Notes: generated by a model from the sequence alone, not told the origin. A stretch of DNA of 64,000 nt from Candidatus Bilamarchaeaceae archaeon (GCA_038851325.1 JAWCKZ010000002.1:44935-108934); one strand, 5' to 3'; shown: positions 1 to 64,000, counted from the first letter of the stretch. Numbers and translations are program-made.

Positions 1-216
1 GCTTTCCGGACTGATTACTGGTGGTTTGACAACAACTGTTTCACATTTCACCTTTAGAGGGTTGTCACCAACCAATCTCACGCTTCGGTCATCTATTATA
101 CCGTAATACCTCCCTGATTTCGTTATTATGACTGCTGTTCCAGTATCCATAATCCCACCGAGCGCCTTGGAAAGCGGCTCGCTGCTATCCAAAACAAGCG
201 TCTCCTTTATCTCCAT
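1..216 (-). CDS. CBS-domain-like protein, N-terminal part (runs off window start)
   Basis: Not in the ORF track; translated by hand: ATG at 216 after GGTGAG gives MEIKETLVLDSSEPLSKALGGIMDTGTAVIITKSGRYYGIIDDRSV..., open to base 1; resembles the CBS 'v.v.d..g...Giit' pattern. Confidence 0.6.
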   Translation of the reverse strand, partial: MEIKETLVLDSSEPLSKALGGIMDTGTAVIITKSGRYYGIIDDRSVRLVGDNPLKVKCETVVVKPPVISPES

Positions 217-299
217 CTTCTCACCAGCCAACTATCCAACTGAGTAGCAATTCCATAATCCATAAGATATATAAAATAATTAGATTATTAAAGAGAAGC

Positions 300-1088
300 A
301 TGGCGACCGCAGGCATGGCGTATATAGAGAAGATAGTAGTTAAACCCACATGGAAGCAGATACTTCTTGAGCTGATAGAGCAAAATAAGATAGACCCGTG
401 GGATATCGACATTGTGCAGATTGCAGACGAGTTCATGGCGCGGGTAAAACAGATGCGCGCGCTTGATCTCAGTATTCACGCTAATGTTATACTCGCAGCT
501 GCCATACTTTTGAAATTCAAGAGTGATTATTTAAGATACTTTACCTGCCCTCCGGTTGAGCAACCAGTATCTGTTGTCGAGGATGTTCAAGAACCTTTTG
601 AGCTTCCGCATCTTTCGCTTGTAAGCCGCATTCCTCCAAAGAGGCCAGTAACACTTGAGGAACTAATAGCAGAGATGGAGCGTGTACTTAAATACGAATC
701 GGCAGAAATAAAACGAATCCCTCGTGGTTCCATAACTGAAATAATCGATTTAAATGTTGAAGGGGAGGATATAGAGAAAAGAATGGCTGATGTTCTGGCG
801 CGAGTAAGAAAAAATGTAGACGAGACTGGATTTGCAACATTTTCAAGTATATTGCATGAAAAAACGAATGTAGAGATTATCTACACTCTTCTATCCATTC
901 TTCATCTCGCTCAAAATAACATTATCGACATCTACCAAGAGAAGCTCTTTGGGGAGATACTGCTCTCCATCATCGATAGCAGCGCAAGCGTCACCGAGAA
1001 GGATAAAAAGGGAACGGAATCCGCAACGCTCAACCCAATAAAGAAAGAGAAACAAAAAATTAAGGCAGTAGTTGGTGGAAAACTATAG
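300..1088 (+). CDS. scpA: Segregation and condensation protein A (kleisin)
   Basis: N-terminal WKQILLELIEQNKIDPWDIDIVQIADEF and AAILLKFKS; C-terminal winged helix with LLSILHLAQ...IYQEKLFGEI. Confidence 0.85.
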   Translation: MATAGMAYIEKIVVKPTWKQILLELIEQNKIDPWDIDIVQIADEFMARVKQMRALDLSIHANVILAAAILLKFKSDYLRYFTCPPVEQPVSVVEDVQEPFELPHLSLVSRIPPKRPVTLEELIAEMERVLKYESAEIKRIPRGSITEIIDLNVEGEDIEKRMADVLARVRKNVDETGFATFSSILHEKTNVEIIYTLLSILHLAQNNIIDIYQEKLFGEILLSIIDSSASVTEKDKKGTESATLNPIKKEKQKIKAVVGGKL

Positions 1089-1092
1089 CAAG

Positions 1093-1461
1093 TTAGCTTG
1101 TAAGTCCGGCAGCCTTCTTTTTTGATTTTACAATCTTCACATTGGCAGGTGTAAGAAGTACCATTTCCGGGGTTAGGAGTGCAATATCGCCATTCGTCTT
1201 TGTCGTGTAATTCTTGAGTTTTGCTATTATAGATTTCAGTCTGTTTGGCTGCTTTGACAGGGGCGTGACATTCATTATTATTATATTCTTTTCGCTCAGT
1301 TCCTTCACAACCAGATCGCTGTCACCCTCGTTTCTCAAATCAACCCTTTTAACATAAAAATCAGCCGGCGGATTAACTACATCGCCTTCTGCTGTCAAAA
1401 GCTCAGCCAAGTCTGGCACCTCTGTCTTTTCCTTTCCAAAAATTTTGTCAAAAAATCCCAT
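1093..1461 (-). CDS. sepF: Cell division protein SepF (archaeal type)
   Basis: Amphipathic N-terminus MGFFDKIFG after GGTGAccac; core 'VVKELSEKNIIIMNVTPL...GDIALL...VLLTPANVKI'. Confidence 0.8.
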   Translation of the reverse strand: MGFFDKIFGKEKTEVPDLAELLTAEGDVVNPPADFYVKRVDLRNEGDSDLVVKELSEKNIIIMNVTPLSKQPNRLKSIIAKLKNYTTKTNGDIALLTPEMVLLTPANVKIVKSKKKAAGLTS

Positions 1462-1537
1462 GTGGTCACCTTTGCTAAATATTTTTTCATTCAATATTAA
1501 TCATATTGATTTTTAAATTCTTACCTTATTTCACATC

Positions 1538-2224
1538 TCAGAAAACTTTCTCACCAACATACACTTTTATCCCAGAAGGAGTAACTTTAAATGGTACAAG
1601 GTCGCGTGAGTGGTCTGTCCCTCGCATCTTGAATACTTCAAGCGCGCGTATTCTTCTATCCTCTCGGTCAAGATTGTAAAGGTTTATTATGCCGTCCATC
1701 ACAAAGTGCTCTATATCATAATGCATCTCTGCTTTCACAGCGGTCGACGCCTCTACTGTGGTCATCGTTGTACAATCAAGGTTTCGCAACAACGAAAGAA
1801 ATTCAAAGAGCGTTTGTCTGTATTCGAGGTCGGTACCAAAGGACATTCGTATCATGGTCGCAGAGTCTATGACGGCCCTTTTAACATCATTCTCAGTAAT
1901 TCTCTCTTCTATGATGTTGGCTATTTCTTCAAGTTCGAACTTTTCTGGTTTTATAATCTCTATCTTTTTATCCTTTACCATCTTCGGCACGTCGGTGAGC
2001 ATTGGAAATGTATTTTTCATATTTTCCATGATATCATCCGCTGTCTCCTCGAGTGTTATATAAATTCCATTTTCACCGTTCTGAGCCCCACGATAGACAA
2101 ACTCAAATCCAAATGATGTTTTTCCACAACCAGGACCGCCATAGATAGCAATGTGTCGCCTTCTTGGTATTCCACCATTAATCATCTCATCCAAACCAGC
2201 TATGCCTGTCTTTACTCTTTCCAT
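1538..2224 (-). CDS. Single-domain KaiC/RAD55-like RecA-superfamily ATPase
   Basis: RVKTGIAGLDEMINGG, Walker A GGPGCGKT, YITLEE, VIDS, DGIINL, RALEVFKMRGTDH. Confidence 0.85.
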   Translation of the reverse strand: MERVKTGIAGLDEMINGGIPRRRHIAIYGGPGCGKTSFGFEFVYRGAQNGENGIYITLEETADDIMENMKNTFPMLTDVPKMVKDKKIEIIKPEKFELEEIANIIEERITENDVKRAVIDSATMIRMSFGTDLEYRQTLFEFLSLLRNLDCTTMTTVEASTAVKAEMHYDIEHFVMDGIINLYNLDREDRRIRALEVFKMRGTDHSRDLVPFKVTPSGIKVYVGEKVF

Positions 2225-2289
2225 AGAATCCCTCTTTTATTGATATGCTCTCTTCTTTCTCCGCAATTAATTTAATAGTATGTGTTATA

Positions 2290-2334
2290 ATGAAAACCAT
2301 GAGAACCATGAAAGCCATGAGAACTATGAAGGGT
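2290..2334 (+). repeat. Five tandem 9-bp units ATGA(A/G)(A/G)NN encoding MKT-MRT-MKA-MRT-MKG
   Basis: ATGAAAACC ATGAGAACC ATGAAAGCC ATGAGAACT ATGAAGGGT. Confidence 0.85.
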
Positions 2335-2811
2335 CAGTCAACAGCGGAATATATCACAACTTACGGTTGGGCATTGTTTGCACTTGTGGTTGTTATTACT
2401 ATTATATTGGGCAGCGGAATGCTTACGCCGAACTTTTTAATATCCGAGAGGTGTGAGCTTGGTACAAATCTTCAATGCAGAGCCGCAGTTTATAATACTG
2501 ATGACCAGACAAAAATATCCCTGGAACTCCTAAATGGCTTCGCCTATAGAATACGAATTGTTTCAGTCGAGGTATTTCGTTCAGATGGCACTACATCCTT
2601 TAATGGTCTAAGCAGAGAGGTAACAATCGAAAGCGGGGACAAAGAAACGTTTATTGGTAGTTTCTCTGAGGGGCAGCTACCCAGCAACGAATTAGAGCAA
2701 TTTACAGTGAGGGTGAAGTACGCCTCCTGTGCGCCTGAACTTGGACCTGGCTGTGGCGATAATCATACAATAACAGGTAGAATAATAGCAAGGGTTATAC
2801 CATCAGGGTAA
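2290..2811 (+). CDS. Type IV pilin-like protein with class III signal peptide
   Basis: KG|QSTAEYITTYGWALFALVVVITIILG: basic leader, G-1, Q+1, E+5 and a hydrophobic helix; start could be any ATG from 2290 to 2326. Confidence 0.75.
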   Translation: MKTMRTMKAMRTMKGQSTAEYITTYGWALFALVVVITIILGSGMLTPNFLISERCELGTNLQCRAAVYNTDDQTKISLELLNGFAYRIRIVSVEVFRSDGTTSFNGLSREVTIESGDKETFIGSFSEGQLPSNELEQFTVRVKYASCAPELGPGCGDNHTITGRIIARVIPSG

Positions 2812-3339
2812 TCCACCTTCGATGACCTTCCCTCGCTCACTTGGTTTTATTCTCAATCTGCCCCCAAAGCGTTTGTCAAAATCACGCTCAAGCTGTTTGC
2901 CGCTTTTCAGTTTTTCGAGAAAGATAGCAAGTGCAGCAACTTCGCTGTGGGGCTGACTTGTTATTGCAATGTTAAAATCAGACACATCGTAAATCTCTTT
3001 TGGTACGCGCTCGCTCCCAACAATAATCAATAGATTTTCTGCTTTTTCGATGTTTTGAAACGCTTCTGGCAGAGGGACACCATACATTGTAAGATGAACG
3101 ATAGTAAATCCTTTCTCTTTGTATCCTTTTATCGCATTTAGATATTTCTCTTTATACTCGATGAAAAAATCACCTCCCCAACGCTGCGCAAGTCTTGAGA
3201 CACTTGATTCCAGGCCCGCATCGCGCTGGCCTGAGTAGTTCATCCCATCAGCACCGAATGCCCGTGCAACAAGAGCAACATGGGTTGTAATTCGCTCATC
3301 GCGCGGGAGCCTATGACTGAGTCGAAAGACAACAATCAT
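2803..3339 (-). CDS. trm56: tRNA (cytidine56-2'-O)-methyltransferase aTrm56
   Basis: RLSHRLPRDERITTHVALVARAFGA, VHLTMYG, IIVGSERVP, QPHSEVAALAIFL. Confidence 0.93.
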   Translation of the reverse strand: MIVVFRLSHRLPRDERITTHVALVARAFGADGMNYSGQRDAGLESSVSRLAQRWGGDFFIEYKEKYLNAIKGYKEKGFTIVHLTMYGVPLPEAFQNIEKAENLLIIVGSERVPKEIYDVSDFNIAITSQPHSEVAALAIFLEKLKSGKQLERDFDKRFGGRLRIKPSERGKVIEGGLP

Positions 3340-3343
3340 CGCA

Positions 3344-4471
3344 TCACTCAACGTGAATATGTTTTTTTCCTTTTAACCAAACAATAAACGGGTAAGTTAA
3401 TATAAGCAGCCCAAGCACCACGAACGGAATGAACATATTTGAGAACAAGATATAAAGACACAGCACTAGCACAATTCCTACCAATCTCCCGATGTTAAGT
3501 ATCAATTCTCTAGCGAGCATGACTTTGTCAATGTCTCTCTTGTTGTCCAGCAATATTGCAGTTGTGAAAGGATTAAATAGATTTATAAAAAAGTTTCTGC
3601 CCGCATTCGCTGTGAACCACAATGCTGCATTGCTTGCAAATCCTGTAAAGATGGTTATGAGTCCGAGCGCACTTCCAAACAAGATTATATAGACTCTTCG
3701 TTTTCTTACCTTATCTGAAAGTTTGCTAACAAAGAAGGACGCTATGATAGAAAAGATGGTAGTAATGGCAATGAAACCACCAAGTTCGAGCGGTTTGGTA
3801 AAAAAGAGCAACGTTACGATCGTGATTGCTGCTGTTGTCCCGCCTCCGTAAACGCCCTCCGTAAATATCAGCGTTCTAAAACCTTTTATTTCCTTTATAC
3901 CATCCGCCGCACTGTAACTGTATCCACGTTTTTTGATCGCCTTCAGCTCAAGAAAGATGATTAAGAACAGTAGCGCAGATAGGATGAAAAGTATTTGAAA
4001 TCCAAAAACCTCTGCTACTACCGCACTTGCGACAGGTAGCAGAAGTCCAAGAAAAGGAGACATCGAAAAATAAATGCTGCTCGAGGTTGCGGCTTGTTCC
4101 ACGCCTTGTTCAAAATACATGATATTAAACGGAACCCAAAAGAGAAGGCAAGTAAGTCCAAGAATAAAGGTGCTAAAAAATAGTAGCTCTTTTGTTGGTG
4201 GTAAAAGTGCAAGTGCGATATACGAGAGCGCCATGAGGAAAATTGCTATACCCATGTAGAATCTATGGTCGCCTTCCATTCTCTTATTTAAAAGAAGAAC
4301 GAGAAAAATTGCTGCTGCAGGCCAAAAAATAAAGGAAGTGAGCAAGTCAAAATTACTCATTCCTGCATGTTTGAAGTATAGATAAAGAAGGCTCCCAGAG
4401 AATACATTGGCACCAACCCACAGTGAATAGAGCAATAGCAGTCTTAGCAATTGTTCTTTTCCTCTCAGCAT
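3344..4471 (-). CDS. MFS transporter
   Basis: About 12 hydrophobic segments over ~375 aa in two-fold MFS organisation; SKLSDKVRKRR loop motif. Confidence 0.75.
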   Translation of the reverse strand: MLRGKEQLLRLLLLYSLWVGANVFSGSLLYLYFKHAGMSNFDLLTSFIFWPAAAIFLVLLLNKRMEGDHRFYMGIAIFLMALSYIALALLPPTKELLFFSTFILGLTCLLFWVPFNIMYFEQGVEQAATSSSIYFSMSPFLGLLLPVASAVVAEVFGFQILFILSALLFLIIFLELKAIKKRGYSYSAADGIKEIKGFRTLIFTEGVYGGGTTAAITIVTLLFFTKPLELGGFIAITTIFSIIASFFVSKLSDKVRKRRVYIILFGSALGLITIFTGFASNAALWFTANAGRNFFINLFNPFTTAILLDNKRDIDKVMLARELILNIGRLVGIVLVLCLYILFSNMFIPFVVLGLLILTYPFIVWLKGKKHIHVE

Positions 4472-4525
4472 GACGAAGTGAATACAAAATTCCAAATAAA
4501 AATCTTTTGCAACTAATCCAACGCT

Positions 4526-5713
4526 ATGCTAATAGGTATAGTTGGAAAGCCCTCTACAGGAAAGAGTACTTTTTTTATGGCAGCCACGAGCGTTGTTGTC
4601 GAGCGCTCTCCACGACCGTTTACAACAATAAAACCAAATCATGCTATCGGATATGTAGAGGTTGAATGCGTAGACAAGGATTTTGGCATAAGATGCAATC
4701 CGCGAAGCGGATACTGCATAAATTCAAGACGATTTGTTTCTGTTGATCTTCTTGATGTAGCTGGTCTGGTTCCTGGCGCGCATGAAGGGAGAGGGCTGGG
4801 TAATAAATTTCTCGATGACCTCAGACAGGCAGATGTGCTTATTCATATTGTGGATGCAAGTGGGTCTACAAATGAGAACGGTGAAAAGGTTGCGCTCGGT
4901 AGTTATGATCCAGCCAATGACATTCGCTTTTTGGAAGAGGAGTTAGATTATTGGCTCAAGGGTATTCTAGACAATAACTGGCAAAGGCTTTTGAAAGAAA
5001 GCAAAAGAAAGAAAAACGAGGAACTTCTGTGTGATCAGTTTGCAGGGCTTGGAATACGCAAGGATGCAATAGTAAAAGCACTGGGTCAACTCAATCTGAG
5101 AGAGAAAACTCTGGACAGCTGGAGCGAAGAGGAGAAAATGGGATTTGCAAGAATAATGCGAAAGATAGGAAAGCCGTTAATTATTGTCGCAAACAAATGC
5201 GACCTTCCGGGTGCGTATGCAAACTACCAGCGTCTTCTAAAAGAGTTTCCGGAGCATCTTATTATCCCGTGTTCTTCAGAAGCGGAGATAGCTTTAAAGG
5301 AAGCTGCAAAGCATGGCTTTATAAAGTACCTTCCAGGAGATGCTGATTTTGAGATAGTAAGAGAACTTGATGAGCAGCAGAGAAGGGCAATGGAATTTCT
5401 TAAAGGTTATATCAAGAAAGCCGGTGGAACAGGCGTACAAAAAGCTCTGAACACAGCGGTGTTTAACTTTTTGAATTACATCGCAGTTTTTCCTGTTGCG
5501 AACTCAGCAAAGCTTACTGATGATAAGGGGAATGTACTCCCGGATTGTTTTCTCATGAAGCCAGGCTCTACTGCGCTTGATCTGGCTGCCTCAATTCATA
5601 GCACAATGGCAGAGAAGTTTATTCGAGCTATAGATGTGAGGACCAAAAAGGCGCTTGGTGCTGATTACAAACTAAGGCACAGAGATGTCATTGAGGTTGT
5701 TTTTGGTCGGTAG
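4526..5713 (+). CDS. ychF: Obg-family ATPase/GTPase YchF (archaeal)
   Basis: GIVGKPSTGKST, PFTTIKPN, DVAGLVPGAHEGRGLGNKFLDDL, NKCD; C-terminal TGS domain. Confidence 0.93.
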   Translation: MLIGIVGKPSTGKSTFFMAATSVVVERSPRPFTTIKPNHAIGYVEVECVDKDFGIRCNPRSGYCINSRRFVSVDLLDVAGLVPGAHEGRGLGNKFLDDLRQADVLIHIVDASGSTNENGEKVALGSYDPANDIRFLEEELDYWLKGILDNNWQRLLKESKRKKNEELLCDQFAGLGIRKDAIVKALGQLNLREKTLDSWSEEEKMGFARIMRKIGKPLIIVANKCDLPGAYANYQRLLKEFPEHLIIPCSSEAEIALKEAAKHGFIKYLPGDADFEIVRELDEQQRRAMEFLKGYIKKAGGTGVQKALNTAVFNFLNYIAVFPVANSAKLTDDKGNVLPDCFLMKPGSTALDLAASIHSTMAEKFIRAIDVRTKKALGADYKLRHRDVIEVVFGR

Positions 5714-6002
5714 CTCCAAGTTTGCGCATTATTCCGCTTGTTTTTAACGCGATTATCCGTGGGTGCTCTATCAGCGCAAGAAACCCTGGAATGAGATGTG
5801 CGTAGTCGCGGCTTACTGTTAGTATGCCCCGTCCTGTTTTTTCGTCGTACGCAGAAAGCCTGAATTGGGCGAACGACATACCATACTCCCCAAAGAATTT
5901 CAGCCCCTCTCGATAGAGAACTGATTTTGTTTCTTGTTCGCTCTGTGGAGGTGCTACTTCGAATAGTATATGCCTTCTTTTTTTGGAGTACGCCCTAACC
6001 AT
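5688..6002 (-). CDS. rnp2: RNase P protein component 2 (Pop5/Rpp14 family)
   Basis: KKRRHILFEV...GEYG...GILTVSR...ALKTSGIMRK. Confidence 0.7.
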   Translation of the reverse strand: MVRAYSKKRRHILFEVAPPQSEQETKSVLYREGLKFFGEYGMSFAQFRLSAYDEKTGRGILTVSRDYAHLIPGFLALIEHPRIIALKTSGIMRKLGATDQKQPQ

Positions 6003-6085
6003 AATCACACCTTTATGATTAAACGATGACAAAAAAGCATTTATAAGTGTTATTAATTTAAGTTGAAAAAATAAAAGGAAAAAAA

Positions 6086-7012
6086 TCATTGCTTTATCTC
6101 ATAAATAGCGTATACATGGCTGCTCAGTGTAAGGTCTTGGGGGAATATCTCTGCAGATCTTCTCGCTCCATCTTCGATGGTTGGCATTTTTGACTCAACA
6201 TAGCCGTAAGGATAATAGGGTGGGTAGTAATCTGTCTGTATTAAAACGATTCTGCCGAGAGACACACCCAAACCTGTCGCGATACTTTCTGCTTTTTTCC
6301 TTGCCGCCTTTGCAGCATCTGCGATAAGTTCGTTTTCTATATCTATCCTGGTCTGCTCCTTCAGTGAGAAATAAAAGTAATCGAATCTCGTGCTGGTTAC
6401 ATCAGCTACTCCGTCAATTACACTGCCACCAACGCTGATGTTTTCGCTCTTTATCATTATTGAGTGCGTTGTTCTGTACCCGATTATCTCACGGTTACAT
6501 TCGCATGGATAAGGCGGTGGAATAGGATACATCTCGCTTTCGACAGCAATGCCTTCGCCACCTGCGGTTTCGTATACCGGGCATACATCGCCCTTGCACG
6601 GCCATGGTGGGCACCAGCAACTGTCATTATATATCGGATACGTATAGTAAGAAGTGGTCTGTATTTCGCTTTCCTTTATACCACGTGCAAGAAGCGCTGC
6701 CTTGAGCGCAGCGGTTGCCTTTGCATTTGCTGCTTCTGCAAGTGAAGCGGTTTCGTTCTCTGTTTCTATGGTTAAGCCTATAATAAGAAGGTCAGGTTTT
6801 ACAACTCGCGCAGCTTCGCCGTTGACAGATATCTTCGGCACTTCCTCGCTTGTATTTGAGCAATTTTGGGCCGGCACAACTGCTGGAAAAATGTGCGCGC
6901 CACCAGCCTGCCAGAAAGTAATTATATACGTCGCTCCTGCGACAACAATCGCAGTGAGCAGAACCATTAGGAACGCAGTGTTGCGTTCGACAACATATTT
7001 CGTTTCTACCAT
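6086..7012 (-). CDS. SIMPL (DUF541) domain membrane-anchored protein
   Basis: N-terminal TM; ISVNGEAARVVKPD, GIKESEIQTTSY, AAKAARKKAESIATGLGVSLGRI. Confidence 0.85.
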   Translation of the reverse strand: MVETKYVVERNTAFLMVLLTAIVVAGATYIITFWQAGGAHIFPAVVPAQNCSNTSEEVPKISVNGEAARVVKPDLLIIGLTIETENETASLAEAANAKATAALKAALLARGIKESEIQTTSYYTYPIYNDSCWCPPWPCKGDVCPVYETAGGEGIAVESEMYPIPPPYPCECNREIIGYRTTHSIMIKSENISVGGSVIDGVADVTSTRFDYFYFSLKEQTRIDIENELIADAAKAARKKAESIATGLGVSLGRIVLIQTDYYPPYYPYGYVESKMPTIEDGARRSAEIFPQDLTLSSHVYAIYEIKQ

Positions 7013-7028
7013 TATATCACCGATTCAT

Positions 7029-7275
7029 TTAGAAGAAGCAATGCTTATAAGGTGCTTGAACTTGTAAGGAAAAAAGCTACCTTTTTCATCTCAAACTCTG
7101 TCATGCAAAGACGAGCAAAAAGCTGGAAAGTAGGATAACGCGCTGCTTAGTCTAAATCCCAACATCGTAAAAATTTCAAAAGGCAACCTACGCTGCCGGT
7201 TATACTTATGAACAACTGATAAATGAGATACTGGAGCATGCACTTAAGCGATATGGCAAAAAGTCGTATCTTTAG
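7029..7275 (+). pseudogene. Degraded C-terminal remnant of an ATP-grasp (D-Ala-D-Ala ligase-like) gene
   Basis: Frame 7174-7275 reads FQKATYAAGYTYEQLINEILEHALKRYG; upstream frame-shifted pieces AYKVLEL and LNPN; stops and frameshifts, no intact ORF. Confidence 0.45.
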
Positions 7276-7311
7276 TCAGTGTTTTTTAACTTATCCATCT
7301 ATCTTTATTTC

Positions 7312-7746
7312 ATGGAGCGAGTTCTAATAATCTGCGGAAGCAAGAGTGATGAGGAGATAGCCAAAAAAGCGATCGATACACTTGACGAGTTTGGCGTTAC
7401 TTATAGATACGAGATTGCATCTGCTCACAGAAACCCAGAGAAGGTTGATGCGCTTGTGAAAGGTACGAGTGCAGATGTAATTATAGCTATTGCAGGGCTG
7501 AGCGCGGCTCTTCCTGGTGTTGTTGCATCAAGGACAACAAAACCAGTTATCGGCGTACCTGTGAACGTGAAGCTTGACGGGCTTGATGCGCTGCTCTCCA
7601 TGATGCAAATGCCATCTGGAGTACCTGTTGCAACGGTTGGGATAGATAATGGAAAGAACGCAGCCCTTCTTGCGATTGAAATACTTGCGCTGAAAGACGA
7701 ACTACTTGCGGAAAAATTAAAAAATAAGGTTCGCGTTGCGAGGTGA
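7312..7746 (+). CDS. purE: N5-CAIR mutase / AIR carboxylase PurE
   Basis: [56 protein letters not shown]. Confidence 0.96.
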
Positions 7747-7752
7747 AGAACC

Positions 7753-8286
7753 GTGAAAAGAATTATGTATACGGAAAGGATATCAAACAAGCAACCATGC
7801 AGAGCATTTAAATCTAAGGAATGTCTTGTTGATTCATTTAGAGATTTAAGAAGCGGTATTGTTGTGAGTGCATTTGTCATGGGAATGTTATGTAACGCAT
7901 GTGCGACAGCCATCCTCACAGCTGTAAGTGTTCAGTCAGATTGTAGTAAGAAAAAAATTGCAGCAGATGTAATATGTGGTGTTGGTGTAGATGTTGGTGC
8001 AGCCGTGATGGGGCCCGTTTGCGGGCTTCCAGAGAAAGATAAAAATTCTAGAGTGATATCCGGCGGGCTAGGTGCGCTCGGCGGCGCCCTTGTCGGCGGC
8101 AGTCTTGCCTGTCTTCCTACGGTGTTTATAGATGATCCCTGCGAATCGTCTTCCCCAAGCTATCACCAACCTCCTCTGACTCCTCCACCTACGTCACCAG
8201 AGTCACCATTCTATAGGCCGCCATGGTCACCAGATTCACCTTCCTATACGCCGTCTCCCTCGCCTCCTCCTACATATCCTAGATGA
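7753..8286 (+). CDS. Hypothetical membrane/secreted protein with Gly-zipper-like segments and Pro/Ser-rich tail
   Basis: GTG start after AGGTGA; hydrophobic segment; GGLGALGGALVGG; PPLTPPPTSPESP tail. Confidence 0.6.
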   Translation: MKRIMYTERISNKQPCRAFKSKECLVDSFRDLRSGIVVSAFVMGMLCNACATAILTAVSVQSDCSKKKIAADVICGVGVDVGAAVMGPVCGLPEKDKNSRVISGGLGALGGALVGGSLACLPTVFIDDPCESSSPSYHQPPLTPPPTSPESPFYRPPWSPDSPSYTPSPSPPPTYPR

Positions 8287-8316
8287 AAAGCGCTTACAAA
8301 TAATAAACGTGATGAA

Positions 8317-8892
8317 ATGAATAAACCGGATTTTCATTTTCCTAAAATGCTCGAGAATCTGAAACGCGGAGGTCCTGCGATTGTTCTTCCAAAGGATGCA
8401 GGCATTGTGATAGCTTACAGCGGCATAGGAAGGAACTCAAAGGTTGTAGAGCTTGGTACCGGTTCTGGTTTTATGACCGTTCAGCTTGCGAACATTGCAA
8501 AGGAAGTGATTACTTACGAAAAAAGAAAAGAGTTTGCAGAGCTTGCTAAACAGAATATAAAGAAAGCAGGATTGGAGAACGTAACTCTGAAAGAGGCAGA
8601 TGCGCTTATTAACTTTGATGAAAGAGATGTAGACCTTGTTTTTTGTGATATCGCGGATGCTGAAAATGTGGTGGAGCGTGCCTATGCAGCGCTTAAGAAA
8701 GATGGAACATTTGCAGCGCACTGCTTGAACATAGAGCAGGCAAAGGCGCTTGTGCTTGCGCTGAGAGCAAATTTTAGAGATGTTTTTATGACCGAGTGCA
8801 TTGTTCGCGATTACGACATTCGCAGTTTTGGCACTAGGCCAAAGCATTTTGGGCTAATGCATACTGCCTATCTTGTTTTCGCTAGGAAATGA
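8317..8892 (+). CDS. trmI: tRNA (adenine57/58-N1)-methyltransferase TrmI
   Basis: GPAIVLPKDAGIV, VELGTGSG, TRPKHFGLMHTAYLVFARK. Confidence 0.9.
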   Translation: MNKPDFHFPKMLENLKRGGPAIVLPKDAGIVIAYSGIGRNSKVVELGTGSGFMTVQLANIAKEVITYEKRKEFAELAKQNIKKAGLENVTLKEADALINFDERDVDLVFCDIADAENVVERAYAALKKDGTFAAHCLNIEQAKALVLALRANFRDVFMTECIVRDYDIRSFGTRPKHFGLMHTAYLVFARK

Positions 8893-9270
8893 GAACCGTG
8901 GCGTCCACCGCTTGCAGAAACGATTTAATGATTTCTGTTTAAACCTTTCCATGATAGAGATTAAAGGTGCTCTTCGGCGCTGACTTCGTGCGCAAGTGCA
9001 CTTGAGGGGGTAGCGTTAGCAACAAGTTCGCTTGCGCACTCTCTCGGCATGATTCCTTATATGCCTCAAGAAGTAATAACATCTATGAGCTCAAGCGCGG
9101 ACAGCATGAGCAACGCTGCAGGTTTTATAATAGAGACAGCAGTATCAATGGAAACAACATTTACCTAACTGCAAAAACAGGTTTGATACTTTTTACAATA
9201 CTATTAATACTTGTATTTGTTTTGAACATTCTTTCTTTCTATAGACAACTGACGCAGTAATCACGCAGTT

Positions 9271-9753
9271 TTATCTTTTATATCCTATCTTCCTAAGAAA
9301 CTCTTTTCTCCATTTTTTGTCTTCTTCTTTTTCTATATCAACTGGCCTACTGCCGTCTATTACACCAAGAACACCGCGACCACTTTCTGTTTCTGCTACA
9401 ACAACCTGTAGAGGATTTGCAGTCGCGGCATATATATTGCAGACTTCGCTTACGTTCTTTATTCTATTAAGAACGCTTATTGGATACCCGCCTCTTATGA
9501 ATATTATAAATGAATGTCCGCATCCAAGTTTCAGCGCTTCTCTCTCCGCATGCGCAATCAACTCATCATCATTTCCCTCGCTTCTTACAAGGCATTTGCC
9601 AGAACTTTCGCAGAATCCTATTCCAAACCTCAGTGCACTGCTACTTTCTGCGAGTGCTTCGTAAAGATCCTCTACTGATTTTATAAAATGCGTTTGACCA
9701 AGTATAACATTGCAGTCAGCAGGAATCTCTATACCAACAACTTTGAGTTCCAT
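9271..9753 (-). CDS. Adenosine-specific kinase family (DUF355) protein
   Basis: NVILGQTHFIKSVEDLYE, FCESSGKCLVR, CGHSF, IYAATANP, GRGVLGVIDG. Confidence 0.9.
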   Translation of the reverse strand: MELKVVGIEIPADCNVILGQTHFIKSVEDLYEALAESSSALRFGIGFCESSGKCLVRSEGNDDELIAHAEREALKLGCGHSFIIFIRGGYPISVLNRIKNVSEVCNIYAATANPLQVVVAETESGRGVLGVIDGSRPVDIEKEEDKKWRKEFLRKIGYKR

Positions 9754-9771
9754 TCTATCACCCTGTTTGCC

Positions 9772-10164
9772 TTATATCCCAAGTCTTTTTATTATCTTAC
9801 TTGTTTTAAGCGATTCTTTTTCGATGTATTTTCTTAGTTTTACTATCCGAACGCCCTTTGGTTTTATAAAAGGCTTCTGGTCATAGCCGTAGACAATGAC
9901 GTCGGGTTTTATTTTTTTAACAATTTTCTCTGGATTTTTTCCACCAAGGATAACCTTATCAACCGGCTTTAGCTCAGATACCATCATGGCACGATAACGC
10001 TGTGAATGAATCGGTTTTCGTCCTTTTTTCTTTATATGCCTATCCCCTGCGACTACAACAACAAGATAATCGCCGTATTTTTTTGCCTGTCGAAGCGTGT
10101 AAAGATGACCTGCATGCAAGATATCAAAAACGCCACCTGTTAGAACGACTTTCTTTTTTCGCAT
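9772..10164 (-). CDS. ribL: FAD synthase (cytidylyltransferase-like)
   Basis: GGVFDILHAGH (HxGH), VVVVAGD, KPDVIVYGYDQ, KTSKII. Confidence 0.8.
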   Translation of the reverse strand: MRKKKVVLTGGVFDILHAGHLYTLRQAKKYGDYLVVVVAGDRHIKKKGRKPIHSQRYRAMMVSELKPVDKVILGGKNPEKIVKKIKPDVIVYGYDQKPFIKPKGVRIVKLRKYIEKESLKTSKIIKRLGI

Positions 10165-10215
10165 GAACTGGATTTACATAAAACCATTTAAAATGTTATT
10201 AACTATTAATCCATC

Positions 10216-10698
10216 ATGATTCTTCCGAGGCAACATCTTTTGCAGCATATAAGTGATGTAATATCCGACTCGCAATTCCAGCCCGCAGGAGTTGATATAA
10301 CACTCAGAGAAGTAAGGCAGTTTCATTCAGCAGGGCAGATAGATTTTGATAATTCAACAAGGCGAATAAGCGAAACGATACCGATTGTATTTAAAGATGA
10401 CCAGGTATCCCTCCCTGCAGGCTCCTACAAAGTGATCTTTAATGAGTATGTAAAGATACCGCATGATGTAGCAGCTATTTGCCTTCCACGCTCATCGCTG
10501 TTGCGGTGTGGTGCGACGCTTAACTGCGCGCTTTGGGATCCTGGGTATGAAGGAAGGAGCGAGGCCCTTCTTGTTGTTTACAACCCACATGGCATAACGC
10601 TTAAAAAAAATGCAAAGATAGGTCAGCTTGTTTTTATACGGTTGACTGAGAAATCAGAAGCCCTTTATGCTGGAATCTATAAAGGAGAGAATAGGTAG
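10216..10698 (+). CDS. Archaeal dUTPase / dCTP deaminase family protein
   Basis: QPAGVDITL, PRSSLLRCG, WDPGYEG, KIGQLVF. Confidence 0.85.
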   Translation: MILPRQHLLQHISDVISDSQFQPAGVDITLREVRQFHSAGQIDFDNSTRRISETIPIVFKDDQVSLPAGSYKVIFNEYVKIPHDVAAICLPRSSLLRCGATLNCALWDPGYEGRSEALLVVYNPHGITLKKNAKIGQLVFIRLTEKSEALYAGIYKGENR

Positions 10699-10700
10699 GG

Positions 10701-11123
10701 GTGGTCTTTTTGAACGATGACAACATGAATACAGAAACAGATGTTTGGTCTACGCCCTCTGATGTGGCAGCTAAGAAGGTTTTTAGATTAACCATGCTTG
10801 CGTTTGGAATGCCAGCTTTTATGTTGTTGGCTAACTCAATAGAGAAATGTAGGGCCAATGAGAATGTACACAACCAAACTACTAAAGAAAAAGAAGCACG
10901 GCAAAAGAGTGGCGTTGGGGAAAAGATTGGCAACATTGAACACGCATTGTTAAAAACCGAAAAAAATTCCGTTGCGGAGGTCAAGCAGATAACAAAACAA
11001 GAAGAGCGTTGGGACAAATATTACGATTTTCTAAACAATGTAGAACAGAGGAATAAGAAGAGAAAAGACCAAATAGACAGAGTAACTACTATGCAACGGG
11101 CCCTTCAACTAAAAAATAGATGA
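10701..11123 (+). CDS. Hypothetical protein (one hydrophobic segment, charged helical C-terminus)
   Basis: 140-aa ORF filling the gap between dUTPase and top6A; no family recognised. Confidence 0.55.
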   Translation: MVFLNDDNMNTETDVWSTPSDVAAKKVFRLTMLAFGMPAFMLLANSIEKCRANENVHNQTTKEKEARQKSGVGEKIGNIEHALLKTEKNSVAEVKQITKQEERWDKYYDFLNNVEQRNKKRKDQIDRVTTMQRALQLKNR

Positions 11124-11160
11124 ACGAGGCAATAGGAACATTGAGTATCCGGCAACCACA

Positions 11161-12258
11161 CTAAGGCAGCCACTTCTTCTTTTTTATCTTTTCATTTATA
11201 TAGTCCCCAACAAATGTAAGCCTTTGGCCTTGAAGAGCATCCTGTTCAATCTTCTTTTTTGTTTTAAGTACAAGCTTAAGTTCCTTAACCCATTCCTTGT
11301 GCCTATTTATCCATGGATACTCAAGCATTTCTTCTGCCCTTTTTATGTCTACTTCTTTTGTGTTTATTGTTAGCTTCTTCAAGAAATCGAATTCCTCTAT
11401 ATCACTCATTGTAACGCCAATGAATTTTGCTTCTGGAACTGCGAAATTTCTACCCAGATATGCAAGGTTCATACTACCAGTTTTTATAGTCCAGTATATG
11501 TACCATCCCCAAGCATCACAGTCCATGAGGCAGTAGATTGGGAGTTTCATATCAGCAAGTTTTCTTAGCAGCCTTCTTGTGCCTCGTGTCGATTGTCCTT
11601 TTGGAGTAATCAGAAGGCAATTCTCCTTTTTCCAAAATTTATCTTCATTAAGTCTTTGCCAAAGCGCATCCTTTTCAACTACGAGTACATATTCTGCATC
11701 AACCTTTTGTATCTCCATATCATTGTCTACATCACTTGGGATTGACCACCCGCTTCTTCCTTGTTTTGAGCAGTCTATGGTTGTTTCTTCGCCACCAAAT
11801 TTATCCTTAAGCACCATACGTCCTGCGACGAATCCCTTTCTATCAGTAGTCAAGTGAAGGTCTTCCCGTTTTACATTTAGTGCGGCTTCTAAATCTTCCA
11901 GCATAGCATTCGATTCGGATTGTTCGGAGAAAAGTTCTTCATCCAGGTCCTCACCGAGCGAAAACTTCAACTGGTAGAATAGTCCTCTTATTGATGTGTG
12001 AAGGCCCTCTCTAATGAATTTTCTTGTTTTCGCCGCGATAGCAATAGTTTGCATAAATGTCCTTGCTTGCGCCATACTCAGGAATTTTCGTGTTTCTGTC
12101 TTTTCACCGAGTCTTAGGCAGCCTATGCCTTCGTCAAAGATAGTGTTCGCTCTTGTTCTCAGCGCAGTTTCAAAACTTGGACTTCTGCCACTCTCTATTT
12201 CTTTTGCGATTCTTTTTCCAAGTTCTTCAAGCTTTTTTAGTGCAGCATCATCACTCAT
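11161..12258 (-). CDS. top6A: DNA topoisomerase VI subunit A
   Basis: SIRGLFYQ (catalytic Tyr), VVEKDALWQRL, KGQSTRGTR, DCDAWG Toprim motif. Confidence 0.97.
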   Translation of the reverse strand: MSDDAALKKLEELGKRIAKEIESGRSPSFETALRTRANTIFDEGIGCLRLGEKTETRKFLSMAQARTFMQTIAIAAKTRKFIREGLHTSIRGLFYQLKFSLGEDLDEELFSEQSESNAMLEDLEAALNVKREDLHLTTDRKGFVAGRMVLKDKFGGEETTIDCSKQGRSGWSIPSDVDNDMEIQKVDAEYVLVVEKDALWQRLNEDKFWKKENCLLITPKGQSTRGTRRLLRKLADMKLPIYCLMDCDAWGWYIYWTIKTGSMNLAYLGRNFAVPEAKFIGVTMSDIEEFDFLKKLTINTKEVDIKRAEEMLEYPWINRHKEWVKELKLVLKTKKKIEQDALQGQRLTFVGDYINEKIKKKKWLP

Positions 12259-13849
12259 TTAAATCTCCCTCGATTTCCTCTCTCTTCTCCTCAGCATCCT
12301 CTTCTTTCTCTTCCTCTGTTTCGTTGGAGTATTTTGCTTCTACTATCTCCATAAGTTTTTTTTCTATCTTTTCCCTTTTTTCTCCAGTAAGTTCTGCTAT
12401 ATCTGAGGAAAGCTGTGGAACGTAGCGGAGAATAACTTTTTTCTTTGTAGCCAACTCCATACTCTTTCTCTTTCCGGAGATGTAGTGCTGCATTCCCCTA
12501 GCAGCTTCCATAACAGCATTTTTTATCTCGTCTACAACATCTTCCTCGCTTGATATTGCAAGCTTTCCTGCGCTCGTGTAGGGTACGTAAACACTTACAA
12601 AATTCACGAGAACAACAATCGGCTCCTCTTCGAAGTTCTTTAGATTATACCTTCCCCAGTCGATGCTTTTTACAGTTTCGGTTATTGCGCATCCAGACGT
12701 GTCAAATAAAAGCGGGACACGATTTGCGAATCGCATTATCTCGCCCTTCTTTTCAGCTGTTGCTATTCCACCTCCGTATGCAATGCCTGCTTCTACCATA
12801 AACGGAATACCTCCTCGATAAACCTTTGGACTTCTCTCTGTTACCACGAGGTATTCTGGATTGAAGATGTTCTTGAATGAAAGTTCTATTTGTTCTTTTC
12901 CTATCGGTACAAGGGCATCTGTCGATGGCGAGATCCACTTTACTTTCTTAAACGCAGCTATTATCTTCTCAGCTTCCTCCCATGTAATCTCACCAGGGTT
13001 CTTATCAAAATTAACTTCTGGAACTAGCGCGCGCAGTTCTGCAACCTTTGCTGCGCTTACTCTGGAAAAAACCTCCTGTAGCATTGCAGATAGCTTTCTA
13101 TAGTTTTTTGCATAATAGTGGGAAAACTCGAGGAGGTCGTGAGCACTTATGCCAAGCGGATGAGGTTTTATCTCAAACGGTCGCGGCGGATTTCTATCGA
13201 TAGAGCGAGGAAAGGTGGTTACCTCGCCTGTTGGTTCTTTGAGCGTGATAGTCGCGTGTGGATTTGCAAGCGCAGTTCGCCTTAGATACTCGAAAGGACC
13301 TTTGTTACTTTTTTCATATTTTATTTCTTTATACTCGGATATCACAGTTAATCCGTGACCCTCTATTTTTTCTTCGCTGAGTTTATTTACAATCGGTTCA
13401 TTTTTCTTTAAATCAATACCGATTTCGTATTCCTTGCGGACGCCCTCGTAGCAGGAAATTGCTTTGACAGGTTTTCCGGTAGTTAAGTAGGAAAACATAA
13501 CGCAGCCGCTTGCTCCGATTCCTTGTTGACCGCGTTGTTGGATGTACCGATGGAACTTTGTCCCAGCAAGCATCTTTCCAAGCGCCTTTCCTACATATTT
13601 TTCTGGAATACCTGGTCCGTTGTCCCTCACAGCGATCTGATAGTGCTCCTCTCCAAGTTGCTGTACTTCCACATAGATTTCTGGAAGTATTCCAGCCTCT
13701 TCGCATGCATCAAGAGAATTTGTTACAAATTCGTGGATAATCATAGTAAATGAACGAGTGGGGCCAGTAAAGCCGAGCATCTGTCGATTCTTCTTGAAGA
13801 ATTCTGCTATTGAATGCTCTCTGAACTCCTTGAACATGCCATCGCTCAT
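12251..13849 (-). CDS. top6B: DNA topoisomerase VI subunit B
   Basis: EFFKKNRQMLGF, HEFVTNSLDA, DNGPGI, RGQQGIG, RFANRVPLL. Confidence 0.97.
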   Translation of the reverse strand: MSDGMFKEFREHSIAEFFKKNRQMLGFTGPTRSFTMIIHEFVTNSLDACEEAGILPEIYVEVQQLGEEHYQIAVRDNGPGIPEKYVGKALGKMLAGTKFHRYIQQRGQQGIGASGCVMFSYLTTGKPVKAISCYEGVRKEYEIGIDLKKNEPIVNKLSEEKIEGHGLTVISEYKEIKYEKSNKGPFEYLRRTALANPHATITLKEPTGEVTTFPRSIDRNPPRPFEIKPHPLGISAHDLLEFSHYYAKNYRKLSAMLQEVFSRVSAAKVAELRALVPEVNFDKNPGEITWEEAEKIIAAFKKVKWISPSTDALVPIGKEQIELSFKNIFNPEYLVVTERSPKVYRGGIPFMVEAGIAYGGGIATAEKKGEIMRFANRVPLLFDTSGCAITETVKSIDWGRYNLKNFEEEPIVVLVNFVSVYVPYTSAGKLAISSEEDVVDEIKNAVMEAARGMQHYISGKRKSMELATKKKVILRYVPQLSSDIAELTGEKREKIEKKLMEIVEAKYSNETEEEKEEDAEEKREEIEGDLNE

Positions 13850-13975
13850 GGGGGACACCTAGGACAATGTATTGTTAACACTGAATTATTCAAGCTAATT
13901 TTTATAGTTTTCTTTTCGACATGCGTGGCATGTGACGCGTTTCAGAATTTGTACATGTGGCACTTTATTTTAAAT

Positions 13976-14623
13976 TTACATCTCGTTCTCCAGAATTTTT
14001 TCGAGCATATCCGAAGAGTATAAATTTTTTCTATTTTTCACCTTTTCTTCACGCGCCCCTACAAACTTTATTACATGAACTATCAGATCTTTCGGTGTCG
14101 TAACGAGATTGCATATAACTTTGTTCTCTTTCATTTCTTCTAAGGGAGTGATGCGCGTCAAAAATGGATTTGCTTCGTATTCAGGTATTATTACTATTTT
14201 TCCCTCAGAAATGAGTTTTTTAGCTCTTTCCAGCGCTTTTTCTATATCTTTTGTCTCTTTAGAGTAGCACGCTACCAGACTACATGTTTTTTCATCAAGT
14301 TCCTCAATCATCTCTCCAAGTTTTTTGCATGCATGGTCAATAGAGTCATGATAAGGTGAAAATTTTACGACTGCTGCCAACCAATACCGCTCTTTCAAAA
14401 GTGATAAGGCTATTCCCCGAACACTTTCTGATGGATGGTATGCCCCAAGAAACGCAAGCACCACCTGCGTATTCTTAAGAAGCGACAACGCTGTTACCTG
14501 CCCTTCTGGTTTTTCAAGCATCTCAATTATGCTTTTAATATTATAACTCTGACCGTTAGCGGATATAAAGCATTTGCCTCTTTTTCTACCCTCAATTGGG
14601 CTTAAGTAGTACATCCTCCTCAT
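13976..14623 (-). CDS. Hypothetical protein (helical, possibly HEAT-like repeats)
   Basis: 215-aa ORF; HPSESVRGIALSLL resembles a HEAT-like unit; no family recognised. Confidence 0.55.
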   Translation of the reverse strand: MRRMYYLSPIEGRKRGKCFISANGQSYNIKSIIEMLEKPEGQVTALSLLKNTQVVLAFLGAYHPSESVRGIALSLLKERYWLAAVVKFSPYHDSIDHACKKLGEMIEELDEKTCSLVACYSKETKDIEKALERAKKLISEGKIVIIPEYEANPFLTRITPLEEMKENKVICNLVTTPKDLIVHVIKFVGAREEKVKNRKNLYSSDMLEKILENEM

Positions 14624-14694
14624 TAAATACCCCCCATTTATCCATTTTATGCATCAAAATTATTTTAAATGGTAATGGTGATAAAATCACATCG

Positions 14695-14751
14695 ATGATG
14701 ACAAAGGTGATCGCTGAGCCTTATGGCGATGAAGATTGACGTGCGGTCTGA
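14695..14751 (+). ncRNA. Box C/D methylation-guide sRNA
   Basis: C ATGATGA 14695-14701; 12-nt guide; D' CTGA 14714-14717; GCC-TTAT-GGC hairpin; C' ATGAAGA 14729-14735; 12-nt guide; D CTGA 14748-14751; intergenic. Confidence 0.85.
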
Positions 14752-15077
14752 AATAGTGCTTTAGTTTGTCAGAGCTAGGACTTCATTTGCTCGAATACTT
14801 TCACCCATACGATATTCGCAGCAAGGACAAAACTTCATAAATTTTGGCCTGTTTGGAAATTCGATAGAATTTACAATACAGGGACAAACAGCGCAACCGC
14901 GGCCAAATCCAAACTCGGGTCAAAATAATGTATTCCTGCCAACGTGTTTCTAAGAAGGTTCGCAGGGGGTATGAGTTACTCACAGGGAGTATGAGTAACT
15001 TTTAATACCTTATTGCACGCCGAAACGAACAACGGACACCTTCTTCAGCACGTAGAACAACCGGGTTGCTTGACTTC

Positions 15078-15440
15078 TCATCCTATTTGCTTCGCAACCA
15101 AAAACGAGGCTTTTAATAATAGCGGATCGGCTAAATAATACTTATTATTCTTCTTTTCTAAAAACGAACACCTTATGAGTTTGTTGAGTGCGAATGTAAA
15201 CAGATTAGAATCGAGCTGTTCTTTGAGTTCCTTGCCTGCCCTTACCCTAAGTTCATTCCAGCTTACTCCCGTCGCATTCTGTAAAATGCTCAGATAAAGT
15301 TTCTTATTCCTTGCTTTTGTAATTTTGTCTTTTACTTCATTTAAATGAAGTTTAGCGTGTTGCGTCCCTTGACGGTCTAGACCTTGGTGAGACCCTGCGC
15401 AAGGCCTCAAAATAGAGCGATACCGTTCTTCGAGGCACAT
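15078..15440 (-). pseudogene. C-terminal winged-helix fragment of an archaeal AAA ATP-binding protein
   Basis: YLSILQNATGVSWNELR...FTFALNKLIRCSFLEKKNNKYYLADPLL; no P-loop domain upstream. Confidence 0.5.
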
Positions 15441-15688
15441 TAAAGAAGAAAAACAGAATTTTGGAAGGCAAAACGGGACACCTCAGAACGCAAAACCAAC
15501 GTCCATCTAAATGGGACGTTCAGAGGGCCATAGAACTAGAACGCCGTTCCCGTATGGACAGCTGCAAGGTCAGCTGCGGCAAACGCGAGATGCGCAGAAC
15601 TGGAGATTGGAAACCATTCGTCGTTCCCGAGAGTTTATTAAATCTATTTCCATCCATATACTCGTCATATGTTTGTTAGGGTGGTTTC

Positions 15689-16099
15689 CTGAAATCGCAT
15701 ACTGAGTATCTCACATTCAATACACGAAATCGCATCGAATTCGTTCGCATAACCGAAAAGATACAGGACGCGATAAAGAGAAGCGGAGTGAAGGAAGGCA
15801 TCGTGCTCGTGAATCCTATGCATATTACAGCAGCGGTAATCGTGAACGATGACGAGGAGGGGCTAAAACGCGATTTTATCCGTGTTCTGCAAGGGCTCGT
15901 GCCTTACGAAGGTAGATACGAGCACAATGTAGGTGAAGACAACGCTGCTGCGCACATCTGGCGCCAGCTCATGGGCCATCAGGTTGTCATGCCCATAACA
16001 GATGGCAAGCTTGACCTCGGCCCGTGGGAGCAGATTTTTTACTGCGAGTTTGACGGTCAGCGAAGTAAGCGCGTTCTCGTAAAAATAATCGGTGAGTAA
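15689..16099 (+). CDS. yjbQ: YjbQ/UPF0047 family protein (secondary thiamine-phosphate synthase-like), probable CTG start
   Basis: [39 protein letters not shown]; frame extends upstream of the ORF-track GTG to CTG-AAA-TCG-CAT after AGGGTGGT. Confidence 0.9.
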
Positions 16100-16939
16100 A
16101 TGAACATTTTGAAGGAGATCGCAAGATTAACACGAATTGAACATGGGCTGATGTTTGCCGCGGCAGTCTTCATAGGTGAGATAATTACCGGCACCGTTCC
16201 GCCTTATGGCATTTTGTTGCTCTCCATTCTAATACCGGTGTTTAGCGAAATGGGTGCATTTGCGTTGAATGATTACGTGGATGTCGAAGCAGATAGAGCA
16301 AACAAACGGACCGATAGGCCTCTGGTTGCTGGAACACTTTCACCGCGATTTGCACTTTTACTCTCCATCTCTATGTTGCTTCTTTCATCCTTTCTAGCTT
16401 ATTTTATCAATGCTGTTGTATTTATCATAACTATTTCTCTTAACATCCTTGCTATTGCCTACAATTTCAAGTTAAAAGAGCTTCCACTTGTTGGGAACGG
16501 CTACATCGCCCTTACCATGGGAATACCATTCATCTTCGGCAATTTCGTTGTCTCTCAAGTTATCTTTCCACCTAACTTCGTTCTTTTTATCCTCGCTTTT
16601 ATAGCAGGTTTGGCCAGAGAAATAATAAAATCTGTGGAGGACGTGTATGGTGATCTTGTAGCTAGAGGCGCTAAAACACTTCCAATCTTAATCGGAAGGA
16701 AGCAGTCGCTTGCTATTGCGTTTCTTCTTTATATGGCATTCATTCCACTTACCTACTTGCCATTTGTTTCTGGCTTGAGAGGCACGTTGTTGTCTTACTT
16801 TTTTGTAACGCTGGGAAATACTCTGATCGTTGCAAATGTCTTCTACGCATTGAAAGGGGAGTACAGAAAATCCCGTAGTCTCTCGCTTATTGCATTTTTC
16901 ATGGGTCTACTTGGCTATCTCATTGCAGCAGTTTTGTGA
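16100..16939 (+). CDS. UbiA-family prenyltransferase, probable digeranylgeranylglyceryl phosphate synthase
   Basis: NDYVDVEADRANKRTDRPLVAG, YNFKLK, REIIKSVEDVYGD, GAKTLP. Confidence 0.85.
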   Translation: MNILKEIARLTRIEHGLMFAAAVFIGEIITGTVPPYGILLLSILIPVFSEMGAFALNDYVDVEADRANKRTDRPLVAGTLSPRFALLLSISMLLLSSFLAYFINAVVFIITISLNILAIAYNFKLKELPLVGNGYIALTMGIPFIFGNFVVSQVIFPPNFVLFILAFIAGLAREIIKSVEDVYGDLVARGAKTLPILIGRKQSLAIAFLLYMAFIPLTYLPFVSGLRGTLLSYFFVTLGNTLIVANVFYALKGEYRKSRSLSLIAFFMGLLGYLIAAVL

Positions 16940-17004
16940 CACTTCTGCTTTTCTAGCTTGCGTGCGATTTATTAATCTTATTTTTTATACTTCTAACGAT
17001 TGTT

Positions 17005-17796
17005 ATGGTGGGAAAAGAAGAGATTCTATTTTCGGGTAAGTACAAAGAATTTGAATACGGAGTTAGGTATGATCTGAGTAGAGCAACCGAGAGGGATGTT
17101 GCGTTCGCGCTCTGTGAGATAGTCAGCAGAGTAGAGCCGTACGCTTACAGGTTTTCAGGGGTAGATTGCGAGAAGGTAGAAAAATTGGTAGAAGGCGTGG
17201 GAGAAGGCCTTTTAGCGGTTGCAGCTTATTTACGCGAAAGCGATACGCAGAAACAGTTGGAGACAACGGTTAAGGACAAATTATTGATGCCTGCTGCAGA
17301 GAGTTATTTTTTCAATAGAGCACTCACAAACGCTGGCGTTCCCCTCTTGCCGGAGGTCCAAGCAAGCCTCGAAGGAGAAAGCGAGCCCATCGAGGAGAAG
17401 ATCGTCTTTATTGGAAAATACAAGGAATGGATTGCAATAAAAAAACTTGTTGTTGAGGGGGTTGAAGATTGGGAAATTTCAGGGATTCTTTCCAGCATTG
17501 TGGAGACTGGAGTAAGAAAAGCATTTTACTTTTGCAACAAAACAGGAGAGATAGATGTCTGGAAAAATAATGGAGATGCGAATAAAAAGAAGATCAGAAA
17601 GTCGTTCAAAAATGCTGCGGATTTGTTGATTAAGTTGGACGGGATGATGGGCAGCGATAAGACTACGAATGCTTATCTTGTTGTGAAAAGCTTAACAGCG
17701 CTTGGCTATAATCCGCACGCAAGCGTTGAAATGCTCACGGCTGCTCACCAAGAGCTTAAGGTCAGAAGACCAAGGGGAAGGCCATCAAAACAATGA
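17005..17796 (+). CDS. DUF2666-like archaeal protein with two related domains
   Basis: IVFIGKYKEWIAIKKL...EISGILSSI, paralleled by N-terminal ILFSGKYKEFEYGVRY...DVAFALCEI. Confidence 0.55.
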   Translation: MVGKEEILFSGKYKEFEYGVRYDLSRATERDVAFALCEIVSRVEPYAYRFSGVDCEKVEKLVEGVGEGLLAVAAYLRESDTQKQLETTVKDKLLMPAAESYFFNRALTNAGVPLLPEVQASLEGESEPIEEKIVFIGKYKEWIAIKKLVVEGVEDWEISGILSSIVETGVRKAFYFCNKTGEIDVWKNNGDANKKKIRKSFKNAADLLIKLDGMMGSDKTTNAYLVVKSLTALGYNPHASVEMLTAAHQELKVRRPRGRPSKQ

Positions 17797-17858
17797 AATC
17801 TAAAAATTTAAGTAAGTGCATTGCGCACACAAAAAGCGCAAAATAAAGGAGGGTAGAC

Positions 17859-18752
17859 ATGGGAAAAGGTGTAGGAAGAGGAAAGGTTATTCTTTTTGGA
17901 GAGCATTTTGTTGTTCACAGCGTGCCTGCAATAGCGGCAGGAATAGATAACTCTGCGATTGTTGAAGTTAAAAAAGCTGAAAAAAATAGGATAATAACAA
18001 AACAGAATATCGTACCTGAGTTAAGTCTTGAGGGCATACAACTGGTGTTGGACGCCATGGGCATAAAAGATAAATACGATGTTTATCTAGACGGAGACCT
18101 TCCAACATTTGGAGGGCTTGGTTCATCAGCTGCCTTTTGCGTTGCGCTGGTGCGGGCAGTGGCCGAGGATAAAGGTATCGTTCTGACGGATGAGGAAGTG
18201 AACAGATACGCGTACGAGGGCGAAAAGGCGTTTCATGGCAGCCCTTCTGGTATTGATAACTTGATGGCCACGTATGGTGGAATAATAATCTTCAGAAAGG
18301 GACGCGGGGAGAGCTATTTCGAAAAAATAAACGCAGGAAAAAAGATGGACATAGTTGTTGGATTTACAGGAAAGCTTAGCCAAACGAAAAAGATGGTTGA
18401 GTTGGTGAGAAAATTTAAAGAGGAGGACCCCGATCATTGGGTGCAACTTGCTGTTCAGGCTGCCGATGTTGTTTACAGAGGAAAGAATGCGATTGAGAAG
18501 GGGAAGCTCGAGGAAATAGGAAAGCTGATGAATGAGAATCAGGTGCTGCTGTCCGAAATTGGTGTTTCTGACGAATTGAATGAGAAAATGGTAAAAATAA
18601 TGCTTGATGCTGGTGCGTTGGGCGCTAAGCTTACAGGTGGCGGTGGGGGAGGATGCTGTATCGCGCTTGCGCGCGACAAAGTGGCGGCTATAGGGATAAC
18701 GATGGCTCTAAAAAAGGAGAAGTTTGAGTCGTTTATAACAAGAATAGGATAA
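17859..18752 (+). CDS. mvk: Mevalonate kinase
   Basis: GKVILFGEHFVVH, GGLGSSAA, HGSPSGID, GAKLTGGGGGG. Confidence 0.92.
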   Translation: MGKGVGRGKVILFGEHFVVHSVPAIAAGIDNSAIVEVKKAEKNRIITKQNIVPELSLEGIQLVLDAMGIKDKYDVYLDGDLPTFGGLGSSAAFCVALVRAVAEDKGIVLTDEEVNRYAYEGEKAFHGSPSGIDNLMATYGGIIIFRKGRGESYFEKINAGKKMDIVVGFTGKLSQTKKMVELVRKFKEEDPDHWVQLAVQAADVVYRGKNAIEKGKLEEIGKLMNENQVLLSEIGVSDELNEKMVKIMLDAGALGAKLTGGGGGGCCIALARDKVAAIGITMALKKEKFESFITRIG

Positions 18753-18940
18753 AAACACGCAAACTGAAAATTTTTGGATACAAAGAAAATGTCACGGCCG
18801 AGAAAGCAGAAAAAAGCTTTCCCATGTGTCCTTAAGTCCTGAGACGCTAAACAGAAAGCTCAAAACTGAAAACTGACTTAAGGCCACAGCCGAGAAATTC
18901 ATAAGAGAATTTTTCGGGCGTGCCTTGAACGAAGTTCAAG

Positions 18941-19248
18941 GGCCACGGCCGAGATTCGAACTCGGGTCTAGGGCTATCAGCAGGGTTTTTGCCCTCAGAA
19001 ACACCGAAGACAAAAAGCCCAACACACCCAGAGGAGAAACCTCAGGGCTTTTTCCAGGGTTTTTGCCCTCAGAAACACCGAAGAAACCTCAGGGCTTTTT
19101 CCAAACGGTATTTAGCTCCTGAGACAGTCCTTAGGTCATAAGCACCTGCTTAGGAGCCAAATACCGTTTCCAGGGTTTTTGCCCTCAGAAACACCGAAGA
19201 CAAAAAGCCTCCACAGGCCCCCATGCTAACCACTACACCACCGTGGCC
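18941..19248 (-). tRNA. tRNA-His(GUG) with encoded G-1 and a 235-nt intron at 37/38 (18976..19210)
   Basis: Exons join to G-GCCACGG TG GTGT AGTGGTTA GCAT G GGGGC CT GTG G|A GCCCT AGAC CCGAG TTCGAAT CTCGG CCGTGGC C; all stems pair. Confidence 0.93.
18981..19209. repeat. Direct and inverted repeats inside the tRNA-His intron
   Basis: 30-mer cagggtttttgccctcagaaacaccgaaga at 18981, 19055, 19171; 22-mer agaaacctcagggctttttcca at 19035 and 19082; inverted repeat aaacggtattt (19103) / aaataccgttt (19159). Confidence 0.95.
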
Positions 19249-19410
19249 ATGAGCGAAGCGAATGGCCAGACTTGAACGAAGTTCAAGAAGATGGTCATAA
19301 GGCCGCGGGCATTGTCCAAATAGTTGGTCAATCCAACCGCGGCCATAATGGGAAAGTTTAAAGATATTGTATTAGAAGTATTTAAATAAGTTAAACAAAG
19401 GGGGATTTGA

Positions 19411-20106
19411 ATGACGACGCTTGATAAAGCGATCATCGCTTCTTATGAGAAAGAGGGAAAGCGATTCGAGCTTTACGTAGATCCTGAGGCTGCGTATGCC
19501 TACAAGGAAGGACGGAAGCCAGACCTAAAGAATATACTTGTTGCAGAGGAGGTATACGAGAACGCAAAGAAGGGCGAGCGAGCAAAGGTATCAGATATCC
19601 AAAAGGTCTTCGGGACCACTGACATAATGAAGATTCTTGAGTTGGTGCTTAAGGAGGGAGAAGTACAGCTTACAACAGAGCAGAGAAGAAAAAAACAGGA
19701 GGAAAAGAGAAAACAGATAATTGCAATATTGGCAAGGGAGGCGATAGACCCGCGAACGAAGGCGCCCCATCCTCCACAAAGAATAGAGAGCGCGCTTGAG
19801 CAGGTGCGTATTCAGATAGACCCGTTTAAGGATGCAAGGGAGCAGATACCTGCGATAGTCAAAGAACTCATGCTTATACTTCCAATGAAGTTTGAGAAGG
19901 TAAAGGTGGCCGTGAAAATACCGCCGCAATATGCGCACCGGTGCTATGGAACAATAAAAAGCTATGGTATACAGAAAGAGCAGTGGCAGTCAGATGGCAG
20001 CCTTATTGTCGTTGTTGAAATCTTCGCAGGTGCGCAGGGAGAATTCTACGACAAGCTGAACAAGATGACTGCCGGCAGCGTCGAAACAAGGGTGCTTGAA
20101 GAGTGA
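19411..20106 (+). CDS. Ribosome maturation protein SBDS/Sdo1
   Basis: GKRFELYVDP, GEVQLTTEQRR, IDPRTKAPHPPQRIE. Confidence 0.95.
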   Translation: MTTLDKAIIASYEKEGKRFELYVDPEAAYAYKEGRKPDLKNILVAEEVYENAKKGERAKVSDIQKVFGTTDIMKILELVLKEGEVQLTTEQRRKKQEEKRKQIIAILAREAIDPRTKAPHPPQRIESALEQVRIQIDPFKDAREQIPAIVKELMLILPMKFEKVKVAVKIPPQYAHRCYGTIKSYGIQKEQWQSDGSLIVVVEIFAGAQGEFYDKLNKMTAGSVETRVLEE

Positions 20107-20756
20107 GAGAAATATTTTCTGGTGTTTGGGAAGAGGACCATGAGTTATTAACACAGAATCTTGTTCCAGGCAAAAAGGTGTATAATGAGCGATTACGCCG
20201 TGTCAGCGATAGGGAGTACAGAACATGGAATCCATACAGGAGCAAGCTCGCCGCTGCGCTGAAAAAAGGGCTGAGGACTTTTCCATTTGCAAAGAATGTA
20301 AAGGTCCTTTATCTTGGTGCGTCTACAGGAACTACTGTTTCCCATCTTTCAGATATAATAATCGAAGGAGAGGTATACGCTGTAGAGATTTCGCCTCAGG
20401 CAATGAAAAGCTTGCTTGCAGTAGCTGAGCACAGGGGAAATATAATTCCCATCCATGGAGACGCAAGAAAACCGCATGAATATAAAGAAGTCGGAAAGGT
20501 TGACGTGATTTATCAGGATGTCGCTCAGCCAGATCAAGATGAGATACTGATTGCAAATGCGAAGATGTTTCTGAAGAAAGACGGAATAGCAATGATTGCA
20601 ATAAAGAGCCAGAGCATAGATGTTACGCTTGAGCCGAAGAAAGTTTTCGAACGCGTGTTAAAGAAGCTGGCTGAGCATTTCGAAATCCTTGAAATGATAA
20701 AACTTGAGCCCTTTGACAAGGACCATCTTTTCGTTGTGCTGAGGTTTAAGGGCTGA
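20103..20756 (+). CDS. flpA: Fibrillarin-like rRNA/tRNA 2'-O-methyltransferase
   Basis: YRTWNPYRSKLAAA, VLYLGASTGTTVSHLSD, DVIYQDVAQPDQ, LEPFDKDH. Confidence 0.96.
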   Translation: MREIFSGVWEEDHELLTQNLVPGKKVYNERLRRVSDREYRTWNPYRSKLAAALKKGLRTFPFAKNVKVLYLGASTGTTVSHLSDIIIEGEVYAVEISPQAMKSLLAVAEHRGNIIPIHGDARKPHEYKEVGKVDVIYQDVAQPDQDEILIANAKMFLKKDGIAMIAIKSQSIDVTLEPKKVFERVLKKLAEHFEILEMIKLEPFDKDHLFVVLRFKG

Positions 20757-20765
20757 TGATCTGAT

Positions 20766-21434
20766 ATGCAGCAATGGAATGAGGTTTTCAAAAAAGAGGG
20801 GAAGTACTTTACAAAAATTCGGGAAGAAATCCCTGGAGTTTTAAAACTATTCAAAGATCGCGATGTGAAAAGGATCTTAGATTTGGGCTGCGGTTCAGGC
20901 AGGCATACTGTATATTTTGCCAAAAAGGGATTTGTTGTTTATGGCATTGATATCGCAAAGCAGGGTATCAAGATTACAAAATCTTGGTTGAAAAAAGAAA
21001 ATGTCAAAGCGAATCTAAAAATCGGCTCAATTTATCGCAAACTTCCTTATCCAAATGATTTTTTTGATGCAGTAATCAGCACTCAGACGATCCACCATGC
21101 CAGGATTGGAAATGTCAGGAAGGCGATCAGAGAAATTGAACGGGTATTAAAACAACATGGCTTGATTTTCGTAACAGTTGCAAGGAAGATCAAAAGACGC
21201 TATAAGCAAATTGCGCCCAGGACGTATGTCCCTACCGAGGGTGTTGAAAAAGGGCTGCCACACTATATTTTTAACAAAAAATTGCTCAAAAAAGAATTCA
21301 AGAATTTCAGGATTTTTAGGATCTGGGTCGATTCGTACAAAGGGCAGTATTGCCTGCTTGGTGAATTAAAAAGAAAGAGCAACTCTCACACCGCTCACAC
21401 CAGTTCCTCAGCCCTGAATAGTCTCTCGCAGTAG
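20766..21434 (+). CDS. Class I SAM-dependent methyltransferase
   Basis: RILDLGCGSGRH, YGIDIA, FFDAVIS. Confidence 0.85.
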   Translation: MQQWNEVFKKEGKYFTKIREEIPGVLKLFKDRDVKRILDLGCGSGRHTVYFAKKGFVVYGIDIAKQGIKITKSWLKKENVKANLKIGSIYRKLPYPNDFFDAVISTQTIHHARIGNVRKAIREIERVLKQHGLIFVTVARKIKRRYKQIAPRTYVPTEGVEKGLPHYIFNKKLLKKEFKNFRIFRIWVDSYKGQYCLLGELKRKSNSHTAHTSSSALNSLSQ

Positions 21435-21829
21435 TGGCACCTGTACCCGCTGTCTTCTTTTTTAAATATCTTCAGAACGTTGCTTTCGCTGTTCGTAATA
21501 CAGTTGGGATTCGGGCATATACCGTTGCCTTCTAGTTTTTCAGGCAGCTCCACAGTATATTTCTTCTCTACCTTGCTATTCCTGATGATATTCACGGTTG
21601 CGCCAGGTGATACAAGCGCTATTATGTTAGCCTCATCCTCTGTTATTATTTTCTCTGCGATTTTTACGATGTCTTTTTTCCCCATCTTTTTGCTCGGCGC
21701 ATTGACCACAAGCGCAACATTATACGGATAAGTTTCTGTTATACCCATTATTCTCAGCACCCTCGCGCCCATCCCGGCCTTAATGTGGTCCACAACAGTT
21801 CCTTTTTCAATTGGCTCGACAGTTAGCAT
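21395..21829 (-). CDS. pyrI: Aspartate carbamoyltransferase regulatory chain
   Basis: IEKGTVVDHI, SKKMGKKDIVKI, CPNPNCIT, RCHYCE. Confidence 0.96.
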   Translation of the reverse strand: MLTVEPIEKGTVVDHIKAGMGARVLRIMGITETYPYNVALVVNAPSKKMGKKDIVKIAEKIITEDEANIIALVSPGATVNIIRNSKVEKKYTVELPEKLEGNGICPNPNCITNSESNVLKIFKKEDSGYRCHYCERLFRAEELV

Positions 21830-21834
21830 ACACC

Positions 21835-22734
21835 TCACCCGTTCCTTCTTAAAACATAATCTATTACAGCCATTCTTAGCGGAACACCATAATGTGCCTG
21901 CTCAAAGTATCTTGCCTGTGGCATTTTGTCTATCTCTGGATCTATCTCCCCAACCTTTGGCAGTGGATGGAGTATGACCAAATCTTTCTTCGCTTCAGCA
22001 AGGTCTTCCCTTTTTATCCTGAACTTCTTCATTATCGATTGTGCTTCATACGGATCAGCAAACCTCTCTGCCTGTATTCGACAGACATAGAGAACGTCTG
22101 CGTCCTTAAACTCAGGTTCGCTCTTAGTTTTTACCTCAATTCCAAATCTCCTTTCTACCTCTCTGAGATAATCTGTGTCCATCTCAAGTCCCTTTGGTGA
22201 GATCAGCGTGACGTTCGCGTCAAACATGCCAAGACCATAAACGAGTGACCGCATGGTCCTCGCATGCTTCAAATCGCCAAGAAGTGTCACGTTCAATCCA
22301 GCTATTTTTCCTTTCATCCTTCTTATAGAAAACAGGTCGATGAGTGTCTGCGTAGGATGCTGGTTTCCTCCGTCTCCCCCATTTACGACCGGCTTTTCAC
22401 TCATGTCTGCAGCAAGCCTTGCAGAGCCTTCCTTCGCATGCCTTACCACAAGAACATCCGCATATCCCTCGACAGTTTTTATTGTGTCTGTAAAGCTCTC
22501 CCCCTTCTTCAGAGAACTTAGCTCGGGAAGGAAATCAACGTAGGTCATACCAAGCCGCATGGCGGCAGACTGGAATGAAAGCTTCGTTCTTGTTGATGGT
22601 TCAAAAAAAAGCGTGGCAAGTATCTTTCCCTTCAAATCAATTTTCTTTTTTCCGTCAGCAATCTTTGCTGCGGACTCAAGAATATCATCTACAACATCTT
22701 TTGTCATGTCCCGTATGGAGATAAGGTCCACCAT
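21835..22734 (-). CDS. pyrB: Aspartate carbamoyltransferase catalytic chain
   Basis: FFEPSTRTKLSF, NGGDGGNQHPTQTL, GDLKHARTMRSL, ILHPLP. Confidence 0.97.
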   Translation of the reverse strand: MVDLISIRDMTKDVVDDILESAAKIADGKKKIDLKGKILATLFFEPSTRTKLSFQSAAMRLGMTYVDFLPELSSLKKGESFTDTIKTVEGYADVLVVRHAKEGSARLAADMSEKPVVNGGDGGNQHPTQTLIDLFSIRRMKGKIAGLNVTLLGDLKHARTMRSLVYGLGMFDANVTLISPKGLEMDTDYLREVERRFGIEVKTKSEPEFKDADVLYVCRIQAERFADPYEAQSIMKKFRIKREDLAEAKKDLVILHPLPKVGEIDPEIDKMPQARYFEQAHYGVPLRMAVIDYVLRRNG

Positions 22735-22920
22735 CCCAACACCATAGGGTATTTAAGATCAATATTTATATTTATTCTCTTTGAGGGCGGTGGGGCGAGC
22801 TCGTTCAGGCGCCATTCCTTCTGTGCACAGAAAAGCGCCTACAGGGTGACCGTGATGAAGACGAACAATGCTATTGAAGTTAGCGGAAGCTATAAGGAGG
22901 CGAGCATGATGGGTTTAAAT

Positions 22921-23862
22921 TTACAACAACCTACTTTCTTCTCTTGTGGATGGCAGCTTTATTATTTTTGCAGATTCGCTGCAGATTTTTCTTTTAGAGT
23001 GATTTCTTTCTCCCTTTTCGTCTTTTTTTGTTTTAATCTGGAATTTTTCTTCAATTATTTTTATAGCTTCCTCATATTTTTTCTCTCCCAATAATTCGGC
23101 AACTTTGTTGCTGGCTTCGATAAGGTCGTTAACCAAGATAGAGCTGATCGCAGGTGTTCGCGCTCCCCTTTCCATAGCCTCTGAGATCACCCCATCAATC
23201 GTGTCAAACAGTCGCAGAATTGTGTTGGCTTTTTTGTAGCTGTAGTCTCCGCCAAGCGCAGCCAAGGGTCTGCTTATATATTTTTTTATCAATCCTTCTC
23301 GTGCGGTATGGACGCGTACGACGTTTCCTTCTTTTTCATAGATTCCATACCTATCAAGTTGTGAAATCATCGAATTAATCCTGTCTATAGAATTAGTCAG
23401 AATCCAAAGCTTTATCTCCATTTCTTCTTTATTTTTGAGTTCAAAACCGTTTATTGTTTCAAGCGAGGCGGAAAGAGCAGGAGGGATATTGACCTTGGTT
23501 TTTATCTTAACTATCGATTCTATGTTTTCAACATAGCTATCAATAATATGTGCCTTCTGATTGCATCTGATTAGCCTCTCTAATATATCAAGAGAATCGA
23601 TCGCGCACATCTTAACTTTTTGTCTTATTTCTTCGTGGGGCTTTTGCTTGACTGGCTTCTTAAGTATGTCCAATTCGGAAAATCCAGAAAGTAGTAATCT
23701 GCCATTTTTAACAGCCAGTTTAACAGCCAACTTAGACGGGCATCTATCTAAAAGCTCTTTGTATCTGTCAAGTATTTCCTTTGGCAGTTTTTTTGCTTCT
23801 TCTGGCACAGCGCCTTTATAGCATCTCCTTTTTGTGGTGCCTGGCAAAACCATCTTGTCCAT
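22921..23862 (-). CDS. Hypothetical protein
   Basis: 313-aa ORF filling the gap; helical and Lys/Glu-rich; no family recognised. Confidence 0.6.
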   Translation of the reverse strand: MDKMVLPGTTKRRCYKGAVPEEAKKLPKEILDRYKELLDRCPSKLAVKLAVKNGRLLLSGFSELDILKKPVKQKPHEEIRQKVKMCAIDSLDILERLIRCNQKAHIIDSYVENIESIVKIKTKVNIPPALSASLETINGFELKNKEEMEIKLWILTNSIDRINSMISQLDRYGIYEKEGNVVRVHTAREGLIKKYISRPLAALGGDYSYKKANTILRLFDTIDGVISEAMERGARTPAISSILVNDLIEASNKVAELLGEKKYEEAIKIIEEKFQIKTKKDEKGERNHSKRKICSESAKIIKLPSTREESRLL

Positions 23863-23922
23863 GTGTTTACTCTGTGCTAAACAATTTAAAATAGTATGCT
23901 ATGAGGCCGTAGAGTCATTTTG

Positions 23923-25149
23923 TTAACGAAACTGCTGAGCAGTTTTATATCTAAGAAAAGCACCAACCCCTCCAAAACCGTGAAGAAATTGTGCACCCTC
24001 TGATGTGTCGGTTGAAATTATCTCAACAGGGATATTATTCGCGCGTGCTAGGTCCTCGAGGTCGTCGATTAAATCTTTTACTGTTATAATCTTTGCGTCT
24101 CCACCGCACGTGCACTTTATATGCTCCTCTGGCTTTGTCCTTGTAAGTCTATACGTCTCTGCGCCGCACGCTGCGCACTTATACCAAACAATCTTATAGT
24201 CCAAACCTTCTGAAAGAAGCACACGCTCCGCTTGTTTCGTAGTTATCGCTTCGCGGACCTCTTTTTCACCGTAGGTTGCAAGGCCTTCGTGAACAACATC
24301 TTTTATGAAGTTGTTAATAAGCGTCTTTTCCTTTACAAGCTCCTGTTGTGCAAGAAGCGCCTCGCTCTTTCCGATAACTTCCTGTACCCCATATTCATCA
24401 GTATAACCTGTGTCAACGACTCCGAGTACTTTAATCTGATAATTAAATGGCCTGTCTCTCACAAATATATCTTTGACCGGACCAGGTCCGCCTATAACGA
24501 TACCTTTAACTCGTTCAAGAAAATGTTCATCTATTTTTTCTCCTACTTTCTTGTAGTAGTACTCGATACTTTCCTCGCGCAACCGCTCAAATCTACGGGC
24601 GCTCTGACCTCCCTTTCTTATTTTGGCATGAGCCATGGAGTGCACACGGTCAACGATTTTTGTTTCTGTTCCCCTCACTATTGCAAGGGTTGCCTCCCTA
24701 CCGTCCATCACTACAACGCCATAAGTATCGCGCGTCTCAAGAATCCGTTCTAGAGGTTCGAGAAAAAAGCGGCTATCACATCTGTATATTCCAACCTTAA
24801 GCGGCTCTGGCGGTTCCAAAGAAAAAAGCTGGATGTCAACCTTCGCAGGATTGTCCGATATGTTGCCGGCGAAAACAGCGAGCCCGTTAGGAGGGGTTTC
24901 TCTAAAGAGTTTGAGATGATTTATTATTCGTTCAAGAGCACCGAGCACATTCGTTCGTGTCGTTTTTGATTTTATATTGCTTGCCTGGCTCATCTCCTGC
25001 CGAAGACGATTTCCCATTTCATGTACTGGTGAGCCAGCCGGAATATACACTGATATGAGTTCTGTGCCGCTGCCTGAAAAAGAAGAAAGCATTTTTAACC
25101 ATCGCTTCAGCTCAAAGAGCTTTTCGCTTTTTGTTTTTTCTTCAGCCAT
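23923..25149 (-). CDS. prf1: Peptide chain release factor aRF1
   Basis: GTELISVYIP, ASNIKS, YRCDSRF, GGQSARRFER, GFGGVGAFLRY. Confidence 0.97.
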   Translation of the reverse strand: MAEEKTKSEKLFELKRWLKMLSSFSGSGTELISVYIPAGSPVHEMGNRLRQEMSQASNIKSKTTRTNVLGALERIINHLKLFRETPPNGLAVFAGNISDNPAKVDIQLFSLEPPEPLKVGIYRCDSRFFLEPLERILETRDTYGVVVMDGREATLAIVRGTETKIVDRVHSMAHAKIRKGGQSARRFERLREESIEYYYKKVGEKIDEHFLERVKGIVIGGPGPVKDIFVRDRPFNYQIKVLGVVDTGYTDEYGVQEVIGKSEALLAQQELVKEKTLINNFIKDVVHEGLATYGEKEVREAITTKQAERVLLSEGLDYKIVWYKCAACGAETYRLTRTKPEEHIKCTCGGDAKIITVKDLIDDLEDLARANNIPVEIISTDTSEGAQFLHGFGGVGAFLRYKTAQQFR

Positions 25150-25180
25150 TTCTGTATCCCACCATTTTGTTATTTCACGT

Positions 25181-25855
25181 TTACTCCAGCAATCTTACTT
25201 CCATTGTTTCAAGATCATATTTCATAGCTACGATTCGCAACTTTCCTTCCTCAGCCGCTTTTCTCACTATCTCACTCTTTCTTAACAATTCATCGATTAC
25301 CATTTTTGCGTTTATATCTATTGCCTTATCCACGTTATTTTCAGCTTTTTTTGCAGCCGGTTTTATTTTCTTTATTACTGCTGCAAGGTTGCCCTCCGCA
25401 TGTCCTTCACTACATGCTGCAGTTACAGCCCCGCATTTTGTGTGCGCAAGGACAACAAGGAGCGGTGTATGAAGATGACCTACACCGTATTCTATGCTAC
25501 CGATGCATACCTTGTCGAGTATGTTCCCGGCCGTTTCTACCTTAAAAATATCTCCTATATTAGCATCGAATATATACGATGGAATAACTCTCGAATCAGA
25601 GCACGTCAGCATGGTAACAAACGGGTGTTGTCCGTTTAGAAGTTCTCTGTTTTTTTCAGGTAAATTCTTCTGTTCCATCCTACCTTCCACATATCTTCTA
25701 TTTCCTTCCAAAAGTCGTTCTATCTCCTTTTCACCTACCATACTTTCCACCCTTGAACTCAGCGGTTCCAGCCTCTCAATGCCTGTTTTCCTTTTTGTTG
25801 GTTGTACTGGTTGTACCGCTTTTTCTTCAGGCTTTTTTTGAATTTTTTGTCTCAC
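25181..25855 (-). CDS. Beta-class carbonic anhydrase with charged N-terminal extension
   Basis: CSDSRV, GSIEYGV, HTKCGAV zinc ligands; GTG start after GGTGAG. Confidence 0.92.
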   Translation of the reverse strand: MRQKIQKKPEEKAVQPVQPTKRKTGIERLEPLSSRVESMVGEKEIERLLEGNRRYVEGRMEQKNLPEKNRELLNGQHPFVTMLTCSDSRVIPSYIFDANIGDIFKVETAGNILDKVCIGSIEYGVGHLHTPLLVVLAHTKCGAVTAACSEGHAEGNLAAVIKKIKPAAKKAENNVDKAIDINAKMVIDELLRKSEIVRKAAEEGKLRIVAMKYDLETMEVRLLE

Positions 25856-25951
25856 ATTCTCACCAAAGAATTTATCACAAAAAGCGATTCGCAACTAATT
25901 TGTTCATAATTTGTTCATAATGTTTAAATACCATATCTACGAGAACTCTTC

Positions 25952-26941
25952 ATGGATTTCTGTGCTGTAGTCAAGGATGAACTGAAAGAAATAGAGGATC
26001 AAATCGAGATGTACTTAGCCAACAAGGACGCACGGGTCTACGGTCCGCTTCTTCCATTCATAAAGCGCGGCGGAAAAAGAATAAGACCCATTATTGCGGT
26101 TGTATTCTTTAGAGCGTTTGGCGGCAAAAACTTTAGCGATGTAAAGAAAATCGCAGCTCTTATAGAGTTGTTCCATAATTTCACACTAATTCACGATGAT
26201 ATTGAAGATGACTCAAAATACAGAAGAGGGGAGCCAACGCTTCACGTTCAATACGGAATTCCAATAGCACTTAATTCTGCGGATGCGCTCTATACCTTAG
26301 TATGGCGTGAACTTATCTCTGTCAATATGGACAGAAAAAAACTTTATTGCACTGTAGAGGCATGCGCAAAGGCTTTTACTGAAGTTACAGAAGGACAGGG
26401 GCTAGAGCTTTATTGGGAAAAAAACGGCATCTACGACATTACTGAAGAGGACTATCTCTCTATGATAGATAAAAAGACAGCGGCCCTTTTGGGGCTGTCG
26501 GCTTGGGTTGGAGCCTACCTTGGAGGTGCATCGCGCAAAGAGCGGATCGAAGCAGAAAAATTTGGAAGAACAGTTGGTATCGCATTTCAGATACAGGACG
26601 ATGTTCTGAACGTCTCCGGGGATTTTAAGAAGTATCAGAAAAAAATAGGGGACGATATAACAGAAGGAAAGAGAACCCTGATGGTTATAAAGGCGCTACA
26701 AGATGGAGAGCCCGCAGACAAAGAAAGGTTAAAAACATTACTTGCAAGCCATACTACTGATCCTGCTCAAATAACCGAAGCCATAGACATATTGAAAAAA
26801 TATGGCGCGATAGAGTACGCAAAGGAGCGAGCAAATGTGCTCGTGGAAGACGCTTTAGACCATATAAGCCACATGAAAGATTCGAATTATAAAAAAGCTT
26901 TGTGCGAGATCGCAAATTTTGCGATTACACGAGAAAGATAA
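25952..26941 (+). CDS. idsA: Geranylgeranyl diphosphate synthase (polyprenyl synthetase)
   Basis: GGKRIRP, HDDIEDDSKYRRG, KKTAAL, FQIQDD, GDDITEGKRT. Confidence 0.92.
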   Translation: MDFCAVVKDELKEIEDQIEMYLANKDARVYGPLLPFIKRGGKRIRPIIAVVFFRAFGGKNFSDVKKIAALIELFHNFTLIHDDIEDDSKYRRGEPTLHVQYGIPIALNSADALYTLVWRELISVNMDRKKLYCTVEACAKAFTEVTEGQGLELYWEKNGIYDITEEDYLSMIDKKTAALLGLSAWVGAYLGGASRKERIEAEKFGRTVGIAFQIQDDVLNVSGDFKKYQKKIGDDITEGKRTLMVIKALQDGEPADKERLKTLLASHTTDPAQITEAIDILKKYGAIEYAKERANVLVEDALDHISHMKDSNYKKALCEIANFAITRER

Positions 26942-26997
26942 CGTTTTAAACTCTTTTTCCCATATACTGTAAACAACAAGCAAATACCGAACGCTTA

Positions 26998-28353
26998 GTG
27001 AAGAGTATGAAATATTTCAAAACATTTATGGTGGATGCTGCAAAGCAGAAGAGTAAAGGCCCTACTGCTAACCATAAACTAAACAAATTGTATGTTCAGC
27101 ACGAAGGGTTGCTTACCACTCAAAACAACGTACAACCATCGCCAAGGGGGCGTAATGTAACCGTACATGGTCCACTAAAAATTGCTTTGGAGGAGTTTGC
27201 GCCAGACGCCGAAAGCTACGACTCTCTACGATGTATAACCAGGTTCGCAAGCGAGGACTTTAGTAGTCTTTCGGAGTACCTATTTACAGTGCTCAAAAAA
27301 GCCTTTGAAGGCGTGGTGAGATGCTCCATCTATCTTGCCGAAGAGGTAGGAACCAGGAGCAGTTTCAAAACAATCCTCTCGCATTATCTGACTATTAACA
27401 TGAATGGAAATGTAAGAACAAGTTCGTTGGACAAGGGAAGCAGAATATCAGATAAGAGCGATCCTATTTTGAAGGCTTATCTGGATAAAAAACCCAGGTT
27501 TATAGATTATCGCGCGGGCATGGACCTGATTTTCAAGAATCTTAATTATGAAAACAAAGACTGTGATGTGTACGTAAGAGAACCTAACATCCTTAAAGAT
27601 GATGTTGCGTTGATACCATTTTATTACAGGGAAAGGGATAAACTTCGCGGTGTGATGGTACTGGAAGGAAACCTCAAGTGTAAAAATTCGGCAAAATGTG
27701 GTTTTGGGAAAGCATTCTATTTTATGATGGCAGCTACAGCACTCGGCGCCCAAGTTGGTTTTATATCAATGCAAAAATACGATCACACAACCGCGCTGTA
27801 TAAAAAAAGCGATTTTGAGATAGACCTAAAAACATTAATTCGCAGATTGTTAAAAGCACAAAAGCGTGGTGCGCAAAAGAACGCTATTATCCTTCTCGTA
27901 GACCTTGATAATTTTAAGGCGGTCAATGAGCATTATGGATATTTAGCTGGGGACGCTCTTCTTAGTAATATAGCAAAAGCGATAAAGAACTCCGTGCGCA
28001 GGCCCACACAAAACAGAAAATCAGACATTATAGCCAGATGGGGCGGGGAGGAGTTCGCTATTCTTCTTGAGGATATAGATGAAGAAAATGCAATCAAAAT
28101 AGCCAACCGAATCAGGGACGAGGTGGCCAAGGCAAAGATAAAAGTTGACGAAAAAGAGATAAGAGTAACATGCAGCATAGGCCTTCTTAATATCGAGAAA
28201 GCTTTGGCGACAGATAAGAGAACAGGTGTGGATGAAGCAGCAAAAAATGTTTTTAATAAATGCAACACCCTTCTCAAATCTGTTAAAAGCAACGGAAAGA
28301 ATGGAATAGCGTTTGTTTCAGAGGGCAATGGTGTGGAGCTGATACGCGGATAG
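26998..28353 (+). CDS. GAF-like + GGDEF domain protein (diguanylate cyclase-like)
   Basis: YDHTTALY, LLVDLDNFKAVNEHYGYLAGDALL, RKSDIIARWGGEEF, VTCSIG, VKSNGKN. Confidence 0.92.
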   Translation: MKSMKYFKTFMVDAAKQKSKGPTANHKLNKLYVQHEGLLTTQNNVQPSPRGRNVTVHGPLKIALEEFAPDAESYDSLRCITRFASEDFSSLSEYLFTVLKKAFEGVVRCSIYLAEEVGTRSSFKTILSHYLTINMNGNVRTSSLDKGSRISDKSDPILKAYLDKKPRFIDYRAGMDLIFKNLNYENKDCDVYVREPNILKDDVALIPFYYRERDKLRGVMVLEGNLKCKNSAKCGFGKAFYFMMAATALGAQVGFISMQKYDHTTALYKKSDFEIDLKTLIRRLLKAQKRGAQKNAIILLVDLDNFKAVNEHYGYLAGDALLSNIAKAIKNSVRRPTQNRKSDIIARWGGEEFAILLEDIDEENAIKIANRIRDEVAKAKIKVDEKEIRVTCSIGLLNIEKALATDKRTGVDEAAKNVFNKCNTLLKSVKSNGKNGIAFVSEGNGVELIRG

Positions 28354-28398
28354 CGTAGAGTTTTTAAATTATCTTTCTATAGTTTTTTTGGTAATCGT

Positions 28399-29211
28399 AT
28401 GCCGAGAAATTTCTTTATAACCGGTTTGCCAAAATCCGGGAAAACAACAATTCTGAGGAAGCTTATAGAGGAATTTAAGAAGAGGGGACTTAAGGTCGGC
28501 GGGTTTATCTCCCCAGAAGAGAGAGAGCACGGCACTAGAGAAGGTTTTTATGTTCAGGATATAGACACAGGCCGGATCGGCAGGTTGGCATCCACAAAAG
28601 GTGACGGTCCAAAGGTGAGCAAGTATCACGTAGATATAAAATCCTTTGAGAGTATTGCGGTGCCGATCATGAAAAAAGTTGACGAGTATGACGTTCTAAT
28701 CATAGATGAGATAGGACGAATGGAGATGAAAAGCAAAAGGTTTGTGGAGCTCCTTGATGAAGTATTCGAGTCCCAAACACCAGTCATCGCATCTATTCAT
28801 CAAGACTACGTGCTGACGTACGCCGTAAATGGTGAGATATTTGTTGTCACACCGACGACTCGCGAGGCCGTGTTTATTGATCTCCTTAATAAAGCAACTC
28901 AGGAATACTCACGGGTTCCACCCGAGGAGAAAATAAGGAAAAAGGAAAAGCCACCCAGAAAAGAGAAGAAGAGAAAAAAGGAAAAAAGGAAAGGAAAGGA
29001 GAAGACAAAGAAGGGAAAAGGGTTGAAAGAAGAAAAGAAAACGGAGGAAAGAAAGGAGCTGAAGGAAGAACGAGAAAGGGCAAAGGAAGAGGAAAGGAAA
29101 GAGGAAGAGGAAAGGAAAGAAGAGGAAAAGGATAAAAAAGAGGAAAGAAGTGCTGAAAAACCAGCGCAAAGAGGAATAATAAGAAAATTTCGTGAGCTAC
29201 TTGGTTTTTAG
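28399..29211 (+). CDS. THEP1/NTPase_1 nucleoside triphosphatase with long charged tail
   Basis: ITGLPKSGKTT, VGGFISPE, IIDEIGRME; ~90-aa K/E/R tail. Confidence 0.9.
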   Translation: MPRNFFITGLPKSGKTTILRKLIEEFKKRGLKVGGFISPEEREHGTREGFYVQDIDTGRIGRLASTKGDGPKVSKYHVDIKSFESIAVPIMKKVDEYDVLIIDEIGRMEMKSKRFVELLDEVFESQTPVIASIHQDYVLTYAVNGEIFVVTPTTREAVFIDLLNKATQEYSRVPPEEKIRKKEKPPRKEKKRKKEKRKGKEKTKKGKGLKEEKKTEERKELKEERERAKEEERKEEEERKEEEKDKKEERSAEKPAQRGIIRKFRELLGF

Positions 29212-29287
29212 TATATCTTACGACGTAGATTTTCAATTAACTCTTACTATCAAATCTGCTTCATTCGGCCTACCACACTTTAGCTAT

Positions 29288-30994
29288 TCAGCTGCTCTCT
29301 TCCCACAGCTTCTTTATCAATTTCTTTAGCTCTTCTCGCTTTCTTAGGAATTCCATCTCTTCTTCTTTCGTTAGTCTCATCTGCTCTTTTATATATGCTT
29401 CTTTTTCCTTGATCTCTTCTTTTTCCTTCACCTTTCCCTCACCTATCCTGAGTTCAAGAAGTTTTGCTTGGTGCGAGAGCAGAGTAAGACGCTTGTTCAG
29501 GCCATCTGACATTTCTGAAAGTCGCGAGAGCGAGTTGTTTATCTCATCTAAAAGTTTCTTTTTTTCCTTTATTTCCTTTGCGGCCTCAAGTGCTTTTTTG
29601 AGTTCGCTTTCACCAACTTTCTCTGCGAATTTTTTTGCCTCTTTTTTGATTTCTGTTTCCTGCGCTGCAGCAATCCCCCTCATTCTTTCGAGCTCCTTCT
29701 CTATCTTATCTATTTCGGCATTATATCCTTTAAGCGACGGTACAATACGCTCTTTTATTTGCTGGAATGTGACATATCTGTTTTTATCCTCTTCGAGCGC
29801 TTCTGAAATCTTCAGTGATTCTTCTTTCAACTCTGCAAGTTTATCCTCTATGTTTTTGGCAAGCTCCTCTGCCTCAACTGCTGTGGTTCGTCTTCCGCCA
29901 GCAACTTCGAGCAGCCTTTTTAGCGCGCTCACCTTCTCTTCTATTTCCCTCTCTCGTCTTTCAAGTTCTTTCATTTCTTCATGGAGTTTGGCTTGAGATG
30001 GAAATCTTGTTACTATACCTTTTGCAACTTCCAGAGAATCCGAAAAGCGCTCTATGGTGTCAAAATTCTCCTTTAGTTTTTCATCTACTCTCTTTATGTT
30101 CTCAAAGAGTTTGTCTGCCTCTTTAGTGAGCTCCTTTAATTCTTGTTTAAGCGTTGCGGATGTTTTTTCATATTCTTTTAGAGATCCTCCAACTGCTGAG
30201 ACTATTTCGGCTCCTTCTTTAATGCTTACTATATCCTCCCTAAGTATTGCATTTCTTTTCTTCATCTCGTTGAAATCTCTTACAAGGGAATCAAATTTCT
30301 TGCGCATTTCCGCAGCAGACGGTATCTCAATCCCTGTTGGAACTTCTTCCTTAAGTTTTCTTTTTGTTTCCTTCAGTTCACTCATTAGACCAAAAATCTC
30401 ATTTTGAAGAGTCTTAAACCGCTCAAACGCCTTTTCGCTTTCAGGTTTGGATATCTGTGAGCTTAACGTGCTTACCTCTTTTTGGAGCTCTTTTATTTCA
30501 TTCCTAATTCTGTTTATTTCAGAAACGGCGTTCGACAAGATCTTTAAACTATCATCAAATCTTTTCTCCGAGAGCTCCTTCTCAGCTATAACTGGTGCGA
30601 TATTCCGTTCTATATCGTCCAGACGCTTGTATATTCTTGCGTAAACCTCTGAGAATGATTCTTTAAGTTTTTCGATCTTTTCCATCTCAGGTAAAAGAGC
30701 TTCCCTTGTTTTTTCTATCTCTTTAGTAAGCTCTGCCTTTTCTTTTTCAAACGAGAGACGTTCCTCCTCTATCTGTTCGGCTGCTGGTTGAACCCATACA
30801 AGGTATATCTTGGCAAGTTTATACTCTACACGAATTATTCCTTCTTCCTCAAGAACTCGCGCCCACTCTTCGATGGTGTCAGAAGGAATGTTTAGGGTTG
30901 CAGCGCATTCATCCACTTCTATTTTTCCTTTTTGCTTCACAAGTTTAACGAGAGCATCAACTCCTGTTGTGATCAGTAATTCATCAAATTCCAT
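29288..30994 (-). CDS. N-terminal winged-helix + long coiled-coil protein
   Basis: LITTGVDALVKLVKQKGKIEVDECAATLNIPSDTIEEWARVLEEEGIIRVEY followed by ~490 aa of E/K-rich heptads; no Walker motifs. Confidence 0.75.
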   Translation of the reverse strand: MEFDELLITTGVDALVKLVKQKGKIEVDECAATLNIPSDTIEEWARVLEEEGIIRVEYKLAKIYLVWVQPAAEQIEEERLSFEKEKAELTKEIEKTREALLPEMEKIEKLKESFSEVYARIYKRLDDIERNIAPVIAEKELSEKRFDDSLKILSNAVSEINRIRNEIKELQKEVSTLSSQISKPESEKAFERFKTLQNEIFGLMSELKETKRKLKEEVPTGIEIPSAAEMRKKFDSLVRDFNEMKKRNAILREDIVSIKEGAEIVSAVGGSLKEYEKTSATLKQELKELTKEADKLFENIKRVDEKLKENFDTIERFSDSLEVAKGIVTRFPSQAKLHEEMKELERREREIEEKVSALKRLLEVAGGRRTTAVEAEELAKNIEDKLAELKEESLKISEALEEDKNRYVTFQQIKERIVPSLKGYNAEIDKIEKELERMRGIAAAQETEIKKEAKKFAEKVGESELKKALEAAKEIKEKKKLLDEINNSLSRLSEMSDGLNKRLTLLSHQAKLLELRIGEGKVKEKEEIKEKEAYIKEQMRLTKEEEMEFLRKREELKKLIKKLWEESS

Positions 30995-31047
30995 GGCAGA
31001 GTATTAAAAACATAAGATTTAAATATGGAATTCAGGATAATCACTCC

Positions 31048-33138
31048 ATGCGATCCCATGCAATACTTTTTCTGGCTTTGATGGCAGGCCTGTTGTCAGC
31101 GTTTGTGCCATCGGATTATTTCTACGCCAACGAGGGAAATGTTACGGTTACATATACTAACTTCACACTCAATGGAACTCATTATTCCATAGTTTATTTT
31201 AATGACCAGGAAACATTTCTTATTAGAGAAGGAGAAATCGTGAATGATAGTGAGATAATAAAAAACGTAGTACGGTCATATTATAGAAGTGCGTTCTTAC
31301 CTTCGGAATCTGAACTTGATGAAATACGCTCTTTGGTAACGGCATACAACGCAAGCAGAAATGACGGCTACGGCTACTACAAAAATAAAGAAGAGTACGA
31401 ATGCAGAGGCGCACTACTAACTGATAAAAGAATAGAGATTTATATTAATGGAACAAGACAAAAATTGTGGTGTCATGACGATGCAAGTTGTGAAATAAAC
31501 GCCATGTTATTGTACCAGGCTTATGGCGAAGGGCTTGGGTGGTCAAGTTACAGAGTGATACTTCAGCCGTTGAAGGATTTCGCATATTCAAGTTACGGCA
31601 CTGACGAAATTTTAGAAAACTTTACACGGATGCTAAACACCGACGATGCAACCGAGCTCTATAACGCTCTTAATTATATGAAGAATTCGATACCAACTTT
31701 GGAGTCTTACGCCACTAAGATAGAATCTACCATCTTTAGGTTGCCTCGTCCGGATGATGCCGCGGACAAAGAAAGTTGCCATTTGATATGCTACTCAATA
31801 TGTCCGCCTTTTGATCTTAATACAACTATCCTTGACAGGCTTGAGACAAGGATAGATAGCATAAAGGCTAAGATACAGCCACTTGCTGAATACAATACCG
31901 TTGCAGAACACATAATCACGAGGACAAATGAGCGGGCGGCGTATAGATATACTTCAATGACAAGATCGCATTATAACAACATCTTTTCTCCTCTCGAGAC
32001 AGAAGGAAGAGAAGTGGAAGAGTATGCTGCAAATGCCTATGGCCTTGTTGGGAATACCTCTTTGATGATAAAGACAGAACAGCTAAAAGCCCTTCGTGAA
32101 TCCATAAGAGGAAAAATAACCAACGCCTCATTTACCGGTTTGGATGACGAGATAAGAATCTATAGAGCGATGCTTTCTTCTGTAAGGGAAGGCGCTGACT
32201 CCACATATTCGCTCTACAACGAGACTATGGATGCTAAGCGGAGAGTGGATGCTGTTCTATTTGAGCTTGGTACGAAAGATCTCTCTGATCCCGACCGAAG
32301 AGAGTACAACGAAATTAGGGAGCATGTTAATGAATTAAATCTTCAGTTTACTAAAGGCATAACGCCTGAAAAGTGTATAGAGTTAAAAAATGGTTACGAT
32401 GCAGCAGAGAAGGATGCGCAGGGCCTTTTGAATAGGGTCACGATGAGTGCTGGGACAACTGCTGTTGATGCCTTTCGAATGTTTTCCATAAGGATGAACA
32501 ACGGAATCGCAGACATCCTTAGGGCGACAAAAATGGCCGAGGTGAAATCAGTACCGCACAACAAGCTTACTTTCTTCGGTGGTTTTAGCATTCTCGTGTT
32601 TATTTCATTTATGTCCATAGCATTTCTTTTGTTCCTGTATTCTGTTGGAGTGAACAGAGACTCGCACCTTAAGTATATTCTAAGCGCTGGCCTTATGTTG
32701 GTCGCTATCCTTGCTGCTGTTTTTTCCGGTTTACTCTATTATTACATGGACAAGACAGCTACCGAAGCTACTATGGATGAGTTTCTTTTTGACCTAAACA
32801 AGAAAAGCACGGTTGCACTGGTAGCCAAGATAGACCTAGCAACTCCAGGGGAAGCCGAAAGCATAAAGCGGTGCATGGGTATAGTGGCAAATACAATCAG
32901 AGAAAAAAACAAGACGGTTGATGTTTATTATTTAGAATCAGGAAATGTTTGTAAAAAGAATAACGCAACCTACGAAAACTGCGCAGCTGATATAGAAAGC
33001 CACAATACCGCAATAATTTTCAGTCCCTCGACCACAGTGGAACCACCAACACTGTCTACGATATTCGTAAGCAAAGCGGAGATAAGAGGGCCAGCAGATT
33101 ATTACGAAACATGCCCGCTTTCAGTTGTCTTTAAATAG
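31048..33138 (+). CDS. Large secreted/membrane protein
   Basis: Signal peptide MRSHAILFLALMAGLLSA; several Cys; two TM helices near aa 510-570. Confidence 0.75.
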   Translation: MRSHAILFLALMAGLLSAFVPSDYFYANEGNVTVTYTNFTLNGTHYSIVYFNDQETFLIREGEIVNDSEIIKNVVRSYYRSAFLPSESELDEIRSLVTAYNASRNDGYGYYKNKEEYECRGALLTDKRIEIYINGTRQKLWCHDDASCEINAMLLYQAYGEGLGWSSYRVILQPLKDFAYSSYGTDEILENFTRMLNTDDATELYNALNYMKNSIPTLESYATKIESTIFRLPRPDDAADKESCHLICYSICPPFDLNTTILDRLETRIDSIKAKIQPLAEYNTVAEHIITRTNERAAYRYTSMTRSHYNNIFSPLETEGREVEEYAANAYGLVGNTSLMIKTEQLKALRESIRGKITNASFTGLDDEIRIYRAMLSSVREGADSTYSLYNETMDAKRRVDAVLFELGTKDLSDPDRREYNEIREHVNELNLQFTKGITPEKCIELKNGYDAAEKDAQGLLNRVTMSAGTTAVDAFRMFSIRMNNGIADILRATKMAEVKSVPHNKLTFFGGFSILVFISFMSIAFLLFLYSVGVNRDSHLKYILSAGLMLVAILAAVFSGLLYYYMDKTATEATMDEFLFDLNKKSTVALVAKIDLATPGEAESIKRCMGIVANTIREKNKTVDVYYLESGNVCKKNNATYENCAADIESHNTAIIFSPSTTVEPPTLSTIFVSKAEIRGPADYYETCPLSVVFK

Positions 33139-33218
33139 TTTTCCTGAGTTTTAGATAAAGGTTCTTTTCAAGGGTTGAGCCACTGTAATGATCGAAGAAC
33201 GCACAGGGTGAAACGCTA

Positions 33219-33710
33219 ATGAAAGGAGAAAATACATGGTTGGCCTTTTTAGTGATAGGGATAATCATCCTAGGGGTGGCGATAGTTTATCTCTATCAAG
33301 CAACGCCAAAGGAATTTAGAAAAGGGGTTAAGGTAAACGCTGAGACCTTTTCCGCAATTATCTCAGATGCAGATCAAGTTTACATTGTTATGGATGTTAG
33401 AGAGGTCTCAAACGAACTTACAAAAAGAAACATTCTTCAGTGCGGAGTTGATTTTGCTGGAAGCGCAGGGCTTATTGGGAGAAATGTTACTTATGTGTCC
33501 TTGGACAATCACGGTTGTACCGTTGCCTCGCTCGAAGGGCTCAATCAGAGCAGGAGTACAGGAGATTGCATCGAAATGTTAAATTCAGATGGAGTATCGT
33601 TATACATTCATGAAGGAACAGAAACCGAGTACTACACGCGTGCTGCTATTATTGGGGTCAGCGATACCTACGTTCTTGGAACATGCAGTGTAAACAGAAA
33701 GGTGCGATAG
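33219..33710 (+). CDS. Hypothetical membrane-anchored protein
   Basis: N-terminal TM WLAFLVIGIIILGVAIVYLY; four Cys in the extracellular part. Confidence 0.7.
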   Translation: MKGENTWLAFLVIGIIILGVAIVYLYQATPKEFRKGVKVNAETFSAIISDADQVYIVMDVREVSNELTKRNILQCGVDFAGSAGLIGRNVTYVSLDNHGCTVASLEGLNQSRSTGDCIEMLNSDGVSLYIHEGTETEYYTRAAIIGVSDTYVLGTCSVNRKVR

Positions 33711-33758
33711 GTTTGAGCAATTAAAGAAAACGCAATAATAGGCGCTCAATGTGGTTGA

Positions 33759-34319
33759 ATGTTTGTCGTCCTTGAAGGAATAGACGGGTGCGGAAAGGAT
33801 ACGCAGATACAGTTGCTTAGGAATAATTTGCAGTTTGAGTATTTTAAATACCCTACATCAAAATTTACTATCCTTAACGATTACTTAAACGGAAAGGTGT
33901 CTCTCGATAAAAAAGGTCTATTTCTACTTTTTCTGGCTGATATTGCAGATGAACAGGAAAAGATTGCAAATGCAAACTTTGCTATAGCAGACAGATATGT
34001 ATACTCCACGATAGCTTATGAACTTGGCGCATTGAGTTTTGAAAAGTCAAAGGAGATAGTTGAAGCGATAGGCTTTATCAAGCCGGACCTTGTGCTTCTT
34101 CTTGACATCTCGCCAGAGACCGCACAAAAAAGAAAGGCAAAACAAAAAAAACCTGATATCTACGAAAGCAACACGAAGTATCTCAAAGAGGTTCGAGAGC
34201 GCTTCCTACGACTTGCAAAGGATTCCTTCCATGCAAGAAGGTGGATTGTGATAAATGCAGACGCACCGATTGATCAGGTTAATAAAGAGATAACAAAAGA
34301 AATTTCAAAATTATTATAA
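33759..34319 (+). CDS. tmk: Thymidylate kinase
   Basis: VVLEGIDGCGKDTQ, IADRYVYST, KPDLVLLLDISPE. Confidence 0.92.
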   Translation: MFVVLEGIDGCGKDTQIQLLRNNLQFEYFKYPTSKFTILNDYLNGKVSLDKKGLFLLFLADIADEQEKIANANFAIADRYVYSTIAYELGALSFEKSKEIVEAIGFIKPDLVLLLDISPETAQKRKAKQKKPDIYESNTKYLKEVRERFLRLAKDSFHARRWIVINADAPIDQVNKEITKEISKLL

Positions 34320-34353
34320 ACGCTTATAAATTTCCTTATGCTTAGGTTTATCC

Positions 34354-34878
34354 ATGGAAGAGAGTAAAAAGTTGAAGCTTTATTTGTTAATCCTCAACAG
34401 ATACAAAGAACTCATAAATGAGAAGGAGACAAGAACGATAGGTGAGATAAAGGAGAGGATAAAACCTCATCATCCGTTCATAGAAAACATGAAGAGTAGC
34501 CTTATCCCTAAGGACTACAAGTGTGATTTCGCAGTTGTGTTGAGTAAACTTCTTTCTTTTATGAGCAGAATAGAAACAGTGGAACTGGCGATAAATTTTT
34601 GGTTTGAGTTTGAGGAGATTGTAGAGATCGAAGCCGCTGACGCTGCTAATAAAGCCATTCTCTTCGTTTCTTTATTGAGGAGTCTAGGCTCCGACAGCGC
34701 CAAGGTAATTATAACAAAAAGCGGCGAGTATTATGCGAGTTTTGTCCACTCCGGGAAGACACACCTGTTCTCTCCTAAGACGAACTCTCTCTTAGTTGAT
34801 GAGGATGCCTTGAGAGTCCTCTCTTCAGACCCGCCAAGACATGTATTTAACGATGTAGAATACGAGAATCTGGAATAA
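34354..34878 (+). CDS. Hypothetical protein with degenerate transglutaminase-like motif
   Basis: EAADAANKAILFVSLLRSLG resembles GDCDDKAILLASLLRALG without the Cys. Confidence 0.55.
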   Translation: MEESKKLKLYLLILNRYKELINEKETRTIGEIKERIKPHHPFIENMKSSLIPKDYKCDFAVVLSKLLSFMSRIETVELAINFWFEFEEIVEIEAADAANKAILFVSLLRSLGSDSAKVIITKSGEYYASFVHSGKTHLFSPKTNSLLVDEDALRVLSSDPPRHVFNDVEYENLE

Positions 34879-34890
34879 CCTAAAACTTCT

Positions 34891-35193
34891 CTACAATCTT
34901 TTTTCAAATCCACATTTACGGCATTTTATTCTTAAACAATTATGCATCCTGTCGAACTTAACCGTAGCAGTTTCGCCAGGTATCCATGGTGTTAAGCATT
35001 TTCTACAGAACGCGTTTCTGTACTCCTTTGGCAAGCGCGTCTTATTTTTTTTCAACAGTTCCCAAGCCATTCTTATATAACGCGCCGCTCTTTCGATCTT
35101 CCCCGTTAGATACGCATCATGCGACTCGTCTATTAGATTTATAACTGATTGCGAAGCTACTCTTTTTATAAGCCTTTTCCGTTTAAACTTCAT
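34891..35193 (-). CDS. rnp4: RNase P protein component 4 (Rpp21/Rpr2)
   Basis: RAARYI, RLPKEYRNAFCRKCLTPWIPG, CRKCG zinc ribbon. Confidence 0.9.
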   Translation of the reverse strand: MKFKRKRLIKRVASQSVINLIDESHDAYLTGKIERAARYIRMAWELLKKNKTRLPKEYRNAFCRKCLTPWIPGETATVKFDRMHNCLRIKCRKCGFEKRL

Positions 35194-35205
35194 GTAGTTG
35201 GTTCA

Positions 35206-36045
35206 ATGAAAAAATTTATATACGATTACTTTATCGATCCCATATGGTCAAGGACAGGATACAATCTCGTTAATACTTCTGTTTATGTGGTAATGGCACT
35301 CGCTGCGGTCTACGCCATCTTTAAACTTTTCAAAAAAATTGATATAACCATTGACAGGCGCTTCATGTTCGCCCTCCTGCCCTTTATCCTTTTTGGCTCG
35401 ACCGTTAGGGTGATAACAGATTCTATAGACAGTGATGTTTTCAAACCGATAACTCCAGTGCATGCTTTCGTGCTTCAGAGTCACATCTACGATTATGGCT
35501 ATCTTACAGTAACTCCGGGTATATACATCGTGACTGCCCTGATCTTTCTCTTATCTGTGTTGTTGCTCCGTTTTTTGGGCAGGATGGAGGATCTTTGGAA
35601 AGTTGGTGCAGCGCTGTGGCTGCCTCACCTTCTGCTTCTGCTGCCATTTATGGGTTATTGGTACCTTGCCTTCGTACCAATAGTCCTCGCAATCGTTCCG
35701 TGGGCTGTTGCAAAGAAAATTCTGAAAGATGATATTCTAGCCGGTATTGTGTTCGCGCATGCGCTTGATGGCTCCGCAACATTTTTTGCGTTGAGCGGCA
35801 TATTCGAAAAACTTACGGGTATACGCTATTTTGAGCAGCATGTTGTCTCGAGTGCGCTAATAAACATCACGGGTGACCCGATTGCATTTTATTTCTTGAA
35901 AATTCTGCTCTCATTTGCTGCAGCGTATGCTCTAGCGCATGAAAAAATGCCAGAGGATGAGAAGGTTTATATTTCCGTTGTTTTAATAACGGTGGGGCTT
36001 GCACCAGGGATAAGAGACACTGCGCGGATAATGGTGGGTGCGTAA
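35206..36045 (+). CDS. DUF63 family membrane protein
   Basis: GYNLVNT, PFILFGSTVRV, TPGIY, AHALDGSATF, EQHVVS, VGLAPGIRD. Confidence 0.85.
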   Translation: MKKFIYDYFIDPIWSRTGYNLVNTSVYVVMALAAVYAIFKLFKKIDITIDRRFMFALLPFILFGSTVRVITDSIDSDVFKPITPVHAFVLQSHIYDYGYLTVTPGIYIVTALIFLLSVLLLRFLGRMEDLWKVGAALWLPHLLLLLPFMGYWYLAFVPIVLAIVPWAVAKKILKDDILAGIVFAHALDGSATFFALSGIFEKLTGIRYFEQHVVSSALINITGDPIAFYFLKILLSFAAAYALAHEKMPEDEKVYISVVLITVGLAPGIRDTARIMVGA

Positions 36046-36525
36046 ATGGATGAACATTCTCTTGAGATTGGGTTAGGGTTTGGGGTTACGTCTGCAGTGA
36101 TAACAACGGTTGGACTTATTGTGGGATTAGATTCAAGTACACATTCGCAGGCAACTGTACTCGGCGGTATCATTGTAATCGCAATAGCAGATGCGCTCTC
36201 AGATGCTCTTGGTATTCACACATCAGAGGAATTCGAAGGTGTCCATACCACTAGGGAAATATGGGAGTCAACAGTTATGACATTCATAGCTAAATTCATA
36301 TTTGCCCTAACCTTTGCGATACCAATCATACTTCTTCCACTTTCTCAAGCGGTAGTGGTTGATGTGGTATGGGGACTGCTTTTACTTGTACTTCTGGGCC
36401 ACCTCATAGCAAAAAAGGAAAAGGAAAGTCGTATAAAAGTTATCGGCGAACATCTTGTAGTTGCAATAGTTGTTATTGCGGCAGCGCGTTACCTAGGCAG
36501 TTGGGTGTCAGTAACTTTTGGGTGA
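36046..36525 (+). CDS. VIT1/CCC1-like membrane protein
   Basis: GFGVTSAVITTVGLIVG, IAIADALSDALGIHTSEE. Confidence 0.7.
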   Translation: MDEHSLEIGLGFGVTSAVITTVGLIVGLDSSTHSQATVLGGIIVIAIADALSDALGIHTSEEFEGVHTTREIWESTVMTFIAKFIFALTFAIPIILLPLSQAVVVDVVWGLLLLVLLGHLIAKKEKESRIKVIGEHLVVAIVVIAAARYLGSWVSVTFG

Positions 36526-36567
36526 CGATACAGAAAAGTTTTTTAAATTTCTTTTACTTATACACTT

Positions 36568-37455
36568 ATGCTAGATGCACCTCCCAAAAGCGAGAGACAA
36601 CTTATTTTGGAGGCAGCAGTGGAGGTCATCAAAAAACAAGGACTTAGATCGGAATTGATAGGGAGCAAGAAATTTTCAGAATACTTTTTTAAGGGTGTTA
36701 TGCTATTCAATGTTCTTGGTGACGGATGCACAAGAAACTGCAGGTTCTGCGTTATAAAGTACAAAAAAAAGCCTGATAAGCCTTCGCTTGATGAAGGAAA
36801 AAGAATAGCCGCTGTTTCTCAAAAACTTGGATTAAGGTATATTGTTCTTTCGCCCGTAGCAAGGGACGACCTTGCAGATGGCGGTGCATCCTACCTTGCA
36901 TCCTACATAAGAGATATAAAAAAGATAAATCCGAATGTGAAGGTTGAGACGTTTATTCCAGATTACGGTAAAAAACACCTTATAAAAATGGTGGTCGACG
37001 CTGGGCCAGACGTAATATCATACAGTCTAGACACGATCAAGCGGCTATATTCTGTCGTGAAGGGAAGCGAGTTTGATTTTGAGAGGAGCATAAGGACAGT
37101 CCGCACGATTAGAGAGTTGAGCAAGGACATACCCATCAGGGCAACCATAATGGTTGGGTTTAGAGAAAGTTGGTTTGAGGTAATAGGCGCATTAAGACGA
37201 TTGCGTAAGGCGGGCGTGGATATGATAACGATAAGCCAATACTATAGGCCAACAAAGAACCATATTCAGGTTCTTGAGTATGTACCGGTGGAAAGGTTCG
37301 AGTTGTATGAAAGAGAGGCATATCAACTTGGTTATAAACATGTTAAGATTCAATCTGGCAAGCCTATTGAGTATAGCGATTATATCCTACCAGAATTTAT
37401 TTCTTCTGTACAACGAAAGCCTCTAGGACCTTTTCGTAAGGAGCATCAGTTTTAA
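36568..37455 (+). CDS. Lipoyl synthase (LipA)-like radical SAM protein lacking auxiliary cluster motifs
   Basis: LGDGCTRNCRFC, VARDDLADGGA, VETFIPDY, ITISQYYRP; no CX4CX5C and no RSSY. Confidence 0.85.
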   Translation: MLDAPPKSERQLILEAAVEVIKKQGLRSELIGSKKFSEYFFKGVMLFNVLGDGCTRNCRFCVIKYKKKPDKPSLDEGKRIAAVSQKLGLRYIVLSPVARDDLADGGASYLASYIRDIKKINPNVKVETFIPDYGKKHLIKMVVDAGPDVISYSLDTIKRLYSVVKGSEFDFERSIRTVRTIRELSKDIPIRATIMVGFRESWFEVIGALRRLRKAGVDMITISQYYRPTKNHIQVLEYVPVERFELYEREAYQLGYKHVKIQSGKPIEYSDYILPEFISSVQRKPLGPFRKEHQF

Positions 37456-38485
37456 CAGCAGTTGGAGAAAAATGGGTTCTTGCGGCTTTGTAGCCAATCG
37501 AATTTAAGAAATCAAGAACATCGTTCATCTTCGGCACGCTTCCTCGCGAAATAAACTTTGAGATTCTATGAAGATCATAAAAATATGGTGGCATCCCAAT
37601 CTCTTGTTCCATAAGCTCTAATTTATTATGTATCTCTTCTCTGTGACCGTACCCTCTCTTTTCATTTAATTTTTTCATTTCTCTGAGAATATTTATATCG
37701 TGGAGCTCTCCGAGCCAAAGCGGTCCTGCGTACTCAATATTTTTATTGCAGACCTTGCACCACTCCGTTGGAAAGCGCACTGCTCTCCTGAAGCCACAAT
37801 GTGGGCAGTACTCGACATAACCAAGACGTGCAAGCGCGTTGTTTGCTTTCTCTGCCCCCCTTGTTACCTTTACTACAGTTTTTAAATAATGTCTATCAGA
37901 GATCGAAAGAAGAGGTATCGTTCCCATGTTAAATTCGGCACCTACTTCGGCTATCTTTTTTATCAAAATCCTGAGACCGTTTTCGTGCGTGCATTCATTG
38001 TTCAGCGGCTTTGCATGATAGTTTTTCATACACGGCTTTGTTTTTCCGCCGCACAGAACAGCAGTGTCTGTTGCTGTGACTGAAAGATATCCCTGCTTAA
38101 GGGGATTAAAGATTCTGAAAACATCATAGAGATACGGAGATGGTGTCCCAAACGGGTCAACCTCGACAAAATCAGCGGTTATGTCGAAAACAAGTCTTGA
38201 GATGTTCCCATGGAGTACAGAGAATTTTATTTTGTTTTTCCTTGCATTTTTTCTTGCACATGCCACGGCCGCTTTATTCACATCAACAAATATAGTGCGC
38301 CTTACATTATCATTTTCGATGGCATATCGTATGCCCCGTATGCCAGTTGCTGCAAATCCGTCGCACACAATGATTTTTTCCGCCAATGCACCGATCAAAA
38401 GCGAAACAATGCTGCGACAGAACGTCATTTCTTTATTGTAAAAAACCCCCTTCGGTGCGTTAAACACCACTCCCTCCTCCATCAT
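37397..38485 (-). CDS. trm1: tRNA (guanine26-N2)-dimethyltransferase
   Basis: VFYNKEM, DGFAATGIRGIRY, VDPFGTPSPY, TATDTAVLCG, YAGPLWLG, RTHFSP. Confidence 0.95.
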   Translation of the reverse strand: MMEEGVVFNAPKGVFYNKEMTFCRSIVSLLIGALAEKIIVCDGFAATGIRGIRYAIENDNVRRTIFVDVNKAAVACARKNARKNKIKFSVLHGNISRLVFDITADFVEVDPFGTPSPYLYDVFRIFNPLKQGYLSVTATDTAVLCGGKTKPCMKNYHAKPLNNECTHENGLRILIKKIAEVGAEFNMGTIPLLSISDRHYLKTVVKVTRGAEKANNALARLGYVEYCPHCGFRRAVRFPTEWCKVCNKNIEYAGPLWLGELHDINILREMKKLNEKRGYGHREEIHNKLELMEQEIGMPPYFYDLHRISKFISRGSVPKMNDVLDFLNSIGYKAARTHFSPTAVKTDAPYEKVLEAFVVQKK

Positions 38486-39707
38486 TTTTATCCCTATCCA
38501 AAAATTCTCTAAGAGCCGCGGTTGCATAGGCCCCTGATTGGAGCGAGAATGTGAATGTGTTGTTATAAAATGAGAAGTCTTTTAATGGTGAGAGCAGCGT
38601 ACGGTGTGTTCCTTTTGAGGATATCTCTGGTATGGCCTTTATTTTGAAATCACGCGGTTTTATATCAAACATCTCAAGAATTCTTTTTTCACGCTCGTTC
38701 ACCTTTGTTTCATACCCTATCATCTTTCCTGCAATCCATCTTGAATGACTTTCCTGCTTCTTTATGTCAGGAAAGCCACCCGTCTCTCCGCAATAGTATT
38801 CTCCTTCTTCGAGTTTGTTGAGCGCTCCTTCAGCAATTCTTTCTGATAGGGCAAGGTTGAAGATGTGCGACTGGAATGCGTGAACGAACAAAAGAAGGAT
38901 GCGTCTCGGTAGTTTTCTAAGAGCACCAGCATAGTCCCTTGGATAGACAGCAAGATGTGTAAGAAGCGCTCTCTCAAGGTGCAAATACTTTGGAAACTCC
39001 TTAAGTGCTTTCTTAAAGTCCCCTGTTTCTCGTAGATTTTTTCTTGCTAATATTGCTAGTTCGTTTGTTTCCCCTTTGCATTCACAGAGAAATTCAAGTG
39101 CCGCCAAATCGTGCCTCCCCTTTGCAAGGTACTCTCCGAGTTTGTGAGTATTTCGCCTGCTTGAACCAAACCTTTGAGGCCCAAAATAGTTAGGGAAGAC
39201 GCCATTCAATTCTTTATAAATCACTTCCACAGCGTTTTTTTCGTTAGGATTCTGTCCATGTACAACTATCTTGAAACGGTTTCCCAGAAGACTGCCCAAT
39301 CTCGTTTTATCAGATGAGCTCCACGCGCCGAGTATCTTTATATCCTTGAGATTAAGCGAGAGCAATTTCTCCTTGCTAATTCCGAAAACAGAAACAAGTT
39401 GAGTAGAAATAGCATTCTTATCCTTCGTACCTGCATAACTGAATCGCTTTGCACTGATGCGAAGTTCATCCGCTATTCTCCTTATTGCCCCCTCGCTTGT
39501 CCATTCCCTCTTTTGAAGTATGAAATGCGTGAAATTTCCTTCTGTCCCAGCGCGTGTGAAGGTCTTGTCCTTCTCCAGTATTGTTCCGTCTTCAAGTATT
39601 TCCTCAACTATGAAATCATCCGGTGTTTTCTTTATTCTTCCACCAATTCCAGGGGTCTTTGAAAGGTAAGAAAGAAAATGGTCTTTCTCTGGCAAATCCT
39701 CACTCAT
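38460..39707 (-). CDS. truD: tRNA pseudouridine13 synthase
   Basis: DDFIVEEI, SYAGTKDKNAISTQ, LLGNRF, PNYFGPQRFG, GAYAT. Confidence 0.96.
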   Translation of the reverse strand: MSEDLPEKDHFLSYLSKTPGIGGRIKKTPDDFIVEEILEDGTILEKDKTFTRAGTEGNFTHFILQKREWTSEGAIRRIADELRISAKRFSYAGTKDKNAISTQLVSVFGISKEKLLSLNLKDIKILGAWSSSDKTRLGSLLGNRFKIVVHGQNPNEKNAVEVIYKELNGVFPNYFGPQRFGSSRRNTHKLGEYLAKGRHDLAALEFLCECKGETNELAILARKNLRETGDFKKALKEFPKYLHLERALLTHLAVYPRDYAGALRKLPRRILLLFVHAFQSHIFNLALSERIAEGALNKLEEGEYYCGETGGFPDIKKQESHSRWIAGKMIGYETKVNEREKRILEMFDIKPRDFKIKAIPEISSKGTHRTLLSPLKDFSFYNNTFTFSLQSGAYATAALREFLDRDKNDGGGSGV

Positions 39708-39825
39708 GACTGTTCACCGTACTGTAGTCTTATAGTACGGGCGTTATAATATTTAAATTACTATGAAAAATATGAAAACGCAATTAAAGATGGTCTCTCA
39801 CAGTTCTGGACTTGCTATGGAGTTG

Positions 39826-41226
39826 CTATGACCCCATTTTTTCTGTCTTTGTTTTTCTGTCTTTGTTGCGGACCATGTGGATGATCGATTTATAAGACTG
39901 GAAGAGTGAATTAACAAGGGTTTGATTTCCGCCCAGATAGTAATGATGCGCCGCACCCCCCTCCTCAGCTATCTGATGCCACTCCTTTGTTTTCAGCTGC
40001 ACTTCAAATCGCAGCAATCTCGAGGTGAGAACATCCTCGGGTTCGGTGTCGTAATGGAACGCCTTATAACCATTTTCAGGTTTGACTTTGAACTCTGGAG
40101 TGCATTTTTTGTAAAGCACGCCAGGGGTTGTATTTAGTCCGCATAAATTTGATTCTATTACTGCCTTTGCCAATTCCAGAGCTCTCCCCTTTGCGTCTTC
40201 TTCCATCTTGTCTACCTCAATCCCATGTAGTTTGTTGATGATAACGCGGAGCGCTACAAGGTCATTAAGTTTTGCAATGTCGTAGTATTGAATAATCGAT
40301 CTTATATATTTGTTTAGTTTTTCTTCATTTTCCTCAGAACTCTCGTTATGACCAACATGTAGACGCTTAAACTCATCCACCAATCTTCTATATATCTTGC
40401 GCATTATTTTCCCTTCATGTTTTTTCATTCTTGGTGCAACAATCGCATCTGTGAAGCCTTGGACTCTTAACGTTTGCCTGATCCGTCTTGCAAGATCTTT
40501 GACAATGTTTTGCGTTGTATGCAGGCGTTCCGTAAGCCCGGTTTCATTCATTTTTTCCATTACATATTCGTATATCTCTCTGTGGTTTATCTTAAATGCG
40601 TGGAGAAGAATATCTCCTGCTAGGGATGGATATCCAAAAAATTCTGCCAGCGGGGCGTAGATTTTCTCCCCTGCTGTTGCGTCCCTTTTTAGAGAGTTTT
40701 CTGCATCCGATTGAGAATCGTAAAGCCTGAATATAGAACAACCATTGTTGTTAATGACATCATTTGTTCTTTGGCTTGTTGTGTGCGTGACAGCGACATC
40801 AACTATTCGCGGCAGCAAAGCCAATGGAGCTGGTTTGTTATCATTAAGTAAAGGAATATAACTCTCCAGCGGAGCACCAGCGCGATCAAGATTTCTCAAC
40901 TGACAGAATATTCTGAGTTCGTCGACTATTGCTCTTTCTTCTAGCATTTGAAGGATGGAAGGGTCCAAGCATTTAACCTTATCATAATCTATCATGTGAT
41001 AAAGTACAATCTCTGTAATCCGGTGATTCAGTTCAGCCCTTTCTGGATCTTTTTTGTAGTGTTTTATTGCACTTCCATTCACCATCTTTACTTCTTCAGC
41101 CTTTTTCATGACTTCAAGGCAGTGTTGGTAGAGCTGCATAGCATTTTTTTTGAAATAAAAATTCCTAGCTGTTAGTATACTGGATTGAAGGGATGGTAAT
41201 TTTTTTCTAGTTCGTATAAATTCCAT
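39826..41226 (-). CDS. RelA/SpoT homologue: degenerate HD domain + synthetase domain, no C-terminal regulatory domains
   Basis: KIYAPLAEFFG, PRMKKH...RK, NDLVALRVII, KPENGYKAFH, FEVQLKTKEWHQIAEEGGAAHHYY. Confidence 0.85.
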   Translation of the reverse strand: MEFIRTRKKLPSLQSSILTARNFYFKKNAMQLYQHCLEVMKKAEEVKMVNGSAIKHYKKDPERAELNHRITEIVLYHMIDYDKVKCLDPSILQMLEERAIVDELRIFCQLRNLDRAGAPLESYIPLLNDNKPAPLALLPRIVDVAVTHTTSQRTNDVINNNGCSIFRLYDSQSDAENSLKRDATAGEKIYAPLAEFFGYPSLAGDILLHAFKINHREIYEYVMEKMNETGLTERLHTTQNIVKDLARRIRQTLRVQGFTDAIVAPRMKKHEGKIMRKIYRRLVDEFKRLHVGHNESSEENEEKLNKYIRSIIQYYDIAKLNDLVALRVIINKLHGIEVDKMEEDAKGRALELAKAVIESNLCGLNTTPGVLYKKCTPEFKVKPENGYKAFHYDTEPEDVLTSRLLRFEVQLKTKEWHQIAEEGGAAHHYYLGGNQTLVNSLFQSYKSIIHMVRNKDRKTKTEKMGS

Positions 41227-41283
41227 AATGATACATCGTTTAAAACATTTTAAAAAGATATCGGAATGTGCTGCGAAAGAGTA

Positions 41284-42264
41284 TTAATAGATAATACAAC
41301 GCGCAGCCTTTAATTGCTCTATATTCCTACTTCCTGTGAGAAAGGCAGCTATGGCAAGTTGTTTTTTCCATTTCTCAATTTCTTCTTCAAGACATTTTTT
41401 TGTGAGGGCGATAAGAAACGGTTGTGCAGCGCCCCCCATCTCCGCACCAAGCGCTATTGCCTTTGCAACGTCTACTCCGCTTCTTACTCCGCCGCTGGCA
41501 ATAAGCGGTAGAATTCCTTTACACATAAGAATGGAGTCTACAGTTTTTATCCCCCAATTTTCAAATCCCGGCACTCCTCCTTTTCGCATGTACTCTATTT
41601 TACTCCACGAAGTTCCTCCAGCGCCAGAAACATCCAACCATGAAACGCCGACACCCTTAAGCTTCTCTGCTACCTCTGTGCTCATTCCGGCTCCTGTTTC
41701 CTTTGCAATAACAGGCACGCCAATTCTTTCTACTGTCTTTTCTATTGCTGCCAGGATACCTGAAAAATCGGTATCCCCTTCTGGTTGGATGACTTCTTGC
41801 AGAGGATTTAGGTGAATAGCGAGAGCGTCTGCCTCAACGGATGCTACGAGTGATTCTATCTTCTCTATTGGGTATTTATTCAATTGGGCTGCCCCTATAT
41901 TTGCGAGTAGAGGTATATCAGGCGCGACATCTCGCACTTTAAATGTATCCGCAGTGGCTGGATTCTCTATCATAGCGCGCTGCGAACCAAGTCCAAAGGC
42001 TATGCCTGCATTCTGCGCAGCAGCAGCAAGCATCCTGTTTATTTTTTTTGCCTTTGGATAGCCGCCGGTCAACGCGCATATCAAAAGAGGCGCGGATATT
42101 TTTTTACCTAAAAAATCTGTTGAAAGATCAACATCAGACAATGCGCATTCCGGCAAGGAATTGTGGATTAGCAGAATGCGCTCAAAACCTGCGGAAAAGG
42201 AATACTGGCTCTCTTTTTTTATGGAAAGAGCGATATGGTCTTGTTTTCTCTTATAGATGCTCAC
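41284..42264 (-). CDS. fni: Type 2 isopentenyl-diphosphate delta-isomerase
   Basis: RKQDHI, ALTGG, GLGSQRA, LANIG, IHLNPLQEVIQPEGD, AKETGAG, DVSGAGGTSW. Confidence 0.96.
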   Translation of the reverse strand: MSIYKRKQDHIALSIKKESQYSFSAGFERILLIHNSLPECALSDVDLSTDFLGKKISAPLLICALTGGYPKAKKINRMLAAAAQNAGIAFGLGSQRAMIENPATADTFKVRDVAPDIPLLANIGAAQLNKYPIEKIESLVASVEADALAIHLNPLQEVIQPEGDTDFSGILAAIEKTVERIGVPVIAKETGAGMSTEVAEKLKGVGVSWLDVSGAGGTSWSKIEYMRKGGVPGFENWGIKTVDSILMCKGILPLIASGGVRSGVDVAKAIALGAEMGGAAQPFLIALTKKCLEEEIEKWKKQLAIAAFLTGSRNIEQLKAARCIIY

Positions 42265-42303
42265 AAATTCACCCGTTCGTGTCAACAATTTTACTCTATG
42301 ATC

Positions 42304-43041
42304 TCACCTTGCCAACGGATACTTTTCCATGTACATCTGAGTCTGGAGAATAATGAGAAATGGAAGAAGAACGATCGAGTTGACCAGCAAAGCAAAGTAC
42401 TGCGAAAATACCCCCGAGAATAGAAAATCGCCCGATATCTTTGAAAGCACCAAAGTTAACGCGCCAATGGCCAGCCAGGAGATACAAAGGAGCGGTTTTC
42501 GTAGTGCAAGATCACCTGAGCGAATGATCGCGGTTCCTACATCTGAATCGTCTATAACAATGGCCGGGGGAACGAATAACAGGAGATAAGAAAGGACAAA
42601 GGAAAATAGAGGGTAGATGACTGTTTGGCCATAGATATCGTGAAGAAGCAATTGTGCTATGAGGTGAAGTATAAATACAATAGTAAGAACGCAGAATATC
42701 CTTGTTGCATGCTTCGGGACTGCCGAAATCATCTCCTGCGTTGTTTCGGTTAGAGTACGTTTTGAGCGTACTATTATATTGATGTTCACAATCGTATCAG
42801 CTATTATAAACATTGCTATTAGATACGCAATGACGATTATGGATATGTCAAGAATGGAGAAATCCGGAAGGCTTCCTGTTCTTGCAAATAGTGCCCCTGC
42901 TGCTAGATAGGTGGGTAGAGGAACAAGCACGGGAACGAGAGACGCAGCAAAGAATGGAATAGAAAAGAGAGCCAGAAGTGCTATCTTCTTAAAGTAAAAT
43001 TCCAGAGAATACGCAACAACCCTGTTCAATTCTTCCATCAT
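42304..43041 (-). CDS. Hypothetical multi-pass membrane protein
   Basis: Six or more hydrophobic segments. Confidence 0.7.
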   Translation of the reverse strand: MMEELNRVVAYSLEFYFKKIALLALFSIPFFAASLVPVLVPLPTYLAAGALFARTGSLPDFSILDISIIVIAYLIAMFIIADTIVNINIIVRSKRTLTETTQEMISAVPKHATRIFCVLTIVFILHLIAQLLLHDIYGQTVIYPLFSFVLSYLLLFVPPAIVIDDSDVGTAIIRSGDLALRKPLLCISWLAIGALTLVLSKISGDFLFSGVFSQYFALLVNSIVLLPFLIILQTQMYMEKYPLAR

Positions 43042-43047
43042 TGTTAT

Positions 43048-43626
43048 TCACCTTTCTTTTTCGATCTTTGTTACAGTAACCTTGTTGTCCTTTAAAATTT
43101 CAACTACGTAATAATAACTTGCATTCGGCGAATCCCACACGACTCGCCATCCTACCTTCGTTTCGCTTACTGAGTGCAATGTATTTGGATTATTTGAGAT
43201 GTACCCGCTTACTAGCTCTGTCCCTGGAAATGTATGTGAGGCTATCACCGCTTCCTCAGGAAATATAAGAACACAGCCTGGCTCGTAGCAGACCGTACAA
43301 TTTGAGGTTATGATTTCCTGAGGTTGAGGGACAAAGTTCTGAACTGGGTAGTTATAGAATATATGCACCCTTTCTGGGCATGGGGTATGCGGTGACTTAG
43401 TCACTTTTGCCTTTATCTCAAAATACCTATTCCCCAACTCGTTCGTGAGTTCCTTGGTTGATATTATCTCTATATCTGCGTTTGGGTATCTAGAACGCAG
43501 ATCCTCCAAGACAAACTTTGTTGCATCTCCTTCGACGATATTTATCTTGAAGAGTTCCGCTCCCTTTACAAGCGTAAATATAACAATAAGAAGTACGAAT
43601 AGCAGCACCAACCCTTTTTTAAGCAT
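43048..43626 (-). CDS. Hypothetical secreted/membrane-anchored protein
   Basis: Signal-like N-terminus; PCPER...CTVC...GC Cys pattern. Confidence 0.7.
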   Translation of the reverse strand: MLKKGLVLLFVLLIVIFTLVKGAELFKINIVEGDATKFVLEDLRSRYPNADIEIISTKELTNELGNRYFEIKAKVTKSPHTPCPERVHIFYNYPVQNFVPQPQEIITSNCTVCYEPGCVLIFPEEAVIASHTFPGTELVSGYISNNPNTLHSVSETKVGWRVVWDSPNASYYYVVEILKDNKVTVTKIEKER

Positions 43627-43653
43627 GATAACACAACTGCAGAAATTTTTATA

Positions 43654-43983
43654 TTACTTCCCCTTTAGCAGAAGGATGGCCTGGGCTATATCTCCTTTGG
43701 TTTTTTTTAGCGCGGTCCTTGCCTCTTCTTCTGAGCAGCCAGCTTGCTCCGCGACCATCTTGGTATCCTCTTCGCTTATGTTATCTTCGAATACCATAGC
43801 GCCTGTTATTTGAAGAGATTTTTGGCCTTGCATATCTATCTCTATAACTTCAGGATTTTGCAGAATATAGCTACCTTCTTCTGTTTCTATCACGACTCGT
43901 TTTGCCTCTATCCTCTTTGATTTTATTCCCAGTTGACGCATCATCTGTTCCATCTTTCTCGGGTCGATACCACCAGGCAACAT
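43654..43983 (-). CDS. nac: Nascent polypeptide-associated complex protein
   Basis: DPRKMEQMMRQLGI; UBA-like VAEQAGCSEEEARTALKKTKGDIAQAIL. Confidence 0.93.
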   Translation of the reverse strand: MLPGGIDPRKMEQMMRQLGIKSKRIEAKRVVIETEEGSYILQNPEVIEIDMQGQKSLQITGAMVFEDNISEEDTKMVAEQAGCSEEEARTALKKTKGDIAQAILLLKGK

Positions 43984-44040
43984 ACGATCACAACTAAGCT
44001 TAAGGTAGGTATTTAAACGCGGTGGTGCGTTTTACAAAAT

Positions 44041-44637
44041 CTACTTAAACAGTTCCATCCGCTCCGATTTTCTTACTTCGACGCGTTTCATCATCGTTAT
44101 CTGTTTTAAGCGATTAAACAACTTAGACGAAAAGCGACCATATACAAGGTCTTGCATAAGTTCATCAAAGTTAGCTCCTTCTGCGTTTTTCTTTGTCTCC
44201 TCTGCGATTGCTTTTCTCAAATTCTTTCTTGTATTTTCACTCACCTTCGCACCAGTAACAGCGATTATCTTTATTCTTATACTCTCGCCGTCTTTTGTCT
44301 TTGTATCCATAACTTGATGAATGAGGGACTTTCCTCTTCTTGCGAATGTTTTAATATATGCGGGCGATATTTCATGGCCTATAAGTTTTGTGTAGGCATT
44401 TGTGCCCTTTACGTCAACTATCCTAAAATAAAGGTTCGTGAACATCGCAAGCTGAGAAGATGGATTAAGTCCAAGTTCCGTAAGGCTTCTGGTTATGATT
44501 CTGTTGAGAAGATTTTTCTCGTCACTCGATACAACTTCACCGAGTTCCCGATTGTCAAACGATGCTGGTGCGAGTACGGTGTACCATTTTTTTGATTTCC
44601 ACTTATCAACTACCTTCATTGCCCTTTTTCCGGCCAT
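44041..44637 (-). CDS. rps3ae: 30S ribosomal protein S3Ae (eS1)
   Basis: DKWKSKKWYTVLAP, IFARRGKS-like segment, RVEVRKSE. Confidence 0.92.
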   Translation of the reverse strand: MAGKRAMKVVDKWKSKKWYTVLAPASFDNRELGEVVSSDEKNLLNRIITRSLTELGLNPSSQLAMFTNLYFRIVDVKGTNAYTKLIGHEISPAYIKTFARRGKSLIHQVMDTKTKDGESIRIKIIAVTGAKVSENTRKNLRKAIAEETKKNAEGANFDELMQDLVYGRFSSKLFNRLKQITMMKRVEVRKSERMELFK

Positions 44638-44645
44638 TATACCCC

Positions 44646-45101
44646 TCACTTAACTAGTAACTCGGCTTGCTCAGGGTCGTATTTCCAATCCTCCGGAAGA
44701 ATCCCCTTTGCCTTCAAATACTTTGCAAGCCTATTTATTTTAGATATTATATGAGCATACTTCGTTTTGTTATGGACATCCTTTTTGGCATTTTTTAGGT
44801 GTCTGTTCATTCTTACCGCTCGTTTTAAAAGAGCGAGGAAATCATCAGGATAGACAGCGCCCACTTTGTTATTTCTCAAAAATACAGATAGCTTTGTACC
44901 AAGAAAAGGCTTTATTTCTGGTATTCCATGTTTATCTCTAAGAATAATTCCTATTTTCGAGGGAGATGTTCCTTCCTTCGCGAGTTTTATTATCTCTTCC
45001 TCTATATATTTTTTATCGGCCTTGACCCATTCTGGCACGAGCTTGCTTTTTGGAGTTTTTCTCCCAGATTTTCCCTTCTTTTTCGAGTGAAGCCTTGCCA
45101 T
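44646..45101 (-). CDS. rps15: 30S ribosomal protein S15 (uS15)
   Basis: MARLHSKKKGKSG, PSKIGIILRDKHGIP, SKINRLAKY, PEDWKY. Confidence 0.95.
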   Translation of the reverse strand: MARLHSKKKGKSGRKTPKSKLVPEWVKADKKYIEEEIIKLAKEGTSPSKIGIILRDKHGIPEIKPFLGTKLSVFLRNNKVGAVYPDDFLALLKRAVRMNRHLKNAKKDVHNKTKYAHIISKINRLAKYLKAKGILPEDWKYDPEQAELLVK

Positions 45102-45114
45102 ACGCACACCTTTA

Positions 45115-45702
45115 TTATACCTTTCGTGTTGTGTAGTCATGCATCTTCTGGTTATTTTTTAAATAATCGATAAGCAACGAGATAGCTTTATATCTATGAG
45201 AGAGTTTGTTTTTTAATTCTATGTTTTCAGCAAATGTCGTATCGTGCGCCTCTGGTATGAAGATGGGGTCATATCCAAAACCGCTTTTGCCACGTTCGGT
45301 TTCGGCTATTCTTCCCTCGCAGATGCCTTTAAATAACAAAATGCTGCTGCCGTTATGAAAGGCTATGCATGCCTCAAAACGTGCGGCTCTATTTTCTACG
45401 CCTTCAAGTAGTTTTAGTATGCCTTTACGTCCAATTTTTTCTTGCACCCATGCTGAGTAAGTTCCAGGAAAGCCATTAAGTGCATCCACAAAAAGCCCGG
45501 TGTCTTCTGTAAAAACTGGTTTTTGAAGTCGCCTGAAAGCTGCTTCGGTTGCCTCAGTTGCAATCTCCTCAAGACTGTCTGAACGAATTTCGCGATGCGT
45601 AAACTGAAAATGTTTCAGGGTAATGCGTGGCGCATTGACTACAAACACCTCTTGCGCCTCTCTAAATTTGTTTGTGTTGCTTGTGGCAAAATAAATCTCC
45701 AT
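45115..45702 (-). CDS. rdgB: Non-canonical purine NTP pyrophosphatase (RdgB/HAM1)
   Basis: FATSNTNKFRE, EDTGLFVDALNGFPGTYS, GFGYDPIF, KNKLSHR. Confidence 0.95.
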   Translation of the reverse strand: MEIYFATSNTNKFREAQEVFVVNAPRITLKHFQFTHREIRSDSLEEIATEATEAAFRRLQKPVFTEDTGLFVDALNGFPGTYSAWVQEKIGRKGILKLLEGVENRAARFEACIAFHNGSSILLFKGICEGRIAETERGKSGFGYDPIFIPEAHDTTFAENIELKNKLSHRYKAISLLIDYLKNNQKMHDYTTRKV

Positions 45703-45834
45703 AAAGCGTGAATGTTAACTGTTATTAAAAAGACTTCCGATGTATTTTTAAATATATTCACACGTATATATAACATACAACATTAGCATATATAACATAT
45801 AACAATAACATATAACATTAATGGAGAGATTAAC

Positions 45835-47424
45835 ATGAATGACCAAAAAAAGATTGGAGAGAAATTCGTAGTCTTACAGGGCGGTGGTAAGAACAGGAAA
45901 AATTTATTCGATGGAGAGCTACCTGTTGTGGAAACAAGGCCGGATAACGAAGTCAACAAAATGCTCATAAGTGCTGTGCAGAATTTGGATGCAGATATGG
46001 TGGAGAGGGCACTGAAGGCAGGCGCGTATCCAGGGCTTATAGATTCAGATGGAAATACGTTACTTCATTTTTCTGGATATGAAGGTAATTATAAAATTTC
46101 AAAACTGCTTATCGATTACGCTTTGGCTAGAAAGATTGATATCATTAACGTACATAATAAACAGAACAAGACGCCGATGGACATGGTGCTGGATGGTCGA
46201 AGACCTGATTCCGAAGGACATGCTAAGGTCTTCGCACTTCTGAGAATAAATAAAGGAAAGTGGTTTAACCCTGAAATTCTTTCTCACATAGGAAATTTTG
46301 AAGAGACTAAACGAGTAATCGAGCGTATAGGAAGAGCTGCCATGTCGAGCGAATTGATAATGGCTGCTGCAGCGCTTGATATTGATTACGCAAAAAAACT
46401 CCTCAGATGTGGTGCTAGTATTTTTTTTAATGATACGGCGACCACCGAGATCTACACTTCTCCGCTTGCTGTTATCATAGGCAAAGCGCTTGAGAGCGGT
46501 CTTACCGATGAGATAGTAAATGCTGCCAAACTTTTTGTTGACTGGAACGCCAAGCTTAACGCCCCATTTATACCAGATTTAAACAACCCATATTTTAAGG
46601 TTACATTGATTGAGATGCAAGCAGCAGATGGCATTCCGCATGACATACGGGGTCTCCTGAAGGATCTTTATGATAAGCAGCTTGCGAACGAACAGCTTTT
46701 TGTTGCTGCGGATGAGAATGATAGGTATCGGGGCGAAAGTGCGATAAGAAAAGGCGCAAGCGTGGACGCGCGGGACGAATTTTTCGGTACTTCACTTCAC
46801 ACTGCTCTGGCCAAGGCGCATCTTGATTTTGCAGAGTTTATTGTCGAGCTCAATACCGATTTAACAGCTGTAGATAGCATTGGCTCTACCCTAATTCATG
46901 CTGCTGCTTATTCGAAAGATCCTAGTGCGCTCACGCTTATAATAAGCGCTATGAGAAATGCAGGTATCGAGCCTGACCTTGATGCCAAGGACGATTTGGG
47001 GAATGCGCCAATACATGTCGCGGTTTTTAGAAGAGGGTATGAAATGGTAGAGGCGCTGGGAAAGGCAGGTGCTGACTTAAACGTGCGAAGCGATTCTGGT
47101 GAAACACCCCTTCACACTGCAGTCATGATGGATGATCCAGATATGGGCGGTTTGCTTTTGAATCTCGGAGCAGAGATTACAGAGGATGTTATTAAATTTG
47201 CAGAGGAGAGAGGCAGGGATGACATAGCAGATGCGCTAATGAAAATAAGAGAAAAACAGAAAGCAGCAGAGTCTCTTCATACTGCAATTAAAAATGAAGA
47301 GCATGGCGCAACGCTACCTGCAAAGAACGAAGAAAAAACTAAAGATGGGCCAGAGGAGGCAGGTAGAAAACTGCCCAACAACGTTGTGCCATTTCCTAAC
47401 CTCGAGCGCAAAGGCAAATCCTGA
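45835..47424 (+). CDS. Ankyrin-repeat protein
   Basis: GNTLLH, NKTPMD, GTSLHTA, GSTLIHAA, GNAPIHVA, GETPLHTA repeats. Confidence 0.9.
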   Translation: MNDQKKIGEKFVVLQGGGKNRKNLFDGELPVVETRPDNEVNKMLISAVQNLDADMVERALKAGAYPGLIDSDGNTLLHFSGYEGNYKISKLLIDYALARKIDIINVHNKQNKTPMDMVLDGRRPDSEGHAKVFALLRINKGKWFNPEILSHIGNFEETKRVIERIGRAAMSSELIMAAAALDIDYAKKLLRCGASIFFNDTATTEIYTSPLAVIIGKALESGLTDEIVNAAKLFVDWNAKLNAPFIPDLNNPYFKVTLIEMQAADGIPHDIRGLLKDLYDKQLANEQLFVAADENDRYRGESAIRKGASVDARDEFFGTSLHTALAKAHLDFAEFIVELNTDLTAVDSIGSTLIHAAAYSKDPSALTLIISAMRNAGIEPDLDAKDDLGNAPIHVAVFRRGYEMVEALGKAGADLNVRSDSGETPLHTAVMMDDPDMGGLLLNLGAEITEDVIKFAEERGRDDIADALMKIREKQKAAESLHTAIKNEEHGATLPAKNEEKTKDGPEEAGRKLPNNVVPFPNLERKGKS

Positions 47425-49614
47425 CTAGTCCATGAAAAACTCTGCAGTCGGTGGCTCTGGAGGCTCCCCTTTTCTTTCTCTTATTTGCTTTACTATCTTG
47501 CCAACGAGATCTCTTGGCATTGGAAAGTATCCAGCGTACTCCTGATACCAGATTGCACGTCCTTGCGTCACTCCTCTAAGGGAATTTGAGAAGCCAAACA
47601 TTTCTGCAACTGGCATAAGATCGTTTATTGTTGTTGTCTCTCCTTCCTGCTCCATACTAAGCAACTGACCGCGCTTTCCATTTAGGAGATTTATTACATC
47701 TCCGGCATACTCCTGCGGCGTCTGAATAAGAACCTTCTGCTTTGGTTCAAGAAGTGTTATTCCTGCCTTTATTAAGGCAGCGTATATGGGTCGTTTCGTA
47801 GCTGGAAGCATCTGTGCAGGACCACGATGAACGTTGTCCTCGTGCAACGTTGCATCCACTAGAGTTACCTTAACACCGACTACTTTTTCCTTTGCAAGCG
47901 GTCCTTGGTCCATTGCTTCTTCGAATCCCTGAATGAGAAGCTCTTCCACTTCATTAAGGTACTGAATACCTTTTGTACCATTTATGAATATGTTTTTATT
48001 GTGAACATCGTATACGTTTCGTGCTTCATCGCGTGTGAGCCCGTGCTCAACAAAAACCTCAACGAGCTCTTTTCCCTTTGGTCTTCCGTTTGGTATCAAT
48101 CCTTCGTCCAGCGCCTTCATCATCTTTTCTGGGAGTGGTTCTACAACAAACTTCAACCGATTATGCTTATTGGGCGATTTTCCTTCTATCGGTCCTCCGC
48201 TTCCTGTTATCGTTTCCTGGTAGACCACAATTGGCGGAGAGGTTTCAATTGGTATTTTCTTTTCGTTTCTTATCTTGTACTCTATAATCTCAAGATGGAG
48301 TTCTCCCATACCGGAGATTAAATGCTCTCCAGTCTCCTGATTAAGAGTAACACGAAGGGTCGGATCCTCCTTTGAAAGTCCTCTGAGCACTTCTATAAGT
48401 TTTGCAAGGTCCTTGCTCTCTTTGGCTTCTATGGATTTTGTCATCACAGGTTCTGAATAATGCTTTATCTGCTCGAATGGCTCGACCGGTTCTGTACTTA
48501 CTGTCTCGCCCACATACACATCTTTAAGGCCGATAAAGGCGCCTATATTTCCAGCCAGTACTCTATCTGTCGGAACCCGGTCTGGACCCATGTAGATAGC
48601 GACCTGCTGGACCTTTGAATACGCCTTCTTCGAGGCTACATAAAGTTGGTCTCCTTTAGTAACCTTTCCTGAAAAAAGACGCACAACCCCAACTTCTCCA
48701 GCGTGCTCGTCATACACAACACCAAAGCAGACACCGATTGTCTTTGCATTTGGATCGCAGGCAAGCATTCCTTTTCCGGCATCGCTGTTTAGATCTCCCT
48801 TCCACAAAACAGGAATTCTGTATGCCTGAGCTGTTTTCGGATCAGGAAGATGTCTTACAACCATCTCAAGAAGAACATCATCCACTGGGGATCTTTCAAC
48901 CAGATAAGCGTGGTCTCCAGTTGTGCATTTCTCGTAGATGTCCTTAAAACCAATGTTGTATTTTTTCATGGAGCTGATGCTCACAGCCCATTTGTTGAAC
49001 GCTGAGCCAAATGCTATGTTTCCTTTTTCGACAGATATCAGCCAATCAGATTTCCTTTCAGGTGGCGCATTTCCCTCGATTATCCTATTTATGCCGATTA
49101 TTATCTTTATCAGTTTCTCCTGCATAGACTTTTGGTCCAGTTTCAACTCATTAATAAGTCTATCTATCTTATTTATGAAGACAACAGGTTTTGCCCTTTC
49201 TTTAAGCGCTTGCCTTAGAACAGTTTCTGTCTGCGGCATTATTCCTTCTACAGAATCCACGACAAGGACAACGCCATCGACTGCTCTCATCGCTCGCGTT
49301 ACATGCCCTCCAAAGTCAACATGACCTGGAGTGTCTATGAGATTGATGAGATAATCCTTTCCTTCGTAGTTAAACCCAAGCGAGATGTTCGCTGCCTTTA
49401 TCGTAATTCCTCTTGCCTGCTCCTGTTCGTCAAAATCCATAACGCGTTGGGTGCCGGCGAGTTCTTTTGAGATAAGACCAGCGCGCGCTACCAGACTATC
49501 AGTAAGCGTTGTCTTTCCGTGGTCAACATGCGCAACGATGGCAACATTTCTAACCTGCTCTATCTTATCCATTATCTTTTGTACTTCTTCAACTACAAAT
49601 TCCTTTCGTGCCAT
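47425..49614 (-). CDS. fusA: Elongation factor EF-2
   Basis: AHVDHGKTT, RGITI, DTPGHVDF, NKID; diphthamide loop HEDNVHRGPAQ. Confidence 0.98.
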   Translation of the reverse strand: MARKEFVVEEVQKIMDKIEQVRNVAIVAHVDHGKTTLTDSLVARAGLISKELAGTQRVMDFDEQEQARGITIKAANISLGFNYEGKDYLINLIDTPGHVDFGGHVTRAMRAVDGVVLVVDSVEGIMPQTETVLRQALKERAKPVVFINKIDRLINELKLDQKSMQEKLIKIIIGINRIIEGNAPPERKSDWLISVEKGNIAFGSAFNKWAVSISSMKKYNIGFKDIYEKCTTGDHAYLVERSPVDDVLLEMVVRHLPDPKTAQAYRIPVLWKGDLNSDAGKGMLACDPNAKTIGVCFGVVYDEHAGEVGVVRLFSGKVTKGDQLYVASKKAYSKVQQVAIYMGPDRVPTDRVLAGNIGAFIGLKDVYVGETVSTEPVEPFEQIKHYSEPVMTKSIEAKESKDLAKLIEVLRGLSKEDPTLRVTLNQETGEHLISGMGELHLEIIEYKIRNEKKIPIETSPPIVVYQETITGSGGPIEGKSPNKHNRLKFVVEPLPEKMMKALDEGLIPNGRPKGKELVEVFVEHGLTRDEARNVYDVHNKNIFINGTKGIQYLNEVEELLIQGFEEAMDQGPLAKEKVVGVKVTLVDATLHEDNVHRGPAQMLPATKRPIYAALIKAGITLLEPKQKVLIQTPQEYAGDVINLLNGKRGQLLSMEQEGETTTINDLMPVAEMFGFSNSLRGVTQGRAIWYQEYAGYFPMPRDLVGKIVKQIRERKGEPPEPPTAEFFMD

Positions 49615-49644
49615 ATCCCACACCAAATGAGAAAAAATATGAGA

Positions 49645-50253
49645 CTATCTCGCGCTTCTTGCGATGCGCTCTATCTCGTCTTTCTTTTTCATTGCGTAAC
49701 TGTTCTGTATATCCCCTTTTGCCGTGTAGATTATTTCATCTGCAAGCGCAGAAGCGAGAGACTTGTTCTTTCTGAATGTGCCCATGAGTGCTGCCAGTGC
49801 GATGTTTCTGAGCGCAAGATCAAGTCGTCTTGTCGCTGAGATGTCTACTGCGATTTGGTAGCTTACTCCGCCGTATGAAACACGCGTTACGTCTTCATTG
49901 GGTGCAGAATTCTCAAGCGCTCTTATGAGCACCTGTACAGGATTTTCTTTTGTTTTTTCCTCCACCATCGCAAAGGCTTTTTCCACTGTTTTTATCATCT
50001 TTAGTTTTTTACCCTGAAGCCTTCCATGAGTTCGTATAACCTTTCCAGATGTCTTCTCACCGGTTCCGCCACGCATGAGCTTGTTTATAAGCCTTTCAAC
50101 TACATTAACATCCATTTTACCCAAGTCTTTTTTCTTGTGTCTACCGAATGAGTGCGGAACAAGTATCGGTTTTAGTGTTATCACTTGCGCAAGACTTCTG
50201 TCAGTTATTTGGATTCCCTCAAGTGAGTATTTTCCAAAAAGTTTGTCGCTCAT
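49645..50253 (-). CDS. rps7: 30S ribosomal protein S7 (uS7)
   Basis: VVERLINKLM, NPVQVLIRALENSAP, AVDISATRRLD, KKDEIERIARSAR. Confidence 0.96.
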   Translation of the reverse strand: MSDKLFGKYSLEGIQITDRSLAQVITLKPILVPHSFGRHKKKDLGKMDVNVVERLINKLMRGGTGEKTSGKVIRTHGRLQGKKLKMIKTVEKAFAMVEEKTKENPVQVLIRALENSAPNEDVTRVSYGGVSYQIAVDISATRRLDLALRNIALAALMGTFRKNKSLASALADEIIYTAKGDIQNSYAMKKKDEIERIARSAR

Positions 50254-50257
50254 AGTA

Positions 50258-50698
50258 TCATCTCTTTGGTTTCTCCTTTCTTCCCTTTCTTAACATCTGA
50301 ATGTCAGCGCCGTTTACTGAAACAACCTTGTATCTAACACCGGGTATGGAACCCATCTGTCCGCGCTGAGAGCCGCCAAGCCCTGCTATTATAACCTCAT
50401 CGTGTTCATCTATAAAAGTGATTGCCTTATCTCTCGGCGCGAATGCAGAGACAATCTTACCATTCTTTACGAGTTGACATTTTATACATTTTATAAGTCC
50501 AGAATGAGGCTGCTTCTGCTCCAAAACTATCTTCTCAAGCACGATAGCCTTTGCCTGCGGCGCGCCTTCGAGAGGGTCGAATTTTTGCTTTAGTTTAAGC
50601 GCCTTTCTTTTCCATCTTTTTGATAACCACCTTCGTCTCTTTCTGTTTCTAACTAGGTTGCGTCCAGCAAATTCTCCATTTTTGCCCTTCTTACTCAT
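50258..50698 (-). CDS. rps12: 30S ribosomal protein S12 (uS12)
   Basis: [39 protein letters not shown]; ATG after GGTGG. Confidence 0.96.
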
Positions 50699-50742
50699 CC
50701 ATCCACCTTGTTTCCATTTTTTATATCGTCCGCTCGGTTGAA

Positions 50743-50844
50743 CCTGACTTCGCCGCTTGCATCTTGATGGGGCACCAGCCATGCTGATGTTCCCACCGAC
50801 GCGGCTCATGCAAGCGTCTGTCTAAGGTAAGCGGCGAGATCAAG
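50743..50844 (-). promoter_or_regulatory. Candidate structured 5' leader of the rps12-rps7-EF2 operon
   Basis: CTTGATCTCGCCGCTT pairs with AAGCGGCGAAGTCAGG at 15 of 16 positions (G-U included) and encloses further hairpins. Confidence 0.55.
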
Positions 50845-51083
50845 TTAGAACATTAAAACTGGACAATTAGCCGTCCAAACTTTTAATCTTCTTTTACTAA
50901 AATGGGTTTATAAATGTTATAGATCCCTTGGAACAATCTGTCCTCAGCCAACAATTCCCCATATGTAAGGCGCATATTCTGGTCTAATGTGATAAGAAGG
51001 AAAAAAATTATCGATTTTTCGCTGAGGTTGGCAGTGGTATTTTTAAACTCTTACGATGTGTTTAAAGGGTTAGTGGTGAGTCT

Positions 51084-51713
51084 ATGAAGGATAAATTTAG
51101 TATACCTGTCATTATGCTGTCGCTGTGTTTACTTTTGCTAGGTTGCATTACTCTTGGTGGAGTGGAAAAGCCAATAGAAACTCAACCTGAAACCATCCCG
51201 CAGCAGTGCAGGGTAGTGACGGAGCAAATACCATATCTTGAAGAGGTTTGCAGAGAGGAGATGCACGGAAGGGAGGAATGCGAATATAAAGAGCTTCCCT
51301 TTGTGGTAAGCCAAGTTGAGGAAATCGATTTGTGTATGGAAGGGGATTCCTGTTCCGGAAAGCCTCTTGGCGAATGCATCTCAAGATGCACCAAGGCAAT
51401 GAAGAGATGCAAAATGAACATAACAAACTTGGATACCAGACATAGTGGGGTATGGAGTGTTGGTGCTACATTTACGCAGGGAAAAAATTCTTTCATTAAA
51501 AATCCAGAGAGTGCAGAGATACTGCCGGGTAGAACGCATACATTTGATTTCACACAGATTTACTCTCTTGGAATTCCATCGACAAGCGCCACATGCTCGC
51601 TCTACGTCCTTACAAACGCATCTGTAAGAGACTGCAAGACTGTTAGTAGACCAGTGACCGTATGCGAAAATGTAACCAAAGTTAGAGAAGAGCAAAGAGT
51701 TGTTTGCGGATAG
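51084..51713 (+). CDS. Cys-rich putative lipoprotein
   Basis: Lipobox-like LLLLGC; more than 10 Cys in the mature part. Confidence 0.7.
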   Translation: MKDKFSIPVIMLSLCLLLLGCITLGGVEKPIETQPETIPQQCRVVTEQIPYLEEVCREEMHGREECEYKELPFVVSQVEEIDLCMEGDSCSGKPLGECISRCTKAMKRCKMNITNLDTRHSGVWSVGATFTQGKNSFIKNPESAEILPGRTHTFDFTQIYSLGIPSTSATCSLYVLTNASVRDCKTVSRPVTVCENVTKVREEQRVVCG

Positions 51714-51733
51714 GAAGCATGCAGGAGGAGCTG

Positions 51734-52879
51734 ATGGGGACTGGCACGATTGGACAGGATGTGCTAACTATCCACATCGGTGAGGTTGCGCTCAAAGGAA
51801 AAAATAGAAGAGATTTTGAAAGGCAACTCTTCGCAAACATAAAAGCAAAAATACCAGATGCGCATATGATACGAGCGGACGGGAGATTCATTCTTGAAAC
51901 AAAGAACTTAGACGCTGCGCTTGGTAAATTGGGGAAGATATTTGGGATATCCTGGTTCTCTAAGTCAGTGGTGCTCCCACCTGATGTGGACGGTATTGCA
52001 AAAGAGATCGCAGAAAGAATCGGGAATGAGCGGGTAAAAATCGAAACAAGACGCGTGGATAAGAGATTTCCAAAAACGTCCGTGGAGATAAGTAAAGAGA
52101 TTGCAGGTCGGATTGCCGCACTTGGAAAAAATCCGGTTGTGCGGGACTATGAGCGTATCGTTCTTATCGAGATTCTGCGCGATATGGCTATTATTACATT
52201 TGAGAGAAATGAAGGTGCAGGTGGGCTACCGTATGGCTCGAGCGGAAGACTTCTGTCGCTTCTCTCAGGTGGGATAGACTCGCCGGTTGCGGCATGGCTT
52301 ATGATGAGTAGAGGTTGTGAGCTTGAATTTTTGCACGTTCACGCGCAGCCGTCCAGTGAGGCTGTGAAGAAATCTAAAATAACCGCGCTTGTCAGCCGCC
52401 TTGCGGAATATGCACCAAACGCTCTTACTCTACATCTTGCGCCATATGAGGAGTTTTACAACGCATCCTCCAAAGTGCCCTCCCGCGAGGAGCTTATAGT
52501 CTTCAGAAAATTTCTCTTCCGTTTAGCAGATAGGATTGCACAAAAATCAAACGCTCTCGGAATAGTTTCCGGAGACAGCGTTGGGCAGGTAGCTTCCCAA
52601 ACACTTCACAATCTTGCTGCGGTCAATAGCGCCGCCCACCTGCCGATATACCGGCCGCTTGTTGGTATGGATAAGGAGCGGATAATCGAGATTGCAAAGA
52701 AAATAGGGACCTATGAAATCTCTGTTCAGCCATACAAGGATTGTTGTTCATTGGTCGCAGAGCGTCATCCAACAACGCGTGCAAGATCGGAGAGAATAGA
52801 GGTTATAGAAAAAAAGATAGATATTGAGAACATAATAGAGAAAACAGTAAAAAAGATTGAGACCATTCATATTGGTTAA
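51734..52879 (+). CDS. thiI: tRNA 4-thiouridine synthase ThiI
   Basis: GEVALKGKNR, THUMP domain, LLSGGIDSPVA, GQVASQT, YRPLVGMDK, DCCS. Confidence 0.95.
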   Translation: MGTGTIGQDVLTIHIGEVALKGKNRRDFERQLFANIKAKIPDAHMIRADGRFILETKNLDAALGKLGKIFGISWFSKSVVLPPDVDGIAKEIAERIGNERVKIETRRVDKRFPKTSVEISKEIAGRIAALGKNPVVRDYERIVLIEILRDMAIITFERNEGAGGLPYGSSGRLLSLLSGGIDSPVAAWLMMSRGCELEFLHVHAQPSSEAVKKSKITALVSRLAEYAPNALTLHLAPYEEFYNASSKVPSREELIVFRKFLFRLADRIAQKSNALGIVSGDSVGQVASQTLHNLAAVNSAAHLPIYRPLVGMDKERIIEIAKKIGTYEISVQPYKDCCSLVAERHPTTRARSERIEVIEKKIDIENIIEKTVKKIETIHIG

Positions 52880-52907
52880 TAAAAAGTGGTTAATAAAAAG
52901 TAGCAGA

Positions 52908-52938
52908 AAATCCCCGTGAGGGGATTTCTGGCTTTTTG
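52908..52938 (+). terminator. Hairpin with downstream T-run between convergent genes
   Basis: AAATCCCC-GTGA-GGGGATTT followed by ctggcttttt. Confidence 0.45.
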
Positions 52939-53052
52939 GTGGGAGGATAGTGGAGAGAACGGGCGCTATACAATAAAAATGAGAGGGGGTTGAGAGGCGG
53001 GAGGTATAGCGAACCGTTCTCTACCTTGCCTTTTAAGCATAATTCCCTTTTG

Positions 53053-53499
53053 TCACAGAAAGAAGAAAACCTTCTTTCCGACCTGTTTTTTCCTGAGCAG
53101 GTTCATATCGCATAGGCGGTTGAGCCTCGCAGATGCCGCATTTTTTCCTTTATAGTTGAACTTCGCGCGGACGTCGTCTGCTGTTACTTTTCCGCGTTCC
53201 CTGACAAACTCAAGTATGTTTTCGTCTATCTCAGGTATCAAAGGCTCTTCGAATTGTTCCTTTTCAGTACTGCTGTTCAGTGCGCGCTCTATTTGTTCAA
53301 TCCTCGCGAGTATGTTTTTCAGTATTCTGTTGGTATTCTCTCTTTCTTCGAGGAGCTTGTACATAAGTTCGCCGAGGATGACCGGGTCGCGAAATTTTTC
53401 TATGTTTGTCTGGATATCTCGTTCGATCTCGTATGAAAGTCCGCCCTGTGAGCCCTGCGTAGCGTTAGATTTATATATCTTATCCTTACTATCTTCCAC
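53053..53499 (-). CDS. Coiled-coil + winged-helix DNA-binding protein
   Basis: GTG after AGGTGAT; ILEFVRERGKVTADDVRAKF...SARLNRLCDMNLLRKKQVGKKVFF. Confidence 0.75.
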   Translation of the reverse strand: MEDSKDKIYKSNATQGSQGGLSYEIERDIQTNIEKFRDPVILGELMYKLLEERENTNRILKNILARIEQIERALNSSTEKEQFEEPLIPEIDENILEFVRERGKVTADDVRAKFNYKGKNAASARLNRLCDMNLLRKKQVGKKVFFFL

Positions 53500-53589
53500 A
53501 GCAATCACCTGCGATTGTAATGTCGCGCAAATATCGCGCAACTGTCATGATATAATCATGATAATATTTATAAATCTTTCGGTGTTAAC

Positions 53590-54132
53590 TTGCAATTTAC
53601 AGCTCTTATTTCCTCTTTATATAACTATTTCAGGCAAAAAAGGGAGAAGAAGCTTAGAAGACTCAAGGATGACCTGCTTGACGAAGCGATAATGAGAAAC
53701 AGTAAACTTCTCTTTGAGCTTGCTGTTCTCTCTTATGTTTTCTCAAAAATACTTTCTAGACCAAGATTTCTTACTGAGCAATACGTGAAAGAACTAAACG
53801 AGATAGAACGGCTTCTTGGCCGTATCCTGGCAGGGATTGGTAAGAAGACAGATGCAGAACTACTATCGATAATACATGAGATAGAGAATGTTATAAAGCA
53901 CCTGGAGAGAGAGGATCAGAGGTATTTTCGCGACTTGATAACAAAAGGACGGCTTAAGATGGCTTCAACGATGTATGCAAAGGGCATTTCGCTGGGCACA
54001 GCGGCAAGCATGAGCGGTTTGGATAAGCAGGAAATACAAGAGTATGCAGGTAGCACACTGATGTTTGATAGGGTTAAGGAAGAGATAGATATAAAAGAAA
54101 GAATAAAAAGAGCCAGAAGGCTTCTGGAGTGA
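53590..54132 (+). CDS. Protein with C-terminal UPF0175-like HTH (antitoxin-like)
   Basis: GISLGTAASMSGLDKQEI resembles the UPF0175 ISLGKAAELAG motif. Confidence 0.55.
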   Translation: MQFTALISSLYNYFRQKREKKLRRLKDDLLDEAIMRNSKLLFELAVLSYVFSKILSRPRFLTEQYVKELNEIERLLGRILAGIGKKTDAELLSIIHEIENVIKHLEREDQRYFRDLITKGRLKMASTMYAKGISLGTAASMSGLDKQEIQEYAGSTLMFDRVKEEIDIKERIKRARRLLE

Positions 54133-54136
54133 TTAG

Positions 54137-54820
54137 ATGCAAAAAACAATTGTTTGTGATTCCGGAGCCCTTATATCTCTCACAACCTCTTGTCTTACTG
54201 AAATTCTCTATATCTTTAAGAAAAAATATAATGTTTCGTTTATTATTCCGCCTGCGGTTGAAGAGGAAACCGTTCTCTACCCAATGCGAAGGCGCATAAA
54301 GGAGTTTTTGTTCTCCGCAGTGAAGATAAAGGATGCGATAAATGATGGTGTTATAACCGTTATGACGACAGAGCGTCTTAAGCAAAACACCGAGAGACTG
54401 ATAAAGCTTGCCAATAATATGTTTTATGCGCAGGGAAAATCGATAAATCTTCTTCATACGGGAGAGACGGAAGTGCTTGCGCTCGCGGGAGAGATCGGCA
54501 CAGAAACTATTCTGGTCGATGAACGAACAACGAGATTACTCCTGGAAACGCCGTTTAGGTTAAAGGAGCATATGGAAGAAGAGTTTGGAGTAAATATTAT
54601 GATTAACAGAAATAGTTTCGAGGAGTTCTCAAAATATGTTGCGGGCTTGGACGCCATACGAAGCAGCGAACTTGCGATGCTTGCATACGAAATAGGCTAC
54701 TTCAATAAATATCAGGGAATGGAAAAGGAAGCAGCGGAAGCCGCGCTTTATAAAATAAGATTCGCCGGGTGCAGTATAAGGTTTGATGAGATAGCAACAT
54801 ATCTGAAGCTGGTAGAATGA
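54137..54820 (+). CDS. PIN-domain protein (DUF3368/COG2405-like)
   Basis: IVCDSGALISL, LHTGETEVLALA, ILVDERTTR acidic active-site residues. Confidence 0.7.
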   Translation: MQKTIVCDSGALISLTTSCLTEILYIFKKKYNVSFIIPPAVEEETVLYPMRRRIKEFLFSAVKIKDAINDGVITVMTTERLKQNTERLIKLANNMFYAQGKSINLLHTGETEVLALAGEIGTETILVDERTTRLLLETPFRLKEHMEEEFGVNIMINRNSFEEFSKYVAGLDAIRSSELAMLAYEIGYFNKYQGMEKEAAEAALYKIRFAGCSIRFDEIATYLKLVE

Positions 54821-55509
54821 CCCTGCCATCGGTGTTTTCAAATTATGATAGCGTAAGGATAGTGCTTGACCATCGTGAGTCTGAGGAGTTTGTGGATTTG
54901 CTCACAGAGTTTGGTGCGCACGTAGAGAAGGCGCAGCTTGATGTTGGAGACTTTGTCTGTTCTGAGCGCGTTGTAGTAGAAAGAAAGACGCGCGAGGATT
55001 TTGAGACATCTGTAATAGATGGCAGACTTTTTAGACAGTTGGAAAATCTTGTTCATAATTTTCCGCGGCCCGTTGTAATCGTGGAAGGCCAGGAAGAGCG
55101 CTCTAATAGAATAACTCGAGAAGCGCTCATGGGCGCCTACTCCGCGATAGTGTCGGATTACGGACTTCCACTTATCTTCACGAGAGATACAAGTGAAACA
55201 GCAGAGTTTATTTTCTTTTTGGCAAAGCACGAGCAACGCTCAAAGAAACATCCGTTAAGGATATTTGCAAAACGAAAGTCTCTAACACCATCGCAAAGCG
55301 CACGCGCAATTGTTGAAATGCTTCCAAGCGTTGGACCAAAACTCGCAAAAGCTATCCTTCTTCACTTTGGTAATATAGAATCGTTCGTAAAAGCATCAGA
55401 GAATGAATTGGCTGAAGTTCCAGGACTTGGCGAGAAGCGTGCGCGCATTATATTCTCTCTTATTCGATATCAGTACAAAGATGACGAGGATGAATTAACA
55501 GAGATTTGA
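54817..55509 (+). CDS. Short XPF/ERCC4 nuclease with tandem HhH
   Basis: VLDHRE, LDVGDF, VVVERKT, IVEG; LPSVGPKLA and VPGLGEKRA. Confidence 0.92.
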   Translation: MTLPSVFSNYDSVRIVLDHRESEEFVDLLTEFGAHVEKAQLDVGDFVCSERVVVERKTREDFETSVIDGRLFRQLENLVHNFPRPVVIVEGQEERSNRITREALMGAYSAIVSDYGLPLIFTRDTSETAEFIFFLAKHEQRSKKHPLRIFAKRKSLTPSQSARAIVEMLPSVGPKLAKAILLHFGNIESFVKASENELAEVPGLGEKRARIIFSLIRYQYKDDEDELTEI

Positions 55510-55537
55510 ATCTTAAGTTTGGCTGATTTTAAGAATT

Positions 55538-55713
55538 CGGGCCTGGCGCGATTAACAGCCTGCAATAGAAATAACGAAAAGAATTAATATCAGCAGGCTT
55601 TTGAACGCGCGACCTGCGGATTTCAGCGGTCTTCAGCAAATAAGCCGAAAACATTAAAAGTCCGTCGCTCTACCAAGTTGCTCCAAGCGGGAGCTTGACT
55701 GAGCTACAGGCCC
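55538..55713 (-). tRNA. tRNA-Lys(UUU) with three introns (D-loop, 37/38, 59/60)
   Basis: Exons give GGGCCTG TA GCTC AGT..GGTA GAGC G ACGGA CT TTT AA TCCGC AGGTC GCGCG TTCAAAT CGCGC CAGGCCC G; inserts at about 55675-55696, 55622-55654 and 55552-55599, each with an internal hairpin. Confidence 0.9.
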
Positions 55714-55771
55714 GATTTTTATTTTTAATTTTCATGATTACCTTTATATTTCTATTCTTGGAAAACCCTAC

Positions 55772-56695
55772 ATGAACTCAACGAGCGCTAGAAGAAGATT
55801 GATATTTGGGACCATAGTTCTCCTTGTTGTAGGATTTTTGCTTGTAGTCATGGGATTTGTTCTCCTGAGCTATCTTGCACCGTTGATAACAGGGAAATGT
55901 GTGGCGGAGGTTGTTATAGATTATCCCCTCACGATAGACGGTAGCCCTGAGACGCTCGTATCAAGTGGGTATCCTAGCTCTGAAGAACTCGCTGCACGCA
56001 TAAGGGAACTCAATACGAGGGAGGATGTTGGGGCTGTTCTTTTTGTAATAAACACTGGAGGCGGATCTGTTATCGCTACAAGAGAGATATACGATGCTAT
56101 TAAGGAGCTGAAAAAACCAAAGGTTGCCTATTTCAGAGAAACGGCTGCTTCTGGAGGATATTACATAGCAACCGGGACGGATTACATCGTCTCAGAACCA
56201 TACGCGATTACCGGAAACATAGGGGTAGTCGCTACTGTTGTTAGCATGGAGAGTCTTTTTGAGAAGATCGGAGTGAACGTAACCTCTGTCACTTCTGGTG
56301 TTCACAAAGATATGGGCTCACCATACCGCAACATGACAGAAGAAGAGATAAAGATAATGGAGTCCATCATCTTGGAGGTTTTTGAGGATTTCAAATCTGT
56401 TGTGCAGCATAACCGAGCAGGAAAGCTAAAGATTGCACGATTTAACGAAATTACGGATGGTAGGATACTGAGTGGAAAACAAGCGCTAGAGGCCGGGCTC
56501 GTTGATCAACTGGGAAACAAGAACGATGCCATCATGAAGGCAGCTGAATTGGGAGGGATAACTGCAAAGAAGCCTGAGGACGTGCGGATCTGCAAGATTG
56601 AAGTGAAGCCTCAGGGAGCAACTCTTCTAAGCGCAGAGACAATGCTTAAGTCCATAGGTGAGCATTACCAATCAATCGGGGTGTTCATGAGGTGA
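55772..56695 (+). CDS. sppA: Signal peptide peptidase SppA (S49)
   Basis: N-terminal TM; INTGGGS, AASGGYYIA, TGNIGV, HKDMGSP, GLVDQLG. Confidence 0.92.
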   Translation: MNSTSARRRLIFGTIVLLVVGFLLVVMGFVLLSYLAPLITGKCVAEVVIDYPLTIDGSPETLVSSGYPSSEELAARIRELNTREDVGAVLFVINTGGGSVIATREIYDAIKELKKPKVAYFRETAASGGYYIATGTDYIVSEPYAITGNIGVVATVVSMESLFEKIGVNVTSVTSGVHKDMGSPYRNMTEEEIKIMESIILEVFEDFKSVVQHNRAGKLKIARFNEITDGRILSGKQALEAGLVDQLGNKNDAIMKAAELGGITAKKPEDVRICKIEVKPQGATLLSAETMLKSIGEHYQSIGVFMR

Positions 56696-57093
56696 AAAAA
56701 AGCAAACACCAGAAAAGGGAAAAGCAGGCTCAGCCTGCGCTACCCAAACATCCAGGGCTTTGCAGGGAGCCAGATATCCCCATTTTTCTTATCGGGGCGC
56801 TGATCGTTCTAGTTGTTCTCTATATCTTTTCCTTTTGGCAAGGACACGGCGCCGTGGGTGTGAACGAGCCCTATTTGCAACGAGAGTGTGAGGAAGGCAC
56901 GACGAAACAATGTATGATTGATAACTGCACAGGTTTGGCAATTTGTCGCTCTGGAAAATGGGAGGGATGCAGATTAGAGTTAGTTTGCACTCCGGGCTCT
57001 ATAATGCCTTGCATTGAGGACTACTGCGTTATTGGCTACAAAAGATGTAACGAATGCGGAACGGGCTATGAGAATTGCACTAAGCGTACCTAA
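56692..57093 (+). CDS. Membrane-anchored protein with two Cys-rich repeats
   Basis: TM followed by CEEGTTKQC...C...C..GKWEGC and CTPGSIMPC...C...C...C. Confidence 0.65.
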   Translation: MKKSKHQKREKQAQPALPKHPGLCREPDIPIFLIGALIVLVVLYIFSFWQGHGAVGVNEPYLQRECEEGTTKQCMIDNCTGLAICRSGKWEGCRLELVCTPGSIMPCIEDYCVIGYKRCNECGTGYENCTKRT

Positions 57094-57631
57094 TTCTTTT
57101 CTTTATATCTTCAACTCGTGCCATAACAGCGCTAAAGCGTTTGCAAACTCTGTAGCCACTTAGAAAACTTTTTCTGCTTCTTCCATTGTTTATTGCCTTT
57201 AGCATTGTGAAAACATCTGTCGCCATATCCTCGATATCGGTTGAAAAAAAGCCAAGACCAAAATCTATGACAAAAAGCCTTTTTCCAGCTTTTATGAGAT
57301 TCGCAGGTGTGTAATCTCCGTGAATTATACCGTGATTGTGAAGTCTTGCAAGATAAATCCCAGCGATGCGCGCATTGCTCATGTTCATCGTAGGTCTTTT
57401 TCCGCTCAAAAGTGTCATTATGATAGAAAAATCATCAACATAGAGAACAGTGGGGCATGGCACATTTGCCATCTTAGCCCTGTGAAGGAGCCTGGCCTCG
57501 GCCTTTGTTCGCTGTCTTCTTAACAGAGTATCGATCTCCTTTAACCTGTATTTCTTTTCCATTCTTTTCTTTAGGATAGTCTTCTTTCCAAAAAAGCGTA
57601 CCCTCTTCACAGTTGCCTCAGCGCCTCTGAT
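57080..57631 (-). CDS. bud32: KEOPS kinase Bud32
   Basis: RGAEA, KKYRLKEID, RTKAEARLL, IIHGDYTPANL, IDFGLG; start is ATC at 57631 or TTG at 57643. Confidence 0.92.
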   Translation of the reverse strand: MRGAEATVKRVRFFGKKTILKKRMEKKYRLKEIDTLLRRQRTKAEARLLHRAKMANVPCPTVLYVDDFSIIMTLLSGKRPTMNMSNARIAGIYLARLHNHGIIHGDYTPANLIKAGKRLFVIDFGLGFFSTDIEDMATDVFTMLKAINNGRSRKSFLSGYRVCKRFSAVMARVEDIKKRIRYA

Positions 57632-57635
57632 TCGA

Positions 57636-58370
57636 TCACCCAAAAAAAAGTCTCGAGAATGCTAACATGGTAAATAGGATAAAGCACCAGAATACTATGT
57701 ACCCTACTCCAATAAGATTGAGCGCGTATCCCATGGCAAACATTCCAACAATCGTGATAGCCCATGTTAGCTTGCTCCATTTAATTACCTTGCTGCCGTC
57801 GAGCGGAAACGCAGGCAGCATATTAAATAAGCCTAAAATGATATTTATGAAGGCACCGAACATCCAGACATTTATTAAGCCATTTTTAACAATCTCTCCG
57901 AAGTCAAGGTCTGCCAAAAACGATATGTAAATTCTTATCGGATTGGCGATTGCAAGAGAGAAAAAGAACATTACTAGCGCTATATTTACTATCGGGCCCG
58001 CTAGCGATATAATTCCATTCTCTCTTTTGCTTATCCTCTGTGCATAGATATAAACTGCACCCGGGGCAGCAAATAGCATTCCGAATAACGAGACGATAAG
58101 CATTAAGATAAGCCCCTGCGTCCACATCTTGAATTTAGAATAGGCTCCATAATATATCGCCACCATTTTATGGCCCATCTCATGAAGCACAAAACCGCTT
58201 CCTATCGTTATTACAGATATCGCAACCATGAGCAAAAATTCTGCCGGATGCCTAAAAATACCTGAAATTCCTTCAAGTCCACCAGCAAACACGATGGAGA
58301 GCGCAAGGGATATTGCAATGACGCTTATCAGTATCTCCTTTATCTCGTCCTCTTCTATTAATATTTCCAT
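57636..58370 (-). CDS. Site-2 protease (M50) family metalloprotease
   Basis: LHEMGHK, AAPGAV, SLAGP, FNMLPAFPLDG. Confidence 0.92.
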   Translation of the reverse strand: MEILIEEDEIKEILISVIAISLALSIVFAGGLEGISGIFRHPAEFLLMVAISVITIGSGFVLHEMGHKMVAIYYGAYSKFKMWTQGLILMLIVSLFGMLFAAPGAVYIYAQRISKRENGIISLAGPIVNIALVMFFFSLAIANPIRIYISFLADLDFGEIVKNGLINVWMFGAFINIILGLFNMLPAFPLDGSKVIKWSKLTWAITIVGMFAMGYALNLIGVGYIVFWCFILFTMLAFSRLFFG

Positions 58371-58747
58371 TTTTCCACTAACCTCTCTTCATAGAGCACC
58401 TTAACCCTCGGTGGCGTTATAAGTCCCTCATAGCTTTCTATCACGCCCACAATCTCATCGCCACCGCTTAGTCTTATTTTTATTGTCGAATTCTTTTTTC
58501 CATTATTGAGCGCGATTCCAAATCTTCCGAGTATTGTTGTGGGCGAATCGCTACTTATTACCATTACAGTGTCTCCACTTTTTACTCCGCGCACTTCAGG
58601 ATAGATAATTGCTATAAGGAGGGAAAGCAAAATCCCCCCTGCAATCATCTTTAGGAAGGTAATGAGCCCAATGTCCGTGAACACAAATATTGCTAGCGAC
58701 AGTATGAAGAATAAGAGAAAACTTTTACCAAAAAGACCTACTCGCAA
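58358..58747 (-). CDS. Hypothetical membrane protein (two TMs + small beta domain, NfeD-C-like)
   Basis: TTG after AGGTGAT; two TM helices, then GVKSGDTVMV...YEGLITPPRVKV. Confidence 0.65.
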   Translation of the reverse strand: MRVGLFGKSFLLFFILSLAIFVFTDIGLITFLKMIAGGILLSLLIAIIYPEVRGVKSGDTVMVISSDSPTTILGRFGIALNNGKKNSTIKIRLSGGDEIVGVIESYEGLITPPRVKVLYEERLVEKWKY

Positions 58748-58752
58748 TCTGA

Positions 58753-61826
<3,074 letters not shown>

Positions 61827-61887
61827 AATATCTCCTGATCGCTATTAATCCTGATTGCTATTAAAATACTTTATGCCTAAATAATTC

Positions 61888-62904
61888 ATGCGTGCGATGT
61901 GCGCTGTTGAGTATACCTGGATTGCTGCAGAACTAAAGGCGCTTGTCGGAAAGAGACTCTCAAAACTATCAAAGACCGCAAGTGGCTATCGTTTTCGTAT
62001 CGGGGACTCCGATATTATCTGTCAGCCTCCGATCAGGATTCATACCACAAAATATATCGAGGAGAGTGAAGCGCCAGATCGATTTGTCGAGGAAGTCAGG
62101 AGAGAGCTTAGAGGGCGGATACTCAGAGGAGTCGAACAGATAAACAACGATCGTGTTCTAATGTTTGACTTCGGTGAGTACAAATTATACTTCGAGATGT
62201 TTGCAAAGGGGAACATAGTGCTTACAAAAGATGGGAAGACCATCGTGGCACTTAGGTACGAGCAGTGGGCTGATAGAGAAATAAGACCAAACCATTCCTA
62301 CATCCCGCCAAAAGCCCCCCCACAGAAAATCAAGGATGTTATATCGGATAAATACATTATTGTTTCGCTCCTTCACCTTCCGCTGGGAAAGGAGTACGTT
62401 GAAGAGCTTCTGGCCGCAACTGGCGTTCAAGAGAAAACAGCGGGTATTTCTATTACCGAAGGTCAAATTAAAAGTCTCGAAGGGCAACTCGAAAAAATGA
62501 AAATGAATTTCAAACCATATGGTTTCTACAAAGATGGAAAACTTGTTGATTTCGGCCTTTTGCAATTCTCAAAATATATCGGGCTCAGGGTGCAGCCCTT
62601 CGCCTCGCTTAGTGAGGCCGCGGATGAGTATTACTGGGAGAATCAGGTTGCAGAGGAGCCAGCTGAGATAAAGAAATTACAAATGCGCCTTGCAAAGCAG
62701 CAGGAATATTTGGAGGCTTTGAAAAGGGAGGAGGAAGAGCTTAGGAAAGCAGGTGACTGGTTTTATGCTAATTATCAATACGTCGAAACATTCCTTTCCG
62801 AAGCGCGTGCTGTCGGTTTAAAGAATCTTGATAGTCTGATGAAAAAATACAAAGAGATAAGAGCAATAAATAAAGGAAAAAAAGAGATAGAAATCGAGAT
62901 TTGA
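61888..62904 (+). CDS. NFACT/Rqc2 family protein, N-terminal domains only
   Basis: ELKALVGKRLSK, VEQINNDRVL, EMFAKGNIVL, SLSEAADEYY; ends after the coiled coil. Confidence 0.8.
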   Translation: MRAMCAVEYTWIAAELKALVGKRLSKLSKTASGYRFRIGDSDIICQPPIRIHTTKYIEESEAPDRFVEEVRRELRGRILRGVEQINNDRVLMFDFGEYKLYFEMFAKGNIVLTKDGKTIVALRYEQWADREIRPNHSYIPPKAPPQKIKDVISDKYIIVSLLHLPLGKEYVEELLAATGVQEKTAGISITEGQIKSLEGQLEKMKMNFKPYGFYKDGKLVDFGLLQFSKYIGLRVQPFASLSEAADEYYWENQVAEEPAEIKKLQMRLAKQQEYLEALKREEEELRKAGDWFYANYQYVETFLSEARAVGLKNLDSLMKKYKEIRAINKGKKEIEIEI

Positions 62905-62929
62905 TGCTTATGCCTTCTCTTTTGGGTAT

Positions 62930-63337
62930 TTAGAAAACCTCTTCGGTGGTGATTAAGTAGTCTCTGAGAATGTGTTCTGCCTTTCGTGGTTTATCGACCG
63001 TCATTGATATTACAGTATTTGTACCATCCCTTGAGACCATATGAACGCTTGTTATGTTTATCCCCTCCTTTGAGAGCATGGATGTAATCTTGCTCAGCTC
63101 ACCCGGTTTGTCAGCAAGCTTGAGCACAAGCCCTTCGAGCTCATTAACCTTATAGGAGGATGCTTCCAGGATGCTCTTAGCTCTTTCTCTATCAGACACT
63201 GTCAAGCTTATTATTGCTTTTCCACCTACCACATCAACGTTTATGGATTCTATGTTTATCTTTGCCTTTCCCAAAATGTAAGATATGTCCGCCAGCAAAC
63301 CTACTTTATCATCAGCTACGATCACAAGTGGTTTCAC
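62930..63337 (-). CDS. Tandem ACT-domain protein
   Basis: DDKVGLLADISYILGKAKINIESI and DKPGELSKITSMLSKEGINITSV. Confidence 0.88.
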   Translation of the reverse strand: MKPLVIVADDKVGLLADISYILGKAKINIESINVDVVGGKAIISLTVSDRERAKSILEASSYKVNELEGLVLKLADKPGELSKITSMLSKEGINITSVHMVSRDGTNTVISMTVDKPRKAEHILRDYLITTEEVF

Positions 63338-63366
63338 TCTCTACACCCCCATTCTTGTCTTATACC

Positions 63367-63666
63367 TTATACCCTATAGATTTGAATATGAGGGATACCA
63401 TTTATATACCTTATGCATTCTTCGGAGACTATGCCCTCCTTGACTGCTATCTCCACAACATGTTTTCCCACGAGATTTGCAGACGAAAAACTCTTAAGTG
63501 CCTCCCTTATCTCATTTTCTGTTGCTATTCCCCCAACATAAAAATCCTTATATGTCTTTAAATCGATACACTCGCCGTCAGTCCCTTCAAACACTTTTCC
63601 TACAAGTTCTTTGTCGCACGCAGCCACTATCTTTCCTCCTTTGGTTTCGTGAATCTTGAGATACGT
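63367..63666 (-). CDS. DUF424 family protein, probable ACG start
   Basis: (M)YLKIHETKGGKIVAACDKELVG...FYVG...SANLVG...IPHIQI. Confidence 0.8.
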   Translation of the reverse strand, partial: TYLKIHETKGGKIVAACDKELVGKVFEGTDGECIDLKTYKDFYVGGIATENEIREALKSFSSANLVGKHVVEIAVKEGIVSEECIRYINGIPHIQIYRV

Positions 63667-63678
63667 TTTATCACCCTT

Positions 63679-64000
63679 CTACCCGCTTGGACTTTTTATC
63701 CGCGCGCAGAGCGCAGATATCCTGTGCCGTTTGCTCAAAGCATTCACAACCTTTTCCCCATCTCCATCAAAGAACTCTACGCGTTTTGCACCGCTTTGTT
63801 CTGCATACGCAACTAGGTCATAGAAATCAGCATGGTTGCTGAGAGGGAAGGCAGCATCCACATTATAATTGCACCTTAACGCCCATCCTGTTGCGACCGC
63901 AACGAGCGTTTTTCTCTCAAAAGCGTTCGTGAGTTTTTCCGCAAATCTTCTCTTTGCGAGCCGCATGGGAACAATTCCGATAAAAGGATGTCTTAGTGCC
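63679..64000 (-). CDS. Beta-CASP metallo-beta-lactamase-fold nuclease, C-terminal part (runs off window end)
   Basis: ATGWA...FPLSNHADFYDLVAY; the frame is open to base 64000. Confidence 0.75.
   Translation of the reverse strand, partial: ALRHPFIGIVPMRLAKRRFAEKLTNAFERKTLVAVATGWALRCNYNVDAAFPLSNHADFYDLVAYAEQSGAKRVEFFDGDGEKVVNALSKRHRISALCARIKSPSG

Follow-up and report, generated by a model that had tools for sequence, protein, structure and literature searches.

A tRNA-Lys(UUU) gene divided by three introns

Does a short stretch between two protein genes contain a tRNA gene that becomes recognizable only after three inserts have been taken out, and if it does, could these inserts be removed by the splicing enzyme of the cell? 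The window that was analysed is a stretch of 64,000 nucleotides from the genome of an archaeon belonging to the Micrarchaeota (DPANN), and a sequence-only reading had proposed in it a tRNA-Lys(UUU) with three introns. The cloverleaf, the orthologs and the ARAGORN call obtained after splicing bore out this proposal, and the presence of a real tRNA-Lys(UUU) gene with inserts of 21, 33 and 48 nt in the stretch 55538-55713, on the minus strand, is confirmed. The gene (window 55538..55713, minus strand, equivalent to G000:C2:100472-100647) is 176 nt long without an encoded CCA, and its last nucleotide, at window 55538 (minus strand), is the discriminator G73.

Four exons and three introns were delineated, all of them on the minus strand. 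Exon 1 (GGGCCTGTAGCTCAG, 15 nt, tRNA positions 1-15, window 55699..55713) was defined by gapless alignment to the intron-less orthologs L009, L010 and L005; exon 2 (CTTGGTAGAGCGACGGACTTTTA, 23 nt, positions 16-37, 55655..55677), which carries the anticodon TTT at 55656-55658, was defined by its sequence together with the ortholog alignment, and exon 3 (ATCCGCAGGTCGCGCGTTCAAA, 22 nt, positions 38-59, 55600..55621) and exon 4 (TCGCGCCAGGCCCG, 14 nt, positions 60-73, 55538..55551) by ortholog alignment. Intron 1 (TCAAGCTCCCGCTTGGAGCAA, 21 nt, 55678..55698) interrupts the D loop at 15/16, between G15 and C16, as placed by bulge-helix-bulge (BHB) scoring and the orthologs. Intron 2 (ATGTTTTCGGCTTATTTGCTGAAGACCGCTGAA, 33 nt, 55622..55654) occupies the canonical 37/38 site and intron 3 (AGCCTGC...GCAGGCTGTTAA, 48 nt, 55552..55599) lies in the T loop at 59/60, both being placed by BHB scoring. 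The sites and lengths claimed earlier for the latter two inserts were correct, and so were their hairpins, GTTTTCGGC/GCTGAAGAC in intron 2 and GCCTGC/GCAGGC in intron 3.

Joining the exons in silico gave a tRNA of 74 nt (GGGCCTGTAGCTCAGCTTGGTAGAGCGACGGACTTTTAATCCGCAGGTCGCGCGTTCAAATCGCGCCAGGCCCG). Its acceptor stem (GGGCCTG/CAGGCCC, 7 bp), D stem (GCTC/GAGC, 4 bp) and T stem (GCGCG/CGCGC, 5 bp) are fully paired, and the anticodon stem (ACGGA/TCCGC) contains 4 bp and an A27.C43 mismatch. U8 followed by A9 stands between the acceptor and the D stem. Splicing at 15/16 yields the mature D loop AGCTTGGTA (AGCUUGGUA at the RNA level), which is the same as in the intron-less orthologs; the anticodon loop is CTTTTAA (CUUUUAA) with the anticodon UUU, the variable loop (AGGTC) is 5 nt long and the T loop reads TTCAAAT (UUCAAAU). 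U8, A14, G18-G19, U33, a purine at 37, G53, U54-U55-C56-R57-A58 and C61 are all present in the spliced tRNA. Splice choices yielding the anticodon UGA or UUA were rejected, because the body, whose variable loop has 5 nt, is of the Lys type and UUU is the anticodon of every ortholog.

A putative promoter could be recognized in the sequence upstream of the gene, a TATA-like box (ATATAAAG, window 55742..55749, minus strand) located at -36 to -29 from G1, and many of the other 41 tRNA genes in the genome are preceded by similar A/T boxes at an equal distance. The 3' trailer is without the clear T-run that was found after most of the other tRNA genes here.

Detection of the locus and test against chance

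The unspliced gene gave no match in the window with either ARAGORN or Rfam, even at permissive E-values, just as had been expected from the claim that standard annotation would probably miss it. The in-silico spliced 74-mer was recognized by ARAGORN as tRNA-Lys(ttt), and near-identical intron-less orthologs reached 74.5 and 67.1 bits against the Rfam model RF00005. Partly spliced versions submitted to ARAGORN -i returned the wrong calls tRNA-Stop(tta) and tRNA-Thr(ggt).

The whole 0.9-Mb genome was searched with our own intron-tolerant cloverleaf scan, in which one insert was allowed in each of the three loops. The locus obtained a score of 16.0 with a length of 175 nt. In the null scan of the reversed genome the sole locus of at most 200 nt scored 13.5, and the four loci scoring at least 16 were 435-652 nt long, each having three long fake inserts. 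Thus, a score of 16.0 at 175 nt compared with the reversed-genome null is not a product of chance. The idea that a cloverleaf-like arrangement arose by chance in an intergenic spacer could draw only on the failure of standard finders to report the locus; it is already refuted by the null scan, the covarying orthologs and the ARAGORN call after splicing, and we consider it practically out of the question.

Orthologs and covariation

Orthologs were collected by BLAST of the gene against 40 relatives and by scanning species-representative genomes for an exact pattern. With the inserts taken out, 16 Micrarchaeota orthologs aligned over 74-75 nt with a mean column identity of 91%. The same mature sequence was obtained from these 16 orthologs, which carry zero to two inserts each at varying sites; one further locus has three. 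The exact exon 2 stretch TGGTAGAGCGACGGACTTTTA is kept in many Micrarchaeota MAGs. In the alignment of the 16 orthologs, 94.6% of the cloverleaf cells were paired, as against 22-50% for slid controls. Six stem pairs change on both sides, with such a change in 36 cells, and the covariation score was 0.270, compared with 0.095 for shuffles and at most 0.087 for slid controls. In 15 of the 16 orthologs the pair 27:43 (window 55665 and 55616 in the present gene), at the top of the anticodon stem, is not of the Watson-Crick type (A.C, U.C or C.U), so the mismatch in the anticodon stem looks like a conserved feature and not like a defect of this copy.

The distribution of the inserts is very uneven. 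No insert was present in the Lys(UUU) genes of G013, G020, G015, L062 and L081; a single one was found at 37/38 in G003, G005, G024 and G012, in the D loop in G004, G007, L072 and L082, and in the T loop in G011 and G019. Two inserts were carried by G006, G002, G001, G010, L067 and L111, and three by L080 (a marine MAG) and the genome studied here. The sequence and the length of the inserts are unrelated between genomes, the exception being intron 1, which has a homolog in G006.

The gene is flanked by an ERCC4/XPF-type nuclease gene with helix-hairpin-helix domains (window 54817-55509, plus strand) and by an S49 (SppA-like) peptidase gene (window 55772-56695, plus strand), the latter being a conserved neighbour across the genus. 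It adjoins tRNA-Lys(UUU) in six same-genus genomes, with 56-61% amino-acid identity, and this shared neighbour means that the genes compared are true orthologs.

The need for the gene and its uniqueness in the assembly

In the assembly of this 0.9-Mb genome, which is 91% complete, 42 tRNA genes were found by the scan. They have 41 different anticodons, CAU occurring twice, and this locus is the sole credible gene with a UUU anticodon among the 42. Neither BLAST nor the pattern and structural scans found a second Lys(UUU) copy in the assembly, intron-less or otherwise, which agrees with the sequence-only reading. Other 'Lys(TTT)' matches of the scan resembled the null loci, being 380-800 nt in length and containing three long gaps, and were discarded as noise. 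The sole other lysine tRNA gene is that of tRNA-Lys(CUU) (G000:C1:157211-157588, minus strand), having introns of 87 nt at 17/17a, 86 nt at 37/38 and 132 nt at 59/60. Since the assembly is 91% complete, the uniqueness of the gene applies to the assembled part and some room is left for a second Lys(UUU) gene.

In long ORFs AAA makes up 4.36% of the codons and AAG 3.46%. According to the established decoding rules, the C34 of tRNA-Lys(CUU) cannot read AAA. Since AAA is the commoner of the two codons and a C34 is unable to read it, a tRNA-Lys(UUU) gene is needed; without the gene described here the genome would seem unable to read its commonest lysine codon.

Interrupted tRNA genes are the rule in this organism. 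Our own scan, in which some placements are approximate, detected 65 inserts in 38 of the 42 genes (about 90%): 4 genes are uninterrupted, 17 contain a single insert, 15 two and 6 three, the last group consisting of Lys UUU, Lys CUU, Tyr, Gly UCC, Glu CUC and Glu UUC. Inserts are most frequent in the genome at 37/38 (25 inserts), 15/16 (12) and 59/60 (8), and these are the three sites interrupted in Lys(UUU). Only 15 of the 42 tRNA genes passed the Rfam cut-off; the blind spot that conceals the present gene hides about two thirds of the tRNA genes of the genome. The cloverleaf scan of the genome recovered no gene for Pro(UGG), Pro(CGG) or Gly(CCC), and Leu(GAG) was a weak call.

An alternative would be that the locus is a decaying pseudogene and that a functioning Lys(UUU) gene is hidden in the 9% of the genome missing from the assembly. 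Two weak splice motifs, a weak terminator and the 91% completeness of the assembly would fit this. However, the exons differ little or not at all from those of the orthologs, none of the four stems is damaged, and there is synteny with the only Lys(UUU) gene in each of six same-genus genomes. A promoter-like box precedes the gene, and no second copy was returned by BLAST, pattern or structural scans. With 38 of the 42 tRNA genes interrupted, interruption is the norm here and not a sign of decay. A pseudogene is therefore very improbable, and the sequence data argue strongly that the gene is the functional, single-copy tRNA-Lys(UUU) of this Micrarchaeota (DPANN) archaeon.

A further feature of the tRNA set concerns the AUA codon. 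A tRNA-Ile(UAU) gene is present (G000:C1:105515-105757), and only two credible genes with a CAU anticodon were found (C1:7167-7265 and C9:25520-25731). This gene content makes it probable that the reader of AUA is UAU rather than a modified CAU tRNA.

Intron 1 has a perfect central helix

The sequence-only reading had described a D-loop insert of about 21-22 nt with ambiguous borders. The insert is there and is 21 nt long; its borders, on the other hand, are exact. Only the placement AG|TCAAGCTCCCGCTTGGAGCAA|CTTGGTA, that is 15/16, restores the D loop AGCUUGGUA of the orthologs. In this placement the D-stem 5' strand pairs with an intron strand to form the central helix GCUC(10-13)/GAGC, in which 4 of 4 pairs are made, the bulges are A14 G15|U and AA|C16, and the intron forms the 5-bp hairpin CAAGC-UCCC-GCUUG (h'). 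Intron 1 thus shows the elements by which a BHB is defined, a central helix of 4 bp, two bulges of 3 nt each and a flanking helix on at least one side; with an exon-side helix h of a single base pair (A9-U17) it belongs to the HBh' class. The local MFE fold returned exactly the central helix and the CAAGC/GCUUG structure, both in this genome and in G006.

The hairpin GCTCC/GGAGC, which had been proposed earlier for this intron, proved to be part of a competing fold. Together with a closed D stem its computed energy was -61.1 kcal/mol, about equal to the -60.7 kcal/mol of the BHB fold. Despite this equality it was rejected as the structure of intron 1, because only GCUC/GAGC with CAAGC/GCUUG gives a BHB, matches the D loop of the orthologs and agrees with a compensatory change in G006. 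The G006 intron is homologous and has 21 nt as well; its six differences all fall in the tetraloop or in one compensatory pair, in which G-C is replaced by A-U so that the hairpin reads CAAAC/GUUUG. According to the folding model, the GCTCC/GGAGC conformation is the shape that the RNA would have to leave before cleavage. The intron strand would mimic the 3' strand of the D stem, and the 5' strand of the D stem would serve in the central helix.

The 3' end GAGCAA|C of intron 1 is common to the distant Micrarchaeota loci L067, L072, L080 and L111, and in L082 the end of the intron reads GAGTAA|C. The 15/16 introns of distant Micrarchaeota are 33-57 nt long. Within the genus, the D-loop intron is located at 15/16 in this genome and G006, and at 17/17a, with a central helix formed by UCAG and CUGA or CUGG, in G001, G002 and G004; G003 and G005 have none.

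Weak central helices in introns 2 and 3

The central helices of the splice motifs had been described as largely mismatched. This description holds for introns 2 and 3 and fails for intron 1, whose helix is perfect (4/4). In intron 2 the outer helix is the anticodon stem, with four consecutive pairs in the h register, and the central helix CUUU/GCUG consists of C32-G, U33.U, U34.C and U35.G, in which 2 of the 4 pairs are standard (C-G and U.G). The bulges are UA|A and AA|A, and after one mismatch the 9-bp hairpin helix GUUUUCGGC/GCUGAAGAC follows. The alternative registers 36/37, 38/39 and 39/40 lead to an identical mature RNA, and none of them is better while keeping the flanks. Register 39/40 offers a good 4-bp helix (UUUA/UGAA), but both flanking helices are lost, and it was rejected.

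The outer helix of intron 3 is the 5-bp T stem (h) and its intron helix GCCUGC/GCAGGC has 6 bp (h'). The central helix UUCA/UGUU also contains 2 of 4 pairs (U54.U, U55.U, C56-G, A57-U), with the bulges AA|A and AA|U, and in the MFE fold a 6x6 internal loop appears between the T stem and the intron 3 helix. Published classifiers regard 4/4 central pairs as canonical and 3/4 as relaxed (quoted from bioRxiv 10.64898/2026.10.13.758758). Introns 2 and 3 do not reach the three of four central pairs of the 'relaxed' class.

The MFE structure of the anticodon arm favours a slipped 5-bp helix (UUUUA/UGAAA), in which the 3' splice site would be buried. MFE folding was uninformative as a test of motif quality, as RNAfold slips the U-rich and A-rich strands even in relatives with perfect motifs. 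Since relatives with good motifs slip as well, the slippage of the anticodon arm is weak counter-evidence.

Same-genus orthologs have good central helices at 37/38 (GAAG, GAAG, AAAG and GAGG). In this genome the 37/38 intron of Lys(CUU) ends with GCUGAA|A and has the same two central mismatches as that of Lys(UUU), and the 3' strand is GCUG in the 37/38 introns of His and Tyr too. Among the 65 inserts, some of which are placed approximately, the central helix is perfect in 18 and has at least two mismatches in about 9; such motifs are evidently tolerated here.

Comparison of the three introns with other introns and repeats in the genome gave only short, insignificant matches, the best being 15 nt to the end of the tRNA-His intron (E 0.035), and these three carry none of the long repeat modules that occur in other introns of the genome. 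An exact search of metagenomes for the exon 2/intron 2 junction, as a sign of strain variants, returned no match. A near-tandem 10-nt repeat, GCTGAAGACC/GCTGAAATCC, extends across the 3' splice site of intron 2 (window ~55617-55636, minus strand); the hairpin of the intron is made by its first copy, and the splice site lies in the second. It may represent a small duplication that weakened the central helix of intron 2.

Splicing enzymes and the predicted processing

The genes of the enzymes concerned are intact in this genome. The sequence-only reading had suggested that the type of the endonuclease be identified, and a broad-specificity epsilon2 EndA of the ARMAN-2 type, 391 aa long, was found (G000:C1:16745-17917). 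It matches PDB 4FZ2/9W2K end to end (residues 4-391 against 4FZ2_A, E 4.5e-130), and in the alignment the residues opposite the catalytic Y236, H251 and K282 and opposite Y160 and K161 of the ARMAN-specific loop (ASL) are all identical; the roles of these residues have been described (PMC12397907 and PMC3488258). A match to EndA was obtained in each of the 41 genomes that were searched within the order, nearly always over the full length, and intron-poor relatives were no exception. RtcB (C2:2322-3626; PF01139, 559 bits) and the archaeal CCA-adding enzyme (C1:138664-139020; PF09249, 147 bits) were identified as well.

A second, smaller EndA-like ORF of 154 aa is located outside the window (G000:C8:39847-40308, locus L022:1318-1782; PF01974, 36 bits). 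It has kept the Tyr aligned with the catalytic one and has no His at the catalytic position. The ORF occurs in 24 of 25 family genomes and adjoins the epsilon2 EndA gene in G017 and G018, and judging from its sequence the protein may be a non-catalytic partner. The ARMAN-2 text that was searched makes no mention of it.

The following processing can be predicted for the gene. Transcription from an archaeal TATA-type promoter would give a precursor of about 176 nt, in which the homodimeric three-unit epsilon2 EndA would cut six sites, producing introns of 21, 33 and 48 nt and exons of 15, 23, 22 and 14 nt. The exons would be ligated by RtcB, and the CCA-adding enzyme would finish the 3' end, leading to the 74-nt tRNA plus CCA. 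Since each splice motif lies within one cloverleaf arm, the three introns should be removable independently and in any order. In introns 2 and 3 both flanking helices would be kept and the bulges would have the right size and spacing; with two pyrimidine-pyrimidine mismatches in each central helix, these introns would have to rely on a broad tolerance of the enzyme.

The ARMAN-2 EndA substrates that have been assayed were of the strict hBHBh' and the hBH type, and neither had a central helix with two mismatches (PMC3239211). Because an essential, single-copy tRNA depends here on two motifs with two standard central pairs each, the sequences suggest, as a hypothesis, that the substrate tolerance of the enzyme is wider than the assayed substrates show. 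In its strongest form the hypothesis would be that the epsilon2 EndA, alone or with the 154-aa EndA-like protein, routinely and accurately cuts central helices of two pairs, so that the spacing of flanks and bulges defines the sites and a paired 4-bp helix is not required. The motifs meant are the 37/38 introns of both Lys tRNAs, ending with GCUGAA|A, and the 59/60 intron of Lys(UUU). We put this forward tentatively, as a possibility to which we give slightly less than an even chance. If it is true, the cell depends on that activity and the definition of the archaeal splice motif is widened.

It is also conceivable that the gene is real and that intron 2, intron 3 or both are not ordinary EndA substrates, but need an extra factor (e.g. 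the 154-aa EndA-like protein) or another register or pathway, or are spliced so inefficiently that the supply of tRNA-Lys(UUU) is limited. The central helices with 2 of 4 standard pairs, the recurrence of the GCUGAA|A 3' end and of the mismatch pattern in the 37/38 intron of Lys(CUU), and the presence of a second, apparently non-catalytic EndA-like ORF in 24 of the 25 family genomes, in two of them next to the EndA gene, would be in accord with this. However, neither the two flanking helices nor the 3-4-3 spacing has been lost, and nothing ties the small EndA paralog to splicing. U.U and U.C are the mismatches that disturb an RNA helix least, as is generally known for RNA. By our own placements, about 9 of the 65 introns of this genome share the feature of at least two central mismatches, and the epsilon2 EndA is known to accept relaxed motifs (PMC3239211). 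On balance, a special requirement of introns 2 and 3 appears unlikely, though less so than decay of the gene, and cleavage by a broadly tolerant epsilon2 EndA is the reading that we prefer.

Relation to known systems

Multi-intron tRNAs and broad-specificity endonucleases had been named as known in ARMAN/Micrarchaeota and Thermoproteales, which fits with the affiliation of the genome to the Micrarchaeota and agrees with the ARMAN-2 literature. For ARMAN-2, Candidatus Micrarchaeum acidiphilum, disrupted tRNA genes and the epsilon2 EndA have been reported (Fujishima et al. 2011, PMC3239211; Hirata et al. 2012, PMC3488258; Miyata et al. 2025, PMC12397907), and in vitro the enzyme cuts strict and relaxed (hBH) motifs, including a 59/60 intron (PMC3239211). 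The present genome comes from the same phylum; its EndA has 391 aa against 395 aa in ARMAN-2, aligns with it end to end and conserves the catalytic triad and the ASL Tyr-Lys. Intron sites outside the canonical one, among them 59/60, relaxed motifs and several introns per gene are likewise common to the two. The proportion of interrupted tRNA genes differs: it is 56% in ARMAN-2 and 'up to 87%' in other archaea (PMC3239211), whereas here it is 38 of 42, six of which have three introns. Unlike the substrates assayed with the ARMAN-2 enzyme, introns 2 and 3 have two central mismatches each.

Intron turnover between close relatives, as seen here, is also a feature of the Thermoproteales/Crenarchaeota. 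[quoted passage not shown] However, they belong to another phylum and their endonucleases are of the (alpha-beta)2 type, with a CSL loop instead of the ASL. The same arrangement of introns in three arms is found in a eukaryotic nuclear tRNA gene with three introns, which is processed by the eukaryotic endonuclease and has no evolutionary link to this gene. In Asgard archaea D-arm introns are often missed by annotators, a minority of the inserts is without a canonical BHB, and comparison-based, motif-free detection was used, which is the approach that resolved the intron borders here; they represent another lineage, and DPANN has 0 occurrences in that preprint (bioRxiv 10.64898/2026.10.13.758758).

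Multi-intron tRNA genes with up to three introns and the epsilon2 enzyme are thus already known for ARMAN-2 since 2011-2012, and similar genes are known in Thermoproteales. The gene is mainly a good annotation catch, and it adds a well-documented case, with 16 orthologs and with intron gain, loss and repositioning within one genus. Only the substrate range of the enzyme, as a hypothesis, goes beyond the literature compared here. An essential tRNA with two motifs outside the current BHB definitions offers a natural substrate for probing the limits of epsilon2 specificity.

A minor observation concerns a palindromic element, TGAACGACGATTCGTTCA, with variants such as TTGAACTTCGTTCAA, which recurs beside or inside several tRNA genes of the genome. 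It is located in the 5' leaders of tRNA-Ser(CGA), Ser(GCU), Ser(UGA) and Val(GAC), in the flanks of tRNA-His (window 18941-19248) and inside the T-loop intron of Lys(CUU).
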